From positions 352,001 through 416,000 of the forward strand of contig OY970359.1 in NCBI GenBank assembly GCA_963718665.1: DNA of 64,000 bases. Reading direction: 5' to 3'. The notes under the pieces were generated by a model, which saw only the letters and a program-made list of their open reading frames with translations, ran no database searches and was not told the origin of the DNA. Position 1 is the first letter of the stretch; each line of letters opens with the position of its first letter. This stretch comes from an uncultured Phycisphaerales bacterium. GTDB lineage: Bacteria > Planctomycetota > Phycisphaerae > Sedimentisphaerales > Anaerobacaceae. The translations under genes and the position numbers were made by a program. Positions 1 through 64,000 of the stretch are shown piece after piece.

Positions 1-119
1 GATACATCAAGCTGGCCTGGAGCTGGCTGATAGTGGCAGGCACAGTGATGACGTTCGTCCTGGGCTATCTGTTCAGTTGTTTCGGGACGAGATTTAATAG
101 CAAAAGCCGGTCGTTTTAG
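1..119 (+). CDS. 3' end of a membrane protein, probably sodium:solute symporter (partial)
   Basis: Frame from base 3 reads YIKLAWSWLIVAGTVMTFVLGYLFS...* (stop 117-119); resembles the final TM helix of SSS transporters. Confidence 0.5.
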   Translation, partial: YIKLAWSWLIVAGTVMTFVLGYLFSCFGTRFNSKSRSF

Positions 120-161
120 AATTATCGCTTTTAGGGAGATATCAGATGATTCCGGCTACGC

Positions 162-1412
162 TCATTTATGCGCAATCCTGATTTCTTCGGCAATTATTTT
201 CAGGCCCGCTTCGACCTTATCAACATCCTGGGCGTAGCTTATTCGAATGCACTGCTGTTTGTGCTCCCAGTCATCTTCAAGGCCGGGGAAAAAGTAATGG
301 CCGGGAACTATGAGAACGCCGCGTTTTTTCAGCCGTCGATATAATTCAGCATCGGTAATCTTCAATCCGGGCAGCCAGAGCCACAAGAAGAACGCCCCTT
401 CCGGCTTGTGAATATGAAAATCAATTCCGTCGAGCAGTCCGCAAATTTTGGTGACCGCCCATTTTGCCTTGTCCTGGTAATAGGGTCTTATCACTTCTTT
501 ACTCAGCCGAACCAGTTCGCCTGTTCGTATAAGCTCAGTTCCAATCGCGGCGCCGATGCTGGCCGTGCTCAAGCTCATCACCGCGTTCATCTCCGAGACC
601 ATTTCGATAATTTTTTCTCCGGCGATAACAATACCCGTCCGCGTCGCAGGCAGACCGAACTTCGACAAGCTCATACATACAATAGTGTTTTCATTCCAAA
701 GCGGTCTTGTCTCCGTAAAGATTATATTCGGGAAAGGTGAACCGTATGCGTTGTCAATAATCAACGGGATACCTTTGGCCCGGGCAAGTGAATCGAGCTT
801 GGCGACTTCGGCGTCGGTCAGCACGTTGGCCGTGGGGTTGGTAGGCCTTGAAATACATATCGCGCCAATATTCTCGTCCACATTAAGACGGTCAAAATCC
901 ACATGATATTTGAAAATATGCTCATCGATATGCTCGATATCGGGCTTGTTCGCCGTAAACAACCCATCAGTAAAACCCACGTCGCAGTAGCCGGTATATT
1001 CAGGAGCGAGCGGCAGCAAAATTTTCTTTTTTGAGCCGTCTTCAAACTCGCCCGCGAAAATATTGAAGAGCATGAAAAACGCCGACTGACTGCCGGCAGT
1101 GAGCACGATGTTCGCCAGCCTGATGTTCCACCCGCATTCAGCCCGCAGCAATTCACAGATTGCCTCAATAAATTCCTTGTTGCCCTGCGGCGGGTCATAA
1201 TCCCCTACTGCTTTTTCGAATGCGCCTTTTTTCGCAAGAAGCCCGCTCATACACTGTCGAAAAACCCGGTCCACTTCAGGTATATGTGACGGGTTACCTC
1301 CTCCGAGCATCAGAACGTCAACACCGGCCTTTAGCCCCTCGCCCATATCAACCATTAACTGGCTGATTCCCGACCTGCGTTTTATCTTTTGACCAAACCT
1401 CGATACTTTCAT
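162..1412 (-). CDS. avtA: Valine--pyruvate aminotransferase
   Basis: MLGGGNP, GSQSAFF, LAPEY, SRPTNPT, IIDNAYG, SLSKFGLP PLP-lysine motif, HKPEGAFFLW. Confidence 0.92.
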   Translation of the reverse strand: MKVSRFGQKIKRRSGISQLMVDMGEGLKAGVDVLMLGGGNPSHIPEVDRVFRQCMSGLLAKKGAFEKAVGDYDPPQGNKEFIEAICELLRAECGWNIRLANIVLTAGSQSAFFMLFNIFAGEFEDGSKKKILLPLAPEYTGYCDVGFTDGLFTANKPDIEHIDEHIFKYHVDFDRLNVDENIGAICISRPTNPTANVLTDAEVAKLDSLARAKGIPLIIDNAYGSPFPNIIFTETRPLWNENTIVCMSLSKFGLPATRTGIVIAGEKIIEMVSEMNAVMSLSTASIGAAIGTELIRTGELVRLSKEVIRPYYQDKAKWAVTKICGLLDGIDFHIHKPEGAFFLWLWLPGLKITDAELYRRLKKRGVLIVPGHYFFPGLEDDWEHKQQCIRISYAQDVDKVEAGLKIIAEEIRIAHK

Positions 1413-1423
1413 TTCGCCGAAGT

Positions 1424-2626
1424 TTAATTCACTTTAATTTTTGCGAATTTGCGTTTGCCGACCTGTATTGTCATCCCGTTTGCGGGAGTGATTTGAGTAT
1501 TCGGGTCAGTAACCTTCTGGCCATCAATTGTTACGGCCGACTGGGCACACATACGCTTGGCATCGCCACCCGATTCGACAAGTTTGCAGTTGATGAGCAA
1601 CTGCTTTACTGAAGTCGGCTCAGCAGGTAATTTAAATTCCGGCATTTCATCGGGCAGTTGCTTTTGAGCAAAAACCTTTTCAAACTGCTCCGCAGCCGAA
1701 TCAGCGGCTACTGCATCGTAAAACTGCGAGATAATTGTTTTTGCAAGAAGAACTTTCGCCTCTTTGGGATGGGTCTTCTGCGAATTAGTCAGTTCGACAA
1801 TTTTTTCAGCAGGCAGGTCGGTAAGAAGCGTAAAGTAATTTGCCATCATATCATCGGAAATGCTCATCACCTTGCCGAACATATCGTTGGGCTGGTCGGT
1901 AACACCTATGTAATTACCCTTCGATTTGCTCATCTTCTCTTTGCCGTCCAGGCCGACGAGAATCGGAACGGTAATGACAATCTGTACCTGCTGACCATAA
2001 GCGCGTTGAATATCCCTGCCTACGAGATTATTGAAGGTCTGGTCTGTGCCGCCTAATTCGACGTCGCTTTTTACGGCAACAGAATCGTATCCCTGCATAA
2101 GCGGGTAAATAAATTCGTGCGTGTAAACATCGATATCTTTTTCAAGACGCAGCTTGAAACTATCTCGCTGGAGCATCTGAGCAACGGTCTTCTTGGCGGC
2201 AACCTGAATAAGCTCCATCAGGGTCATTTTTTCGAGCCATTCGGAGTTATGCCGGACTTCAAGTTTGTCGGATGAGGTATCGAGAATTTTGCCCGCCTGC
2301 TCGAAATATGTCTTCGCGTTTTTATCGATTTGCTCAGGCGAAAGCATCGGGCGAGTGGTATTCTGGCCTGTGGGATCACCTATGCGGGCAGTGTAATCCC
2401 CGATAATCAAAACGGCTTTGTGGCCCAGGTCCTGAAACTGGCGCATCTTGCGAAGCACAACGGTGTGTCCCAGATGAATATCGGGGCTTGTGGGGTCAAG
2501 GCCAAGCTTTATTCGGAGCTGGCGTTTATCTTTGGCGGCATTAGCAAGCTTTTCAGCCAATTCGGCCTCGGTGAAAATCTCAGCCGTGCCACGTTTGAGC
2601 AATTTCAACTGTTCCGGAATCTGCAT
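1424..2626 (-). CDS. tyrS: Tyrosine--tRNA ligase
   Basis: DPTSPDIHLGH (HIGH), LGGTDQ, KMSKS, C-terminal S4 domain (QVGKRKF). Confidence 0.97.
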   Translation of the reverse strand: MQIPEQLKLLKRGTAEIFTEAELAEKLANAAKDKRQLRIKLGLDPTSPDIHLGHTVVLRKMRQFQDLGHKAVLIIGDYTARIGDPTGQNTTRPMLSPEQIDKNAKTYFEQAGKILDTSSDKLEVRHNSEWLEKMTLMELIQVAAKKTVAQMLQRDSFKLRLEKDIDVYTHEFIYPLMQGYDSVAVKSDVELGGTDQTFNNLVGRDIQRAYGQQVQIVITVPILVGLDGKEKMSKSKGNYIGVTDQPNDMFGKVMSISDDMMANYFTLLTDLPAEKIVELTNSQKTHPKEAKVLLAKTIISQFYDAVAADSAAEQFEKVFAQKQLPDEMPEFKLPAEPTSVKQLLINCKLVESGGDAKRMCAQSAVTIDGQKVTDPNTQITPANGMTIQVGKRKFAKIKVN

Positions 2627-2682
2627 CGCAAAAAATCCTCATAAAAATCAGTAAATTCGCCGTCGGCGAACAAGTCGCGGCG

Positions 2683-2711
2683 ATTATACGCCTGCCGGAG
2701 GGGATTTGCAA
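2683..2711 (-). promoter_or_regulatory. sigma70-type promoter for tyrS-avtA
   Basis: Minus strand TTGCAA-N17-TATAAT about 56 nt upstream of the tyrS start. Confidence 0.65.
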
Positions 2712-2901
2712 CGCTTATACCTGTTATGACTGACCACAGCTTGAATCAATTAAGTAAACCATCTTAGCCAGGGGCGGAGGCAAAGTATTGAACTGGTATC
2801 TTGAGGCAATCAAATCTTGACCCATTCTATGCAGGCGATACAATAACGGCCGGAATCAGAATTTAAAGTCGCATTTGGTGTAATAGATTCGGGAGAAGAG
2901 T

Positions 2902-3300
2902 ATGTTTGAAGACCAATCGGAACAGGAAGTATCCTCGATGGCAACAGCCAGAATAGGACTGGCGATAATTTTTGTCGTCCTTGCGATACCGTTAGGTGTC
3001 TGGGTGCTAACTACCGTTAACGCATCCATACACGACATGAACACACCAGCGATAGTGCAAAAAATAGTTCCCGCAACGGGCATTTCCTGCGATATAAACA
3101 CTCCGGCGGGCAAATTCGAGCTGCCGAAGCCGATGTTCGCGGGTATGTCTTATTTCATTCTTTATTTGTTCCTTCTCATACCAACGGCAATAGTAATAGC
3201 CCTTATCAAAGGCAGTGTTGCGCTGCTTAATCCCGATTTAAAAAGACAATTGCAGCGATTCACCGAATCGATACGAAAATCAATTGCCCCGAAACAGTAA
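2902..3300 (+). CDS. Hypothetical membrane protein (2 TM)
   Basis: Two hydrophobic segments; upstream TTGACC-N16-TACAAT; alternative start at 2938. Confidence 0.7.
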   Translation: MFEDQSEQEVSSMATARIGLAIIFVVLAIPLGVWVLTTVNASIHDMNTPAIVQKIVPATGISCDINTPAGKFELPKPMFAGMSYFILYLFLLIPTAIVIALIKGSVALLNPDLKRQLQRFTESIRKSIAPKQ

Positions 3301-3319
3301 CGGCACAGGACATGACTAT

Positions 3320-4462
3320 CTACAATCCGATTTCGGCATCGGTGAGGTAACAGTCGGGTTCTAATCGCCAATTTTTTATGTCGGGGTCGGAGCCGAGGAA
3401 GCGGAAGTTGCCCTTGCACAAATCAAACCATTTGCATTTGAGGCAGCGTTTGTCGGCAAACTTCGATTTATTGCGAAGTTTATGCAGTACGGGTTCGTTT
3501 TCATTTGTCCAGATTTGTTTGAAGCTCTTTTGAGTAACATTGCCTAAGGGGTAACTTCGCCAGAACTGGTCGGCATAAACGCTGCCATCCCAGCCGACTG
3601 AGGAGATTTTTTCGCCTATGCGATTGCCGCCATTGGAGACAAGCAACTGCTTTTGCTGGTCGATATTTTTCCCCTGCTGCTGCATTTTTACAAGCAGATA
3701 TGGCCCATCGGCGTGATTGCCGACAGTGAGGACCTCATCGAGAAAACCTTTGGCAACAAAATCGGCGGCGCGTTCCAGAATCACGTCCATAACCTTTCGG
3801 GTGTCGGACGAAGAAACAACCTGCGACTCGATATCTTTTGCCCTGCCGGACCTTATGAGGTGATAAAAACAAACTCGTCTTACACCGTTATCTTTGCAGA
3901 TATCGAAAACAGCGGGGACCTGCTCTTTATTAGAATTGCTGATTGTAAAACGCAGGCCCGTCCGCAGGTTCGTTTTTCTGCAGTTTTCGAAGCCGGTCAT
4001 AGTCGCTTTGAAGCAGCCGCTTGTTTGGCGAAAACGGTTGTGAAATTCTTCCGGGCCGTCGATTGAAATCCCGACGTAGCCGACGTTCGCCTCGGCAAGC
4101 TTATTGGCTGTGTCGCCGTCGATAAGTGTGCCGTTGGTGGAGATGACTGTTCGCAAACCGATGCGTTTGGCTTCGGCGAGCAATTCAAACAAGTCGGGAC
4201 GAAGAAGCGGCTCACCGCCTGAGAACAATACTACGGGAGCGTTCACCTCAAGAGTATCATTCAGGAGTTTTTTCGCCTGGGCAGTGTAAAGTTCGGTGTC
4301 ACGGCGTGTCGAATCGGAGGCGGCGTAGCAGTGGAGGCAGCGAAGATTGCAGCGAGAGGTACAGTTATAGACAACGATGGGGCCAACGGAATCTCTATTG
4401 CCGTAACGCAAATGGTCGGATTGTCCCGCAAGGCCGCAATATAACTTTGAGATATTTATCAT
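3320..4462 (-). CDS. ahbC: Radical SAM/SPASM haem biosynthesis protein, AhbC/NirJ1-like
   Basis: MINISKLYCG N-terminus, CNLRCLHC, FSGGEP, VCFYHL, NHADG, DQFW, SPASM cysteines; follows cobA/hemD. Confidence 0.85.
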   Translation of the reverse strand: MINISKLYCGLAGQSDHLRYGNRDSVGPIVVYNCTSRCNLRCLHCYAASDSTRRDTELYTAQAKKLLNDTLEVNAPVVLFSGGEPLLRPDLFELLAEAKRIGLRTVISTNGTLIDGDTANKLAEANVGYVGISIDGPEEFHNRFRQTSGCFKATMTGFENCRKTNLRTGLRFTISNSNKEQVPAVFDICKDNGVRRVCFYHLIRSGRAKDIESQVVSSSDTRKVMDVILERAADFVAKGFLDEVLTVGNHADGPYLLVKMQQQGKNIDQQKQLLVSNGGNRIGEKISSVGWDGSVYADQFWRSYPLGNVTQKSFKQIWTNENEPVLHKLRNKSKFADKRCLKCKWFDLCKGNFRFLGSDPDIKNWRLEPDCYLTDAEIGL

Positions 4463-6009
4463 TTAGCCGTTGTTCGTCGTTCGTATTTCGTATTTTGTAT
4501 TTCGTGCTGTTCGATGGCGGCAAGCAAGCCGTCAAAAGTATGCTCAGACGCCTCAACATCAACTTTTACGCCAAGCTCGGCAAGTTTTTTAGATGTAACC
4601 GGGCCTATTGAGGCGACTTTGGCATCTTTGGATTTTACGAAATCGACTGAAACCTGTTCAAAAAAGCACGTTGCGGCGAAAGGACTCGCAAAGGTCAGCC
4701 AGTGAATCGGCCTATCAGACAACGGTTTCATATCGCATAAGTTTTTTTCGTGGGTATAGACAGGGACATTATCTACCGATGCGCCGGCGGCTTCGAGCAA
4801 TTGCGGCAGGTCATCGGAAGCAATTAATGAACGCAGAAGCAGGACTTTTTTGCCGCGGAGGTTTGTAAAGTCGACAAGCCCCCTTGCAAGGTCTTTGCTG
4901 GTAAAGGCATTCGGGACAAAGTCAGCTTTGATGCCAAATCTCGCGAGTGTTTCGGCGGTCCTGACACCGATGGCGGCGATTTGGGCTGAGCCGAAGGCAC
5001 GGGCGTCCTTACCGAGTTTTGCCAGCGCAGCGAAAAAGGTCTCGACGCCGTTGCAGCTTGTGAAGATTACCCAGTCGTAAGCGTGAATCCGGGTGAGTGT
5101 TTTTATAAAGTCACTTGAGCCAGTAAGCGTTTTGATTTTGGTAACTGGTATTTCAATGGTAACAGCCATCCTGCCTGCGATTTTTTCGGCGAATTCGGCG
5201 CTTCCTTCAGCATCGCGTGTAACTACCACTGTTTTCCCGAACAAGGGTAATTCAGCAAGCCAGTTGAGTCGTGAGTCGCCGGCGGCGGTCGGGCCAATGA
5301 AAACAAGTGCTGGCGGCGTGATTTTATTTTGGGCGCAGCTATCGGCGATTGTTGTCAGGGTAGCTTTGACGAATTTTTGCGTTGGCAGCGTCGCATCGGC
5401 AACTACGGCCGACGGTGTTTCAGGGGACATACCATTTTCGATGAGCCGACGAGCAATACCGTCGAGATTTTCCATCCCCATATAAAAGACGATTGTGCCG
5501 GTGAATTTGGCGAGCAACTGCCAATCGATGCCAGTTTGTTGTTTACCTTCAGCTTCGTGGCCCGTAACAAATATAACTTCGGATGCAAACGCCCTGTCGG
5601 TAAGAGCGATACCGGAATAACAGCTTGCGGCAAGCGCGGCAGTAACACCCGGCACGACCTCGAAGTCGATTCCGGCTTCTGCAAGAACAGCCGCCTCTTC
5701 AGTCCCCCTGCCGAAAATATACGGGTCGCCCCCTTTGAGGCGAACTACGGATTTACCCTCGCCGGCTTTTTGGACGAGCAGATTATTAATCTGCTCCTGC
5801 CTGAATGATTCAGGCCCGACGCGTTTGGGGACGGCAAGCAGTTCCGCATCCGGACGGGCATAACTCAAAAGGCCCGGATTAGCAAGCTTGTCGTAAATAA
5901 TACAATCGGCGCATTTGAGCAATTCCAGGCCGCGGACCGTAATCAGGTCCGGCCGACCAGGCCCGGCACCAACTAAGTAAACCTTACCTTTTCTATTCGT
6001 CACATTCAT
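4459..6009 (-). CDS. cobA: Fused uroporphyrinogen-III C-methyltransferase / uroporphyrinogen-III synthase
   Basis: VYLVGAGPG, VVRLKGGDP, VVPGVT, then HemD domain (FTSCNGV, AAIG, SIGPVT); true start near 6009, not 6519, which would overlap pyrD. Confidence 0.93.
   Translation of the reverse strand: MNVTNRKGKVYLVGAGPGRPDLITVRGLELLKCADCIIYDKLANPGLLSYARPDAELLAVPKRVGPESFRQEQINNLLVQKAGEGKSVVRLKGGDPYIFGRGTEEAAVLAEAGIDFEVVPGVTAALAASCYSGIALTDRAFASEVIFVTGHEAEGKQQTGIDWQLLAKFTGTIVFYMGMENLDGIARRLIENGMSPETPSAVVADATLPTQKFVKATLTTIADSCAQNKITPPALVFIGPTAAGDSRLNWLAELPLFGKTVVVTRDAEGSAEFAEKIAGRMAVTIEIPVTKIKTLTGSSDFIKTLTRIHAYDWVIFTSCNGVETFFAALAKLGKDARAFGSAQIAAIGVRTAETLARFGIKADFVPNAFTSKDLARGLVDFTNLRGKKVLLLRSLIASDDLPQLLEAAGASVDNVPVYTHEKNLCDMKPLSDRPIHWLTFASPFAATCFFEQVSVDFVKSKDAKVASIGPVTSKKLAELGVKVDVEASEHTFDGLLAAIEQHEIQNTKYERRTTAK
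4468..4506 (-). repeat. Heptamer tandem array (TACGAAA-like) at the cobA 3' end
   Basis: Minus strand cacgaaa tacaaaa tacgaaa tacgaac gacgaac aacg, encoding HEIQNTKYERRT. Confidence 0.7.
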
Positions 6010-6081
6010 AAGATTCGTAATGATTGTATTATATCCCTTTGGGCAGTAGAATATAATCCCTAAATATAATGCGGAGGCACA

Positions 6082-7014
6082 ATGGAAAACCAGATTGATA
6101 TGTCGGTTGAGTTCGCGGGTTTGAAAACGGCTAATCCTGTGTGGACGGCCTCGGGAACGTGCGGCTACGCCGACGAACTGGGCGATTTTATGGACGTCGG
6201 CAAACTCGGCGGGTTTATTACCAAAAGCGTTACAATAAAACCCCGGCAGGGAAACCCGACGCCGAGAATAGTCGAAACCGACAGCGGTATGCTCAACGCC
6301 ATAGGGCTCGCCAACGTGGGCGTCGATGAGTTTATCGCGGAGAAACTGCCCGCGATTGAAAAAATGTCCTGTGCGGTATTTGTGAATATCGCGGGCGAGA
6401 CAATCGAAGATTACGTCGCAGTCGCACAACGGCTTTGCGAACAGAAAGCGATAGCGGGTTTCGAGCTTAATATCAGTTGCCCAAATGTGAAACAAGGAGG
6501 AATCACCTTTGGGACTCAACCGGCGTTGGTCAAAGAAATCACCTCGGCTGTCAAATCGGCCTGCGGAAGTAAAATACTGATGGTCAAGCTCACGCCCAGC
6601 GTTACGGATATAGCAGTAACCGCAAAGGCAGCCGTCGAAGGCGGCGCCGATGCGCTCAGCTTAATCAATACCTTTACCGCTATGGTCATAGACATTGAAA
6701 CGCGCAAACCCGTGCTTGCGAACCGCACAGGCGGTCTGTCAGGCCCGGCGATAAAACCGATTGCCATTTATATGGTCAACAAGGCCTTTAACGAGGTAAC
6801 AAAGGGGACGCAAGTGCCGATTCTTGGTATGGGCGGGATAAGGACCGCCTCAGACGCGATTGAATTTATCCTGGCAGGCGCAACAGCCGTCGCGGTCGGG
6901 ACATCGAATTTCGTCGACCCTAATTGTGCCGTGAAAATTATCGACGGAATTCATAAATATTGCGACAGCCACGGCGTAGCAGCCATCAGGGACCTTATTG
7001 GTAAAGTTGAATGA
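6082..7014 (+). CDS. pyrD: Dihydroorotate dehydrogenase, family 1B catalytic subunit
   Basis: ASGTCG, GNPTPR, NAIGLAN, NISCPN, KLTP, INT, GGLSG, GMGGI. Confidence 0.95.
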   Translation: MENQIDMSVEFAGLKTANPVWTASGTCGYADELGDFMDVGKLGGFITKSVTIKPRQGNPTPRIVETDSGMLNAIGLANVGVDEFIAEKLPAIEKMSCAVFVNIAGETIEDYVAVAQRLCEQKAIAGFELNISCPNVKQGGITFGTQPALVKEITSAVKSACGSKILMVKLTPSVTDIAVTAKAAVEGGADALSLINTFTAMVIDIETRKPVLANRTGGLSGPAIKPIAIYMVNKAFNEVTKGTQVPILGMGGIRTASDAIEFILAGATAVAVGTSNFVDPNCAVKIIDGIHKYCDSHGVAAIRDLIGKVE

Positions 7015-8552
7015 TAAAGATGACTAAAATCATCGTAACACTGGTAATAGGACTGGCCCTTGTTTGCGGCACAAGCCAGGCAGCCGAGAAAATTGCCCTG
7101 ACCGACTTATCGGCGTGGCTGCCAAACAGCGAATGGAACACCGCCGGGGACGCATTCGAGCATCCGCGCAACGAATACCTTTTGTCGGTAAGGCAAGGCA
7201 CGGGCGTCATAATCAACGGACGAAAGGGTAAAAGCCCGCCGCTTGCGAGCAGGGAAGAATTCGGCGACGCGCGGATACACGTTGAGTTTGTGATACCGAA
7301 AAACTCGAACTCCGGCGTGTACATCCAGGGCCAATATGAGGTCCAGATACTTGACAGCTGGACCGATGCCAACATCCCGTATCCGGGCGGCGAATGCGGG
7401 GGGATATACCCTCGCTGGGATGAAACCAGACCCGGAAAATCATACGACGGCCATTCGGCTTTAGTGAACGCCTCACGTCCGCCCGGACAGTGGCAAACCT
7501 ATGATATTATCTTTCGCGCAGCCAGGTTCGACAGCGAAGGGAAGAAAATCGCCAACGCAAAAGTAATAAGAATATGGCAAAATGGAACACTTATACAAAA
7601 AGACGTGGAACTGACCGGCCCCACCAGAGGCAGTTTCAAACCCAATGACCTGCCCAAAGGGCCGCTTGCCCTTCAGGGCGACCACGGGCCGGTGGCATTT
7701 AGAAATATATGGGTCGTTCCTCTTGATTTTGACAAGACGGGATTGACGAACCCGTTTTTCGCGATGGATACGGGCACGATTGATGAAACGCACAAGTCCG
7801 CCCAGGCCCAGGTCGATATGCTTAAAGAGCTGGGGTACGCAGGGATAGGATACTGGGAAGGAAACCCCGCGCAGGGCACAGCTGGCATTGTTGAAATGCT
7901 TGGCGAACTCGATAAATCAAACCTCAAAATGTTCGGGGTGTATTTCGCGATAAAACTCGAAGACCCGCCTGAAAAATATACGGCATTGATTGAGAACAGC
8001 ATCAGGACGCTGACAGGCCGCAAGACAACGATATGGCTGGCAATGACCAGCGATGTTCATCAAAAATCATCGGTCAGCGGCGATGAGCAGGCGGTCGCGA
8101 TAATCAACGGGATAGCCGACATCGCAAATAAGAACGATATCGCGGTCGCCCTGTATCCGCATGAGAACTTCTGGCTTGAGAAAGTCGAGGATGCCGTTCG
8201 CCTCGCGGAAAAAAGCAACAGGCGCAACGTAGGCGTCATTTTTAACCTCTATCACTGGCTAAAAACCGATAAACCCGCGAATCTGCAAACCATCCTGGCT
8301 AAAACGTCGCCCTACCTGCTTATCGTAACGATAAACGGCACAACCGAAGCCGGCTCAATAGAAACACTGGACAAAGGGACCTATGACGTTTATTCGTTCC
8401 TGCAATCGCTGAAACAGGCCGGTTTCAAAGGCCCCATAGGGTTACAGGGCTATGGTTTAAGCGGCGATATCCGCGAAAACCTCAGACGCTCGATGCTGGC
8501 CTGGCGCGAGTTTTCGCAACGGCTGGCGGTCCAGGACGCCGAAAAACTTTAA
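7011..8552 (+). CDS. Secreted DUF1080 (3-keto-disaccharide hydrolase-like) domain fused to a xylose-isomerase-like TIM barrel
   Basis: Signal peptide; NSGVY..YEVQILDS, PGQWQTYDI, LQGDHGPVAFRNIW; C-terminal ALYPH, FNLYHW, GPIGLQGY. Confidence 0.85.
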   Translation: MIKMTKIIVTLVIGLALVCGTSQAAEKIALTDLSAWLPNSEWNTAGDAFEHPRNEYLLSVRQGTGVIINGRKGKSPPLASREEFGDARIHVEFVIPKNSNSGVYIQGQYEVQILDSWTDANIPYPGGECGGIYPRWDETRPGKSYDGHSALVNASRPPGQWQTYDIIFRAARFDSEGKKIANAKVIRIWQNGTLIQKDVELTGPTRGSFKPNDLPKGPLALQGDHGPVAFRNIWVVPLDFDKTGLTNPFFAMDTGTIDETHKSAQAQVDMLKELGYAGIGYWEGNPAQGTAGIVEMLGELDKSNLKMFGVYFAIKLEDPPEKYTALIENSIRTLTGRKTTIWLAMTSDVHQKSSVSGDEQAVAIINGIADIANKNDIAVALYPHENFWLEKVEDAVRLAEKSNRRNVGVIFNLYHWLKTDKPANLQTILAKTSPYLLIVTINGTTEAGSIETLDKGTYDVYSFLQSLKQAGFKGPIGLQGYGLSGDIRENLRRSMLAWREFSQRLAVQDAEKL

Positions 8553-8631
8553 AACCTCATCCACGCAAACGCCCCGAATTTAGGCACACAATCTTTGGGA
8601 CGGATTTAATGCCAAAAAACGCCCAAAAAGA

Positions 8632-8660
8632 TTGACAAAGCACGTCCCATAAACTATACT
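8632..8660 (+). promoter_or_regulatory. sigma70-type promoter
   Basis: TTGACA-N17-TATACT. Confidence 0.75.
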
Positions 8661-8726
8661 GGTTATGTGTCAGAGTATTCTTTCCACACTTAACGTTATG
8701 ATATTTGAGTTTTTAAGGAGAACCAA

Positions 8727-9704
8727 ATGACCTCTAAAAGAACAAAAGGATTTACCATTGTCGAGCTGCTCACGGTAATGAGCATTATCATTATTCTGAT
8801 GAGCATCCTTATGCCGGGCCTGCAGAGAACCCGCAGATACGCCAGGGTCGTAGTCCAGAGGAGCCAGTTCAGCGATATCAGCAAAGCTCTCGAATTATAT
8901 CGCAACGACCATCAGGAAACATACCCCGATTCAGGGGCGACAGATGGCAATGCAACAACAAACGCCGGTTACTGCGGCGCAATGAAACTCTGCGAAGCAT
9001 TGGTAGGCCAGGATGGTATGGGATTGGACCCTTCATCTACCTTCCAGGCCAAAACAAGCACTTATCTTTTCGACCTGTGCGTACAAACAGACTCTGCTAC
9101 CATCAGCAACACTCCCGCTTTAGTAACAAATTTGCAGGAAAGAACCAAATACCTTGATTCCGATAGCATAAAAGCCGCACGTCTTAAAGATTTGTACCCT
9201 TGGTATACGTCTTCCACTGGTACAAATTACTACGCCCCAAAAGCATCATTTCAGGCCACTGTGGACGCAGTTCCAGCAACATCTCCATCCTCATATCCGA
9301 ATTCCGTGCTCACCGATGCATTTCTGCGAACCCCTTCTGCCTGTGGCGGCAAAAAACTTGGTATGCCCATCCTTTATTATAAAGCCGACACAACTAAACT
9401 GGTCCATGACCCCAACTTTGACCCAACTTCAGGCATATATAACAGCATGACCACCAATCCCAGCATTTACAACTTTGATGATAACTATGGGCTTATAGGG
9501 CTTGGCTGCCCCTGGGAAAGTACACAGACAACTGTCCAACCGATGTATGGAACCGCAAACATCAAACTTTTCTACAAGGCAATTACCAATGCAGCCATTA
9601 CCTCCACCTCAAGACCGCACAACGAAGATTCATATATCCTTTTGTCAGCCGGCTGGGATGGCTTATACGGAACAAGCGACGACGTGTATAACTTCTCTAA
9701 TTAA
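8727..9704 (+). CDS. Type II secretion / prepilin-type N-terminal methylation domain protein
   Basis: KG^FTIVELL cleavage motif; C-terminal YILLSAGWDGLYGTSDD (GspG-like); RBS AAGGAG. Confidence 0.88.
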   Translation: MTSKRTKGFTIVELLTVMSIIIILMSILMPGLQRTRRYARVVVQRSQFSDISKALELYRNDHQETYPDSGATDGNATTNAGYCGAMKLCEALVGQDGMGLDPSSTFQAKTSTYLFDLCVQTDSATISNTPALVTNLQERTKYLDSDSIKAARLKDLYPWYTSSTGTNYYAPKASFQATVDAVPATSPSSYPNSVLTDAFLRTPSACGGKKLGMPILYYKADTTKLVHDPNFDPTSGIYNSMTTNPSIYNFDDNYGLIGLGCPWESTQTTVQPMYGTANIKLFYKAITNAAITSTSRPHNEDSYILLSAGWDGLYGTSDDVYNFSN

Positions 9705-9733
9705 AAACATCTTACCGCAGAGATAAAAAATTT

Positions 9734-9772
9734 ACTGCCGCGAGGTAGAAGGGCCTCGCGGCAGTTTTATTT
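9734..9772 (+). terminator. Rho-independent terminator
   Basis: actgccgcgagg-loop-cctcgcggcagt followed by tttattt. Confidence 0.85.
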
Positions 9773-9774
9773 AT

Positions 9775-9895
9775 AGACACGGAATAATTTTATCAGACAC
9801 CGATTAACACTGATTTACACGGTAAAAACAAAACAGTGTTACCTATCCTGAGCTTGTCGAAGGAATCCTGTGTAAATCTGCGTCAAAAAAATATT
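9775..9895. repeat. 9-mer periodic inverted repeat (CACTGATTA family) with nested REP-like insert
   Basis: gacaccgattaacactgatttacacgg ... cagtgtta[cctatcctgagcttgtcgaagg]aatcctgtgtaaatctgcgtc. Confidence 0.75.
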
Positions 9896-10077
9896 GTGAT
9901 TTTTGCTTTTTTTGGCGTCAACCTTCGATGTTCGTCTAACGCCTTGAATGTAGTGGCGGAGTTTTCTAAAAAAGAGGAGTTTGTTATTAAAAAGCATTAA
10001 ACCACTCCCGAAAAGGAGTGGTGAAAAATATAAAAATTTTGTGTCTTAGTGCCTTGGTGGCAAAAAAGGAGAAAAAA

Positions 10078-12240
10078 ATGTCACACCAACACCCCCTCAT
10101 TCTGTCGCTCATTATCACCATCGCGAGTTTCCCCATCACAGCTAAGGCAAATTCTTTGGAAGGAAGCACTTCTCCGTACATTTTAAACGCTGAATTATAT
10201 AGTTCTCAACAGTATGAGATAGACACCAATGTTATCACTTTCAGCGAATTCCCGGTAGATACAAATATCACAAATCAATACGCCAATCGAGGTGTCATAT
10301 TCGGAACAGACGGAAATATCCCTTTTATCACCACCGACTCAGCGAATCCTACAAGTCCGGTTTTATCAGGAACGCCAAGATTTACTGGTCCAATCGAAGG
10401 CAGGTTTGTTAATCCGAATGACGGTGTAACGCCGATTGTCGTATCCGCGTTTTCTTTCGATGCGGGTTATTTTGATACTAATGGTTCAACACTCATTGAA
10501 TGGTTCGACCCCAATAACAATAAACTGGGAGAACAAACAAATTCGATTATCGGTATCCAGCATTTTAATATAGGTGGCTGTAACATTGCTCGCTGGCGGA
10601 TTTCGATAATAGGTTCTGAACCTGCTGGCTTTGCAATTGATAATCTGAAAATTGACTTGAGGAATTGGGATCTAAATAAGGTAGCCGACGTCAATAATGG
10701 CGATTGCGTCCTCCCGGGCCGCGAAATCACCTACACTATCACCTATAATTCCAATTGCACTGGCGACACCAATGTTGCACTTATTGACTATCTACCCGTT
10801 GAGGTCGATTATAATTCATCCTCCCCTGAAGGCGATTATGACCCGGCTGCGCGAACCGTTACTTGGAATATCGGAACTGTTCCTCTCGACAGCAATGGCA
10901 CATTTTTACTCAAGGTTAATGTTAATAATCTCGCAGAACCTTGTGGGGTGATTACGAATACTTGCGAATTGGGAGGCGATCACACATATGGTCTTGCTGA
11001 AGAAAATACACCTGTATGCGCTTGGAATGCGGGGGTTATTTACGTCGATTGCAACCGCACAGGCGGAAAAAACAACGGTATGTCTTGGCAAGACGCTTAT
11101 CTGGATTTGCAAAATGCATTAAACAGGGCAAGTATCGGAGGCGGTTCTCAAATCTGGGTCGCCAAGGGAACTTATAAGCCCTCTATTCCAGACCCTTGCA
11201 ACACATCTTACGGTCTGATATTCAAACTTATCAACGGCGTCCCTCTATATGGGCACTTCGCTGGTAATGAGACATCGCTTTCACAACGAAATCTCAGTGA
11301 CCAAAACAATGAAACCATCCTCAGCGGGACATATAACTATCTTGTAACCGCTTCCGGCTTTAGCCAAAACAATATCCTTGATGGCTTCACTATAACGGGA
11401 GGATATTATTCCCGCATCGCAATATTTAACGCCTACCTCACGGTTTCAAATTGTTTCATCAATGGAGCTGGAAACATATACGGCGGGATAAGCGAAGCCG
11501 GTTCCGGTTCTGCGCGAATTGTAGATTGTATCATATGCAATAACGGGCCAGGCATATTCTTCGATTCCTCTTCGTCAAATTTAACGGTTGTTACCGGATG
11601 TAAAATTTTTGCAAACACTTCTTTTGCTATTAGCATTATTGGACCTTCAAATTACGATATTCATGATAGTTGGATATATCGCAACGGCGGAGAAGGAATA
11701 TACTTTTACCCAACGACCGGCTTAACAACCATTCGCAATAACACCATTTTCGGAAATAAATCTTGGGGTATCGCTTGCGGCTCTTCAATAAAACCGATAA
11801 TCACAAGTTCAATTATCTGGGGCAATTCATCTGGAGACCTCTCTGGATGCAGCGGGAGTTATTTATGGCTGACCGCCAACGGCGACCCTTGTTTTGTTAA
11901 TGCAGATGCGAATGATTTCCATCTCAGGCCTGCCTCACTTTGCATAGACGCAGGCGACCCTTGTTTTATGGATTTCAACGACACCGATATTGACGGTGAA
12001 TGCCGGGTAATGTTCGGAAAATCAGCCATCCGGGTCGATATCGGGGCCGATGAGTTGGACTGGCCAAAGGCAGATTTTGACCGTAATAAGATCGTAAACT
12101 TTGTTGATTACGCAATTTGGGCGCCTGCATGGAAAACAACCGACCCAAACAAGTCGCTGGATCTGGATAATGACGTCGATATGGATGACCTTGCCCAGTT
12201 CTGCGACGACTGGTTATGGCAAGCCCCCTGGCAGGAATAA
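10078..12240 (+). CDS. Secreted multidomain protein: DUF11-like Ig domain, right-handed beta-helix, dockerin-like tail
   Basis: Signal peptide after AGGAG RBS; PGREITYTITY/VTWNIG (DUF11); SWQDAY..IWVAKGTY; DFHLRPASLCIDAG; ADFDRNKIVNFVDY. Confidence 0.85.
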   Translation: MSHQHPLILSLIITIASFPITAKANSLEGSTSPYILNAELYSSQQYEIDTNVITFSEFPVDTNITNQYANRGVIFGTDGNIPFITTDSANPTSPVLSGTPRFTGPIEGRFVNPNDGVTPIVVSAFSFDAGYFDTNGSTLIEWFDPNNNKLGEQTNSIIGIQHFNIGGCNIARWRISIIGSEPAGFAIDNLKIDLRNWDLNKVADVNNGDCVLPGREITYTITYNSNCTGDTNVALIDYLPVEVDYNSSSPEGDYDPAARTVTWNIGTVPLDSNGTFLLKVNVNNLAEPCGVITNTCELGGDHTYGLAEENTPVCAWNAGVIYVDCNRTGGKNNGMSWQDAYLDLQNALNRASIGGGSQIWVAKGTYKPSIPDPCNTSYGLIFKLINGVPLYGHFAGNETSLSQRNLSDQNNETILSGTYNYLVTASGFSQNNILDGFTITGGYYSRIAIFNAYLTVSNCFINGAGNIYGGISEAGSGSARIVDCIICNNGPGIFFDSSSSNLTVVTGCKIFANTSFAISIIGPSNYDIHDSWIYRNGGEGIYFYPTTGLTTIRNNTIFGNKSWGIACGSSIKPIITSSIIWGNSSGDLSGCSGSYLWLTANGDPCFVNADANDFHLRPASLCIDAGDPCFMDFNDTDIDGECRVMFGKSAIRVDIGADELDWPKADFDRNKIVNFVDYAIWAPAWKTTDPNKSLDLDNDVDMDDLAQFCDDWLWQAPWQE

Positions 12241-12244
12241 ACTC

Positions 12245-12445
12245 AACCACCAAGGCACTAAAACACCAAGTTTTATAAAGAAAAACAGTGTAAATCCTGT
12301 GTTAATCCGCGTCTAAAAAAATGTTGAATTCTCTGTGCTCTCTGTGTCCTCGGTGGCTAAAAAACTTTGTGGCAAAACAAAACTGCGGTTAAAATACTTT
12401 GAGTTTTGGCGTCTCGGTGGTAAAATTTCAGTGTAAATCAGTGAA
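12245..12445. repeat. Cluster of degenerate 9-mer periodic repeats
   Basis: ccaccaaggcactaaaacacc; cagtgtaaatcctgtgttaatccgcgtc; ctctgtgctctctgtgtcctcggtggc; ttggcgtctcggtgg; cagtgtaaatcagtg. Confidence 0.75.
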
Positions 12446-12471
12446 ACAAACGGTTATAATTTGAACCTACC

Positions 12472-12544
12472 GGGTAGGTAGCTCAGGTGGTAGAGCAGTG
12501 GACTGAAAATCCACGTGTCGTGAGTTCAACTCTCACCCTGCCCA
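12472..12544 (+). tRNA. tRNA-Phe(GAA)
   Basis: Acceptor GGGTAGG/CCTGCCC, anticodon arm GTGGA-CTGAAAA-TCCAC, GTTCAAC T-loop; CCA not encoded; TATAAT at 12455-12460. Confidence 0.97.
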
Positions 12545-13007
12545 TTAAAATCTCACTATGGATTTAATCCGCAGTTGCCTTCAAATCCGTTCGGTTCACT
12601 TATTGAGCAGAGAAATGAAACAGAGGAATATTTTAGATATGAGCGCAAACAACAGCCGTCGCGAATAATACGCCCACAACAAACCATTCCCACCATTTGG
12701 CTCTCGATGTTTCGCTGACGGCTTTCATTATTTTGCCTCCGTGTCACACTGATAAAACTCACAAGATTCCACTATATCGGGAAATCGCCTCTCCACATAT
12801 AGTATAGGAACAGGTATAGTGATGTAAAAATGCGTATTTAACAAACCGACACAATAAAATGCGAGGTATTTAACGATTGTATCGACTGCGCCGAACAGAT
12901 TCCCTTCACAAAGAACAAAAAGCCCGCTTTTCAGCATTGTTAACCAGAGCACAAAGTAATTTCTTGACAGGCCTATGGTTAATTTTGTAAATTGGTTCTT
13001 GATGACT

Positions 13008-13025
13008 TTGTGAATGTGAACACAA
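13008..13025. promoter_or_regulatory. Rex operator
   Basis: TTGTGAA-TGTG-AACACAA versus consensus TTGTGAA-N4-TTCACAA, directly upstream of rex. Confidence 0.8.
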
Positions 13026-13050
13026 GCACTAATTAGGCATAATATATATT

Positions 13051-13665
13051 GTGAGATACAGCAAGATTCCAAATGAGACGGTTCGTCGCCTGCCGGTTTA
13101 CCTTCGGGGGCTGGCCCTTATGTCCCGGCAGGGACTCAGCAGCGTCTCCAGCAGCAAATTAGCGGATTTTGTCAGCGTGAATCCCTGGCAGATAAGAAAG
13201 GACTTCTCCTACTTCGGCGACTTCGGGACACGCGGCGTCGGTTACGACATTGAAAACCTTGCTAAGCAAATCAAAAAGATATTAAAGCTCGATACGACGC
13301 AAAAAACCGCCCTGGTGGGCGTCGGCAACCTGGGTTCGGCCATAATGGCATACACAGGTTTTGGAACATACGGTTTTCAAATTACCGCCGCCTTCGATAA
13401 TGACCCCGCCAAAATCGGCCGCAAGATGAACAATGTCACGGTCGAAAGCATCTCAATGCTCGATACGCTTGGCAAGCGAGAGGTGGACATGGCTATTATC
13501 GCTGTGCCCGAACAGGCGGCACAGGATGTGGCGGATGCGCTGGTCGGGGCGGGCATAAAGGGAATATTGAATTTCTCCCCGCGAAGAATTATCGTCCCCA
13601 AGAAAATAAAGGTGATAACAATAGATATAGCGACGGACCTTGCCCGTCTGCCCTACTATATATGA
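13051..13665 (+). CDS. rex: Redox-sensing transcriptional repressor Rex
   Basis: RRLPVYLR, QIRKDFSYFGDFGTRGVGY, VGVGNLG, ILNFSP. Confidence 0.96.
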   Translation: MRYSKIPNETVRRLPVYLRGLALMSRQGLSSVSSSKLADFVSVNPWQIRKDFSYFGDFGTRGVGYDIENLAKQIKKILKLDTTQKTALVGVGNLGSAIMAYTGFGTYGFQITAAFDNDPAKIGRKMNNVTVESISMLDTLGKREVDMAIIAVPEQAAQDVADALVGAGIKGILNFSPRRIIVPKKIKVITIDIATDLARLPYYI

Positions 13666-13726
13666 AAATAGAGGCGTTCGGGTTTTGAGAAATAATGTTT
13701 GAGAACATTTTTAACAGAGGCGTAAA

Positions 13727-14767
13727 ATGAGAACAGTAACAATCGACAAAAACGCTTTCAGGCGGTTTGTGGATGAAATCATAAAACAGCAGCGAGTCAT
13801 CGGCGTCTGCGCCAAGGGCGACCGTTTCGATTTTGAGCAGCTCGAATCCGCCGACCAGCTTCGACTGGATTATGACGTAACGCTTCAGCCGCCGAAAAAA
13901 TACTTCCTGCCTCCGGTTGAAACGCTGCTGACTTTCGAAGTCGGCGACGGCTACAAGTCGGTTTACGATGATACCGCGTTTGTCCTTCTGGGCGTTCATC
14001 CTTATGATATGGTGGCGTTAAATCAGCTTGACAAGCTTTTCAGCCAGGATAATTACGATACCCACTATATGAAAAGACGTCATAACGCAACGATAGTCGC
14101 CTGCGACGTGATTTCACCATCCAAAAACGTATTTGCCTCCTCGATGGGCACGGCGACTGTCAAGGATGGTTTTGACGTTCTGCTGACCGATATAGGCAAC
14201 GCGTTTGTTATGGAAAGCGGCTCAAAGAAAGGTGATAGCTTTATCGCCAAAGCACAGGGCGCGGCTGACTCAAGCGAAAAGGACCTGCAGGCAAGGCATA
14301 AATTTCAGGCAGAAAACGAAAAACGGCTTAATAATCACAAACTCAAATGCGAGGCATCCTATCTGCCCAAACTGCTCGAAGAGGCATACGACCACCCTGT
14401 CTGGGAAGAAAAGGCCAAGACCTGCTTTAGCTGCGGCTCGTGCAATCTCGTCTGCCCGACCTGCTACTGCTTCAACGTGCAGGACGACGTAAACTGGGAC
14501 TTCATATCGGGCAAAAGACAGCGGGCCTGGGATGGCTGCCTGCTTGATGGTTTCACGAAAGTGGCGGGCGAGCACGAATTCAGGAAGAAACGAGCTGACC
14601 GCTTCAGGCACCGCCTGTATCGAAAATGCAAATACGTGCCCGAAAAAATAAGCAGCCAGATAATGTCATGCGTCGGGTGCGGGCGATGCGTGGGCGCGTG
14701 CCTGCCGGATATCGCAAACCCGGTCAAGGTTTACAACAGGTTAGTTGACGATTTGGGAATAAAGTAA
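13727..14767 (+). CDS. hydB: Group 3b [NiFe]-hydrogenase (sulfhydrogenase) beta, Fe-S subunit
   Basis: CFSCGSCNLVCPTCYC, RAWDGC, CVGCGRCVGAC. Confidence 0.9.
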   Translation: MRTVTIDKNAFRRFVDEIIKQQRVIGVCAKGDRFDFEQLESADQLRLDYDVTLQPPKKYFLPPVETLLTFEVGDGYKSVYDDTAFVLLGVHPYDMVALNQLDKLFSQDNYDTHYMKRRHNATIVACDVISPSKNVFASSMGTATVKDGFDVLLTDIGNAFVMESGSKKGDSFIAKAQGAADSSEKDLQARHKFQAENEKRLNNHKLKCEASYLPKLLEEAYDHPVWEEKAKTCFSCGSCNLVCPTCYCFNVQDDVNWDFISGKRQRAWDGCLLDGFTKVAGEHEFRKKRADRFRHRLYRKCKYVPEKISSQIMSCVGCGRCVGACLPDIANPVKVYNRLVDDLGIK

Positions 14768-14810
14768 TTCAAGTCGAGCGATTCGACATAAAAATATAGG
14801 AGCGTTAACA

Positions 14811-15653
14811 ATGTGTGAACGTTGTGTTATCGAAAAAGACATTTACCTGCCCCGGCTGGCAACCCTCGAAAAAAAGCGGCTGATGAACCCGACCGAGATG
14901 TATCTTCGGCTGTCAATCGATGACAGCGAGCCGTTTGACTTTATCCCGGGCCAGTTCGTCGAGGTATCAATCGCGGGCGTGGGCGAGGCGCCGGTTACAA
15001 TATCATCATCCCCTACGCAAAAGGGCTACTTCGAGCTGGTCGTCCGCAGAATCGGCAACGTTACCAACGCGATTCATCGGCTAAGAATCGGCGACAAAAT
15101 CGGGATACGAGGCCCGCTGGGAAAAGGCACATACCCGGTGGAAGAGGCAAAGGGCAAAAATGTCGTGTTTATCTGCGGCGGCATCGGGCTGGTGTCCCAA
15201 AGGTCTTTTATCAACTACATCCTCGATAACCGTGCCGATTACAAAGAGCTTGCTGTCCTGCTCGGAACAAAGTGTCTGTCGCAAAGGTTCTTCCACTCGG
15301 AGCTCGACGCCTGGTCGCACAGGAGCGACATACGATTTATGGAAACAATCGACCAGACCGACGACTGCTGGCTCGGCAACGTCGGCGTCGTTACCACCCT
15401 TATTCCAAAAATTGAAACTGAGCTTCAGTCGGCGCTGGTTTTTATCTGCGGGCCGCCGGTTATGTATAAATTCGTGCTGATGGCCCTGCAGGAAGCGGAA
15501 GTGCCCAGAGAAAGAATATTCCTGAACCTCGAAAGAAAAATGAAATGCGGCGTAGGCAAGTGCGGGCACTGCCAGATTAACAATTATTATGCCTGTATAG
15601 ACGGGCCGGTATTCCGTTATTCCGACCTGCGTATAGCCCCGGAGGCAATCTGA
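14811..15653 (+). CDS. hydG: Sulfhydrogenase gamma, FAD/NAD(P)-binding subunit
   Basis: PGQF, RGPLG, GGIGL, CGPPVM, ERKMKCGVGKCGHC, CIDGPVF. Confidence 0.9.
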   Translation: MCERCVIEKDIYLPRLATLEKKRLMNPTEMYLRLSIDDSEPFDFIPGQFVEVSIAGVGEAPVTISSSPTQKGYFELVVRRIGNVTNAIHRLRIGDKIGIRGPLGKGTYPVEEAKGKNVVFICGGIGLVSQRSFINYILDNRADYKELAVLLGTKCLSQRFFHSELDAWSHRSDIRFMETIDQTDDCWLGNVGVVTTLIPKIETELQSALVFICGPPVMYKFVLMALQEAEVPRERIFLNLERKMKCGVGKCGHCQINNYYACIDGPVFRYSDLRIAPEAI

Positions 15654-15654
15654 T

Positions 15655-16404
15655 ATGGACAGACCAAGAGTAGCGATTTTCGACTTCGCCTGCTGTGAAG
15701 GATGCCAGTTGCAAATCGTCAACCTCGAAGAGGAGCTGCTTGACCTCATCGATAACGTTGACGTGGTCGAATGGCGAGAGGCGATGAGCGAGCAAAGCCA
15801 CGAATACGACATCGCCATAATCGAGGGGTCAATTACCAGGCCCGAAGACGAGCAACGATTAGAGATTATCAGGACAAGGGCAAAGACGCTAATCGCTCTT
15901 GGCGCCTGCGCCACAATCGGCGGAATCAACAAGCTTAAGAACAACTTTGAGATGAACGACGTTAAAAAGTGTGTTTACGGCAAGTCGGCCGATATGCCTC
16001 ATCTTGAAACTATGCCGACAAAAGCGGTGGATGAGGTGGTCAAGGTGGATTTCAAAATCCACGGCTGCCCGATAGACAGGAAGGAATTCAGTTATGTTGT
16101 TCGCTGCCTGCTTATGGGCAAAAAACCGGAGATACCCGAATGGCCCGTATGCGTGGAATGCAAATCGAAAGGCAACCCGTGCCTGTGGGACTATGGGCAG
16201 GTTTGCCTGGGGCCTATTATCAGGGCCGGCTGCGGCGCAAGATGCCCGTCGTCGGGCTTCAGATGTTTCGGTTGTCGGGGCTACATCGATAACCCGAACG
16301 TCAATGGCGCAAAGGATGTTATTGAACGATATGGCTTGAGCGTCGATGCGCTCAAGGCAAAGATGGTTCTTTTTGGAATCGGTCAGGGGCCAACAAATGC
16401 ATAA
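15655..16404 (+). CDS. hydD: Sulfhydrogenase delta, small subunit
   Basis: CCEGCQ, EGS, GACA, GCP, CLGP..AGCGARCP..CFGCRG. Confidence 0.92.
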   Translation: MDRPRVAIFDFACCEGCQLQIVNLEEELLDLIDNVDVVEWREAMSEQSHEYDIAIIEGSITRPEDEQRLEIIRTRAKTLIALGACATIGGINKLKNNFEMNDVKKCVYGKSADMPHLETMPTKAVDEVVKVDFKIHGCPIDRKEFSYVVRCLLMGKKPEIPEWPVCVECKSKGNPCLWDYGQVCLGPIIRAGCGARCPSSGFRCFGCRGYIDNPNVNGAKDVIERYGLSVDALKAKMVLFGIGQGPTNA

Positions 16405-17707
16405 CAATCTCGATATCAACGTTCATCATATAACCCGCGTCGAAGGACACGGCAACATAGTCGTAAACGTGAAAAACGGCAAAATCGAAAAGCTCCAGTG
16501 GCAGGTGTCCGAGGCGCCGCGATTCTTCGAGGCGATGGTCCGGGGTCATAGCTACCAGGACATACAAACGATTGTCTCGCGAATCTGCGGGATATGCTCA
16601 ATCACGCATTCGCTGGCCGCGACCAAGGCGGTCGAATCCGCGCTGGGCATAAAGGTTTCCGAACAGGCGGATAAGCTCCGAATACTGATGCATTACTCTG
16701 AGCAACTGCAAAGCCATACCCTGCACGTCGGATACCTGGCTGCACCGGATTTCTTCGGCACGCCATCCGTTGTGCCTCTCGTCGCCAGGGCGACGGACAC
16801 CGTAAAAACGATTGTCAAGGCGCACAGAATCGCCAATACCTGGTCGGACCTCATCGCCGGTAGAACGACTCACCCTGTAACGCTCATCCCCGGCGGCTTG
16901 ACCCGAATACCAACTGAAAAACAGTTACGCCAATTACAGCAGACGCTCAAAGATGCTGTGCCCGACCTCAAAAAAATCGCCGAGGTGGTTTTAAGCGTCG
17001 TGGCAAACATCCCCAAATTTGAACGCCCCACCGAATACGTATCGCTCAAACAGACCACCCCGCCGACATACACCTTCTATCACGGCGGCGTAACATCCAA
17101 CGACAACAAAGGCGCGGTTGTGCCCGTTGAAAAATGGCACGACGTCGCGAACGAATACATGGTTGAGCAATCGACGGCAAAATGGGCAAAGTGGCATCGT
17201 GACGCATACGCGGTCGGCGCGCTGGCAAGATTCAACAACAACGCCGAATTGCTTAGCCCGATGGCCAAAGACGCCGCCAAGACATTCGGACTCCAAAAGG
17301 GCTGCTGCAACCCGTATATGAATACTGTCGCCCAGCTTGTCGAGTGCTTCCACGTCGTTGAGACAAGTATCGAAATTATTGACCAGCTGCTGACCCGTGG
17401 CCTGAAGACGGAAAAAGTTATATCCTCGCCCAAGGCCGGCAAAGGCGCCGGATGCGTCGAGGCGCCTCGCGGGATACTGTTCCACGAATACGAATTCGAC
17501 AAGAACGGCAAATGCGTCGCTGCCGATATTTGCATCCCGACGAACCAGAACCACGCCAATGTACAGAAAGATTTCGAAAAGCTGCTTCCTGAAATCCTGG
17601 ACCAGAGCGAAAAGGACATTCGACTGAAACTTGAAATGTTAGTTCGCTCTTATGACCCGTGCATCTCCTGCTCAACGCATTTCCTCAACGTGCAGTTTGT
17701 GAGGTAA
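16397..17707 (+). CDS. hydA: [NiFe]-hydrogenase large (alpha) subunit, group 3b
   Basis: TRVEGHG, L1 RICGICSITH, EAPRG, L2 DPCISCSTH plus a short cleavable tail; start ATG 16397. Confidence 0.95.
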   Translation: MHNNLDINVHHITRVEGHGNIVVNVKNGKIEKLQWQVSEAPRFFEAMVRGHSYQDIQTIVSRICGICSITHSLAATKAVESALGIKVSEQADKLRILMHYSEQLQSHTLHVGYLAAPDFFGTPSVVPLVARATDTVKTIVKAHRIANTWSDLIAGRTTHPVTLIPGGLTRIPTEKQLRQLQQTLKDAVPDLKKIAEVVLSVVANIPKFERPTEYVSLKQTTPPTYTFYHGGVTSNDNKGAVVPVEKWHDVANEYMVEQSTAKWAKWHRDAYAVGALARFNNNAELLSPMAKDAAKTFGLQKGCCNPYMNTVAQLVECFHVVETSIEIIDQLLTRGLKTEKVISSPKAGKGAGCVEAPRGILFHEYEFDKNGKCVAADICIPTNQNHANVQKDFEKLLPEILDQSEKDIRLKLEMLVRSYDPCISCSTHFLNVQFVR

Positions 17708-17708
17708 A

Positions 17709-17785
17709 TTCACCGCCGAGCACGCTGAGACCGCAGAGGAAAAAATCCAAAATAACCTCTGCGTGCTTTGCGAACTCTGCGGTAA
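17709..17785. repeat. 9-mer periodic hairpin (CGCAGAG family) between hydA and the maturation protease
   Basis: caccgccgagcacgctgagaccgcagagg / cctctgcgtgctttgcgaactctgcggt. Confidence 0.8.
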
Positions 17786-17794
17786 AAAAGCTGT

Positions 17795-18268
17795 GTGACA
17801 AATCAAACGCCCAAAAAGGATACAGTCGTCATAGGACTTGGCAATCTGCTGTTGTCCGATGAGGGCATAGGTATTCATTTAATCCGAAAGCTTTCTGAGC
17901 ATCAGGACAAATTCTCTTCCGTTGAATTCATCGACGCGGGCACGGGCGGAATGAATGTTCTGCATTTAATCGCAAACCGCAAAAAGACCATTATCATCGA
18001 CTGTGTTAAAATGGGTAAGAAGCCGGGAACAATCAAGCGATTCGAGCCGACTGACGCCCAAACCACGAAAAAAATGACGCACTTTTCCCTTCACGAGGCG
18101 GATATCCTGCAAGTTATAAATTTATCCGTACAGCTCGGAGAATGTCCGAACCAGATAGTGATTTTCGGCATTGAGCCGGAATCGCTTGAGTTGGGCCAAA
18201 AACTGAGCAAAACGCTCTCCGACGGAATTGACAATTACTCAATCGACATCTGCAAAGAACTTCGCTAA
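17795..18268 (+). CDS. Hydrogenase maturation protease
   Basis: GLGNLLLSDEGIG, DAGT, IIDC, SLH, GIEP. Confidence 0.93.
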   Translation: MTNQTPKKDTVVIGLGNLLLSDEGIGIHLIRKLSEHQDKFSSVEFIDAGTGGMNVLHLIANRKKTIIIDCVKMGKKPGTIKRFEPTDAQTTKKMTHFSLHEADILQVINLSVQLGECPNQIVIFGIEPESLELGQKLSKTLSDGIDNYSIDICKELR

Positions 18269-18315
18269 GATTTCTGCAATATATAAACATCATCAACCGT
18301 CATAGATTGTGAATT

Positions 18316-18960
18316 ATGAAACCTGCAGGCAACGAAAAACTGGGCCGGGCCTTTACGCTCGTGGAATTACTGGTGGTCATCAGTGTAATCGGGCTTTTAA
18401 TGGCAATACTGCTTCCTGCGCTCGGCAGAGCCAGGGGCGTTGCAAAACGAACCTACTGTGAGTCAAATCTTCGGCAAATCGGCGTCGCGATCAGGGCATA
18501 TCTTGACGATAACCGCGATATATTTCCCCTTGCCTGTGCCTACCCGTGGTCTATTACTGACCCAACTAACCCTGGTTACCTTCCGCCTATAACAAATTTC
18601 TTAGGCCCCCTCCTGAAAAATCCAAAGGTCTTTATCTGCCCCGCGGATACCACCACCCCTACACCCCCTTACTCCCCCTATTACTCAAGAACTGGAAATA
18701 CCAGTTATTGCTACCGAGGTTACCCGGAGCCGCCGCCCATCCCGCCAACTTCATGTTATCAAATAGACGGCCTGGGTGGAATAACAATATACCAGTCATG
18801 CGATGCCCAGCAGGGCATCAAACTGAACAACATAGAAGTTATGAGTGATTTTGACAAAGTTCACCCGGGATATACGGGGACATTCAGGAAAAGGGTCGGT
18901 CAGAAAAACTATTTGTTTGCCGACTGGCATGTCGGCAACTATAAAAACCAGGACCAGTAA
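18316..18960 (+). CDS. Prepilin-type N-terminal cleavage/methylation protein (DUF1559-like)
   Basis: RA^FTLVELLVVISVIGLLMAILLPAL, CESNLRQIG, FICPAD, NYLFADWHV. Confidence 0.88.
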   Translation: MKPAGNEKLGRAFTLVELLVVISVIGLLMAILLPALGRARGVAKRTYCESNLRQIGVAIRAYLDDNRDIFPLACAYPWSITDPTNPGYLPPITNFLGPLLKNPKVFICPADTTTPTPPYSPYYSRTGNTSYCYRGYPEPPPIPPTSCYQIDGLGGITIYQSCDAQQGIKLNNIEVMSDFDKVHPGYTGTFRKRVGQKNYLFADWHVGNYKNQDQ

Positions 18961-18963
18961 AAT

Positions 18964-19561
18964 ATGACAAAGAAAAATAAAAAAATTCTGATAGCAGTAA
19001 TCGTTTTGGTTATCGGTGCGGCAATTGCTATAACGATGGCAGTCAGTCATTACAGCAAACCCGATTTCACAAAAATGTCCCCTCAGCAGATTCGCCAGTA
19101 TTTCGATTCCAACGAGTTCAGGGACGCAAACGAGGACAAAAGACGGGAAGCATTCGAGCAGATGCGCGACGCAATGGAGACAAGGATGATAAATCGGGCA
19201 AATGAGTATGCCGCATTGTCCGCCGACGAAAAAACGGTTTACTTAGACAAGATAATCGATGAAATGGAGGCCCGGCGGGCGGCAAGAGACGCCAACGATG
19301 CCAACGGCCCGCCTGACCCGAACAGATTTCGAAGGTTCGGCCCTCAAGACCCCAATTCCCAGCGGCGACAGCAGGCCTTCCGCCAGCAGTTCCGCCAGCC
19401 GAATCCTGAAAGAAGAAGAGAACGCTCTTCAAGAATGAGGCGCTGATACGATGGTTAACATGATGCAATTCCGTCAGGATTTGATGAATCGTATGCAGGA
19501 ACGGGGCATACAGATGGGCCCAGGTCGAGGCGGCTTCGGCGGCCCTCCGCCAGGCAGATAA
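18964..19561 (+). pseudogene. Membrane-anchored helical protein with a +1 frameshift near 19440
   Basis: ORF 18964-19446 stops at RMRR*; removing one G gives ..RMSADTMVNMMQFRQDLMNRMQERGIQMGPGRGGFGGPPPGR* (stop 19561). Confidence 0.7.
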
Positions 19562-19580
19562 CCAGACCTATTACATTACT

Positions 19581-19606
19581 GTCATTCCCTCGCAAGCGGG
19601 AATCCA
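19581..19606 (+). repeat. REP-like palindrome (GTCATTCCCGC..GCGGGAATCCA type)
   Basis: gtcattccctcgcaagcgggaatcca. Confidence 0.7.
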
Positions 19607-20092
19607 AATATCATCATAAATCGCAGTCTATCCCACGGGGACGGGCTGCTTATATCAGTTGGTGCAAAGAGGTGATGTAACAACTTGCAATTTCTAAACC
19701 CTCAAATAGTCTCTTGCTGTCTTTCCCCCAAAAAATAATTGCAAAAAATCCGGAATAATCATCAACTTTTAGTGCTCTACAAACGCCTTTGAGTGTAGAG
19801 GCTTCTGAAAAACTGAGGCGCAACTTTTTTCGTGTTTCGCCAAAAATCTTTGAAAATACTATTGAGTTTTCGTAAAGAATTGCCGAAAGATATGCGAACA
19901 GCAACCGACAATACTAACCTGAATCTGAACGAAGCCTGCCGACAAAGCGCTGTTCGCACAGTTATCCCCCAAGCTGATTCCGCAGGTTTTTTTCAACATT
20001 ATGTTTCCTCCGACATAGAACAGGGCAGGGCAGGACGCGCCCTGTCCGCCATAATCTTTTTTTAATAATTCCAATATATGATGGAGGCTATC

Positions 20093-21382
20093 ATGAAAAA
20101 ATTAACAATTATATTATTAGTAATGTTGTGTCCAAAAATACTGCTTGGTGCGGGGATAACCATCATCTCAACACTGCTTGTCTCGCCCCTTCCAGAGAAT
20201 AGGTTTTGGGTGGAAAACAGCAATATGAAATGGGTATATGGCTTTGGAACGGGCTATCAGTCCTATTTACAGGATGCTGTTGGCGAGCCGATCGTGGCCA
20301 GAACAATCGCCTTCACAATAAAAGGCCACAACAACGGCGGAGCTTATATGCTGACAAACACTCCACCTTACACCAAAGTTTATGGACAGGATACCTTTGG
20401 CTCCGCGGGATGGCAGAAAACCTCTGGCAAGACGGGGGCTGACGGCTCAATGCTCGCCGGGGCAGGATATGGAAATCCAAACGTGTTTATGAGGGCGTGT
20501 GATTATTCGTCTTCTCCAGTATGCAATCCCCCACTGCCCGGCAACCCAACGCCTTTGGTCACAAGCGGCGGAACCGGATACGACTGTTCTGTGCTTGATA
20601 TAGAAATCGCCTTCAAAAAACTCGGCAAGGTGCTCTCTCAAAGCGCTTATATGTTTGTCGAACTTGTTGACGGCTCAAACATACAATGCCAATGGTGGTA
20701 CTCAGCGGATGCTTCTGTCAATTCAAATTCAACCTCTGCTTCTTCGTCCGCCGCTTCCAATCGCTCCATTGCCGTAAGCAGCACAGCCACGCTGACAGTT
20801 ATACCGACACTGCTCACGCCGCGAGCGTTCGCGGGAGCGGACACAGATAATGTGGTTGACGGGCCGCCGCAAGCGTTCGACATTTCTTCCGTTAATGGCT
20901 GGTGTCAATGGGTGCAGGGCTGCTATGTACAACGACTCTGTCTTATACCGGAATCTTTTGACGGCGATGAAGATAACAAGCCATACCGGACGCTTGACCA
21001 GTGTTCGCCGTATGTTTATGTTGAAACATTGCCCGGAACAGACGATAATCAGTGCATGATAATTTACAGCTTAACGGATTCAAATACTCTAATCGCCAGC
21101 ACGAATGTCACGATGCATAAGCAGGGCAGCAAGTTCGTCTCCGATTACATCGTACCCACCGATGAGCCGAATTATTCCGGCACGATTGTCGGGGAGTCAG
21201 GGCAGACTTACAAGGTGATTTTCGTGGAGGACGGCTGCCATTTGACTATACAGCCATTCACGCAGCCGCCGACCGATGTGGTGAATTTTACGGACTTTTC
21301 GAGGGAAGCGGCGTCTTATGAAACGGTGGACTCCGTGCTCCCTTTTTTCGGAAGGTACTTAAAAAATAAATATACACCGTAA
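20093..21382 (+). CDS. Secreted hypothetical protein
   Basis: GGAGG RBS then MKKLTIILLV signal peptide; Ser-rich linker. Confidence 0.8.
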   Translation: MKKLTIILLVMLCPKILLGAGITIISTLLVSPLPENRFWVENSNMKWVYGFGTGYQSYLQDAVGEPIVARTIAFTIKGHNNGGAYMLTNTPPYTKVYGQDTFGSAGWQKTSGKTGADGSMLAGAGYGNPNVFMRACDYSSSPVCNPPLPGNPTPLVTSGGTGYDCSVLDIEIAFKKLGKVLSQSAYMFVELVDGSNIQCQWWYSADASVNSNSTSASSSAASNRSIAVSSTATLTVIPTLLTPRAFAGADTDNVVDGPPQAFDISSVNGWCQWVQGCYVQRLCLIPESFDGDEDNKPYRTLDQCSPYVYVETLPGTDDNQCMIIYSLTDSNTLIASTNVTMHKQGSKFVSDYIVPTDEPNYSGTIVGESGQTYKVIFVEDGCHLTIQPFTQPPTDVVNFTDFSREAASYETVDSVLPFFGRYLKNKYTP

Positions 21383-21396
21383 GGAGAAATAATTTA

Positions 21397-21889
21397 ATGG
21401 CAATCACGAAACAACATCTTAAAGACAGAAGCAAACACTACGGAGCAACCGATATAGTAACGCTGTTTGGGCTGAATCGCCTGTTTGGCTTGATAAATGG
21501 GGATATAAACACAGAATACGCTGACAATTCGTACCCCTATGTTTTCGTAAAATCCTTGTCCGGCACAACCGATCAGAACATGCTTTTGGTCAGCTACTCG
21601 AAAACAAACGACATAGTTTGCGCAACAAATATCGTCATGCACTACTCTGCGGGATTGTTTTATTCAGATTATTTTGTGGTTTCCTAGGAACCAAACTTGT
21701 TGGCTACATTTTATGATTCCGCAGGAAATATCTATCGCGGCGTATATGTTGAACCGAACGGCATGGTCGATGTATATTTCCGGCAGATTCAATTTACAGG
21801 ATTTCGCCAGAGAATCAGATGGAGTTTCCTGGGCTGGCCAAATGAACGGTTTTTTTGAGATATATTTGCGCAATAAACTCCTCCAGTGA
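21397..21889 (+). pseudogene. Degenerate tandem paralog of the C-terminal domain of 20093-21382
   Basis: PYVFVKSLSGT..SDYFVVS*EPN.. aligns to PYVYVETLPGT..SDYIVPTDEPN; in-frame TAG at 21685 and a frameshift near 21780. Confidence 0.8.
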
Positions 21890-21939
21890 TTCGAGCCAAA
21901 TCCTAAAGTGGCTCTCTAAATATAACAGGGTAGGCCAGC

Positions 21940-22027
21940 GTGGTGCGACTTATACCATGGAGTGAACTGGCCGAATCATTAAGGGATATGTACAAAAACA
22001 ACACCGACAAAGGCGGTGCCTCCAACT
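21940..22027 (+). mobile_element. Possible IS5-family transposase N-terminal remnant
   Basis: LIPWSELAESLRDMYKNNTDKGGASN resembles the IS5 I-x-W...Y...GGRP N-terminal motif; no DDE domain follows. Confidence 0.4.
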
Positions 22028-23071
22028 TTAATAACATTCGGCCGGGCCGAGGACCATTTTGTAAAGGCCTTTGTCAAAAAAGAATTGGCGAATACTTGTG
22101 CAAAGATGACACTTGCCCGCATACAACTTCGATTGCGTGTAACCGGCTTTGACTGCCTCGTCTAATAATCCCACCGGGCCTGAATTGAACAGCGTTTCAA
22201 TCAATTTATCGTTACTCGGCTGCCAGTTTTGCCAGATTTCAGCTAAAGGCCGTTTAGCGATATTTCCAACAATTATCCCGCTGCAGGTCCCGCTAAAAAT
22301 ATTGCCATAGGGGTCAATATGTACGCCTTTGGCGTCGAGAAATGCGTTCGAGCAATTTCGCGTTGCAATTTGTTCAACTGTCTGTGATGCGACTAATTCA
22401 GCAATTTTGCCAGCCGCCCTGCCTGTAAACCGGCAGGGGTAATCTTTCAATGCTTCAACATAGCCTTTGTTCCGCTCATCTGCTGTAATATTCTTCATCT
22501 CAACCGGCTTATCAAGATACTTTTCCCACCGAACCAGAACACGGTCCTGCCCAAGTAACTCCTTCGCTACGCTCGCCAGTCGTTTTACCAGCTCGATATC
22601 GACGTATTCCTGATGAAACGGGTCGCAACTGATTTTGAGCCGACGCACACCGAATTCATCGAGTGTTCTTACTCGCTCTTTGACAATCTTTTCATCAACT
22701 GCCCAAAAGCCGTTTGTTTCAATCATATCAACAGGACCAAGGTTGTTCTTTTTAGCTTCCCGCAGAATCTCAACTAAGTGTTCCCAGTATAAAAATGGCT
22801 CGCCTCCCGTAATATGAATTTTAGCGTTATCTCCCGCTAATTCTTTCAGCGATTGCCAGGCATTTATCGCCATATCGACCGGCATCAAGCCCCCGTTCTT
22901 CGCTGCGCTACGAAGGGCAGGCCCCTGCCGCGGCGAGCAGTTATAATAACAGAATTCGCATTTAGCGTTACATTGATACGTCAGCAGAAGGCCAGCGTTA
23001 CGCCAAATTTTGAACTTCGGCTCATCCCGCCCCGCCTGCTTATTATAATTGTTTCTTGAAAGCAAACTCAT
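22028..23071 (-). CDS. Radical SAM protein with SPASM/twitch domain
   Basis: [32 protein letters not shown]. Confidence 0.9.
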
Positions 23072-23080
23072 AACCAGCGA

Positions 23081-24928
23081 TTACCTGATTTCCCGATAAT
23101 ATTTTTTAAGATGAATCTGAATGACAGTAACATCGGCTGGCGTGATGCCGGAGATTCGTCCCGCCTGACCAAGCGTTTGGGGGCGGAACAACGTTAATTT
23201 TTCCTTCGCCTCAGGCCTCAGGTGCGTTACCGCACTATAATCCAAATCCGCCGGAATTTGTTTTTTGTCCCATGCCTGCAAACCGGCGGCAAGACGCTCC
23301 TGTTTGACAAGATACCCCTCGTATTTGGCGTCGATGACAGCCGCATCGATTACTTCTTTGTTAAAGCCAGCGTCTTTAATTTCGGGCATTCCCGCCAGCG
23401 CCGGCGCAAAAGGACTGTTCGGCCTGCGAAGCTGTTCCCACAAGACGATTCCGTCCCGTTTATTTTTCGTAAGATATTCCCTGAGTCGTTCTATATCGCT
23501 TAATTTCTTCTGGAATCTTTCCCATCGCTTGTCATCAACCAGGCCGACCGCCCTGCCAATCTCCGTCAGGCGTCTGTCCGCGTTGTCCGACCGCAAACTT
23601 AATCGATATTCCGCGCGTGAGGTAAACATCCTGTATGGCTCATCCGGGATACCGACACCCTCGATGCCAAGCCCCTTGGTAAGTAAATCATCAATCATCA
23701 CGCCGATATATGCCTGGTCCCTGCCCAGAACAATCGGCTCAGCCCCCTGCAGAAATCTCGCGGCGTTTATTCCTGCGATGATGCCCTGTCCCGCCGCTTC
23801 TTCGTAGCCGCTTGTACCGTTGATTTGTCCCGCAAGGAAAAGCCCCGCAATTTTCTTTGTCTCAAGATTGCTCTTCAACTGCACGGGCGGACAGTAATCA
23901 TACTCAATCGCGTAGCCATAATGCACAATATCGGCGTTCTCACAGCCCGGCAGGTTCCTGATAATCTCATCCTGAACGTCTTTGGGCAGTGACGTGCTGA
24001 CGCCATTACAGTAAATAACCTTTTGCTCCAATTCCTCCGGCTCAAGAAATACCTGGTGACGCTCCCTGTCCGCGAAACGAATAATCTTGGTCTCGATGCT
24101 CGGGCAGTATCGCGGGCCGGTCGATTTTATCTGGCCCGTATAAAGCGGCGCACGGTCGAGATTATCGCGAATTATCTTATGTATCTTTTCATTAGTATAG
24201 GTAATCCAGCAGGGTATTTGCGGCCGGTCGATTCTGTCATTCATAAATGAAAACGGCGCCGGCTCCTTATCGCCCTGCTGGACTTCGAGCTTTTCATAAT
24301 CAATCGTGCCAGCGTCCAGCCGTGGCGGCGTTCCGGTCTTCAGCCGTTTGACAACAAGACCCAGCCGCTCAAGACAGCCCGAAAGGTCATCAGACGCCGG
24401 CTCACCTCGCCTGCCTCCCTCGAAACTCTCCTGCCCTATGTGCATAAGCCCGCGAAGAAATGTCCCCGTCGCCACTATCACCGTTTTTGTATCGCACAAC
24501 CAGCTGTCTTTGCCCCGCACACCGACAACACGACCATTCTCAACAATAATCTCGACAGCCATTTGCTCGATGATGGTGAGGTTGGGCGTTTGTTCAAGTG
24601 AGGAAATCATAAATTGCTGATACCTGTATTTGTCCGCCTGGGCGCGTGGCGACTGCACAGCCGGGCCTTTTGAGCGATTTAGCATCCTGAACTGAATCCC
24701 CGTCGCATCGGTCGCCAGCCCCATAAGCCCGCCAAGCGCGTCAACCTCGCGGACAATCTGACCCTTGGCCAGCCCGCCTATCGCCGGGTTGCAGCTCATC
24801 GCCCCGATTTTATTTTTATCGATAGTGATAAGAGCCGTCTTTGCGCCGATTTTCGCAGCCGCGTGCGCGGCCTCTATACCGGCATGCCCCGCCCCGATTA
24901 CTACACAATCAAAATTATTTGCGCCCAT
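23081..24928 (-). CDS. mnmG: tRNA uridine-5-carboxymethylaminomethyl modification enzyme MnmG (GidA)
   Basis: GAGHAG, MSCNPAIGG, LKTGTPPR, GPRYCPSIE, AGQINGTSGYEEAA. Confidence 0.97.
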   Translation of the reverse strand: MGANNFDCVVIGAGHAGIEAAHAAAKIGAKTALITIDKNKIGAMSCNPAIGGLAKGQIVREVDALGGLMGLATDATGIQFRMLNRSKGPAVQSPRAQADKYRYQQFMISSLEQTPNLTIIEQMAVEIIVENGRVVGVRGKDSWLCDTKTVIVATGTFLRGLMHIGQESFEGGRRGEPASDDLSGCLERLGLVVKRLKTGTPPRLDAGTIDYEKLEVQQGDKEPAPFSFMNDRIDRPQIPCWITYTNEKIHKIIRDNLDRAPLYTGQIKSTGPRYCPSIETKIIRFADRERHQVFLEPEELEQKVIYCNGVSTSLPKDVQDEIIRNLPGCENADIVHYGYAIEYDYCPPVQLKSNLETKKIAGLFLAGQINGTSGYEEAAGQGIIAGINAARFLQGAEPIVLGRDQAYIGVMIDDLLTKGLGIEGVGIPDEPYRMFTSRAEYRLSLRSDNADRRLTEIGRAVGLVDDKRWERFQKKLSDIERLREYLTKNKRDGIVLWEQLRRPNSPFAPALAGMPEIKDAGFNKEVIDAAVIDAKYEGYLVKQERLAAGLQAWDKKQIPADLDYSAVTHLRPEAKEKLTLFRPQTLGQAGRISGITPADVTVIQIHLKKYYREIR

Positions 24929-25313
24929 TTGATTCTGCTAATGCCACAGCGGAGGCGATGGCAAAATTGGCGGTATGGGTAATGCTGACGCTTATCTGCG
25001 TGATGCCGAGTTTGTCGGCGATTTTTTTGACCTCGCCGGACAACTTCACCTGGGGCTGCCCCGTTTCGGTATTAACCACCTCGATATCCGTCCAGGCGAT
25101 TTTGCCCCGCCAGCCCGTCCCAACAAGTTTCAGTACCGCCTCTTTTGCGGCAAACCGGCCGGCTAATTTCTCAATCCCGTTTTTGTTGGAATTAGCGTAT
25201 TTCTGCTCCCCGGCGGTAAAAACCCTGTCCAAAAAACGCTCGCCGTGGCGTTTGACCATATCCTCTATCCGAGGAAAATCAACCAAATCTATGCCATGTG
25301 CGATTATTCCCAT
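24915..25313 (-). CDS. acpS: Holo-[acyl-carrier-protein] synthase
   Basis: GIDLV, AGRFAAKEA, SITH. Confidence 0.95.
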   Translation of the reverse strand: MGIIAHGIDLVDFPRIEDMVKRHGERFLDRVFTAGEQKYANSNKNGIEKLAGRFAAKEAVLKLVGTGWRGKIAWTDIEVVNTETGQPQVKLSGEVKKIADKLGITQISVSITHTANFAIASAVALAESNGRK

Positions 25314-25328
25314 CCGATGATCCAAACA

Positions 25329-26432
25329 CTATTTATTGGCCACTCTGTAAATTTCACGCACGCAAAAATCCACAAATTTTGCCCTGTCTGCCGCCGAGGC
25401 CTGCTCAACAAGTTCATCATTTACCTTATCAATCGCCTGATGCATACGCTCGACTGATATCCGCGCCTTAACCTGGTTCTGAACCTTCTCGAACGGCTCG
25501 ACGCTCTTCGGCTGATATTCAACAAGTTGCATAACAAAAATGTGCCCTTCCACATCGATAGGCCCCGCCGTTTCTCCCGGCTTCATCGTCGCCGCCTTTC
25601 GGGCCAGAACATCATACGGCGCCACAAGCGAATCCGGGGCGGCGTTCACCTCCCCGGCCGTTAAGGCATCGTTCGCCTTTGAATAATCCTTCGCTAATTG
25701 CTCAAAATTCTCGCCCTGCTTGATACGCTTCACAATACCATCGATAAGCTCCATCGCCTGCTCCTGGCGAGGCCTGTTGACGTCGATATCCCGCATCTTC
25801 GCCGGCTCAAGGTCGATAAGACGAAACTGCAATACCCCCGGCGTTCCATACAACTCCTCTTTGCTTGCATTATACGCCGACATCATCTCGCTATACGTAA
25901 TCGGCTGGTCTTTCGGCATCTTCTGGGCCAAGTAACTCTGACTCAATATGTATCGCCTTTTATATTGCTCAAACTTACTCCAGTCCATCCCCATCTGTTT
26001 TAGCGACTGCTCCGCCTTGGCGTAATCCCCGCCGAAATCCATCACGTATTTTCTGACTTCCGCGGTGGTTACCTTATCAAGCTCATCATCAATCTTATCG
26101 CCTGCATCTTTTTTTGCCCTGCTGTAAAGCAGCGCATTAACTATCTTGTCAATAAGCTGATGCTCAATCACCGGCCCCGCGACACTTTTGAATTTCTCAA
26201 AATCGGTCCTCTGCGCCGCCGCCGCCAGCTTTTCAAAAACAGGACTAATAACTTCATCCGATGTGATTGTCTGGTCGCCCACAGCCAGAGCAAAACCGCC
26301 GCTGACTTCAGGAAGCCCGTCGCGTTTGGCAAGCGGCAGCTTTGCCATCTCTTCCGGCGTAAACTGGGGCTTGTCCTCGCAACCTGCCAGAACCAAACCG
26401 GCCGCCAATATCAATAACATCGCTTTGCGCAT
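25329..26432 (-). CDS. SurA/PrsA-like peptidyl-prolyl isomerase lipoprotein
   Basis: Lipobox LAGC; GENFEQLAKDYS parvulin motif. Confidence 0.8.
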   Translation of the reverse strand: MRKAMLLILAAGLVLAGCEDKPQFTPEEMAKLPLAKRDGLPEVSGGFALAVGDQTITSDEVISPVFEKLAAAAQRTDFEKFKSVAGPVIEHQLIDKIVNALLYSRAKKDAGDKIDDELDKVTTAEVRKYVMDFGGDYAKAEQSLKQMGMDWSKFEQYKRRYILSQSYLAQKMPKDQPITYSEMMSAYNASKEELYGTPGVLQFRLIDLEPAKMRDIDVNRPRQEQAMELIDGIVKRIKQGENFEQLAKDYSKANDALTAGEVNAAPDSLVAPYDVLARKAATMKPGETAGPIDVEGHIFVMQLVEYQPKSVEPFEKVQNQVKARISVERMHQAIDKVNDELVEQASAADRAKFVDFCVREIYRVANK

Positions 26433-26471
26433 ATAATAAACATCCAATCCTTTTTAATAACCAGCCCGCTT

Positions 26472-26543
26472 CTGAGCTTGCCCACCCCGGCAATCCGTAG
26501 GCCGGGGAGCTTGCCGAATAGGTCGAACCCGTTACCAACGGGT
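26472..26543. repeat. Composite or nested REP-like palindromes
   Basis: ctgagcttgccc, ccccggc..gccgggg hairpin, gagcttgccgaa, acccgttaccaacgggt. Confidence 0.5.
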
Positions 26544-26641
26544 AGATTCTACGGTAAAACCCCGGCCAAATCCACAAAAAGCTTTACAGACCGATGCCGT
26601 CCTCTGCCGATAAATACTAACGATTGAAAAGGAGACAAGCT

Positions 26642-27100
26642 ATGAAAAAAGCATTTGCGATTGGCGCTATTTTAACCCTTTTTGCGGGCTGCAACACCGA
26701 TATTGTTACCACCGATCAATTAAAGACCGTCAAAAACAAGTGTGTTTACGTTACGCCAATCGAAAGCCGTGACCCCTCTGTCGGTAAGGTTCTCAAAGAC
26801 ATCCTCGAAAAGGAATTTGTCCGCAAAAACATTCGATTGTGTGATGCTGACAATGCCAACGTCATACTCACCGGTTCGGCATTTCTCACAACCCGCACTG
26901 GCGGAACCGGTTGGACTGGCTTGTTTGACTTTTTTAATGAAAAACCCGTCTCAGCTCAGGCAATCGAATCGGTAACCATTACCGCCAAAGATAAATCGGG
27001 CAACATCCTCCTCACTGCCTCATATAACAACTCAGAACTGAAAACTACAAGTAAATTCGCCAAGGACTTCGGCTCAACCCTCGCAGACAAATTGAGATAG
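26642..27100 (+). CDS. Hypothetical lipoprotein
   Basis: AGGAG RBS, MKKAF..FAGC lipobox. Confidence 0.8.
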   Translation: MKKAFAIGAILTLFAGCNTDIVTTDQLKTVKNKCVYVTPIESRDPSVGKVLKDILEKEFVRKNIRLCDADNANVILTGSAFLTTRTGGTGWTGLFDFFNEKPVSAQAIESVTITAKDKSGNILLTASYNNSELKTTSKFAKDFGSTLADKLR

Positions 27101-27113
27101 AGAGGCCAGACCT

Positions 27114-27623
27114 TTATTTTAGGGTTGCGTTCTTTTTTGCGACTTCTTTGGCCTGTGAGGCCTTAAGCCGGGATAATTTACCAGCCAGGTTCTTATCCGA
27201 TAATGCCAAAATCTGGACCGCCAGAACAGCGGCATTCTTCGCCCCTGCTTTGCCGATTGCTACCGTCGCCACCGGAACCCCTCCCGGCATCTGAACCGTG
27301 CTAAGCAAGGCATCCAATCCCGCCAAACCTTCTTTAGCGGCAAGCGGCACGCCGATAACGGGCAGCGTCGTCTGGGCAGCGATTGCTCCTGCCAGATGGG
27401 CCGCCATACCCGCAGCTGCAATTATCACCTTTATGCCTTTTTTAGCAGCCCCTGCGGCAAACTGTGCGGCCGCCTTGGGCGTCCTATGAGCCGAGATTAT
27501 ACGCACAAACGGCTGTATCCCAAAATCCTTTAGCGTATCGATGCAGGTCTGCATTATCGCAAGGTCGCTGTCCGAACCCATTATCACCGCTACCGATGAT
27601 TTGCTGTTCTTATTAGCTGCCAT
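27114..27623 (-). CDS. purE: N5-CAIR mutase
   Basis: MGSDSD, SAHRTP, AGMAAHL, VQMPGGVPVATV. Confidence 0.97.
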   Translation of the reverse strand: MAANKNSKSSVAVIMGSDSDLAIMQTCIDTLKDFGIQPFVRIISAHRTPKAAAQFAAGAAKKGIKVIIAAAGMAAHLAGAIAAQTTLPVIGVPLAAKEGLAGLDALLSTVQMPGGVPVATVAIGKAGAKNAAVLAVQILALSDKNLAGKLSRLKASQAKEVAKKNATLK

Positions 27624-27638
27624 TTATCTTTCTCTCCA

Positions 27639-27708
27639 TTAACTCCGTGAGATATCACAAGCTCTTTTTTACTCCGTGGGACAATAAACAATTTATCTCA
27701 CGGGGTAA
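27639..27708. repeat. REP-like inverted repeat (TTACCCCGTGA type)
   Basis: ttaactccgtgagata, ttactccgtgggac, tatctcacggggtaa. Confidence 0.7.
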
Positions 27709-27768
27709 AAAATTTACCTATACCGCCATTGCCATAATAGTATAATCGTAGCTTGACAGGTGCACAAT

Positions 27769-28644
27769 ATGCAAAAGAGAAAACCCATAGTAGCAGGCCA
27801 ATTTTACCCCGGCCGACCGGACGAGTGCGCTGACGAGATAAAGCAGTGTCTCAAAGAATCGCCTTTGAATATGCCCCTTCCCGATAGTATCGCTGCGGGC
27901 ATTGTCCCTCACGCGGGCTGGACATTCAGCGGCTCAACCGCGGCGATTGTCTTTGCCGCAATAAAAAAGAAACACCCGAAGGTCGATACCTTTGTAATAT
28001 TCGGCGCAGCACATGGCTACATCGGCCATCCCCCTGCCGTTTACGACAAGGGCAGTTGGCTGACACCACTCGGTGAAATCCCCATCGATGAAGCGCTTGC
28101 AGACGCCATAATCGAAAGTGAAACCGCGATAAGCGACCGCAACGCACACGACAGCGAACACAGTATGGAAGTCCAGGTCCCGTTCATTCAATACCTTTTC
28201 CCCAGCGCGAAAATACTGCCTATTCTCACACCGCCGGACAACGATGCGATTCGCTTGGGCGAAATCGTCGGAAGTATCATTGCCAGCGACAACGAGAGAA
28301 AAATCGTCTGCCTCGGCTCAACCGACCTGACTCACTATGGCCCGGGATATGGTTTTGTTCCTATGGGGACAGGCAAAGACGCGTTAAAATGGGCAATGGA
28401 AGTCAACGACAGGCAGTTCATCGACTATTCGCTGAAGATGCAGCCGGATAAGATGCTCGAAAGCGCAAATGAGAATTATAACGCTTGCGGGGCCGGCGCC
28501 GCTGCGGCAACCGTAGCCGCCGCCAAATCCCTCGGCAAGAAAAAAGGCATTCTCCTCGCCCATACCAACAGCAACGAGATAATGCTTCGCAAGATGGGTT
28601 CCTCCAGCCGGGAGTCCGTCGGCTACGCCGCTATCGTCTTCTAA
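27769..28644 (+). CDS. amrB: AmmeMemoRadiSam system protein B (MEMO1 family)
   Basis: VAGQFYP, PHAGWTFSG, EHSMEVQVPF, STDLTHYG, ACG, VGYAA. Confidence 0.92.
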   Translation: MQKRKPIVAGQFYPGRPDECADEIKQCLKESPLNMPLPDSIAAGIVPHAGWTFSGSTAAIVFAAIKKKHPKVDTFVIFGAAHGYIGHPPAVYDKGSWLTPLGEIPIDEALADAIIESETAISDRNAHDSEHSMEVQVPFIQYLFPSAKILPILTPPDNDAIRLGEIVGSIIASDNERKIVCLGSTDLTHYGPGYGFVPMGTGKDALKWAMEVNDRQFIDYSLKMQPDKMLESANENYNACGAGAAAATVAAAKSLGKKKGILLAHTNSNEIMLRKMGSSSRESVGYAAIVF

Positions 28645-28822
28645 ACCGGCAGAAGCACTTTTTTTATCAGTTGGCAGACCAATCAGCCTCAAAACTTTCT
28701 GGAATTGTTTTGACAATTCGGAACATTTATCTAAACTGTTATTAATAGTAGGGATACACAATTGCTGTAAAAAGGAAGGACCTAAATTGTTGTTCCATTG
28801 CATCAAATAAGGAAAGGATAAA

Positions 28823-30460
28823 ATGCAAAAGGCAAGTATTATCGTAAAAACAATGTCAATCATAGTTATGGTGTTGGCTTCTGTCCCATTTGCGACAGCA
28901 GCAAATTTAGCAGATTATTTTCCTCTGGGTTTAGGAAGTTCATGGACATATCAGAATGTTGCAGACCACGACGATATGTACACTATAAGTGTTTTTGAAC
29001 GGTTCCTATTCCACAATAACCCAGCAGTTAAATTTGGAAAAGGCATTGATGATTATGCTATTGGTTATAACAACGGATCTTCTGTAAATATTTACTGGGG
29101 CGCATCTGGTGCTATATCTATTGGAAATTTTACAGACGGGACTTTTTTTAATTTGATGGAACCCACTAATTTTGTACTCTTGCGGATGTACGACAACCTT
29201 AATCCTGCGCTCAAAAGTGTTTACGGCGTTAACGACACCAATCTTGTGCTGTGGGTAACCTACGACAGCAGTTATCCGAAGAATTCACAAAATAGTATCG
29301 TAGAATCAAATCTTGGTGTCTCCATTCCAGACTATGCCGTTACAGGTATTGAATGGTATGCTAACGGTGTAGGTGAAATTGTTAACTTGGATGTCGATGC
29401 AGAAACTGGCAATATCGGGACACGATACGAACTAATCGACTACAATATAGTGTCCGAACCATCTCAATTCGGTACCGTTGGCGGAAAAAATATCAAGCTG
29501 ATACAGAAGGATTGCGATGGTAACAATGTAACATTCAGCCTGACAGGAGGCGGTTATGGTGAAGTAAATAGTACTGACTGTGCTTTCTCCACTATTAATC
29601 TGTTCCATACAACAGTAAACTCGGCGCTGACGATTTCAACAAAAGGCAAAGTCTACACGAGCGCAGGCAGCATAATTTGTAACGGGCCAATTAAAAGTAT
29701 CACGGCCAAAACCACTGAACTGTCAGGCAGTATTACAATTGGCTCTTCTTCGAATCCCGAAGCGGCTGTAACGATTGTTTTTGACCAGGCAAACGACCTT
29801 GCGATAAACAGTCAAATGCCAATACAGTCGATTTCAGCAACAGAATGGCTAGGCGGTTCAATTAACGCCCCCTCGGTCGGCAGTATAACAATCAAGGGTG
29901 ATACAAAGCGAGAAATATCAGGCGACTTATACGACGTCAATTTAATCTTGAGTCAACTGCCGGATGTTAAAATAATGGCCTTAGGCAGCCTAACCGTGAA
30001 TGGCTGGATAGATTCCAGTCAAATAATATCGCAAGGAAACATCGGCACAGTAACCGCCGGTGCAATGATAAATTCGGTCTGCTTTGCGGGCGTTAGTCCC
30101 GCTTATTTAGTGGACGTAAATGCTGCTGATGGCGTTCTCGATTTGCCCCCTGTCTTAGATGATACTTTTAATGAAACGGCAACAATAAATAGTATCGCGA
30201 TTAAAGGTATAAAGAGCGAGAATCCGCTTTACTTCATCAACAGCAATATCGCCGCGAAAAATGTTTCCAGCATGTATATCGCTTATCCAAAGTATGACAA
30301 TGCCGGCGCTCCGTTTGGTATCAGTATGTATAACAACCCCGCCAAAACATTCACAATTAAGGATGCCAACGGAACACATTCATGGAAGGGTAATAATATC
30401 GGCACAGCAGTCGATTGGCTCCTTGGAAACGGTGGTGATATGCAAATCCGCAGAGATTAG
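28823..30460 (+). CDS. Secreted hypothetical protein, beta-rich, AT-richer coding sequence
   Basis: Signal peptide; DYFPLGLGSSWTY and WYANGVG motifs; repeated G-S-I-T beta strands; promoter TTGACA-N16-TAAACT at 28710. Confidence 0.8.
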   Translation: MQKASIIVKTMSIIVMVLASVPFATAANLADYFPLGLGSSWTYQNVADHDDMYTISVFERFLFHNNPAVKFGKGIDDYAIGYNNGSSVNIYWGASGAISIGNFTDGTFFNLMEPTNFVLLRMYDNLNPALKSVYGVNDTNLVLWVTYDSSYPKNSQNSIVESNLGVSIPDYAVTGIEWYANGVGEIVNLDVDAETGNIGTRYELIDYNIVSEPSQFGTVGGKNIKLIQKDCDGNNVTFSLTGGGYGEVNSTDCAFSTINLFHTTVNSALTISTKGKVYTSAGSIICNGPIKSITAKTTELSGSITIGSSSNPEAAVTIVFDQANDLAINSQMPIQSISATEWLGGSINAPSVGSITIKGDTKREISGDLYDVNLILSQLPDVKIMALGSLTVNGWIDSSQIISQGNIGTVTAGAMINSVCFAGVSPAYLVDVNAADGVLDLPPVLDDTFNETATINSIAIKGIKSENPLYFINSNIAAKNVSSMYIAYPKYDNAGAPFGISMYNNPAKTFTIKDANGTHSWKGNNIGTAVDWLLGNGGDMQIRRD

Positions 30461-30492
30461 CCGGGCGGGTAAACATCCGATGAATTAAACCT

Positions 30493-30524
30493 GAGGGGGC
30501 TTTTCCCACAAAACCCCCTCTTTT
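30493..30524 (+). terminator. Rho-independent terminator
   Basis: gaggggg..ccccctc followed by tttt. Confidence 0.65.
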
Positions 30525-30672
30525 AATTTTATTCTGATCTCTCTCAAAACTGCCATGCTGGCAGACAGGATTTGTAAAAGCCGGGTTTTGGCAGTCACAA
30601 TCACAGCGAAGAGCTATCGGCAACCCCTTTCAAGACAAGCACTTGCGGTTAGCATTTCCGCTAAACACTTGC

Positions 30673-30688
30673 TGGCACGGGGTTTGCA
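30673..30688 (+). promoter_or_regulatory. sigma54 (-24/-12) promoter
   Basis: TGGCACGGGGTTTGCA with GG and GC 12 nt apart; upstream palindrome CTGCCA-N3-TGGCAG at 30550-30564. Confidence 0.8.
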
Positions 30689-30702
30689 ACTCTAAAGGCG
30701 CT

Positions 30703-31119
30703 ATGGTAGCGGACTTGCGACAATTCGATGAGTTAAACGTGCTGGCTATACGGTCGGACTGGGACTGGCCGGGGGCTTTGCGCGATATATTCAGGCCAAG
30801 AGGCATAAATCTGTTGGTCGCGGAGCGCACCAATGATATAGTTAACATTCTGCGGCATCGGCGGATTTGCACAACGATTATCGATACCGACCTCGACGAG
30901 CCGGAGGCGGGGCTGTGGACGCTGAAGATTATCCGAATGGAACAGCCGCTTATGCCCTGTATATTACTGGCAATGCGAGCGACTAATATGATGCTCGAAA
31001 AGGCGCTGCAGTTGGACGTCTTCAGCGTTATGGCAAAACCGGTGGATATGAATATTTTGAGAGACCAGTTGAATCGGCTGTTCGTGAAAAGATACGGCAG
31101 CCATATTTTCTCGTCATAA
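30703..31119 (+). CDS. Stand-alone, atypical response-regulator receiver domain
   Basis: IIDTDL..GLWTLKIIR, ALQLDVFSVMAKPV; acidic pocket and Thr/Ser switch degenerate. Confidence 0.75.
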   Translation: MVADLRQFDELNVLAIRSDWDWPGALRDIFRPRGINLLVAERTNDIVNILRHRRICTTIIDTDLDEPEAGLWTLKIIRMEQPLMPCILLAMRATNMMLEKALQLDVFSVMAKPVDMNILRDQLNRLFVKRYGSHIFSS

Positions 31120-31164
31120 ACATAGAGCAAATGAAGGTAGAATTTTTGAAAGGAGTAGCAGGAA

Positions 31165-31455
31165 ATGAAAGTAAGACCATTGGCCGATAAGGTCCTCGTC
31201 CAGAGAGTGGAAGCGGAAACTAAAACAGCGGGTGGAATTGTCCTGCCCGACAGCGCAAAAGAAAAACCTCAGAAAGGCAAAGTCGTCGCGGTAGGCGACG
31301 GCAAAGTCCTCGACGACGGCTCACGCCAGAAACCACAGGTCAAAAAAGGCGACACGGTGCTGTTCACCAGCTACGCAGGCAGCGAAATAAAAATGGACGG
31401 CAAAGAATACCTGATTATGACCGAGTCGGACATTATGGCGGTCATCGAAGATTAA
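31165..31455 (+). CDS. groES: Co-chaperonin GroES
   Basis: [26 protein letters not shown]. Confidence 0.98.
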
Positions 31456-31501
31456 GCCGGAATTGATAATTGAAATTAAAACCCAGAAGGAGAAGTAAGA
31501 T

Positions 31502-33133
31502 ATGGCAGCGAAAAAGATAGCGTTTGGAACAGAGGCGAGAGCGGCGATACGGGAAGGCGTAAGAAAGCTCGCCGCCGCCGTTAAAGTAACATTAGGCCCC
31601 TGCGGCAGGGTCGTAGTTCTTGAAAAATCGTTCGGCTCACCCACCGTAACAAAAGACGGCGTGTCGGTCGCGAAAGAAATCGAGCTTGAAGACGCATACG
31701 AAAATATGGGCGCACAAATGGTCAAGGAAGTCGCGTCAAAGACATCAACCGTCGCGGGCGACGGGACAACCACCGCGACCATCCTGGCCGAAAGCATATT
31801 CGAAGAGGGGCTGAAAAATATCACAGCCGGCGCAAACCCGATGCAGGTAAAACGAGGCATTGATAGGGCGGTCGATACAATCGTAAAAGAATTGCAAAAT
31901 ATGAGCGTATCCGTCAATTCCAGCAACCAAAGAGAGTTTATTGAGCAGGTCGCAACGTGCTCTGCTAACCAAGACGCAGAAATTGGCAAAAAGCTGGCTG
32001 AGGCGATGGGCAAGGTTGGCAAAGACGGCGTCATCACCGTCGAGGAAGGCCAGTCGCTCGAAACCGTTGTTGACCTGGTTGAAGGTATGCAGTTCGACAA
32101 AGGGTATCTCAGCCCGCACTTCATCAACAAGCTGGAAAATATGACGGTCGTTTTAGATAAGCCGTATATCCTCATCCACGAAAAGAAAATCAGCTCGATA
32201 AAATCGCTTGTGCCGTTGCTTGAAAAGGTCGCAAAACAGGGTAAGCCCCTGCTGATTATCGCTGAGGAAGTCGAAGGCGAGGCGCTGGCGACATTAGTCG
32301 TCAACAAGCTCCGCGGCGTTTTGCAGTGTGCAGCAGTCAAAGCACCCGGATTCGGCGACAGACGCAAGGCGCTGCTGAGCGATATCGCTGTGCTGACCGG
32401 CGGTCAAGCCATATTCGAAGACCTCGGCATCGATATCGAAAACCTCGAACTGAATATGTTAGGCAGGGCAAAACAGGTTACTATCGACAAGGACAACACA
32501 ACGATTATCGAAGGCGCAGGCAAGACGGAAGAAATCAAAGGCAGAATCGAGCAGATTAAAGCCGAGATTGAAAAATCAACCAGCGATTACGATATCGAAA
32601 AGCTCCAGGAACGCCTTGCGAAACTCTCCGGCGGCGTCGCGATGATAAAGGTAGGCGCAGCGACGGAAGCCGAGATGAAAGAAAAAAAGGCACGCGTCGA
32701 GGACGCGCTGCACGCATGCAGGGCCGCGGTAGAAGAAGGTATCCTGCCGGGTGGCGGAGTGGCTATGCTGCGAACAATTCCAGCTTTGGAAAAAATCAAG
32801 GCGCAGGGCGATGAGAAAGTCGGTATCGATATCGTTCGCAGGGCGATTGTTGCACCAATCAAACAGATTGCCCTCAACGCAGGTCTCGACGGCTCAATCG
32901 TGGCGCAGAAGGTTATGGAAAACAATGACAAGAACTTCGGCTACGACGCGCTGCGAAAAGAATACGGCAATATGATTGAATTCGGCGTCATCGTCCCCAC
33001 AAAGGTCGAACGCATCGCGCTGCAAAACGGCGCGTCAATCGCGTCACTATTACTGACAACCGACGCGATAGTAAGCGAAATTCCCGAAAAGAAAGAATCG
33101 CCCGCTATGCCTCCGGGCGGCGGAATGTACTAA
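31502..33133 (+). CDS. groEL: Chaperonin GroEL
   Basis: [26 protein letters not shown] tail. Confidence 0.98.
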
Positions 33134-33145
33134 AAAACGCTGACG

Positions 33146-33180
33146 ACAAGGCGGGCCTGAAAAACCCGCCTTGTTGCTTT
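33146..33180 (+). terminator. Terminator hairpin after groEL
   Basis: acaaggcggg-loop-cccgccttgt. Confidence 0.75.
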
Positions 33181-33196
33181 ATAAAGGAGATTTCAA

Positions 33197-33478
33197 ATGT
33201 CGTTTCAGTTTTACAGCAACGTAATCTCGCAGGCATCCCGCCGAATTGCGGGCGGCATATTCGCAACGGGACTTATGCTAATTGGTTTCGGCCTGCTGAT
33301 TTACCTGATGCCAAAGTTATTCGCTACCATAGCAGCCATCCTTTTCTTCGTCGCTGGCATCGGCACCTGCGTAACTGCCGTCAAAATCTTCGCAGTCCAA
33401 CGCCGGATAGACAAAAATATCAACAACGAATCAACTGAATATCGTGAGAACGTCAGAATCAGGATTGAAGACCACTAA
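33197..33478 (+). CDS. Small hypothetical membrane protein (2 TM)
   Basis: AAGGAG RBS; two hydrophobic helices. Confidence 0.75.
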   Translation: MSFQFYSNVISQASRRIAGGIFATGLMLIGFGLLIYLMPKLFATIAAILFFVAGIGTCVTAVKIFAVQRRIDKNINNESTEYRENVRIRIEDH

Positions 33479-34283
33479 TCAGCTTGAAATTATTGAGCAA
33501 GTTTACCGCTGCTTTGATATCGCCAAGCCGGTCATCGCCTCCCTCACGTTCCACGGCCAACGCCCCGGCAAAACCAGCAATCTTCAATGCCTTCAAAAAT
33601 TTATCTGCACCAACCTCACCCGTCCCCCAGACAACTTCGCTTCCCCATGTCCCCGGCGTTTTGGTCTGCATCGCGTCTTTGATATGAACGTGTTTTATCC
33701 AGGGGCCAAGAACGCCAACCGCTTCGACTGGATTGCCCTTGCCATACAGGATCATATTGGCGGGGTCAAAGTTCACACCCAAAGCAGGATGATTTAATTT
33801 TTCAAGGAAATCGCGAAGCTCGCCCGCCGACTCCTGCCCTGTTTCCATCAATAGCGTTACCTTATGCTCGCCCGCTTTGTCTGCGAGCATCCTGGTTCGC
33901 TCAGTCAACGTTTGGGCCTTTGCGGGGTTTTGCATATCGATGAAACCAAAGTGCGTCGAAAGAAACCGCACCTTCAGCCCGGCAGTCAGCTCAATGGCCT
34001 TTAATGCCGACTTCCGATTATCCCGCCAGCAATCATCAGGCACTATCCCGCCCGTGGCTTTTATCGATTCGAGCGTCGAATAATCCTCCTGTGGAAAATT
34101 AATCATCGCGGCAGTAATCTTCAGTTTGCTTTTGGCGACTTTGGCAAGATACTGACTGCCGTTGTCGGCAAGCGCAGGCGCAATCGCTAAATGAACGCAG
34201 TCAACCCCTGCCTCGGCGATTTTCTCAAAGTCGTTGCCGAGCGACCAACTGCAAACCCCTACAGGCCAATCGAGACATTTCAT
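33459..34283 (-). CDS. Sugar phosphate isomerase/epimerase (TIM barrel)
   Basis: METGQE, NFDPANMILY, HVHIKD, VERE. Confidence 0.9.
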   Translation of the reverse strand: MKCLDWPVGVCSWSLGNDFEKIAEAGVDCVHLAIAPALADNGSQYLAKVAKSKLKITAAMINFPQEDYSTLESIKATGGIVPDDCWRDNRKSALKAIELTAGLKVRFLSTHFGFIDMQNPAKAQTLTERTRMLADKAGEHKVTLLMETGQESAGELRDFLEKLNHPALGVNFDPANMILYGKGNPVEAVGVLGPWIKHVHIKDAMQTKTPGTWGSEVVWGTGEVGADKFLKALKIAGFAGALAVEREGGDDRLGDIKAAVNLLNNFKLISGLQS

Positions 34284-35299
34284 CAAATCGCAATCTCCTT
34301 TTTGCTTTCAGCGGACTGTTTCTCCGCCAGAATTATTTTTATCGCGCTGAGAGAATCGGCCGGACTGATTATCTGGGGCACTTTTGTGCCTTTGATTTTC
34401 TTTACGAAGTGCGCGATTTCACGCGACCAGCCGTCACCCGATTCAATCTTAGGCGTTAAACAACCGCCGCCGGCCAGACACACTTGAAGCGTCGGCGTAT
34501 GCCTGCAATCATATATAATCGTCGCTTTTTCGAGCGAGATAACAAAACTCATTTCAAATTTGAAGCCGGGCGACATAACAAAGCCGCCCTCCGCCGATAC
34601 GACCTTGTTGTTCTTATAAACATATTGCGTCGTAACGTAATCGAATCCGCCGCTTGGCCCTATGACTGCCTCCGACCTCACCGCTTCGGGCAATCCGAAC
34701 AGATACTGAATATAATCGGCGTCGTGGATATGCAGGTCCATAATCGCCCCGCCGCTTTGTTTCGCGTGGATTAGCCAGTTCTTCCAGCTCCACTCCGGCA
34801 CCGTGCTGACCCGCCGAAAAGACGCGGCCAATACATCACCGTATTTTCCCGAATCCACAATCTGTTTCGCTTTCGCGTACTCAGGCCAAAAGCGGATACA
34901 ATGACCGATTTGCAGTATTCTTTTATTCGTCTTAGCGGCAGCAATCATACCCTCACACTGCTCGACATTCATCGCCATCGGCTTTTCACACAAAACGTGC
35001 GCACCCGCATTAAGGGTCTTTACCGTAAAATCCCTGTGCATAAACGTCGGCAACGTAATCGAAACAGCATCAAGCTGCTTTCCAGCAAGCATTTTTTCAA
35101 AATCCGTATAAAGCGCAACATCCCCAAGGTTTAAAGCTGCATCATCGCCTCCGATATTGCCCTCTATTTTTTCACTGCCCTTCAAGCGTGTCTTGTCGTT
35201 GTCGCAAATCGCAGCCACCCGCACGCCACGTAAGCCGCGATAGCAATGCAAATGCTGCCTGCCCATAAAACCAAATCCGACTATTCCTACCCGCACCAA
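34283..35299 (-). CDS. Gfo/Idh/MocA oxidoreductase
   Basis: GFGFMG, CEKPMA, SGGAIMDLHIHD; TTG start after GAGGAG. Confidence 0.92.
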   Translation of the reverse strand: MVRVGIVGFGFMGRQHLHCYRGLRGVRVAAICDNDKTRLKGSEKIEGNIGGDDAALNLGDVALYTDFEKMLAGKQLDAVSITLPTFMHRDFTVKTLNAGAHVLCEKPMAMNVEQCEGMIAAAKTNKRILQIGHCIRFWPEYAKAKQIVDSGKYGDVLAASFRRVSTVPEWSWKNWLIHAKQSGGAIMDLHIHDADYIQYLFGLPEAVRSEAVIGPSGGFDYVTTQYVYKNNKVVSAEGGFVMSPGFKFEMSFVISLEKATIIYDCRHTPTLQVCLAGGGCLTPKIESGDGWSREIAHFVKKIKGTKVPQIISPADSLSAIKIILAEKQSAESKKEIAI

Positions 35300-35332
35300 T
35301 TTAACTCTCCTCAACGACTCAAATCCCTGTTT

Positions 35333-36502
35333 TTATCCTTTGAAAAATGCAACCAGCGCAATAATTGACGCGAACATAATCACCGCGGGCACTGAGAAAA
35401 TCGCCCGCCAGTTAAACCGGTCTTCCTTCCTGAAAATATCCATCACAACACCAGCAAACTGCGTCCCTAAAAATAACCCCACTCCGGTCGTTGCCGCGAA
35501 CACAAGCGCCTGCACCGAACTGCGGATTTCAGGCGGAGATGCGATGTTAGCGAATATCTGGCCGGCGATGATAAACAGGACATAAGCAAGGCCGTGAAGT
35601 GATTGCGAAATAACTATCAGCGCACGCGGTTTTGAGATGACGTAAACAAGATACAATAAAAACCAGGCCGCCGCGCCAATCGTCAGCGTCCATTTGAATC
35701 CAAACAAGCCAATAAATTTATTAAGCAGGTAGTATGTGGCTACGGCCTGCACCACCTGGGCAATAGCCATCGCAGCCGGCACGTTCCTGCCGGTTATTCC
35801 CGTGTCCATCATAAATCGTGCGCTGCCCAAAAAATAAAACTGCATCAGCCCCCCTGCCACGAGTGAAACAATCATAAAGACCAGGAAATTGGTATTCTGC
35901 AGCATAGTCATCGCCTTCAAAACAGGCGTCCCGCCGGCCCCGGCAGGCGGCGTCGAAGGTAATGCCAGACAACCGGCCGCCATAATAATTGAAAGCGCCG
36001 CGGCGAGAAAAAGACAATCTCGTCCCTTCTCAGCGGTCTTGAACGTCCACCGCCAGCCCGTCAGGAAATACCCCGCAATCGCCCAGGCAATCGGCGCCCA
36101 CATAAAGACCTTTCCCTGCCAGGCGGCATCGGTAACATTAGCAAAAAGCACCGCGTTGACCAAAGGAAGCGTCGCTGCGTAAAACACCGAATATAAAAAC
36201 ATTACGACAAACAACACTGCAAACCTCGTCTGCACCGCCGCAATCAGCAACAGTACCGCACCAATCAAATGTGCCCCCGCGAGAATCCATTCGGCGTTGA
36301 GCCACTTATCCGCAATCTGCCCTGAAATCAAAGGCGAGATAATGCACGCGAGAGGCAAAGTGGCGTATATCCACCCCGTCTGTTTGCCGCTGAAACGCAA
36401 AGGCCCCAGCAATCTCGCCGCCAATACAGGCATCCATGCCCCCCAAATCGCGTATTCCAGCGCCATTACCGCACTTAACTTTATGTAAAGCAATGTGCTC
36501 AT
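35333..36502 (-). CDS. MFS transporter, nucleoside:H+ symporter (NupG-like) family
   Basis: EYAIWGAW, GQIADKW, about 12 TM segments, LHGLAY. Confidence 0.88.
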   Translation of the reverse strand: MSTLLYIKLSAVMALEYAIWGAWMPVLAARLLGPLRFSGKQTGWIYATLPLACIISPLISGQIADKWLNAEWILAGAHLIGAVLLLIAAVQTRFAVLFVVMFLYSVFYAATLPLVNAVLFANVTDAAWQGKVFMWAPIAWAIAGYFLTGWRWTFKTAEKGRDCLFLAAALSIIMAAGCLALPSTPPAGAGGTPVLKAMTMLQNTNFLVFMIVSLVAGGLMQFYFLGSARFMMDTGITGRNVPAAMAIAQVVQAVATYYLLNKFIGLFGFKWTLTIGAAAWFLLYLVYVISKPRALIVISQSLHGLAYVLFIIAGQIFANIASPPEIRSSVQALVFAATTGVGLFLGTQFAGVVMDIFRKEDRFNWRAIFSVPAVIMFASIIALVAFFKG

Positions 36503-36626
36503 TTTTGTCTCCCTAAAAATGTGCCCACATTGTCAATACCCGGACGCGTTAAATCCAGTATAATCTAAAGAAGCCCCTGAGAAAATGGCGTGCAATCCGC
36601 AAAATCAGAGGTTAAAATATGGCGAT

Positions 36627-37232
36627 ATGAAACTGCCAAAACTTCAAAAACCGGATAGTTATGTCGGCCTGTACATCGTCGATTTCGGCGACGGTTCGAC
36701 AGGGCTCACCGCAGGTCATACGGGAGTGGGATTCACCGCGCAGGAGGTCGCTGAGCTTTTTGAAAGCGAAAAGTTCGGCCATTGCAAGGCATATAAGATA
36801 CACAAGGCATATCCCGACGGCCGGCTGGAGCTGAAAGGCGTTCAAAAAGAAATTTTCCAGCTTGAGACAGGCCTGTTCTTCTTCTCTGCTGATATCGACG
36901 CCGCCCGCAATGATTACAAGCGATTAGTCAAACTCGGCATTGAGACCAACTTGCCCTGCAAAGCGATAGTTCATCTTGCCAGGTACAACGAAGATAAATT
37001 CGCGGCAGCGCTTATTTACCCCGCCGAATATGATGATGAGATAAGCGGCTGGCTGCTTGAACATCAGTTTAAATCAGCGGGTGTTGCCGAAGGAGGCATA
37101 AGCGCTGTAACGAGATACTACGACGCAAAGCCCGAAATACTGGAAAGACATCAGTTGTGGGGCCGGTCATCCATCGAAAGCCGAACAGGCGAGGAGCTTC
37201 TGGCCTCGACAAAAATCGCCGTGCAAAGATAA
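36627..37232 (+). CDS. Conserved hypothetical protein with an in-frame REP-like insert
   Basis: Long ORF with typical codon use; GSTGLTAG segment is encoded by a palindrome-like element. Confidence 0.75.
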   Translation: MKLPKLQKPDSYVGLYIVDFGDGSTGLTAGHTGVGFTAQEVAELFESEKFGHCKAYKIHKAYPDGRLELKGVQKEIFQLETGLFFFSADIDAARNDYKRLVKLGIETNLPCKAIVHLARYNEDKFAAALIYPAEYDDEISGWLLEHQFKSAGVAEGGISAVTRYYDAKPEILERHQLWGRSSIESRTGEELLASTKIAVQR

Positions 37233-37246
37233 TCACTTTTTGAAAA

Positions 37247-37447
37247 ATGGTCCTTCATCGCAAAACTAATACTGTCCTGGGCTTTTTAGCGGGGTTAATG
37301 TCGGCTGTCTTCGGAACCAAGGCCGCGAAACCATCTGCAGAGGATTTGAAACGGGCGGAATTCACAACCAGCACACAGCGACTCGGAATCCGGTTCACAG
37401 ACCGCATAAGGGATGTCTTTCGATTCAAGTGGCTTAAGAAAACGTGA
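37247..37447 (+). CDS. Small hypothetical protein
   Basis: Fills the gap between co-oriented genes; basic C-terminus. Confidence 0.55.
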   Translation: MVLHRKTNTVLGFLAGLMSAVFGTKAAKPSAEDLKRAEFTTSTQRLGIRFTDRIRDVFRFKWLKKT

Positions 37448-37454
37448 GACCCCT

Positions 37455-39323
37455 ATGAAACCACACCGTATAAATAGTATGCGAGAAACAGATAACATAA
37501 TTCCGCCGACAGGTGGTGAGCCGGTGCTCAGCGAAAACGCGCTGACCGTGCTGGAGAATCGCTATTTAATCAGGGATGAACAGGGCAAAATCATTGAGAC
37601 GCCCGGTCAGCTTTTCAACAGGGTTGCCCGTCTTGTCGCATCAATCGAGGCAAACTACGGCTGTAACGAAACCGAAGTTGCCCAGTGGCATAAAAAATAT
37701 TATGACATTATGGCGTCGCTGAAGTTTTTGCCTAATTCGCCAACGCTAATGAACGCGGGTAGGCCTTCGGGAATGTTGAGCGCATGTTTTGTTTTGCCGA
37801 TTGAAGACAGCATCGAAGATATATTCGAGACAATCAAAGACACCGCCCTGATTCAGAAGGCAGGCGGCGGAACAGGTTTTTCACTCGACCACCTGCGCCC
37901 CACCGGCGACCGGGTCGCGTCGAGCGGCGGAACAACGTCAGGCCCGATTTCATTTTGGCGGGTATTTTCCCAGACAACCGACGCGATTCAACAGGGCGCA
38001 TTCCGCAGAGGCGCAAATATGGGGATGATGAGCGTTACTCATCCCGATATCATCAGGTTCCTGCACGCCAAACAGGACTTAAAGGCCTTCACAAATTTCA
38101 ACATCTCAGTAAAAATCACCGATGCCTGGATGAACGCCCTCGAAACAAAACCCAACACGCTGCACGTCGTTGAAAACCCCCGGACAGGTCAAAAATACCT
38201 CCTGCCCAAGCAAATCGACATCAACAACTATGTGATACAGGACCTGTTTGCGCTACCCGGCGACAACATATCACAATTTGAAAACACAGGCAGGTTTTAT
38301 ACCATCGGCGATTTGTGGAATATGATTATCACCTGCGCCCATAAAACAGGCGACCCGGGCGTGGCGTTCATTGACCGCATCAACAAAGATAACCCGACGC
38401 CCGCACTTGGCGATATTGAAGCGACAAACCCCTGCGGCGAACAGCCGTTGCTGCCCTACGAGGCCTGCACATTAGGCAGCATCAACATCGCGAAATTCGT
38501 TACCGACAAATCCGAAATCGACTGGCCTGCGCTGGCTGAAACAACGAAACTGAGCGTCCGATTCCTCGATAACATCATCGACGCCTGCCACTATCCTGTT
38601 ACCCAGACAGCCGAAATCGCCCACGCAAACCGCAAAATCGGACTGGGCATTATGGGCTTCGCGGACTGCCTTTTTATGCTCGGCATACCATACGACAGCA
38701 ACGAAGGCGTAGCTGCCGCGGAATCAATTATGAAATTCATAAACGAAAACGCCAGGCAGGCAAGCAGTGAATTGGCTGAAAAACGAGGGTGCTTCCCCAA
38801 CTGGCCCAACAGTATCTGGAACAAGCAGAGAAATTTGAAGGTGCGAAACGCCGCGATTACCTGTGTCGCACCAACCGGCACAATAAGCATCATCGCCAAC
38901 TGCTCATCAGGTATTGAGCCGCTTTATTCGCTCGTTTTTGTGCGACAGGTCCTGTCAGGCAAAAAATTACTCCAGGCAAATCCGGTTTTCGGGGAAATTG
39001 CCGCAAACAGGGGTATTTGCAGCGAAGATATCGCCCGGCAGGCACTTCAAACCGGCAGTATTCAAACGATATCTTCAATCCCCGCTGAAATCCGCAAAAT
39101 ATTCAAATGCGCCTATGATATCAGCCCCGAATGGCATATTCGTATGCAGGCCGCATTCCAAAAGCACTGCGACGCAGCCGTCAGCAAGACGATAAACTTC
39201 ACTGAAAAGGCCAAAACCACCGGCGTTGACAAGGCCTACCGGCTCGCGTATCACCTTGGCTGCAAAGGAATTACGATATACCGCCGGAAAAGCAGACCCG
39301 ATGAGCCGATGACGCTTTGTTAG
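37455..39323 (+). CDS. nrdJ: Class II (adenosylcobalamin-dependent) ribonucleotide reductase, NrdJa-like
   Basis: FLPNSPTLMNAG, LSACFV, GGGTG, RRGANM, TNPCGEQ, APTGTIS, SKTIN; start 37455 or 37479. Confidence 0.93.
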   Translation: MKPHRINSMRETDNIIPPTGGEPVLSENALTVLENRYLIRDEQGKIIETPGQLFNRVARLVASIEANYGCNETEVAQWHKKYYDIMASLKFLPNSPTLMNAGRPSGMLSACFVLPIEDSIEDIFETIKDTALIQKAGGGTGFSLDHLRPTGDRVASSGGTTSGPISFWRVFSQTTDAIQQGAFRRGANMGMMSVTHPDIIRFLHAKQDLKAFTNFNISVKITDAWMNALETKPNTLHVVENPRTGQKYLLPKQIDINNYVIQDLFALPGDNISQFENTGRFYTIGDLWNMIITCAHKTGDPGVAFIDRINKDNPTPALGDIEATNPCGEQPLLPYEACTLGSINIAKFVTDKSEIDWPALAETTKLSVRFLDNIIDACHYPVTQTAEIAHANRKIGLGIMGFADCLFMLGIPYDSNEGVAAAESIMKFINENARQASSELAEKRGCFPNWPNSIWNKQRNLKVRNAAITCVAPTGTISIIANCSSGIEPLYSLVFVRQVLSGKKLLQANPVFGEIAANRGICSEDIARQALQTGSIQTISSIPAEIRKIFKCAYDISPEWHIRMQAAFQKHCDAAVSKTINFTEKAKTTGVDKAYRLAYHLGCKGITIYRRKSRPDEPMTLC

Positions 39324-39481
39324 ACAGCCCCGCCAAGCCGTTTTAACCCCCAAATCGAACACGGAACCGCAAAAAACGTATATTTTATAAGGCCAACTAA
39401 ATGGGGTAATTTTTGGATTAAAGCACAAATTATGTGTTTGCCGATAATTGGAGCAGCAGAACAGAGTTTTTCTCCCCTCCG

Positions 39482-39525
39482 GAAAACATCGGGTAGCGAG
39501 GCGTTATCCGGTGTTTTCTTTTTTT
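39482..39525 (+). terminator. Rho-independent terminator
   Basis: 17-bp stem GAAAACATCGGGTAGCG/CGTTATCCGGTGTTTTC with 3 G-U pairs, then T7. Confidence 0.85.
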
Positions 39526-39732
39526 ATAGAGACGACAACTACACTCAAATCGCTTAAAATTCAATAAATGGCTTGAAAACTAATGGGACAACGAGTAAAC
39601 TACTACGGGTTACCACCCGTAGTATTGCGGCGGAAGAATAAATTTCGGGCAATGTAGCCGATATAGTAATATCGGAATAACGAATGTAAAGAAATAGAGT
39701 CGCACGTTTTTTGGATTAAGGAGAAACCAAAA

Positions 39733-40119
39733 ATGAAGAAACAGTTAATGGCACTGGTTGGGGTGGTCGCGGTTTGTATGCTGCTGGCGGTTGTGAGCAA
39801 TGTGATGGCAGCAGACGTAAACCAGCCAAAGGAAAAATCGAAGGACAGCAACAGTTTGGTCATAGGTATCGTCAACGTAGTTAAAGGCAACGACGGTAAT
39901 TTCACTGAAATAAAAGTGGTGGTGTCACGCAGGGAACTCATATACAAGGTGGTTCTCGATGCAAAAGGCATAGAGCTGGGAAAGACAATGGCTGACAAAA
40001 GAGCCAGAATCGAAGGAACCATAGAGCAAAAAGGTGATGTTCAATGGCTGACCGTAAAAACGTTTAGCGACCTGAAACCCAGGGGAGATGCCAAGCCGAA
40101 AGCAAAACCAACCCAGTAA
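39733..40119 (+). CDS. Secreted hypothetical protein, OB-fold-like
   Basis: AAGGAG RBS, signal peptide, ARIEGTIEQKG..WLTVK. Confidence 0.8.
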   Translation: MKKQLMALVGVVAVCMLLAVVSNVMAADVNQPKEKSKDSNSLVIGIVNVVKGNDGNFTEIKVVVSRRELIYKVVLDAKGIELGKTMADKRARIEGTIEQKGDVQWLTVKTFSDLKPRGDAKPKAKPTQ

Positions 40120-40174
40120 CGCAAAATAGGACAAGCCCAGGCAAAATCAGTAACGTGATTAAATAATGAACACT

Positions 40175-40206
40175 AAGAGCCGCATAGTAACGCGGCTCTT
40201 TTTTTT
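40175..40206 (+). terminator. Terminator between convergent genes
   Basis: aagagccgc-loop-gcggctctt plus T-run. Confidence 0.8.
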
Positions 40207-40223
40207 GCGCCAAGACAGATTTG

Positions 40224-43200
40224 TTATGCGTTTTGGCCGTGGCATTTTTTGTATTTTTTGCCTGAGCCGCAGGGACAAGGGTCATTGCGACCGACCTTGG
40301 GGCCTTCAAGCTTAATCTGCTTGACCTTTATCTCGCCCTGAGGCGCCTGCGCGGCGGCACGCTGACGCTCGGCCATAGCAAATTGCCCGACTTGGTCGTG
40401 CGCGGTCTGGCTCACCTGCCAAACGCTTCTGGCTCTTACGCCGGCTTCGAGATGAACCTTGAAAACGATATCCGTCACCCGCTCATCGATATTGGACAGC
40501 ATCTCGCTGAACATTCGGTGCCCTTCCCGCTTGTATTCGGTCTTCGGGTCCTTCTCGGCCCATGAACGCATCCAGATACTGTCCTTGAGATGGTCCATAT
40601 TATAAAGATGGTCTTTCCAGGCGGTGTCATAAACCTGGAGCAGGACGTATCTTTCAAGCTCGCTTAATTCCCTTCGCAGAAACTCCTTGCCCGCATGAAG
40701 GATTATATCTTTTCGCGTTTCAATATCCGCGAGCCGTTCGGGCGTAAACGCCGTCCCGAAGCGGTTATTGGTCCATTCGGTAATCGCCTGCGTATCAGGC
40801 AGGTGAAGCGCATCATCGATTTCCTTTGTCAATTGACCATTGCTGTAGGACTCGCTCAATTCCAGAAGCTGCCTGTGCAGCGTCTGCGGCTGGATTTGCT
40901 GTATGCCCTCGGCGGTAAACTGGGCGTTATATTTTCTGTTCGCCCAGTTCGCCAGCGATTCAAATCCATATACATTTGCCCCCTGAGGTCCATACACCAT
41001 ATTCATCGCGAACTCGACTGGATATTCGATTTCACGTCTTTTATACCTTGCCCTGATTTGCTCCGCGATAAGTCCCTCAATCTGCTCCGGCTTTAACGCT
41101 TTCAGATCATCAACGCTCAGCTTTATATCGAACTTAGTGCGAATCCATTCCACAAGCCGGCGAATCGCGAAATCAGGTTTCAACGGCTCAGCAACAGGTG
41201 AACAGTCCTTTTTCTCAATCTGCTCATGTGCCGCGGCAATCAATTGCTCTTCGAGCTGCTCAGGCGTCATCTGCTTGACCTTGTTTATGCTCAAGCTGAC
41301 GCTGAATGCGCTCATCGCCCATTTGCACAGACCCGGAATGTCCCACGTTGACTGGTCTTCGTAATCCTCGAAGTATTCGCCAATCGACAGCGATATATCG
41401 TTGCCCGCGCTTTCCTTGGCCTTGTCCTTGATGATTCGCTCAATCTCTTCGGCCGACAATTCCTCTATTTCAGATGGTTTCAATTCAACGCTGAACTGGC
41501 TCGATGCCCATTCACAGATGCACTTAACGGGATACGCCCTCTCCAGCATTACCTGACAGGTCTTGGCGGTAGTGCCACCTATCATTTCATCGATAATTTC
41601 TTTAAGACCCTCGCCTCCCAGGATTTTTCGCCTGCGGGAATAAAATATCTTGCGCTGATAATCCATCACCTCGTCGTAATCGAGCAAACTTTTTCGCGTC
41701 TCGAAGTTTCGCTCCTCGACCTTTTTCTGCGCCTTGGCGATGCCCTTGCTGATTCTTTTGTGATAAATCGGCTGCCCTTCTTCCCAGCCAATCCACGACA
41801 ACGCCTTTACCGTCCATTCCGGCGCAAACGTCCGCATCAATTCATCGTCGAAGCTGAGGAAGAACTGGCTCGATCCTTTGTCACCCTGTCTGCCGCAGCG
41901 TCCGCGAAGCTGGTTGTCGATACGCCTTGCCTCGTGGCGTTCGGTACCGAGAACGTGAAGCCCGCCTATATCAGCGACGCCCTCTCCGAGCTTGATATCC
42001 GTTCCCCGGCCTGCCATATTAGTCGCAATCGTAACGTTGCCGTGCATTTTCCCGTCACGACCCTGATGTTGAAAGCCCGCCTTCGCGACGATTTGCGCCT
42101 TGCGCTCATGCTGTTTGGCGTTAAGCACCTCGTGCTCAAGGCCGAATCTCCTGTTAAGCGCCTCCGATAACATTTCATTTTTCTCAACGCTCACCGTTCC
42201 AACCAGCACGGGTCTTCCCGAAATGCTGATATTGTTCAACTCCTCCAATATCGCGGTGAACTTTTCGGGCATCGACTTATAAATCACGTCTTCCATATCG
42301 TCCCTGATGCAGGGCTGATTGGTCGGCATAACAACGACTTCCAACCTGTAAATTTTCATAAACTCTTCGGCTTCCGTCATCGCGGTCCCCGTCATACCCG
42401 CAATCTGGCCATAGAGTTTGAAGAAATTCTGCAGCGTAATCGTGGCAAGCGTCTGGCTCTCCTCCTTGACCTGCACGGCCTCTTTCGCCTCGACCGCCTG
42501 GTGCAGACCGTCCGACCACTGCCTGCCGTGCATCAGTCGCCCCGTGAACTCATCGACGATGACGACCTTGCCTTCCATTACGACATAATCTTTTTCCTTT
42601 TCGAAAACTACATGCGCACGCAGCGACTGCTCAAGCATGTGAGGCCATTCCATATTCGAGCCGGTGAAAAACGACCCGACTCCCGCCGCCTCCTGTGCCG
42701 CGCTGATTCCCTCGTGCGTCAAATGCACTGCCTTTCGGTCTTGCTCAACCTCGTAATACTGGGTTGCGCCGCCGGTTTTGCTCTGCGCCTCTTCAAGCTC
42801 CTTTTCGAGCCGTTCTATCGTGGCCTGCGTCTTTTCGATACGACTTTTATCTTTGGACTTTTTGGCCTCGCTCAATTCGCCATAAGCATTGGCAAGGGTC
42901 TTTTCCGACGTATCAATCTGCTTTTTGACCCGGTCGTAACCACTCTGCAGCCCGATGAGTTTTCTCGCTACGTCGTCAGCCCTTTTGTATCTGCTCACGT
43001 CATCGAACGCGGGTCCCGATATAATCAAAGGTGTTCTCGCCTCATCAATCAGAATCGAGTCAACCTCGTCGATGATTCCGTACTGCAAATCTCCCTGCAC
43101 CATGTGCTCAATCGACAGCTTCATATTATCGCGCAGATAATCGAAGCCGAATTCGTTGTTGGTGCCGTAGGTAATGTCGCTTTCGTATTGGTTTTTTCTC

Positions 43201-43709
43201 TCCTCGCCTGCGGTATCCATATCCGCCTGTATCGCGCCGACGGATAATCCAAGCGCGTTATAAATAGGCCCCATCCATTCGGCGTCGCGCTTCGCGAGGT
43301 AATCATTTACGGTAACGACGTGAACGTGCCTGCCCGTCAGGTGCACAAGATACGCGGCTAACGTCGCGACCAATGTTTTACCTTCGCCGGTCGCCATTTC
43401 CGCGATTTTGCCTTCGTAGAGGACATTGCCGCCGACCAACTGCACATCGAAATGCCTCATATTGACTGTGCGTCTGGCCGCCTCACGAACAACGGCGAAC
43501 GCCTCGGGCAGCATATCTTCCGCCCTGCCGCCATTTTTGAGCTTATCCTTGAATTCGGCTGTCTTTGCCTTCAACTGCTCATCGGTCAACTGCTTAACCT
43601 GCTCTTCAAAGACGCCTGCCTCGCGGGCGACGGTCATATACGTCTTAACCAATCGCTCGCTGCGTGAGCCGAATAGCTTTACAATCCTTTTGCCGAAATT
43701 CTTTAACAT
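40224..43709 (-). CDS. secA: Protein translocase ATPase SecA, long form
   Basis: [70 protein letters not shown]. Confidence 0.98.
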
Positions 43710-44080
43710 CAGCGTTCAGCGGGTAGCGTACAGCGTTCAGGATTAAACATCCTATACAGCATCGCGCCCACTTCATCCATCAACGATTCTATATTTGCGT
43801 TTTTATCAGTATACCCCAAATCCACGGATAAAAGAAGCTGCGTTTGCAATTCAAGCAACGAGCCATAAGCGTGGCGTAAAAACTGATTATATTCGGGCTT
43901 ATGTTTCCTCCCATATCCTTCTGCTATATTAGACGGGATAGAAACAGCCGCCCTTCTCATTTCCTGAACCAGACCGTATTGCTCATTGTTCGGAAATGCT
44001 TTTGTTATTTTATAAATTTCCAGGACCAGCCGGTATCCTTTTTGCCAGACAATCAGGTCCTTAAAAGTTTTTGTTTTCAT
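43709..44080 (-). CDS. Four helix bundle protein (23S rRNA IVP / S23 / Avd-like family)
   Basis: [50 protein letters not shown] overlaps the secA ATG. Confidence 0.95.
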
Positions 44081-44093
44081 ACTTTCCATAGTT

Positions 44094-44232
44094 CTGTCCG
44101 CTGTTTACTCTTCTCTGTCCCTGTCCGCTGAACGCTGTACGCTGTTCTTTGTTTACTGTTTTTCCTGCACGCCGTCCGCTGTACGTTGTTTACTATCTTT
44201 TCTGTACGCTGAACGCTGACCGCTGTACGCTG
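44094..44232 (+). repeat. Heptamer tandem array (CTGWMCG), about 19 degenerate units
   Basis: ctgtccg ctgaacg ctgtacg ... ctgtacg ctgaacg ctgaccg ctgtacg ctg. Confidence 0.9.
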
Positions 44233-44239
44233 ATTCGGC

Positions 44240-44268
44240 AGTATCTTAAACTCCGGTTGTATTGTCAA
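44240..44268 (-). promoter_or_regulatory. sigma70-type promoter for the four-helix gene and secA
   Basis: Minus strand TTGACA-N17-GATACT. Confidence 0.65.
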
Positions 44269-44323
44269 GGATGGGGAAAGGTGTCGAGCGATTTTTCGAG
44301 GGGAACCTGTAGAAATGCTTTTT

Positions 44324-44407
44324 TCAAACCTTTAATTTTTCTAACATCACCGCGCCGAGGCCGAGAAGTAATAGCGTGGCGGGTTCAGGGCAAGATAGGG
44401 AACTCAT
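44324..44407 (-). pseudogene. Orphan PEP-CTERM sorting tail (mini-ORF)
   Basis: MSSLSCPEPATLLLLGLGAVMLEKLKV*. Confidence 0.7.
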
Positions 44408-44536
44408 CTCCTTTCAAATGCGATGGATTTTTAGAGCACGACAAAAAAGCGTATTCTTTTGACGGAACATTATCCAGGATGTAAAATAAAACAGAGAAGC
44501 AAAATAATAGAAACTTAAATCTTAAGGAGACGAACG

Positions 44537-44626
44537 ATGCTATTGATGAGCACTTTAAACTTGATACTTATAGGTGTGGGGGTCGTAGTGTTGGTTTTGG
44601 CTATTATCCTGAAAGTGAAAAGTTAA
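44537..44626 (+). CDS. 29-aa single-TM peptide
   Basis: AAGGAG RBS; MLLMSTLNLILIGVGVVVLVLAIILKVKS*. Confidence 0.55.
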   Translation: MLLMSTLNLILIGVGVVVLVLAIILKVKS

Positions 44627-44674
44627 GGTCGAGGAAAGAATCCACCATTTGACAAGCCGGAAAAAAGGCGAGAT

Positions 44675-44740
44675 TTACCGCCTTTTGGCTGCTATCACAG
44701 CACCGAGGCCGAGAAGCAAAAGCGTGACGGGATTGGGGCA
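44675..44740 (-). pseudogene. Second orphan PEP-CTERM-like tail
   Basis: CPNPVTLLLLGLGAVIAAKRR*; no in-frame start codon. Confidence 0.65.
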
Positions 44741-44749
44741 AGTATTGCT

Positions 44750-44815
44750 GTCTGGTGTCTTGGGTCTGTGGTCTTGGGTCTCAACTGAACGCTGTCCGCT
44801 GCACGCTGAACGCTA
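44750..44815 (+). repeat. Two adjacent heptamer arrays (TGGGTCT and CTGAACG types)
   Basis: gtctggtgtcttgggtctgtggtcttgggtct then ctgaacgctgtccgctgcacgctgaacgcta. Confidence 0.8.
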
Positions 44816-44816
44816 T

Positions 44817-45083
44817 TTAACGTTTATTCTCAAGCAATTCACACATTTTTTTCCTGGCATAATAACGATTAAGCCCCTGGCTGCGGCTCTTTTGAATTTT
44901 TACTGATAGGCCGCTGGTGATATGTTTTAGATAAACGCAGGTAGAGCTTTTATTTACTTTCTGGCCGCCTGAACCGCTGCTTCTAACGAACTTTTCTTCT
45001 ATATCTTTTTCGAACAAATTGCATTTCCGCATACGCTGCGCAAGCTCTTGCTTTTTCCGTTCTGTAATTCCAAAGTTAATCAT
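44817..45083 (-). CDS. Peptidyl-tRNA hydrolase / release-factor-like GGQ protein, possibly truncated
   Basis: EKFVRSSGSGGQKVNKSSTCVYLKH..RSQGLNR. Confidence 0.85.
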   Translation of the reverse strand: MINFGITERKKQELAQRMRKCNLFEKDIEEKFVRSSGSGGQKVNKSSTCVYLKHITSGLSVKIQKSRSQGLNRYYARKKMCELLENKR

Positions 45084-45270
45084 AGGTTGTCAGTTGTTTT
45101 CTGTTTTTTCTGTACGCCGAATACTATCGTAAACTATGGTTGTGTTGTCAAGGACAGGGAAAAGAGGGTATGCTAAAATGGGTAATTGAGCCGTTTTCCC
45201 GATAAACCATCCCTTCTTTTCAGCCGATATAATCTCATAGCGAGATATGGATTTCAAAAGGAGAACTGCC

Positions 45271-45711
45271 ATGCGTTTCAGATTAGCAACAACGGAGGAC
45301 CTGAAAATAATTAAATCGTGGTTGAAAGAGGAATTTGACCGTTCTGGGACAGGAAATGGCTTTTACAACAATACAAACCTGATAGAGGAGGGGCAGAAAA
45401 GAGGCGAACTTACTGTAGCAATAGACAACAAGGATAATTTACCTGTGGCCTTTTATCTCGGAAACGGATGCTCTGCTGAAATTCTTGAAGTTAGACCAGA
45501 TTATCGCGGAAAAGGTATAGGGCGTTTATTCGTGGAACACATTATTAAATGTGCGAAAAACAAGGGCTATCCTGCTATATCTGGTTTTTGTTGTCCCGAA
45601 GAATCGCTTCCTTTTTGGTTAAAGATGGGCTTTAAACGAACGGGCAATTGGGTGAAATTCAATGTATCGACGAAATCGGACGAGAATACGACATGCTGTG
45701 GTTACGGGTGA
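45271..45711 (+). CDS. GNAT family N-acetyltransferase
   Basis: EVRPDYRGKGIGR motif A, FWLKMGF; AGGAG RBS. Confidence 0.88.
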   Translation: MRFRLATTEDLKIIKSWLKEEFDRSGTGNGFYNNTNLIEEGQKRGELTVAIDNKDNLPVAFYLGNGCSAEILEVRPDYRGKGIGRLFVEHIIKCAKNKGYPAISGFCCPEESLPFWLKMGFKRTGNWVKFNVSTKSDENTTCCGYG

Positions 45712-45795
45712 ATAAAATTATTAGATGACATTTCTGTTACACCCCCACCTCTAACAGAGAAGCATGTTGGTAAACCGGCCTTAAAGGAGTGAGCA

Positions 45796-45981
45796 ATGAA
45801 AACTATCTTACACAAGTCCAAATCCTATGCCGTAGAGGCATTGCGTTTAGCCGGTAAACAGATGCTCTGCGATATTATCAAGTGGACCGTAATCATTATC
45901 ATAGCCGCTATTGTGTTTCTAATCGTGTATCACATTCTTTACGGCCCAGACCCCTCCATTGCGGCGTCCAGGTCAAGATAG
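45796..45981 (+). CDS. Small hypothetical membrane protein
   Basis: AAGGAG RBS; one TM segment. Confidence 0.55.
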   Translation: MKTILHKSKSYAVEALRLAGKQMLCDIIKWTVIIIIAAIVFLIVYHILYGPDPSIAASRSR

Positions 45982-46027
45982 GAGCCAGATGGTAAGTGAG
46001 CCAGCGTCAGCTAACTGGCCTTAAAAA

Positions 46028-46519
46028 ATGGTTAATCGTAAATACAAGCCCGGACTTCCCCGCAAGGGATGGCATAGGGTCGATGAATGGGACTTACGTG
46101 AAGATGGTTCATCACCAGATGAAACTAATTATGCCACCTGCGAAGCGTGCAACCATTACCCTGTCCGGTATGTTCACGTTTTACAACACGATAAATACCC
46201 AGACAAGATTAAAGTTGGCCGTGATTGTGCGGGAAACCTAACTGAGGATTATAAAAAACTACAGGTCAGACAAACTAACAGAGAGGCCGAAAAATTAAAG
46301 CGTTTATTGCGACGGTGGAAGACATCTCGTTTGAAAGTCGAACGTTTCCTCTTAACTGTGTTCCCAGATAAAAATAAGCAGGGCTTTTGGAAGTGGGGCT
46401 TTGTCAATCGCTATACGGGTTATACCAGAATCAGTAATCGCTCTTATCCAACGATTGATGAGACCAAACTTGAGTGCTTGAATGAATTATTTGCTAAATG
46501 GTTATCTAACATTGTTTAA
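46028..46519 (+). CDS. Hypothetical protein with a putative Zn site (CxxC..H..C)
   Basis: TCEACNHYPVRYVHVLQH..VGRDCA. Confidence 0.7.
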   Translation: MVNRKYKPGLPRKGWHRVDEWDLREDGSSPDETNYATCEACNHYPVRYVHVLQHDKYPDKIKVGRDCAGNLTEDYKKLQVRQTNREAEKLKRLLRRWKTSRLKVERFLLTVFPDKNKQGFWKWGFVNRYTGYTRISNRSYPTIDETKLECLNELFAKWLSNIV

Positions 46520-46548
46520 CACAAAGAAAAAGGTGCCAGATAAGAATT

Positions 46549-46604
46549 GATGGGCTAAAGCCCATCCTACGAACTGTCCGCTACCCGCTGAACGCTGTCC
46601 GCTG
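46549..46604. repeat. GTAG-type REP plus CTGWMCG heptamer array downstream of rnr
   Basis: Minus strand gtaggatgggctttagcccatc; plus strand ctgtccg ctacccg ctgaacg ctgtccg ctg. Confidence 0.8.
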
Positions 46605-46614
46605 AAAACTATTT

Positions 46615-48864
46615 TTATCTTCTTCTTTTGGCTTTTTTGTGTTTTCGGCGGACGGCGAATCTTCCGCCGCCGTGTTTGGCGCGTTTGCCCTTTTCTTTGG
46701 GCCTGAGCTGTGGACGGGAAGGATGAAGGCCGCCTTCGAGGATAGCTAAAACAGGCGTGACGTTTAACTGCCTTGCGGCGACATTTACGGAAACGATGCG
46801 GACTTTCATCGGCTGTCCCAGGCAAACAATCCGCCCTGAATGTCTGCCTACGATGGAGCCATGTTTGGGGTTGTATTGCCACTGGTCAGGGCCTAAATCC
46901 GCAAGCTGCACGAGGCCCTCGATACCGAGTTTACGCGACTGGACAAATATGCCGAAATTCGTCAGGCCCGTAACAACACAATCCATCTCCTCGCCCACCT
47001 TATCTGCCAGCATTTGCAGAATCAAAACCGCCTTCAATTCGCGCTCTGCGTCGTCGGCTCGCTCCTCGGTAAACGTGATGTGCCTGCCGATATCCGCCAA
47101 CTGCTGATTATCAGGCATCCAGTCAGAGCCCGCTTCGAGGTCGCCTCGCAAATAACAATCCAAGGCACGATGAACGAGCAGGTCGGCGTATCGCCTAATC
47201 GGGCTTGTGAAATGCCCATATAATTCCGAGGCGAGCGCGTAATGACCTATATGCAGAGGTGAATACTGCGCCTTTTCCATACTTCGCAAAACGACGAGGT
47301 TTATCGCAAGAGAGCTGTCGGTGCCTTTGACGGAATTAAGAAGCTGCTGCAGCGAGGCCCGGTCTGGCAAACGGGGCAAGCTCAATCCCAATGACCGGAC
47401 AAGCTCGGCAAGATTTCGCATAGTAAAGGCATCCGGCTCAGGGTGAACCCGCCTCATAACCGGGATATTATTGCGGTCCAGAACCGTCGCCACGGCCTCG
47501 TTGGCCTCGACCATAAACATCTCGATTATCGTATGCGGATAACTATTATCCGCCGGCTGGCCATCGATAACCCTGCCCGCTTCATCGAAAACAAGCTCCG
47601 TCTCAGGCAAATCGAGGTGCAGCATACCCTCTCTATCGCGGCGTTTCTCGATTATCCGCGCAAGCGTATTCATATCATTTAATAAAGGCATCACTTCGGG
47701 TTTTATATCTTTGGTGTGCCCTTTTAGGAAGCGGTCAACCTGCTGATAAGTCAATCGCTGGGTCGAACGGATAATACTGTTGCGATAATTGCGATTTACG
47801 ACGTTACCGTCATTGTCGTAAGCAATATATGCGCTTTTGACTAATCGCAATTGGTCGGGCTGCAAACTGCAAACGCCGTTGCTCAGCATCTCAGGCAGCA
47901 TCGGGATGACCCTGCCCGGAAGATATATGCTGTTGCCCCGCTCCTTGGCTTCCTTATCCAAAGGCGTTCCGGGCGGCACAAAAAACGTAACATCGGCGAT
48001 GTGAACACCCAATAGCCAGTTGCCTTTCGCGTCGCGTCCCAAACTAATCGCGTCGTCAAAATCCTTCGCGTCGAGCGGGTCAATCGTAACTATGATTTTG
48101 TTGGTTATATCGTCCCTGTCGCGTATATTTTCCGGCTTATATTCGGTCGCGGCCTTATGCGCCTGAAAAATACAGGAGTCGTTGAATTCGCCCGGAAGCT
48201 GGAACTGGTGAGCAATCGAGGCGATTTCGCTTTCGTATCTGCCCGCTTTGCCCAGCACCTCGACAATCACCCCGCGAGCGAGACGTCTTTCTGTGGGATA
48301 AGATAATATCTCGATGACCACCTTGTCCTTTTCTCTGGCGTTTTTTGCAGTAACGTCATCGACGGTTATGGGGTCAGTCGCTCCCGAACCATCCGGCTGT
48401 ACAAGCCAGCCCTCGGGCTTTCGCATCAGCGTGCCTACAAAGCGGTTGCGTCCCCGCTGAACAATCTCGATGATTCTGCCGCTGTAACGGATTTGCTCTC
48501 CCCTGGTAGATTTCTCGACGACCTTGGCGGCAACGACATCGCCCGTCATCGCCTCCATCGTATCTCCAGGCGGGATAAATAAATCGACGTGGGCCGCCGA
48601 TTCCAATGGCGTAACAAAGCCGAAGCCCCTTGGATTGGCGCGGAAGGTCCCGATGATTCGTCCCGCAAGGCCGGCAAGCCCGACTACGCTGCCGTCGCCC
48701 AGGACGACGTGGCCCGCGTGATGAAGCTCATCGAACGCTCGCTTGAACTCGGGATAATCAGCATGGTCGATACCCAACGCCCCGGCCAGCTCGCTGACCT
48801 TGACCGGCTTGTAGTCGGCGTGCTTCAGTAACTTGATGATTTTCTTCTTATATACTTCTCGCAT
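46615..48864 (-). CDS. rnr: Ribonuclease R
   Basis: GFGFV cold-shock domain, TIDPLDAKDFDDA, HFTSPIRRYADLLVHR, S1 domain, basic tail. Confidence 0.96.
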   Translation of the reverse strand: MREVYKKKIIKLLKHADYKPVKVSELAGALGIDHADYPEFKRAFDELHHAGHVVLGDGSVVGLAGLAGRIIGTFRANPRGFGFVTPLESAAHVDLFIPPGDTMEAMTGDVVAAKVVEKSTRGEQIRYSGRIIEIVQRGRNRFVGTLMRKPEGWLVQPDGSGATDPITVDDVTAKNAREKDKVVIEILSYPTERRLARGVIVEVLGKAGRYESEIASIAHQFQLPGEFNDSCIFQAHKAATEYKPENIRDRDDITNKIIVTIDPLDAKDFDDAISLGRDAKGNWLLGVHIADVTFFVPPGTPLDKEAKERGNSIYLPGRVIPMLPEMLSNGVCSLQPDQLRLVKSAYIAYDNDGNVVNRNYRNSIIRSTQRLTYQQVDRFLKGHTKDIKPEVMPLLNDMNTLARIIEKRRDREGMLHLDLPETELVFDEAGRVIDGQPADNSYPHTIIEMFMVEANEAVATVLDRNNIPVMRRVHPEPDAFTMRNLAELVRSLGLSLPRLPDRASLQQLLNSVKGTDSSLAINLVVLRSMEKAQYSPLHIGHYALASELYGHFTSPIRRYADLLVHRALDCYLRGDLEAGSDWMPDNQQLADIGRHITFTEERADDAERELKAVLILQMLADKVGEEMDCVVTGLTNFGIFVQSRKLGIEGLVQLADLGPDQWQYNPKHGSIVGRHSGRIVCLGQPMKVRIVSVNVAARQLNVTPVLAILEGGLHPSRPQLRPKEKGKRAKHGGGRFAVRRKHKKAKRRR

Positions 48865-48867
48865 TTT

Positions 48868-48962
48868 AACCACTAATGGCTTGGCCATCCCTATCGGGAG
48901 ACACAAAGGCACTATTTTCTAATTTTACTTTGTGTCTTGGTGCCTTCGTGACTTTGTGGTTA
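48868..48962. repeat. 9-mer periodic hairpin with nested REP-like insert filling the rpsT-rnr gap
   Basis: aaccactaa[tggcttggccatccctatcggga]gacacaaaggcacta / ctttgtgtcttggtgccttcgtgactttgtggtta. Confidence 0.8.
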
Positions 48963-49238
48963 GGCCGGCGCTTTTGCTTTCAGCGCGTTAAGCTTTTTGG
49001 CAAGACGTGATTTTTTGCGAGCGGCTGTCTTTTTATGCATAGTGCTGGTCGATGCGACCTTATCCAGCCGTTTGGCCGTCAGACGGAACTGCTCCGCTGC
49101 CGCCTTGATGTCGCCACTGGCAATCGCGTCCTCAAAACGCTTAATCTGCGTCTTGACGCTGCTCTTTCTTGCGCGATTAATTGCCCTTCTTTTTTCGTTC
49201 TGCCTTACTCTCTTTTTTGCCGACAACGAATGAGCCAC
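48960..49238 (-). CDS. rpsT: 30S ribosomal protein S20
   Basis: SAKKRVRQNEKRR, HKKTAARKKSRL; GTG start. Confidence 0.97.
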   Translation of the reverse strand: MAHSLSAKKRVRQNEKRRAINRARKSSVKTQIKRFEDAIASGDIKAAAEQFRLTAKRLDKVASTSTMHKKTAARKKSRLAKKLNALKAKAPA

Positions 49239-49301
49239 TTCTGTCTCCTAAAAAACACTTCTGTTAACAATTTTCCTGCACACAGTTATTTTCAATACCT
49301 G

Positions 49302-50691
49302 CTATTTCGCTTCTTTTCTCAGCCGGTCAACCCGCTGGGAAACATCTTTGAACCCAAAATCAATCTGGGCTATTTTACGATATATGTCGAGGGCCTCAGC
49401 CCTTTTGCTCTGCTCCTCGAAGGAGCGGGCAAGATTATACCGCAATTCCTTCGCAATGTCGTCATCTTTTATTTCATAAGATTCGATTGCCCTGGTGAAA
49501 ATATCCTCCGCGTCGGCATACCAGCCCTTCATAAAAAAGCAAAGGCCTATCTTGCCCATCGCCGCAACCTTGTGCCTCAGGTCTTTCTGGGCCTCCTGAA
49601 GCATCGGAATCGCCTCATCGTACCTCTTGTTGTGGACTAAGCGCAGGCCGTATTCGTATTTCGCCTTGAGGTCGGTAGGATAGTTTTTGACGCAAAGCCC
49701 GTAATGTTCCATTTCCGCCTTGTTCAACTGCGCGATTAAACCGGCGTGCTTTGATTTCGCGACGCTGTCTTCGGGATTTGCGTCAATTACCTCGTCCGCC
49801 TCTCGTATCTTGCGTTTTACCTGCCCGATTCGAATCAGGCCCGCTCGTTCCTTGAAGCTGAAATCCTGTCTCTTTTTGTACGCATCATCAAGCAGTTTTA
49901 TCGCTTCTTCTTCCGCCTGGTCGGTCCTCATATCCGCCAGAACGCCTGCCAGTCCGAATATGCTATGTGCCGACTCAGGATTTTGCTCGTATGTCTTTCT
50001 CGCCGCCTCTACCGCAAGAACCCGGTAATCATTGCTCTTGACCACCCCCTGCTGCGACTGAAATACTTCCTGCTCCTCGCGATTTTTGATTGATTTGCGG
50101 AAGTCGCCCGCCTGGTCATATTTGCCTCGCGAGACAGTCAGCTCCGCGGATAATCTCTTCGCCTCGTCGGCTATTTCGCCGTCATCTGGACGCAATTTCG
50201 CCGCATACTGGCAGGCGGCAAGCGCCCTGTCCCACAACCCAATGGCCGCGTATGAATCCTTCAGCAGCAAATACGCATGTCGCCGACGGCGATTGTGAGG
50301 CGTTGTTGGCCGCGAACAGCAAATCCGCTATCCATTTTGCCGTTTGATTGTATCCGCCGGCCACAGCCGCTTTTAACATCGCCTCGATATACGGCAAATG
50401 TTCCGGGTCCCTGGCCATCAGATATTCGGCGTTAAGCAACTGTTCGAGGGGGTTCTTGCCGCGGGAATATTTCATTCTTTCCATTATTGAGGGTTTCTTG
50501 CCGCCCTTGGCCTGTCGTCTAAGGGCAAGCTCCCTAAGCTGCAAATGGCCGTCCTGAAGCGCATCAGGGTTACATCGCAAACCCTGGAGATACAAATCTA
50601 TAGCATAGTCAAAATTGTAGTTTGCGGCCGCTTCGTCGGCCTTTTCAAAAAACAACTTCGCCTTTGCGCATATTCCGTTGTCTTCAGGCAT
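49302..50691 (-). pseudogene. Tetratricopeptide repeat protein split by a +1 frameshift near 50280
   Basis: ORFs 50182-50703 and 49302-50270 join as ..NNASQSPSAHAYLLLKDSY.. if one base is removed. Confidence 0.8.
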
Positions 50692-50860
50692 CAATTTCCT
50701 CAAAAAATCACTTTATGAAGCTTCCCACACCATAATCGTATTCTTCGGCCAAATTCTGTCAACAAATAAATCCGCCACGGGCGTATAAATGCTTGTATTG
50801 AAATCCCGACTTTGCTATAAAACCGTGATACCTTAAACCTGATTTTTTGGAGAATATGAT

Positions 50861-52123
50861 ATGCTGACAGCACTTGAGCAGTATGACCCGCAAATATATG
50901 AACTTATAAGGCAGGAAGGCGCACGCCAGAGCGCCTGCGTCCGGCTGATCCCATCAGAAAACTACGTTTCCAAGGCGGTAATGCTGGCAAGCGGCAGCTG
51001 CCTGACCAATAAATACGCCGAGGGATACCCGGGCAAACGGTATTATGAGGGACAGCAGATTACCGACCTCATCGAAACCATCGCCCGACAGCGAGCCATA
51101 AAGATTTTCAAGGCCGACCACGCTAATGTCCAGCCATATTCCGGCTCGATAGCGAACCTCGCGGCTTATATCGCGCTGGCAAAGCCCGGCGATACGATTA
51201 TGGGACTTGCGCTGCCTCACGGCGGACACCTCACCCACGGCTGGAAAGTCAGCATGACCGGCAAAATCTTCAACTCAATGCAGTATGGCGTCAGCGCTGA
51301 AACAGGCAGGTTTGACTATGACCAGATCCGAGACCTGGCAAAGAAAAACAAGCCCAAAATCATAATCTCCGGCTGCACCGCTTATCCGCGAGAAATCAAT
51401 TTCGAGATTTTCGGCGATATCGCCAAAGAGGTCGGCGCATATCACGTCAGCGATATCGCCCATATCTCCGGCTTAGTCGTCGCGGGTGTCCACAAAAGCC
51501 CGGTTCCCTACGCCGACATCGTTTCAACAACAACACACAAGACGCTGCGAGGCCCGCGAGGCGGAATGCTGCTCTGCAAGACCGAACACGCCGACAAAGT
51601 CGATAAGGCCGTATTCCCCGGACTCCAGGGCGGCCCTCACATGCACACGATTACCGCGATTGCCGTCGCGCTGGCGGAAGCCGACACGACTGAATTTGTC
51701 GCTTACGCAAAACAGATTGTCAAAAATGCAAAGGCGATGGCCGAGAAACTGCTCGAATGCGGATTTAATCTCGTATCGGGCGGCACCGATAATCACCTGA
51801 TTCTCATCGATTTGAGAAACAAAAACATCCCCGGCAAAAAATTCGCCAAGGCGCTCGACCGAGCCAGAATCGAAACCAACTACAACACCGTGCCCAACGA
51901 CCCCGCCCCACCGGCAAATCCGAGCGGCCTGCGAATCGGAACGCCCGCGATTACCACACGTGGTATGAAAGAAGAACAGGCCCGACTAATCGCGGAATAT
52001 ATAGGCAAGGTCGCCGAGAACATCGATAATGAATCGGTCATCGAGCAGGTCGCCAAAGACGTTCTGCTTTTGTGCTCGCAGTTCCCGGTGCCGGACCACT
52101 TCATTATTCCGAACAGGAAATAA
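50861..52123 (+). CDS. glyA: Serine hydroxymethyltransferase
   Basis: LIPSEN, NKYAEGYPGKRYY, GGHLTHG, TTTHKTLRGPRGG, SGLRIGT. Confidence 0.98.
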   Translation: MLTALEQYDPQIYELIRQEGARQSACVRLIPSENYVSKAVMLASGSCLTNKYAEGYPGKRYYEGQQITDLIETIARQRAIKIFKADHANVQPYSGSIANLAAYIALAKPGDTIMGLALPHGGHLTHGWKVSMTGKIFNSMQYGVSAETGRFDYDQIRDLAKKNKPKIIISGCTAYPREINFEIFGDIAKEVGAYHVSDIAHISGLVVAGVHKSPVPYADIVSTTTHKTLRGPRGGMLLCKTEHADKVDKAVFPGLQGGPHMHTITAIAVALAEADTTEFVAYAKQIVKNAKAMAEKLLECGFNLVSGGTDNHLILIDLRNKNIPGKKFAKALDRARIETNYNTVPNDPAPPANPSGLRIGTPAITTRGMKEEQARLIAEYIGKVAENIDNESVIEQVAKDVLLLCSQFPVPDHFIIPNRK

Positions 52124-52172
52124 TCGCTGGTATTTGCAGCCGTTTACTTTTCGCTGCGATTTGTGTGCAGGG

Positions 52173-53219
52173 ATGCGAGAGAGTCCTCTGAAAATAGCTG
52201 TCCTGGGCCTCAATGACGCGGGCAGGTCGCTGCTCGACGCGGCCAAAGGTCTCGACTGCTTTACCATCGCGGCTGTGGGTGATAATGACACAAACCTGGC
52301 GCAGCAGGTCGCCAAAGATTACAACTGCGCAGCATACGACGATTATCGCCGGCTGATAATACAGAACCAGCTCGACTGCCTGCTCGTCGCCGCACCGATT
52401 CACAATTGCGCCGAATATCTCAAACTGGCGATAAAAAAGAAATTTCACATTCTCAAGCTGCCGCCATTAGCGAGAAATTTCAGCGAGACGGCGGAATTCG
52501 TAAAGATGACGCAAAACGAGGGAGTTACACTGGCTGCGGCCAACCCGGGAAGATTCGCTCAAAGCGCACTTGCGGCAAGGGGATATTTTCTGCAAAACCC
52601 GGCACAACAGCCCTTTCTTATCCTTGCCGCAGCAGGCGAGCCGACACCGGGCACATCAAGGGCAAAATGGCGAGACGACCCCGTGCTGGCCGGAGGCGGC
52701 GCGATTCTTTACGACTGCTGGGAGATAATCGACCAGATAATTCTGAACTTCGGCCTGCCCCAGCAGGTGTATTGCGTCGCAGGAAGCACCGCAGGCGACA
52801 GACAGCAGCGACTATACAGAACTGAGGACAGCGCTATCATAACAATGAAATTCGGCGACGCGATGTCGGGCAATCTCCTCGCGGGGCACGCCTCTGTCGG
52901 GCAATCACTCGCAAACCAGCAGCAAAAATGGTTAATCGCACAGTGCCAGGATACGATTGTAAGATGCAACGACAAGGTGTTTGAAATCGCTGATTCGTGG
53001 GGACAGCGGCTCAGGCAGGACAAATTCGCGGACGATTCGCCCGCCCGGATGAAAATGGTACTGGAGAATTTCGGCTCTCATCTGCTGTGGCCCGACAAAA
53101 ACCCGCTCGTAAGCCCCGCAGCCGACACCCTGAAGATTATGGCATTTATAGAAGCTGCTTATCTTTCCGCACGCACCGGCATGCCGGAAGAGCCGGCGAG
53201 AATACTCAAAATAGCGTAA
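52173..53219 (+). CDS. Gfo/Idh/MocA-family oxidoreductase, degenerate
   Basis: Rossmann IAVLGL, WRDDPVLAGGGAI, IEAAYLSARTG; EKP motif replaced by LPP. Confidence 0.8.
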   Translation: MRESPLKIAVLGLNDAGRSLLDAAKGLDCFTIAAVGDNDTNLAQQVAKDYNCAAYDDYRRLIIQNQLDCLLVAAPIHNCAEYLKLAIKKKFHILKLPPLARNFSETAEFVKMTQNEGVTLAAANPGRFAQSALAARGYFLQNPAQQPFLILAAAGEPTPGTSRAKWRDDPVLAGGGAILYDCWEIIDQIILNFGLPQQVYCVAGSTAGDRQQRLYRTEDSAIITMKFGDAMSGNLLAGHASVGQSLANQQQKWLIAQCQDTIVRCNDKVFEIADSWGQRLRQDKFADDSPARMKMVLENFGSHLLWPDKNPLVSPAADTLKIMAFIEAAYLSARTGMPEEPARILKIA

Positions 53220-53284
53220 TGTTTTCCGGCCTGTGACAGGCAAACCGCATTTTTTTTCAACGCAATCACTCCACTGCCGGTCAA

Positions 53285-54115
53285 TTACCTGCGTGGTTCG
53301 TCAGGCAGATTTTTTAACCTGTCCAGAATGTTCTGCCGGTATTCATCTTCCCCCGTTTTTGTCCCCGCGATACCGTCCAGATAATGTGACTGGATTCTCG
53401 CCCTGAGATAATCGATGCGATTTTCGGGCGAAGGGTGCGTCAAAAAGAAATCGCAGGAATTGTTCGTCTCCTCCTCTTTCTGCAGTATCTGCATCGTTTC
53501 GACCATACCGTTGGGGTTGTAGCCGGCCCTGAGCATATATTCCATACCGCCGAGGTCTGCGGTTTTTTCGTATTCCCTGCTGTATTTGAGATCCATAAGC
53601 TGCAGGGCGATATCGGCGGCAGCCACCTCGCCCTGGTTTCTTGCCTGGGACGCCGCAAGGATAAACAACGCGCCCATTCCCGCCTGCTTGCTCATCATAT
53701 TTTCCGTATCTCTTGCGACAACGTGAACGGTCTCGTGCGCCAGTATGCCCGCGAGCTGCGATTCGCTTTCGAGTTTGGCGAGCAGTCCTTTTGTAATAAA
53801 AATGCACCCGCCGGGAATCGCCAGGGCGTTTATCGACTTATCGTTGACGGCAACATAATTAAAATCAAAATCCGGATTGTGGCTGAATCTGGCGATTTTA
53901 TGGCCTACGCCGTTTATATAATCCTGCAATATCTGGTCTTTGATTCTGCCTTTAAGCTCTTCTTCGACCTTCGGGGCAATCTCTTTGCCCAACTTTATAT
54001 CGTTATGGTAGTCACGGTCGAGCATCAGTTCGTCTTCGCCGGTAATCGGGTTTGCGGCACAGCCAAAAGAAAAACACAAACCAGATATCAACAAAAGCAA
54101 AACAAACTTATGCAT
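53285..54115 (-). CDS. M48 (BepA-like) metalloprotease lipoprotein
   Basis: Lipobox FGC, NALAIPGG, LAHETVH, YSREYEKTAD, LTHP. Confidence 0.92.
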   Translation of the reverse strand: MHKFVLLLLISGLCFSFGCAANPITGEDELMLDRDYHNDIKLGKEIAPKVEEELKGRIKDQILQDYINGVGHKIARFSHNPDFDFNYVAVNDKSINALAIPGGCIFITKGLLAKLESESQLAGILAHETVHVVARDTENMMSKQAGMGALFILAASQARNQGEVAAADIALQLMDLKYSREYEKTADLGGMEYMLRAGYNPNGMVETMQILQKEEETNNSCDFFLTHPSPENRIDYLRARIQSHYLDGIAGTKTGEDEYRQNILDRLKNLPDEPRR

Positions 54116-54128
54116 TTTCAGTTTCCCC

Positions 54129-54203
54129 TTTATAATTTACTGTTTATGATTTATTATCCTCAAATTGTAAATCAAAAATAACAAATCGAAAATAGAAAAT
54201 AAA
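54129..54203. repeat. AT-rich heptamer inverted array between divergent genes
   Basis: tttataa tttactg tttatga tttatta / aaattgt aaatcaa aaataac aaatcga aaataga aaataaa. Confidence 0.7.
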
Positions 54204-54204
54204 T

Positions 54205-55248
54205 ATGAATGAAACACTTGTAACGGGCGGACTGGTCTTTATTGTCGGGCTGGTTCTTGTTCTGCCGTTTTTATCCAAACGGGTCGAAAAACAGCTTGAG
54301 GCCTTCCTGTTTGTTATGGGGTGCCTCGCTGTAACCATCTCCTGGCTCTGGTCATGGCATTTAGTGAAAGAGGCGCTCATTGAGCCGATTAAAATTACGC
54401 TGGCGGTGCTGTTTGCGGGCGTGATTTTCCGATTCATCAGGCCCAAAGTAGGCGCATGGGCGCATGGTTTCGCACGTCTGTTCGGTTATTCGGCGCTGTT
54501 CTTCGTTATCGTTGCCGGGCTTGGCTTATTGTCCAGCGTCATCACCGCGATTATCGCTGCTCTAATTCTCGTGGAGGTCATAAGCGCATTACGCCTGCCA
54601 AGAATTCTCGAAGTGCGGCTGGTAATTATCGCCTGCTTTTCAATCGGTCTCGGCGCGGTTCTGACGCCCATCGGCGAGCCGTTATCCACTATCGCTGTAT
54701 CCAAGCTTTCGGGCGAGCCATATCACGCAAGTTTCTTCTTCCTGCTGAAACTCTTAGGTAAATGGGTAATCCCGATGGTCCTGCTGCTTGGCATATTGCC
54801 GGCGTTCCTTAAAGGCAAGCACGAGGGGCAATCGCCCACACTCACCGAGGACAAGCCGGAAAACTTCAGGGATATATTCATCAGGACAGGCAAGGTCTAT
54901 CTGTTTGTCCTCGCGCTCGTTTTTCTGGGTGCCGGTTTTACGCCAGTTGTTGACAAATATATTGTGCATATCCCTTCAGCGGCGATTTACTGGGCAAATA
55001 CCACCTCAGCAATTCTCGATAACGCGACGCTGACAGCCGCGGAAATATCCCCCGCTATGTCCATCGACACAATCAAAGACGCCCTGATGGGTCTGCTAAT
55101 CGCGGGCGGTATGCTCATCCCCGGAAATATCCCAAACATTATTTGCGCAAGCAAACTCTCGATAAAAAGCAAAGAATGGGCTGTATTCGGCATCCCCCTC
55201 GGTATGGTCATTATGCTCGGCTGCTTTATACTTCTGCTTTTGACATAA
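54205..55248 (+). CDS. DUF1646 family membrane transporter-like protein
   Basis: LEAFLF, LTPIGEPLSTI, AILDNATL, GGMLIPGNIPNII. Confidence 0.85.
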   Translation: MNETLVTGGLVFIVGLVLVLPFLSKRVEKQLEAFLFVMGCLAVTISWLWSWHLVKEALIEPIKITLAVLFAGVIFRFIRPKVGAWAHGFARLFGYSALFFVIVAGLGLLSSVITAIIAALILVEVISALRLPRILEVRLVIIACFSIGLGAVLTPIGEPLSTIAVSKLSGEPYHASFFFLLKLLGKWVIPMVLLLGILPAFLKGKHEGQSPTLTEDKPENFRDIFIRTGKVYLFVLALVFLGAGFTPVVDKYIVHIPSAAIYWANTTSAILDNATLTAAEISPAMSIDTIKDALMGLLIAGGMLIPGNIPNIICASKLSIKSKEWAVFGIPLGMVIMLGCFILLLLT

Positions 55249-55311
55249 TCTCGCATCAGCGCTTGCGAAATTACCTCATTTTCAGTATAATCCTGCCGAT
55301 ATAGAACTTAC

Positions 55312-55383
55312 GCCAACGTAGCTCAATGGTAGAGCTCCGGTTTTGTAAACCGGAGGTTATCGGTTCGAATCCGATCGTTGGCT
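55312..55383 (+). tRNA. tRNA-Thr(TGT)
   Basis: Acceptor GCCAACG/CGTTGGC, anticodon arm CCGGT-TTTGTAA-ACCGG, GTTCGAAT; promoter TTGCGA-N17-TATAAT at 55263-55291. Confidence 0.97.
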
Positions 55384-55555
55384 TTCGCTCGCTTCAAAAA
55401 CCTCATAAAACAGCAAATTTAAGGGCAAATAAAGCCATCCCAGCCAAAAATGCTATTTACTTGCCCCCTTTTTCAGGATATAATAATACTGCTGCATTGT
55501 TGGACTTGTAACACCACACTCATCTCGAGAGGAACCGAAAAGGGGGCCAGTAACG

Positions 55556-57901
55556 ATGAAAAGAACGGCGTATATTTTGGCCGCATGCCTAATCGCAACC
55601 TTGGCATTCGGAATCAATCGGGCAAATGCAACCACAATAAGCGGCATTTCACAAAACGCATCCACCATCGGCAGATATACCAAATACGAACTGACATTTA
55701 CGCTTTCACGGACATATACAAACCCGTTCGACCCCTGCGTAGTTGACGTTATGGTAACGTTTCATCAGCCCGACGGGACCAACGTGAATATTCCGGGTTT
55801 TTATTACCAGGCATATTCCACATCAGGAAGCAATCCTGAATATTATACTACAGCAGGCGCAATATCCTGGAAGGCAAGATTCGCACCTTCGCAGCTCGGC
55901 TCATATACCTGCGATATCAAAGTCAAAGACGTGGATGGAACAACAACAGCAACAACCGCCGGCTCTTTTACCTGCCAGGAAAGCGGCAAAAAAGGGTTCA
56001 TCAGAGTTGACCCCAACCAGCACGACTTTCTCAAATATACTAATGGCGACACGCGCATTAACATCGGCCAGAACATCGGCTGGAATAACGGCTCACTTCC
56101 TGGCGGCGGAATCGCTGGCTGGAATTATTTCCTCACAAAATTGCACAACGCAGGCGCAAACTGGGTGCGATTATGGTGCTGCACCTATGGGGCTGATTAT
56201 GGAGTTGCGCTGGAATGGCCAATCGGATGGGGCAACAACTACTTCCAGGGCCCGGGAAAACCTTCCCTGCAAACCTCGCTTAGAATGGACGGGTATGTCG
56301 CAAGCGCAGAGCAAAACGACATCGCCATTCAGTTTGCCCTTCAGCATCACGGCCAGGTCAGCACAACCACAGATGCCGACTGGGCCTCCAATCCTTACAA
56401 TATCGCTAATACCGGCGGTTTCCTCCCAGACCCCTGCAAATACTTCACCGACCCCTGTGCTATACAATTGACCAAAAACAAATACCGCTACATCGTAGCA
56501 AGATGGGGTTATTCGCCGGCAATTTACGCCTGGGAGTTATTCAACGAAGTTCAGTGGACCGATGGCTGGAATTACGACCAGTCAACCGTTGTAAACTGGC
56601 ACAACATTATGTCATCTTACATCCGCAGCATCGATGCGTTCAATCACCCCATTACTACCAGCAGTCATGAGCCAGGTTTCGAAAACATCTGGAATCTCCC
56701 CGATATCAATCTGGTTGAGAATCACTATTATGGAAATGATACTATCCAAGTGTTCGAGCAGACAGCCCTGACCCTAGCGGACTTCAATAAACCGGTGCTT
56801 ATGGCCGAATTCGGATTAGGGGGCGGTCCCGAAGGAAGCCCTAACGAGCCGGAACCTTATGCGACACAATTAAAAGAAGGTCTGGAGATGCATAACGGCA
56901 TCTGGAGCGCCTTCTTCGCCAAAAGCAGCGCGCATCTGTGGTGGTGGGACAATTATATCGACCCCTGCAATCTTTATGGCGTATATACGCCGCTTTCGAT
57001 TTACGACGCCAATGAGAATCTTGCCGACTGCAATTTAGTCAGGGCACAGCGAGCCGCCTCCGGAACCGAGGCGTATTTTGCAAATCCGGTCCTCACCGAT
57101 TTCTGGGCGATATCCGACCAGAATATATTTTATCTCAATGTGGATTACTTCCCCGGTATGGGAAACCTCTCTCAATGGCTTCAGGGTTCCTGTCAGCCAG
57201 CCCTCAAGTCAGACCCCAATTTCCATTTGAATATGCCGACTGCCGGCTCTCTTAAAATCCACGTACAGAGTACCGCAAACTGGACCCCTAATATCCTGAG
57301 TGTGCTTGTGAATGGAGGAAAGGTTTTTTCAGGAACATATCCTGCCGATTCAAACAATTTTATAATCTCGGTCCCCCTTTCGGCGGGCCAGCAATCCGTG
57401 CAGATTAAAAACGATGGCAACGACTGGTTTGAAATAACCAGCTATGAATTCGCCCCCAATAACGTCTCGCCTCTGGGTTCTATGGGGCTTGTGGGCAAAC
57501 AGCGGGGCTATTTCTGGATTTATGACACAAACAGTCAATACGGGCTTGTAAATAACGGAACTTTCCATAATCAACCCGTTATCGCCCAGGGACTCGACGA
57601 CGGACTTTACAACGTTTATGTTTATGCGACATGGGGCGCCGGAGGCATCATCAACTCAGGGACAGCCAATTCCGTAAATGGTCAGTTGACATATACACTT
57701 CCCGATTTCAGCAAGGATATCGCCGTCAAAGTCATCGGCGTTGTCGATATTTATGACCTCGACGCTTTTTGCAATTACTGGCTGCAGACAGGTTCGAACC
57801 TGAGTGCGGACCTTAACCACGACGGCAAGGTGGATTTCGCCGACTTCAGCACATTAGCCGGCTATTGGATGAACAACAGTCCCGGGAACTGGCCTTTTTA
57901 A
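55556..57901 (+). CDS. Secreted DUF5060 + GH5-like (clan A) glycoside hydrolase with dockerin-like tail
   Basis: NPFDP..WKARFAP (DUF5060), YIVARWG, WELFNE acid/base, MAEFG nucleophile, ADLNHDGKVDFADF. Confidence 0.85.
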   Translation: MKRTAYILAACLIATLAFGINRANATTISGISQNASTIGRYTKYELTFTLSRTYTNPFDPCVVDVMVTFHQPDGTNVNIPGFYYQAYSTSGSNPEYYTTAGAISWKARFAPSQLGSYTCDIKVKDVDGTTTATTAGSFTCQESGKKGFIRVDPNQHDFLKYTNGDTRINIGQNIGWNNGSLPGGGIAGWNYFLTKLHNAGANWVRLWCCTYGADYGVALEWPIGWGNNYFQGPGKPSLQTSLRMDGYVASAEQNDIAIQFALQHHGQVSTTTDADWASNPYNIANTGGFLPDPCKYFTDPCAIQLTKNKYRYIVARWGYSPAIYAWELFNEVQWTDGWNYDQSTVVNWHNIMSSYIRSIDAFNHPITTSSHEPGFENIWNLPDINLVENHYYGNDTIQVFEQTALTLADFNKPVLMAEFGLGGGPEGSPNEPEPYATQLKEGLEMHNGIWSAFFAKSSAHLWWWDNYIDPCNLYGVYTPLSIYDANENLADCNLVRAQRAASGTEAYFANPVLTDFWAISDQNIFYLNVDYFPGMGNLSQWLQGSCQPALKSDPNFHLNMPTAGSLKIHVQSTANWTPNILSVLVNGGKVFSGTYPADSNNFIISVPLSAGQQSVQIKNDGNDWFEITSYEFAPNNVSPLGSMGLVGKQRGYFWIYDTNSQYGLVNNGTFHNQPVIAQGLDDGLYNVYVYATWGAGGIINSGTANSVNGQLTYTLPDFSKDIAVKVIGVVDIYDLDAFCNYWLQTGSNLSADLNHDGKVDFADFSTLAGYWMNNSPGNWPF

Positions 57902-58204
57902 ACTGAATCTTACTTCATAATTTCAAAATACCTCGGGCCGTCTTTTACAGACGGCCTTTTTTCTAATATTGTCCGCAAAAAATACAGCTTTGAGTACAGT
58001 TGCAGTCGCCGCAAGGTAACATAAAAACCCTCTTTTTCGCTGCCCGCAACTAACTAAAAAGAATGGCCAAAATCGCCCTTCTAACATTATTAAAAAATCC
58101 CATAATATGCCGATATACTTAAGATACGAAAGGACAATGGGGGCGTTCTTTGTCCTAAAAATATTGCTGATATTCATCGCCAGCGGATTTGGCAAGGAGC
58201 AGGC

Positions 58205-60688
58205 GTGATAACATTTTTTTCAGTAAAAAAACGAATATCGCCGGCTTGTTCCAAAGCAGCCGAGCCGGTGAAACATCGCTGGCTGTTCTGGCTGCCTTCA
58301 ATAACAGGATTTGCTGCGCTTATATGGTTTCTCATCAGGGTAATACCAAAGCCATCACGAGCTGCATATCCCTGCCAGCGCGTTGCGTTCCCGTTAGCGT
58401 CTGGCTTCATAATCTGGCTAATGGGGTTGGCCGGTTCGGCAGTCGCGTTTCGTAAGGCAAGGCATTATTTCCTGCGGGCGAGATACATCATCGGGATGAT
58501 GTTTGTTTCCCTCAGTATCGGCTTCATCTGGATGGCGATGAGCCATACGACACCTAAAATCGTCCTCGCTGATTCGCAGCCGGCTAACGAACCAATGGGC
58601 ACTGCGCAAGGTATTTGTCCCGGTCGCGTCGTCTGGGTTCACGACGCCAACGCCACCAATGAAAACTGCACCAACACATATACCCCAGTTGAAGACGGCT
58701 GGTTTCTCCCCAAAAACAATAATCAGGCGGTGATAGATAAAATGGTCTCGCAAATGCTTCGCAGTTTGACGGGAGAAAATTCAGATGAGGCCGCATGGGA
58801 TGCCCTGTTCAAAAATTTCAACCAGACAAAGGGCAGGGGCAACGCCGGCTACTTACCAGGCCAGAAAATTATGATCAAAACAAACTTCACAAGCGCCTGG
58901 GGCTGGGGCACTGATTATCCCAATATAAACTCAACCGATTACTCAATCGTGAAAAACAGCTGGTACGGCACAGCCGAAACATCGCCGGAGGTGGTGCTCG
59001 CTTTTTTAAGGCAATTAGTGAACGTTTACGGCGTGCGCCAGCAGGATATTTCAGTCGGAGACCCGCTAAAGCATCTCTATAAACATACATACGACCTGCT
59101 GCACACGGAATTCCCGAACGTGGTCTATATCGACCACCAGTCCAGCACTTTGGGACGAACTCCGATTGTTCCCAGCGCAGCCCCTGTAATTTTTTATTCC
59201 GACCGCGGCACTATTTTACACGAAGATGGCAATTCAGCCCCGGTCTATAATGATTACCTGCCCACCTGCATCACAGAAGCCAATTATATGATTAATATCG
59301 CAGCCCTTAAAGGCCATAACAGGGCAGGCATTACTCTTTGCGCCAAGAATCATTTCGGCTCACACTGCCGTGAAGACGCCAGCCATCTTCACGAAGGACT
59401 GGTCAGTCCCGACGAAATCCACCAAACCAGGGCCGGGATGGGGTTATATAGAGTCCAGGTAGATTTGATGGGACACAAGTTCCTCGGCGGCAATACCGTG
59501 CTGAACGTTGTGGATGGACTTTGGGGTGCGCCTGAATCAATTGAAAAGCCAGAAAAATGGATATCAACCCCGTTTAATAACGACTACCCGTCAAGCATCT
59601 TTGCCTCCCAGGACCAGGTCGCCCTGGAATCTGTTTGCTTCGACTTCTTAAAAACAGAATATACTCAGGCAAATCATCCGGACAATTACTGGCCCCAGAT
59701 GGCTGGCGTGGATGACTACCTTCACCAGGCGGCGGACCCGAACAACTGGCCGGCGGATATTAACTACGACCCCGAAAACGATGGCACTCCTATCGGAAGT
59801 TTAGGTGTTCATGAGCACTGGAATGACGCCAACAATAAGCAATACACCCGCAACCTCGACCCGGTGAACGGTAAGGGCATTGAGCTGGTCAATCCCGCAT
59901 TAGACCACTATTGGGTCTCAATTACGAATTGCACCGTTTCCGCCGGCAAAAACAACATCGGCGCGATTTCAATTTCGGGCACAATGGACGTTAACGCCAA
60001 CAACCTGAATGACGCCAACAACATCACGATTACCGTTGATTCAAATGATATGCTTTCACCCTGCACCAAAATCTTCCCTGTTGACGGAAATTCATTCAAA
60101 AATGGTAAATATAGTTATGCCCTGACCAAGAGCGGAACAATAAAATCTTTCAAATACGATACGAAGACCGGAAAGTTTTCCTTTACCGCTAAAAATGTTG
60201 ACCTGTCGGGTTTGTCTTGTCCAGTAACAATGCGAATCACAATCGGCGATTCGTCCGGTGCCGGCCATGCGGGTGAAAGAATAGTCAACGGCCGCAAACC
60301 GACCCCCATAAAACTTATGCTGGGGGTCAAAAACACCCTGAGAATTGACAATTTCAAAGTTACGAAGGGTAAGAATAAATTATCCATCAATGCGGCTATC
60401 GCAGTCGAACACACAAATGTAAATCTTTCCGATGTCAACGTCACCATTACTCTTGATTCGCAGACCTTCACCATTCCCGCCGGCAGCTTTATCACAAAGA
60501 AAAATAAATTCGTCTGCACAAATGCCGCTGTTAATGAGGGCGGTTTCGCCACCGGCGTTTTCGACGCAAACAACTGCTCCTTTACTCTCACTATAAAACA
60601 AACGAACATCACCTCGCCATCGGGCTATTGGAATCTCGCCATCAAATTCGCCGATTTTAACGAATCCGGGCTGGTTTACCTGCCTTAA
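58205..60688 (+). CDS. Exported DUF362-domain protein with beta-rich C-terminal domains (start uncertain)
   Basis: RVIPKPSRAAYPCQR, GRVVWVH, LKGHNRAGITLCAKNHFGS, DQVALESV. Confidence 0.82.
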   Translation: MITFFSVKKRISPACSKAAEPVKHRWLFWLPSITGFAALIWFLIRVIPKPSRAAYPCQRVAFPLASGFIIWLMGLAGSAVAFRKARHYFLRARYIIGMMFVSLSIGFIWMAMSHTTPKIVLADSQPANEPMGTAQGICPGRVVWVHDANATNENCTNTYTPVEDGWFLPKNNNQAVIDKMVSQMLRSLTGENSDEAAWDALFKNFNQTKGRGNAGYLPGQKIMIKTNFTSAWGWGTDYPNINSTDYSIVKNSWYGTAETSPEVVLAFLRQLVNVYGVRQQDISVGDPLKHLYKHTYDLLHTEFPNVVYIDHQSSTLGRTPIVPSAAPVIFYSDRGTILHEDGNSAPVYNDYLPTCITEANYMINIAALKGHNRAGITLCAKNHFGSHCREDASHLHEGLVSPDEIHQTRAGMGLYRVQVDLMGHKFLGGNTVLNVVDGLWGAPESIEKPEKWISTPFNNDYPSSIFASQDQVALESVCFDFLKTEYTQANHPDNYWPQMAGVDDYLHQAADPNNWPADINYDPENDGTPIGSLGVHEHWNDANNKQYTRNLDPVNGKGIELVNPALDHYWVSITNCTVSAGKNNIGAISISGTMDVNANNLNDANNITITVDSNDMLSPCTKIFPVDGNSFKNGKYSYALTKSGTIKSFKYDTKTGKFSFTAKNVDLSGLSCPVTMRITIGDSSGAGHAGERIVNGRKPTPIKLMLGVKNTLRIDNFKVTKGKNKLSINAAIAVEHTNVNLSDVNVTITLDSQTFTIPAGSFITKKNKFVCTNAAVNEGGFATGVFDANNCSFTLTIKQTNITSPSGYWNLAIKFADFNESGLVYLP

Positions 60689-60904
60689 TCGCAGCCCTGA
60701 ATAATCACAAACCCCTTTTATTGCATCAAAAACATGACAAAGCCACTTTACCTTGACGTCCGGTCCGCACAATATATAATTGTAATCGTATTTTGTCGTT
60801 ATGGCGGGTTCGTCATTTTCGCTGCAATATATTAGCCGTGAAAAACGTTTCTAAGATAAGGGAAGCGATTGATATTCTGACTTTTTTTATGAAAGGGTAG
60901 ATAT

Positions 60905-62440
60905 ATGAAAACTGCGATTGTGCTTGTGATAACAACCGTGTTTGCGGTTGCCCCGCTGTATGGCGAGGACTCGACCCAGCCGCCGCCGACACCGGCGCAA
61001 GAACAACCCGAGGTTTTGACACGCGGCCCCGTTCACGAGGCGTTTGCCGAACCGGTTGACCTGAACACGCAGCCGGCTGTGGTGGCCCCGACCCAGCCGC
61101 CCGCCAATATAGTTGAAAATCCGCCCGCGGATAAGCCCGTGGGCGATCAATACGTATGGGTCCCGGGTTATTGGGCATGGGACTCTGAACGCAACGACTA
61201 CATCTGGGTCAGCGGCTGCTGGCGAGCCGCCCCGCCGGGCAGATACTGGGTGCCTGGCTACTGGTCCAAAACAGACATGGGCTGGGAATGGGTTCCCGGT
61301 TTCTGGGCACAACAGGTCAGTAATGTTCAGCAAATCGAGTATTTACCCGCCCCGCCTGTAATTGCTGATGTGGAACCGCCGGGAGCTCCGCCCACAGACG
61401 ACAATATCTGGGTGCCGCCCTGCTGGTATTGGTATCAGGGCCAGTATGTCTGGCGAAACGGTTACTGGCTTACGGCCCAGGAAGGATGGCTTTGGACGCC
61501 GTCGCATTATGTATGCACGCCGCGAGGTTATGTGTTCGCCGCCGGGTACTGGGATTACCCCCTGCGGAGGCGAGGCGTTTTGTTTGCGCCGTTTTATATC
61601 CCCAGGCATGTCTGGGAACGGCCCGGTTTCTCGCTATCACTTGGCGTCGCAGTAGATATCGGCGCACTTCAGCTCAATCTGTTCACCTGTCCGCGATACA
61701 GCCATTTCTACTTCGGCGATTACTATGATGACTTCTATATCGGCATAGGCATCTTCCCGCAGTTCGAGTGTGAAAGTCGCCATTCCTGGTATGACCCTAT
61801 TTATGAGCATGACCGATGGAGCCACAGGGCTGACCCGCGCTGGGAAGAGCACGAAAGACATGATTATGAGTTAAGACGCGCCAACAAGGATATGCGCCCG
61901 CCGCGAACGTACAACGAAATGGAACAACGAATGGCAAAATTGCCCGAGGCAAAACGAAAAGATATCCAGATGGCACGGACTATGGACAAAGTCATCGCAG
62001 ATAAGAAAACAACGATGAAATTCGAGCCGATAAAGGCCGACACCAGGCAAAAGATTTCAACCGGCGCAACCGATTTACGCAAATTCGGGGAGGAGCGAAG
62101 CAAATGGGAATCCTCACCGGCCTCAACGAAATCAGGCGGGCCAAACATAGAGCGCAGCGGTCAGACAACACAGCCGACAGGACAAAAAGCAGGCCCCGCA
62201 GCCGGTACCGATAACAAGACCAGGAACGCGTCTGTCCAGGAAACCAAACGCGGTCAGTCGGAACAGGTAAAGATTCCGTCTCCGCCGATTGTCGGCAAAC
62301 AGGAAGGATTCTTCAATAAAACCTCGCCGTCTCAACCGGACAATGAACGAAAAACCGACGTCAAACATACGCCCCAAGACGCACCCATGGACAAAGATTC
62401 GTCCAGAGACAGAGGTTCGCAAAGAGATGACCACAGATAA
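60905..62440 (+). CDS. Secreted YXWGXW-repeat protein with a charged disordered tail
   Basis: Signal peptide, RGPVHEAFA, about 8 W-V-P-G-Y-W repeats; promoter TTGACG-N16-TATAAT at 60753. Confidence 0.88.
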   Translation: MKTAIVLVITTVFAVAPLYGEDSTQPPPTPAQEQPEVLTRGPVHEAFAEPVDLNTQPAVVAPTQPPANIVENPPADKPVGDQYVWVPGYWAWDSERNDYIWVSGCWRAAPPGRYWVPGYWSKTDMGWEWVPGFWAQQVSNVQQIEYLPAPPVIADVEPPGAPPTDDNIWVPPCWYWYQGQYVWRNGYWLTAQEGWLWTPSHYVCTPRGYVFAAGYWDYPLRRRGVLFAPFYIPRHVWERPGFSLSLGVAVDIGALQLNLFTCPRYSHFYFGDYYDDFYIGIGIFPQFECESRHSWYDPIYEHDRWSHRADPRWEEHERHDYELRRANKDMRPPRTYNEMEQRMAKLPEAKRKDIQMARTMDKVIADKKTTMKFEPIKADTRQKISTGATDLRKFGEERSKWESSPASTKSGGPNIERSGQTTQPTGQKAGPAAGTDNKTRNASVQETKRGQSEQVKIPSPPIVGKQEGFFNKTSPSQPDNERKTDVKHTPQDAPMDKDSSRDRGSQRDDHR

Positions 62441-62705
62441 ACAATTGTTAGCGGCGCAAAAATTGTGGCAAAATAACAGCGGCAGTAATGGGAAACAAAC
62501 CATTGCTGCCGCTTTACTTTTTGCCGTCTGCCCGATTGTGCTGATTTCTCCGGGAATCACTTTAACAGGGTTTAAATCTTTCCGTTTTCCCTTGACTGTC
62601 TGTCCGCAAAACCTATGATTAAAACCGTCTTGTGCGGGGGTACACGCAGCAGAACCAGCCGCATTTTGTGGAACGAAAAAATCAAAAGAATACGGGTTAT
62701 ATGCT

Positions 62706-64000
62706 GTGGATTCAGGACATCGCGAAAAGCGGGTAAAACTGCTCATATGCATCGGCCTTGTGGCAGCCACATTTGCCACGTATGAGCCGACACTGCATAA
62801 CGGCTTCGTCAATTACGACGACGATAGATACATAACCCAGAATCCTCGCATAACCAAGGGGATAACGCAGGATTCCGTCGTCTGGGCATTTACACAGCCG
62901 CACTACTATATGTGGCATCCTCTCACCACGCTAAGCCATATACTGGATTGCCAGCTTTTTGGCCTGAATGCGTCCTGGCATCACCTTGTCAGCTTGTTGA
63001 TTCATATTGTCAACGCCCTGCTTGTGTTTTGGGTTCTCACCAATTTAACAGGGTCAATCTGGCCCGGCGCATTCATCGCGGCGGTATTTGCGCTGCACCC
63101 GATGCAGGTGGAATCGGTGGCGTGGGCAGCCGAGCGAAAGACGGTGCTAAGCGGATTATTCTGGTTTCTAACAATATCCGTTTATATCTGGTACACAAAA
63201 CGGCCGGGCACAGCACGATATATATTGCTGTTTCTGGTCTTTGGCCTTTGTATTATGACCAAACCCGTCGTCGTAACGCTTCCACTTGCCCTGCTTTTGC
63301 TGGACTACTGGCCTCTTGAACGGGTCAAATGGGAACTCAGCATTAAACCTTTAACTCCAAACGCCCAGGCCAAGCGAAAGATATCGGCTGCACTATTGAT
63401 AATAGAAAAAATACCTTTGCTTATATTGTCCGCTGTGCTGGCCATGGTAACATTCATCTCGCAACAAACCGGAGATGTGGTCAGCTCGCTTGAAATACTG
63501 CCTCTCAACCTCAGAATCGCCAACGTATTTATTTCCTACATAAAATATATCGGCAAAATAATTTGGCCGAGCGGACTGGCAGTTATTTATCCATATTTTA
63601 ACTTAAATCTTACAGACGCCACGGTGATTATTTGCACCCTGTTGTTTGTCCTGGCAACAATTTTCTGCATCTATATAGGCCGTCGCAGAAAGTATGTACT
63701 GGTCGGCTGGCTGTGGTATGTAGGGACGCTCGTCCCGATGATCGGACTTGTTCAGGTCGGTGCGCAGTCGATGGCCAACCGGTATATGTATATATCGATT
63801 CTGGGTCTGCTTGTCATTGCGGTCTTCGCCGTCAAAGAGTTTGTTGCCGACAACGTTCGCCGGAAAATTTTGGTCGCTGTATCAGCCGCAGGTTTGCTGT
63901 TTACCCTCGGTATTCTCACCCACATGCAGGTCAAACACTGGCAGAATGACTTCACTCTATTCGGATACGCCATTGAAGTCACCGAAAATAACGTTGTCGC
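62706..64000 (+). CDS. TMTC-like GT-C membrane glycosyltransferase (usually with TPR), partial
   Basis: GTG start; FVNYDDDRYITQNP, WHPLT, FALHPMQVESVAWAAERK, LMTKP, ANRYMY; runs off the window end. Confidence 0.85.
   Translation, partial: MDSGHREKRVKLLICIGLVAATFATYEPTLHNGFVNYDDDRYITQNPRITKGITQDSVVWAFTQPHYYMWHPLTTLSHILDCQLFGLNASWHHLVSLLIHIVNALLVFWVLTNLTGSIWPGAFIAAVFALHPMQVESVAWAAERKTVLSGLFWFLTISVYIWYTKRPGTARYILLFLVFGLCIMTKPVVVTLPLALLLLDYWPLERVKWELSIKPLTPNAQAKRKISAALLIIEKIPLLILSAVLAMVTFISQQTGDVVSSLEILPLNLRIANVFISYIKYIGKIIWPSGLAVIYPYFNLNLTDATVIICTLLFVLATIFCIYIGRRRKYVLVGWLWYVGTLVPMIGLVQVGAQSMANRYMYISILGLLVIAVFAVKEFVADNVRRKILVAVSAAGLLFTLGILTHMQVKHWQNDFTLFGYAIEVTENNVV

Follow-up and report, generated by a model that had tools for sequence, protein, structure and literature searches.

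An IVP-family gene between inverted heptamer arms in the secA leader of a Phycisphaerales bacterium, a site of several alternative inserts within one genus

Organisation of the secA locus

The window, a 64,000-nucleotide stretch of a host genome assembled as a single 2.61-Mb contig, carries an intact secA gene whose promoter and start codon are separated by a gene-bearing insert. The features of the locus are as follows.

44263..44268, minus strand: -35 box TTGACA of the host secA promoter, kept in 20/20 same-genus secA loci
44240..44245, minus strand: -10 box GATACT of the host secA promoter (promoter match)
44202..44232, minus strand: 5' arm, YAG(CGKN-YAG)4, five YAG triplets at a 7-nt period, 31 nt
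44094..44201, minus strand: leader with further, partly decayed units of the cognate heptamer and A-rich linkers
43709..44089, minus strand: four-helix-bundle / 23S rRNA-IVP family gene, 126 aa, under purifying selection
43710..43740, minus strand: 3' arm, reverse-complement form of the five-triplet array, 31 nt
40224..43709, minus strand: host secA, 1161 aa, intact; NF009538 and TIGR00963 above cut-off
44785..44815, minus strand: solo cognate array, 31 nt, directly after an RF-1-domain gene
46574..46604, minus strand: solo cognate array, 31 nt, 10 nt past the rnr stop codon

The promoter-like site TTGACA-17-GATACT at 44268-44240 (minus strand; 10/12 matches) ends 5 nt before the arm, which places the insert just below the -10 box as the first-pass annotation had it, and sigma-70 spacing puts the inferred secA transcription start at about 44233. 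The 33-nt inverted ends built of 7-nt units that were described there are confirmed: 43708-43740 and 44202-44234 are complementary at 28/33 positions (85%), and period 7 is found in both arms and in the inner array 44121-44145. The clearest array of the leader segment spans 44121-44144, and the length of this segment differs between alleles. In the window allele the 3' arm consists of the last IVP codons and runs up to the secA ATG, with which the IVP TGA shares one base.

The leader RNA is predicted to pair arm on arm in a 33-bp stem (z -4.14; 0/100 shuffles as stable) that takes in the AU of the secA start codon, in agreement with the hairpin initially proposed. The predicted stem is extended by 7 nt of the left flank that match early secA codons, but this was set aside as post hoc and absent from the pairing of other alleles. 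No Rfam model matches at E up to 1 across 43000-47000. An internal secA start, which would have spoken against the early reading, was not found either: no promoter was found on the minus strand from 43600 to 44239, and no SD-like site in the window allele. As in a 23S rRNA intervening sequence (IVS), terminal inverted repeats surround an ORF and fold, by prediction, into a stem; the site itself lies between the secA promoter and secA, not inside an rRNA gene. The insert is an IVS-like ORF cassette outside rRNA.

Further upstream, a second secA-type promoter, TTGACA-17-GATAGT (45123-45151, minus strand), followed by a heptamer remnant, drives the RF-1-domain gene (44817-45083, minus strand; 88 aa), which ends early just before a cognate array; in several relatives this gene is longer, with a basic C-terminal tail. 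Two related short segments (44340-44390 and 44700-44740, minus strand) resemble remnants of coding ends, presumably those that encode PEP-CTERM sorting signals. Many relatives have similar PEP-CTERM-like remnants ahead of the secA promoter, so this region is a gene-traffic hot spot.

The IVP protein

The sole ORF of the cassette encodes the IVP protein of 126 aa, and the four-helix family first suggested for it is borne out by profile scores of 114.6 bits against TIGR02436 (cut-off 24) and 126.9 bits against PF05635 (cut-off 33.8), while the Avd profiles stay sub-threshold (NF033474, 32.4 vs 80 bits; PF22296, 26.4 vs 40 bits). The nearest solved structure is 2GSC, with five chains (E 1e-23), and a single-sequence model of the protein has four helices at low confidence (pLDDT 54.5). 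Its closest named relatives come from Planctomycetota bins. To our knowledge, the IVP/S23p family, although widespread, has been without a function since its discovery in rRNA intervening sequences.

The cassette contains no transposase, and a search of the host genome for PF01797 transposases gave none cognate to the arms, the two weak matches elsewhere having other, non-heptamer palindromes; a search for a reverse transcriptase gave no PF00078 match in the host genome (94.6% complete). The short Y1-transposase-like genes L105 and L106 are each framed by their own GC-rich palindromes, like REP-associated transposases. In the accessible parts of the literature, homology between PF05635 and Avd is remarked upon (PMC10053308), and PF05635-type genes are merely listed (PMC5524665).

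Leader alleles of secA in related genomes

A search with the SecA N-terminus in 41 genomes gave 38 matches and 30 recovered loci, 20 of them from the genus (24 genomes; three without a match, one with a partial match but no locus) and 10 from other genera. The promoter is retained in all 20 genus loci, where the TTGACA-17-GATACT site is found with its -10 box altered in 4, and the sequence after it is variable and takes five states. Six loci are empty, with 38 nt from the -35 box to the ATG and 9 nt between the -10 box and the ATG. Four carry the IVP cassette, each with both arms, four an ORF-less hairpin of the cognate heptamer, and six nonamer hairpins of two types (5+1). An IVP gene upstream of secA is thus absent from 16/20 genus loci, as it is from all 10 loci of other genera. 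The empty alleles would leave about 3 nt of leader and are near-leaderless.

The search for an empty site in relatives is therefore answered by 6/20 genus loci, and with them the description of the insert as discrete, transposase-less and polymorphic at a near-leaderless secA promoter is upheld. The geometry expected from its deletion proved right only in part: real empty sites are near-leaderless, but their spacing is 9 nt and not 5-7. Matters differ for the proposed 2-bp AT target duplication, which must be given up. In two of the four cassette alleles a further 6 or 9 bases separate the arm from the ATG, and the arm-side flank of the cassette also precedes solo arrays. In filled alleles the leader is replaced rather than split, and some arms reach into the -10 box or the spacer, so that no target duplication can be defined; the 9 nt of the empty alleles differ from the 5 nt that flank the cassette, and the comparison of 6 empty with 4 filled alleles, whose ends differ, gave none. 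As a separate candidate, the ORF-less alleles were considered as dispersed MITE copies and rejected, only partial, single-arm matches being found in the host genome and 800 kb of the related genome G017.

The nonamer arms match those that flank GxxExxY nuclease genes, with at least three motifs in 13/17 scored genus loci. This count excludes 13/30 loci whose ORF escaped the motif pattern, and it uses, with no control, a motif list based on alleles seen beforehand. The five states require 13 changes on the secA tree. Because 139/500 shuffles need 13 or more, the states scatter on the tree like shuffled labels, with no phylogenetic signal. Two species share one nonamer insert at 75/80 identity, compared with 74/96 at their secA four-fold sites (Fisher p 0.003; pairs with L010 left out of the four-fold comparison). 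The IVP gene has dN/dS of 0.04-0.07, which indicates purifying selection, and its dS of 0.12-0.90 is about a third to a half of the secA dS (0.34-1.67) in all 6 of the same pairs. We read the insert identity and the low IVP dS as exchange of the leader by recombination, to which selection on the hairpin could contribute; selection on hairpin and SD could account for the high identity of the insert no less than recent exchange could. Within one genus, five architectures replace one another in the leader of this essential, near-leaderless gene. The locus contributes this five-state allele series at one transcription start, and the finding that GxxExxY-type nonamer hairpins use the same site.

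Cognate arms at other loci

The arms accompany the protein well beyond secA. From 61 related IVP loci, 57 with enough flank were scored, and among homologues of at least 60% identity both cognate arms are present in 25/43 and at least one in 31/43, with the reversed orientation in 0/43. Several of the 12 loci of this group without cognate arms have a one-base variant of the unit, and homologues below 60% identity have cognate arms in 0/14 cases. Other IVP clades carry other units, again inverted, with a score of 12 or more in 19/29 loci (3/32 dropped for contig ends or a frameshift), against 32/812 for swapped pairs and 0/29 for direct orientation. Inverted flanks are accordingly typical of the family, as had been anticipated, and at the level of sequence these comparisons show arms that are specific to the protein clade and fixed in orientation.

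The clade precedes 9 downstream gene clusters, secA, proB, an ilvE/pabC-type aminotransferase, aspS, rpsA and a HAD hydrolase among them, a range that gives no support to a special tie to secA. In 19/27 clade loci the 3' arm ends no more than 12 nt above the next ATG. All 3 IVP-family genes of the host genome adjoin protein genes, the two besides the secA cassette having different heptamer arms, and G017 has another IVP cassette at a gene boundary where the host genome has an unrelated array.

Several individual loci are worth recording. At L242 the cassette lies between a proA-like gene and proB, and at L241 the order is secA-type promoter block, cassette, proB, which reflects either recombination between two cassette copies or misassembly of the 3.6-kb contig. 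At L101 an IVP gene with 42-nt heptamer arms sits, by eye, apparently between two tRNA-like genes. The IVP genes L079, L082, L083, L094 and L098 have inverted arms of period 6 or 8-10 instead of 7.

Number, ends and length of the arrays

The host genome contains 138 period-7 arrays; the remaining periods in the range 4-13 yield 0-24 apiece. Arrays of the cognate unit number 40, compared with 0 in five shuffled genomes. Cognate arrays stand at a stop codon in 21/40 cases, 15 in sense and 6 in antisense orientation, where 2.6% would be expected of either. They take the form YAG(CGKN-YAG)n, where n is usually 4, giving five triplets in 31 nt. The search pattern leaves the 3' end free, and this end is exactly YAG in 33/40 arrays of the host genome, 19/21 of G017 (2.4 Mb) and 40/56 of the clade loci, and the conserved CG is absent 5' of the arrays in 40/40, 18/21 and 56/56, respectively. 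Four periods are found in 22/40, 12/21 and 34/56 arrays of these sets and five periods in 3, 0 and 2, the three sets sharing some ancestry and not being independent.

A profile from which array ends were excluded places 72/88 arrays on the same end phase, as against 13% in random-phase simulations, and counts corrected for detection are 16, 23, 44, 12, 1 and 1 for 2-7 periods. The corrected mode is four periods in 5/6 repeat families, and a sharp end phase is clear in 2-3/6. A family-blind scan of 88 distinct IVP loci recovered 57 arrays upstream and 65 downstream. Four periods were counted in 27/57 and 32/65 of these, and no sharp length class mod 7 emerged; some arms reach as many as 15 periods, far more than five triplets. 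The end phase and length mode of the arms, as measured here, are likewise contributed by this locus.

Most arrays stand without a cassette. Of the 40 host arrays, 39 do not bound a cassette in pairs or stand away from any IVP gene, the three at the secA locus excepted, and G017, with 21 arrays in 2.4 Mb, has no close IVP. When host arrays were compared with G017, 16/40 could be placed, with a strict array in 3/16; in reverse, 10 of the 21 could be placed, with 2/10. None of the empty/filled junctions of solo arrays between these two genomes gave an unambiguous target.

In-frame heptamer arrays also occur inside protein genes of the host contig (222609, 292112, 1560791, 1561290 and 51088), and at several orthologous sites of these G017 has a different repeat family or none. 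Cognate arrays in either orientation recur at the 3' ends of genes that belong to a multi-copy family, which we take to be AP2-like and whose members have a C-terminus in common (host contig 29895, 121854, 300850, 1176455, 1458460, 1629921 and 2487107). Foreign, unrelated genes come and go at array-marked gene ends (169446, 203630 and 1480652 compared with G017), one of them with its own promoter-like site, and arrays may act as cargo entry points.

Interpretation of the cassette

We hold with moderate confidence that the locus carries a selfish IVP cassette whose presumed pentamer binds its own arms, and which spreads by recombination at tolerant boundaries and by rarer insertions. This account builds on what is observed, namely presence and absence of the cassette, allele turnover, cognate arms, purifying selection and sharp arm ends. 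The cassette would consist of an IVP gene between two inverted heptamer arms of fixed size, specific to its protein clade, and would occupy the gap between the secA transcription start and the ATG because this is one of the places at which an insert leaves promoter and reading frame whole; the same leader site takes other hairpin elements in relatives. The pentamer would bind a single-stranded arm with one triplet per subunit, and the five-triplet, 31-nt mode would follow from such reading. The match of five triplets to five subunits leads us to infer an IVP ring that reads triplets, which is a prediction by analogy. Cassettes and ORF-less remnants would spread mostly by whole-leader recombination between related species, with the promoter and the secA 5' end as probable homology for the swap, and more rarely jump to new gene boundaries by a host-assisted route.

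Expression of secA in filled alleles can be pictured in a similar manner. In the window allele, ribosomes translating the IVP ORF would open the stem through the 3' arm and re-initiate at the overlapping ATG; secA would thus stay expressed through re-initiation in this allele and through an SD below the stem in the ORF-less ones. Stop and start overlap in 2/4 cassette alleles, the remaining two having their stop 46 and 84 nt above the ATG, and an SD-like motif precedes the ATG in 9/10 ORF-less hairpin alleles, 0/4 cassette alleles and 0/6 empty ones. Two cassette alleles therefore have neither overlap nor SD-like motif, which counts against the selfish-cassette account. So do the lack of a clean junction, the arrays that persist where the cognate gene is absent, the end phase that is sharp in 2-3/6 families only, the family-blind scan with no sharp length class and the arms of far more than five triplets. 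In most cases the alleles have some route round the stem, with no shared switch, and the cassette looks like a mobile passenger and not a regulator of secA.

The selfish-cassette account predicts the unit, strand, triplet number (five) and length (31 nt) of the bound site precisely enough to be tested with a small soluble protein and synthetic oligonucleotides. The secA leader offers a natural test site, at which IVP-heptamer and GxxExxY-nonamer elements replace one another, and the locus links the IVP/S23p family to the over-represented, unexplained heptamer repeats of bacteria. A bolder reading, which we put forward as speculation, makes IVP proteins the engine of transposase-free mobile elements, their pentamer reading five triplets spaced at 7 nt and writing or delivering cognate arrays; on single-stranded nucleic acid the pentamer would protect or template a 31-nt unit with defined ends. 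If true, this would account for the heptamer excess in bacterial genomes and the four-unit mode in Xanthomonas, and would make rRNA IVSs special insertions and Avd a domesticated member.

Alternative explanations

The cassette could instead be an mRNA intervening sequence, as the first-pass annotation chiefly supposed, RNase III cutting the paired arms and regenerating a near-leaderless secA message a few bases above the AUG. We regard this as unlikely, even though the predicted 33-bp stem, the RNase III gene present in the genome, the near-leaderless empty alleles and the 3' arm ends close above the next ATG all fit it. So does the IVS of Coxiella burnetii that encodes S23p, which in the accessible text of PMC4990558 combines a 28-bp stem and heptamers with cutting by RNase III. 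The public RNA runs, in which no processed form was seen, consist of contigs only, which cannot show ends and may be DNA, and X18-X20 contain 5-7% of words. One contig of run X18 joins 43713 to 44240, a 526-nt skip with 5 other letters and a net loss of 521 nt. We rejected this joint as a spliced product: its other junction letters and its exact 38-nt empty geometry, -10 box included, are those of a relative's empty DNA allele. Another X18 contig spans the IVP ORF and the secA start uncut, with a 9-nt SD-like insertion, and an opposite-strand joint in run X1 runs arm-to-arm and is uninformative. Cutting would also cost the cell its IVP message, although purifying selection acts on the protein, and the S23p located in rRNA decays, unlike the IVP here (PMC4990558, same text). 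RNase III processing is compatible with the selfish cassette, as a tolerance mechanism.

Addiction in cis seems to us decidedly improbable. Here the paired arms would hide the downstream start and IVP bound to the 5' arm would free it, so that loss of the protein would cost essential expression. The often housekeeping character of the neighbouring genes, the purifying selection on the IVP gene and the position of the SD outside the stem in 9/10 ORF-less hairpins speak for such an arrangement, as do predicted folds in which the secA start region is less open in cassette alleles (0.19-0.47 unpaired) than in 5/6 empty ones (0.52-0.94). Blocking the 5' arm in the fold, however, moves the openness of the secA start from 0.25 to 0.26, and blocking the whole leader brings it only to 0.36; the cassette is, moreover, often lost outright.

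It is similarly improbable that the arms are neutral slippage repeats at gene boundaries, with IVP an ordinary host protein among them. The 138 period-7 arrays of the host genome are of many units and mostly without a gene, and similar unexplained heptamers are described, in the accessible accounts, for Xanthomonas, Nostoc and Beggiatoaceae. Against this, the unit tracks the protein clade in a fixed orientation, the ends are phase-locked with a length peak at four periods, and the position of the gene differs between genomes; cognate, inverted, phase-locked arms largely refute neutrality. The secM-like translational-coupling switch dedicated to secA, raised at first pass for the TGA/ATG overlap, which in the window allele and in L009 goes with the lack of an SD-like motif, is hardly tenable, as the overlap occurs in 2/4 cassette alleles, IVP is missing at 16/20 genus and 10/10 other-genus loci, and the IVP clade precedes unrelated genes.

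Comparison with known systems

In the literature searched, which took in few subscription papers, we met no account of IVP genes flanked by inverted heptamer arms outside rRNA that treats them as a class. MITEs and REP/REPIN elements are short, hairpin-forming, ORF-less derivatives that sit at gene boundaries beside a rarer gene-carrying form. The selfish cassette resembles them in its ORF-less hairpins at gene boundaries beside a gene-carrying form, but it is without transposase or target duplication, and its ends are periodic rather than unique.

The heptamer repeats of Xanthomonas and Nostoc (PMC4692102) and of Beggiatoaceae (PMC4679880) are, in the accessible texts, likewise dispersed at gene ends and often in inverted pairs, one strand following stops and the other preceding starts. 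The GGGAATC arrays of Xanthomonas form inverted pairs with strand bias and a preference for four units (PMC4692102), and the heptamers of Beggiatoaceae stop shortly before start codons, with an unknown regulator proposed as their binding partner (PMC4679880). A row in the Xanthomonas supplement places an array between bccP and XCC0516, without comment in the accessible text (PMC4692102); XCC0516 is the IVP protein of structure 2GSC. The repeats differ from the arms here in that the main texts, as far as accessible, draw no link to the IVP family and propose G-quadruplexes or the binding of S1, Csp or Csr (PMC4692102, PMC4679880).

The S23p IVS of Coxiella burnetii is of the same family, and in the accessible description its ORF lies within terminal inverted repeats, which pair over about 30 bp, with tandem heptamers upstream of the ORF. 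In contrast, the secA cassette stands in an mRNA leader, is under purifying selection and is polymorphic among close species, and its processing is putative. Avd is a distant homologue, a pentameric barrel with five subunits contacting one RNA; in the accessible part of the Avd-RT-RNA structure report, all five protomers touch one RNA, with flipped-out bases between subunits (bioRxiv 2023.10.23.563531). IVP differs in scoring below the Avd cut-offs and in the lack of a reverse transcriptase match in the host genome. TRAP of Bacillus is a ring protein that reads one triplet per subunit on single-stranded RNA. The analogy that we propose lies in a ring that would read triplets in this manner; the folds are unrelated, and for IVP the proposed reading would use 5 subunits and 4-nt spacers.
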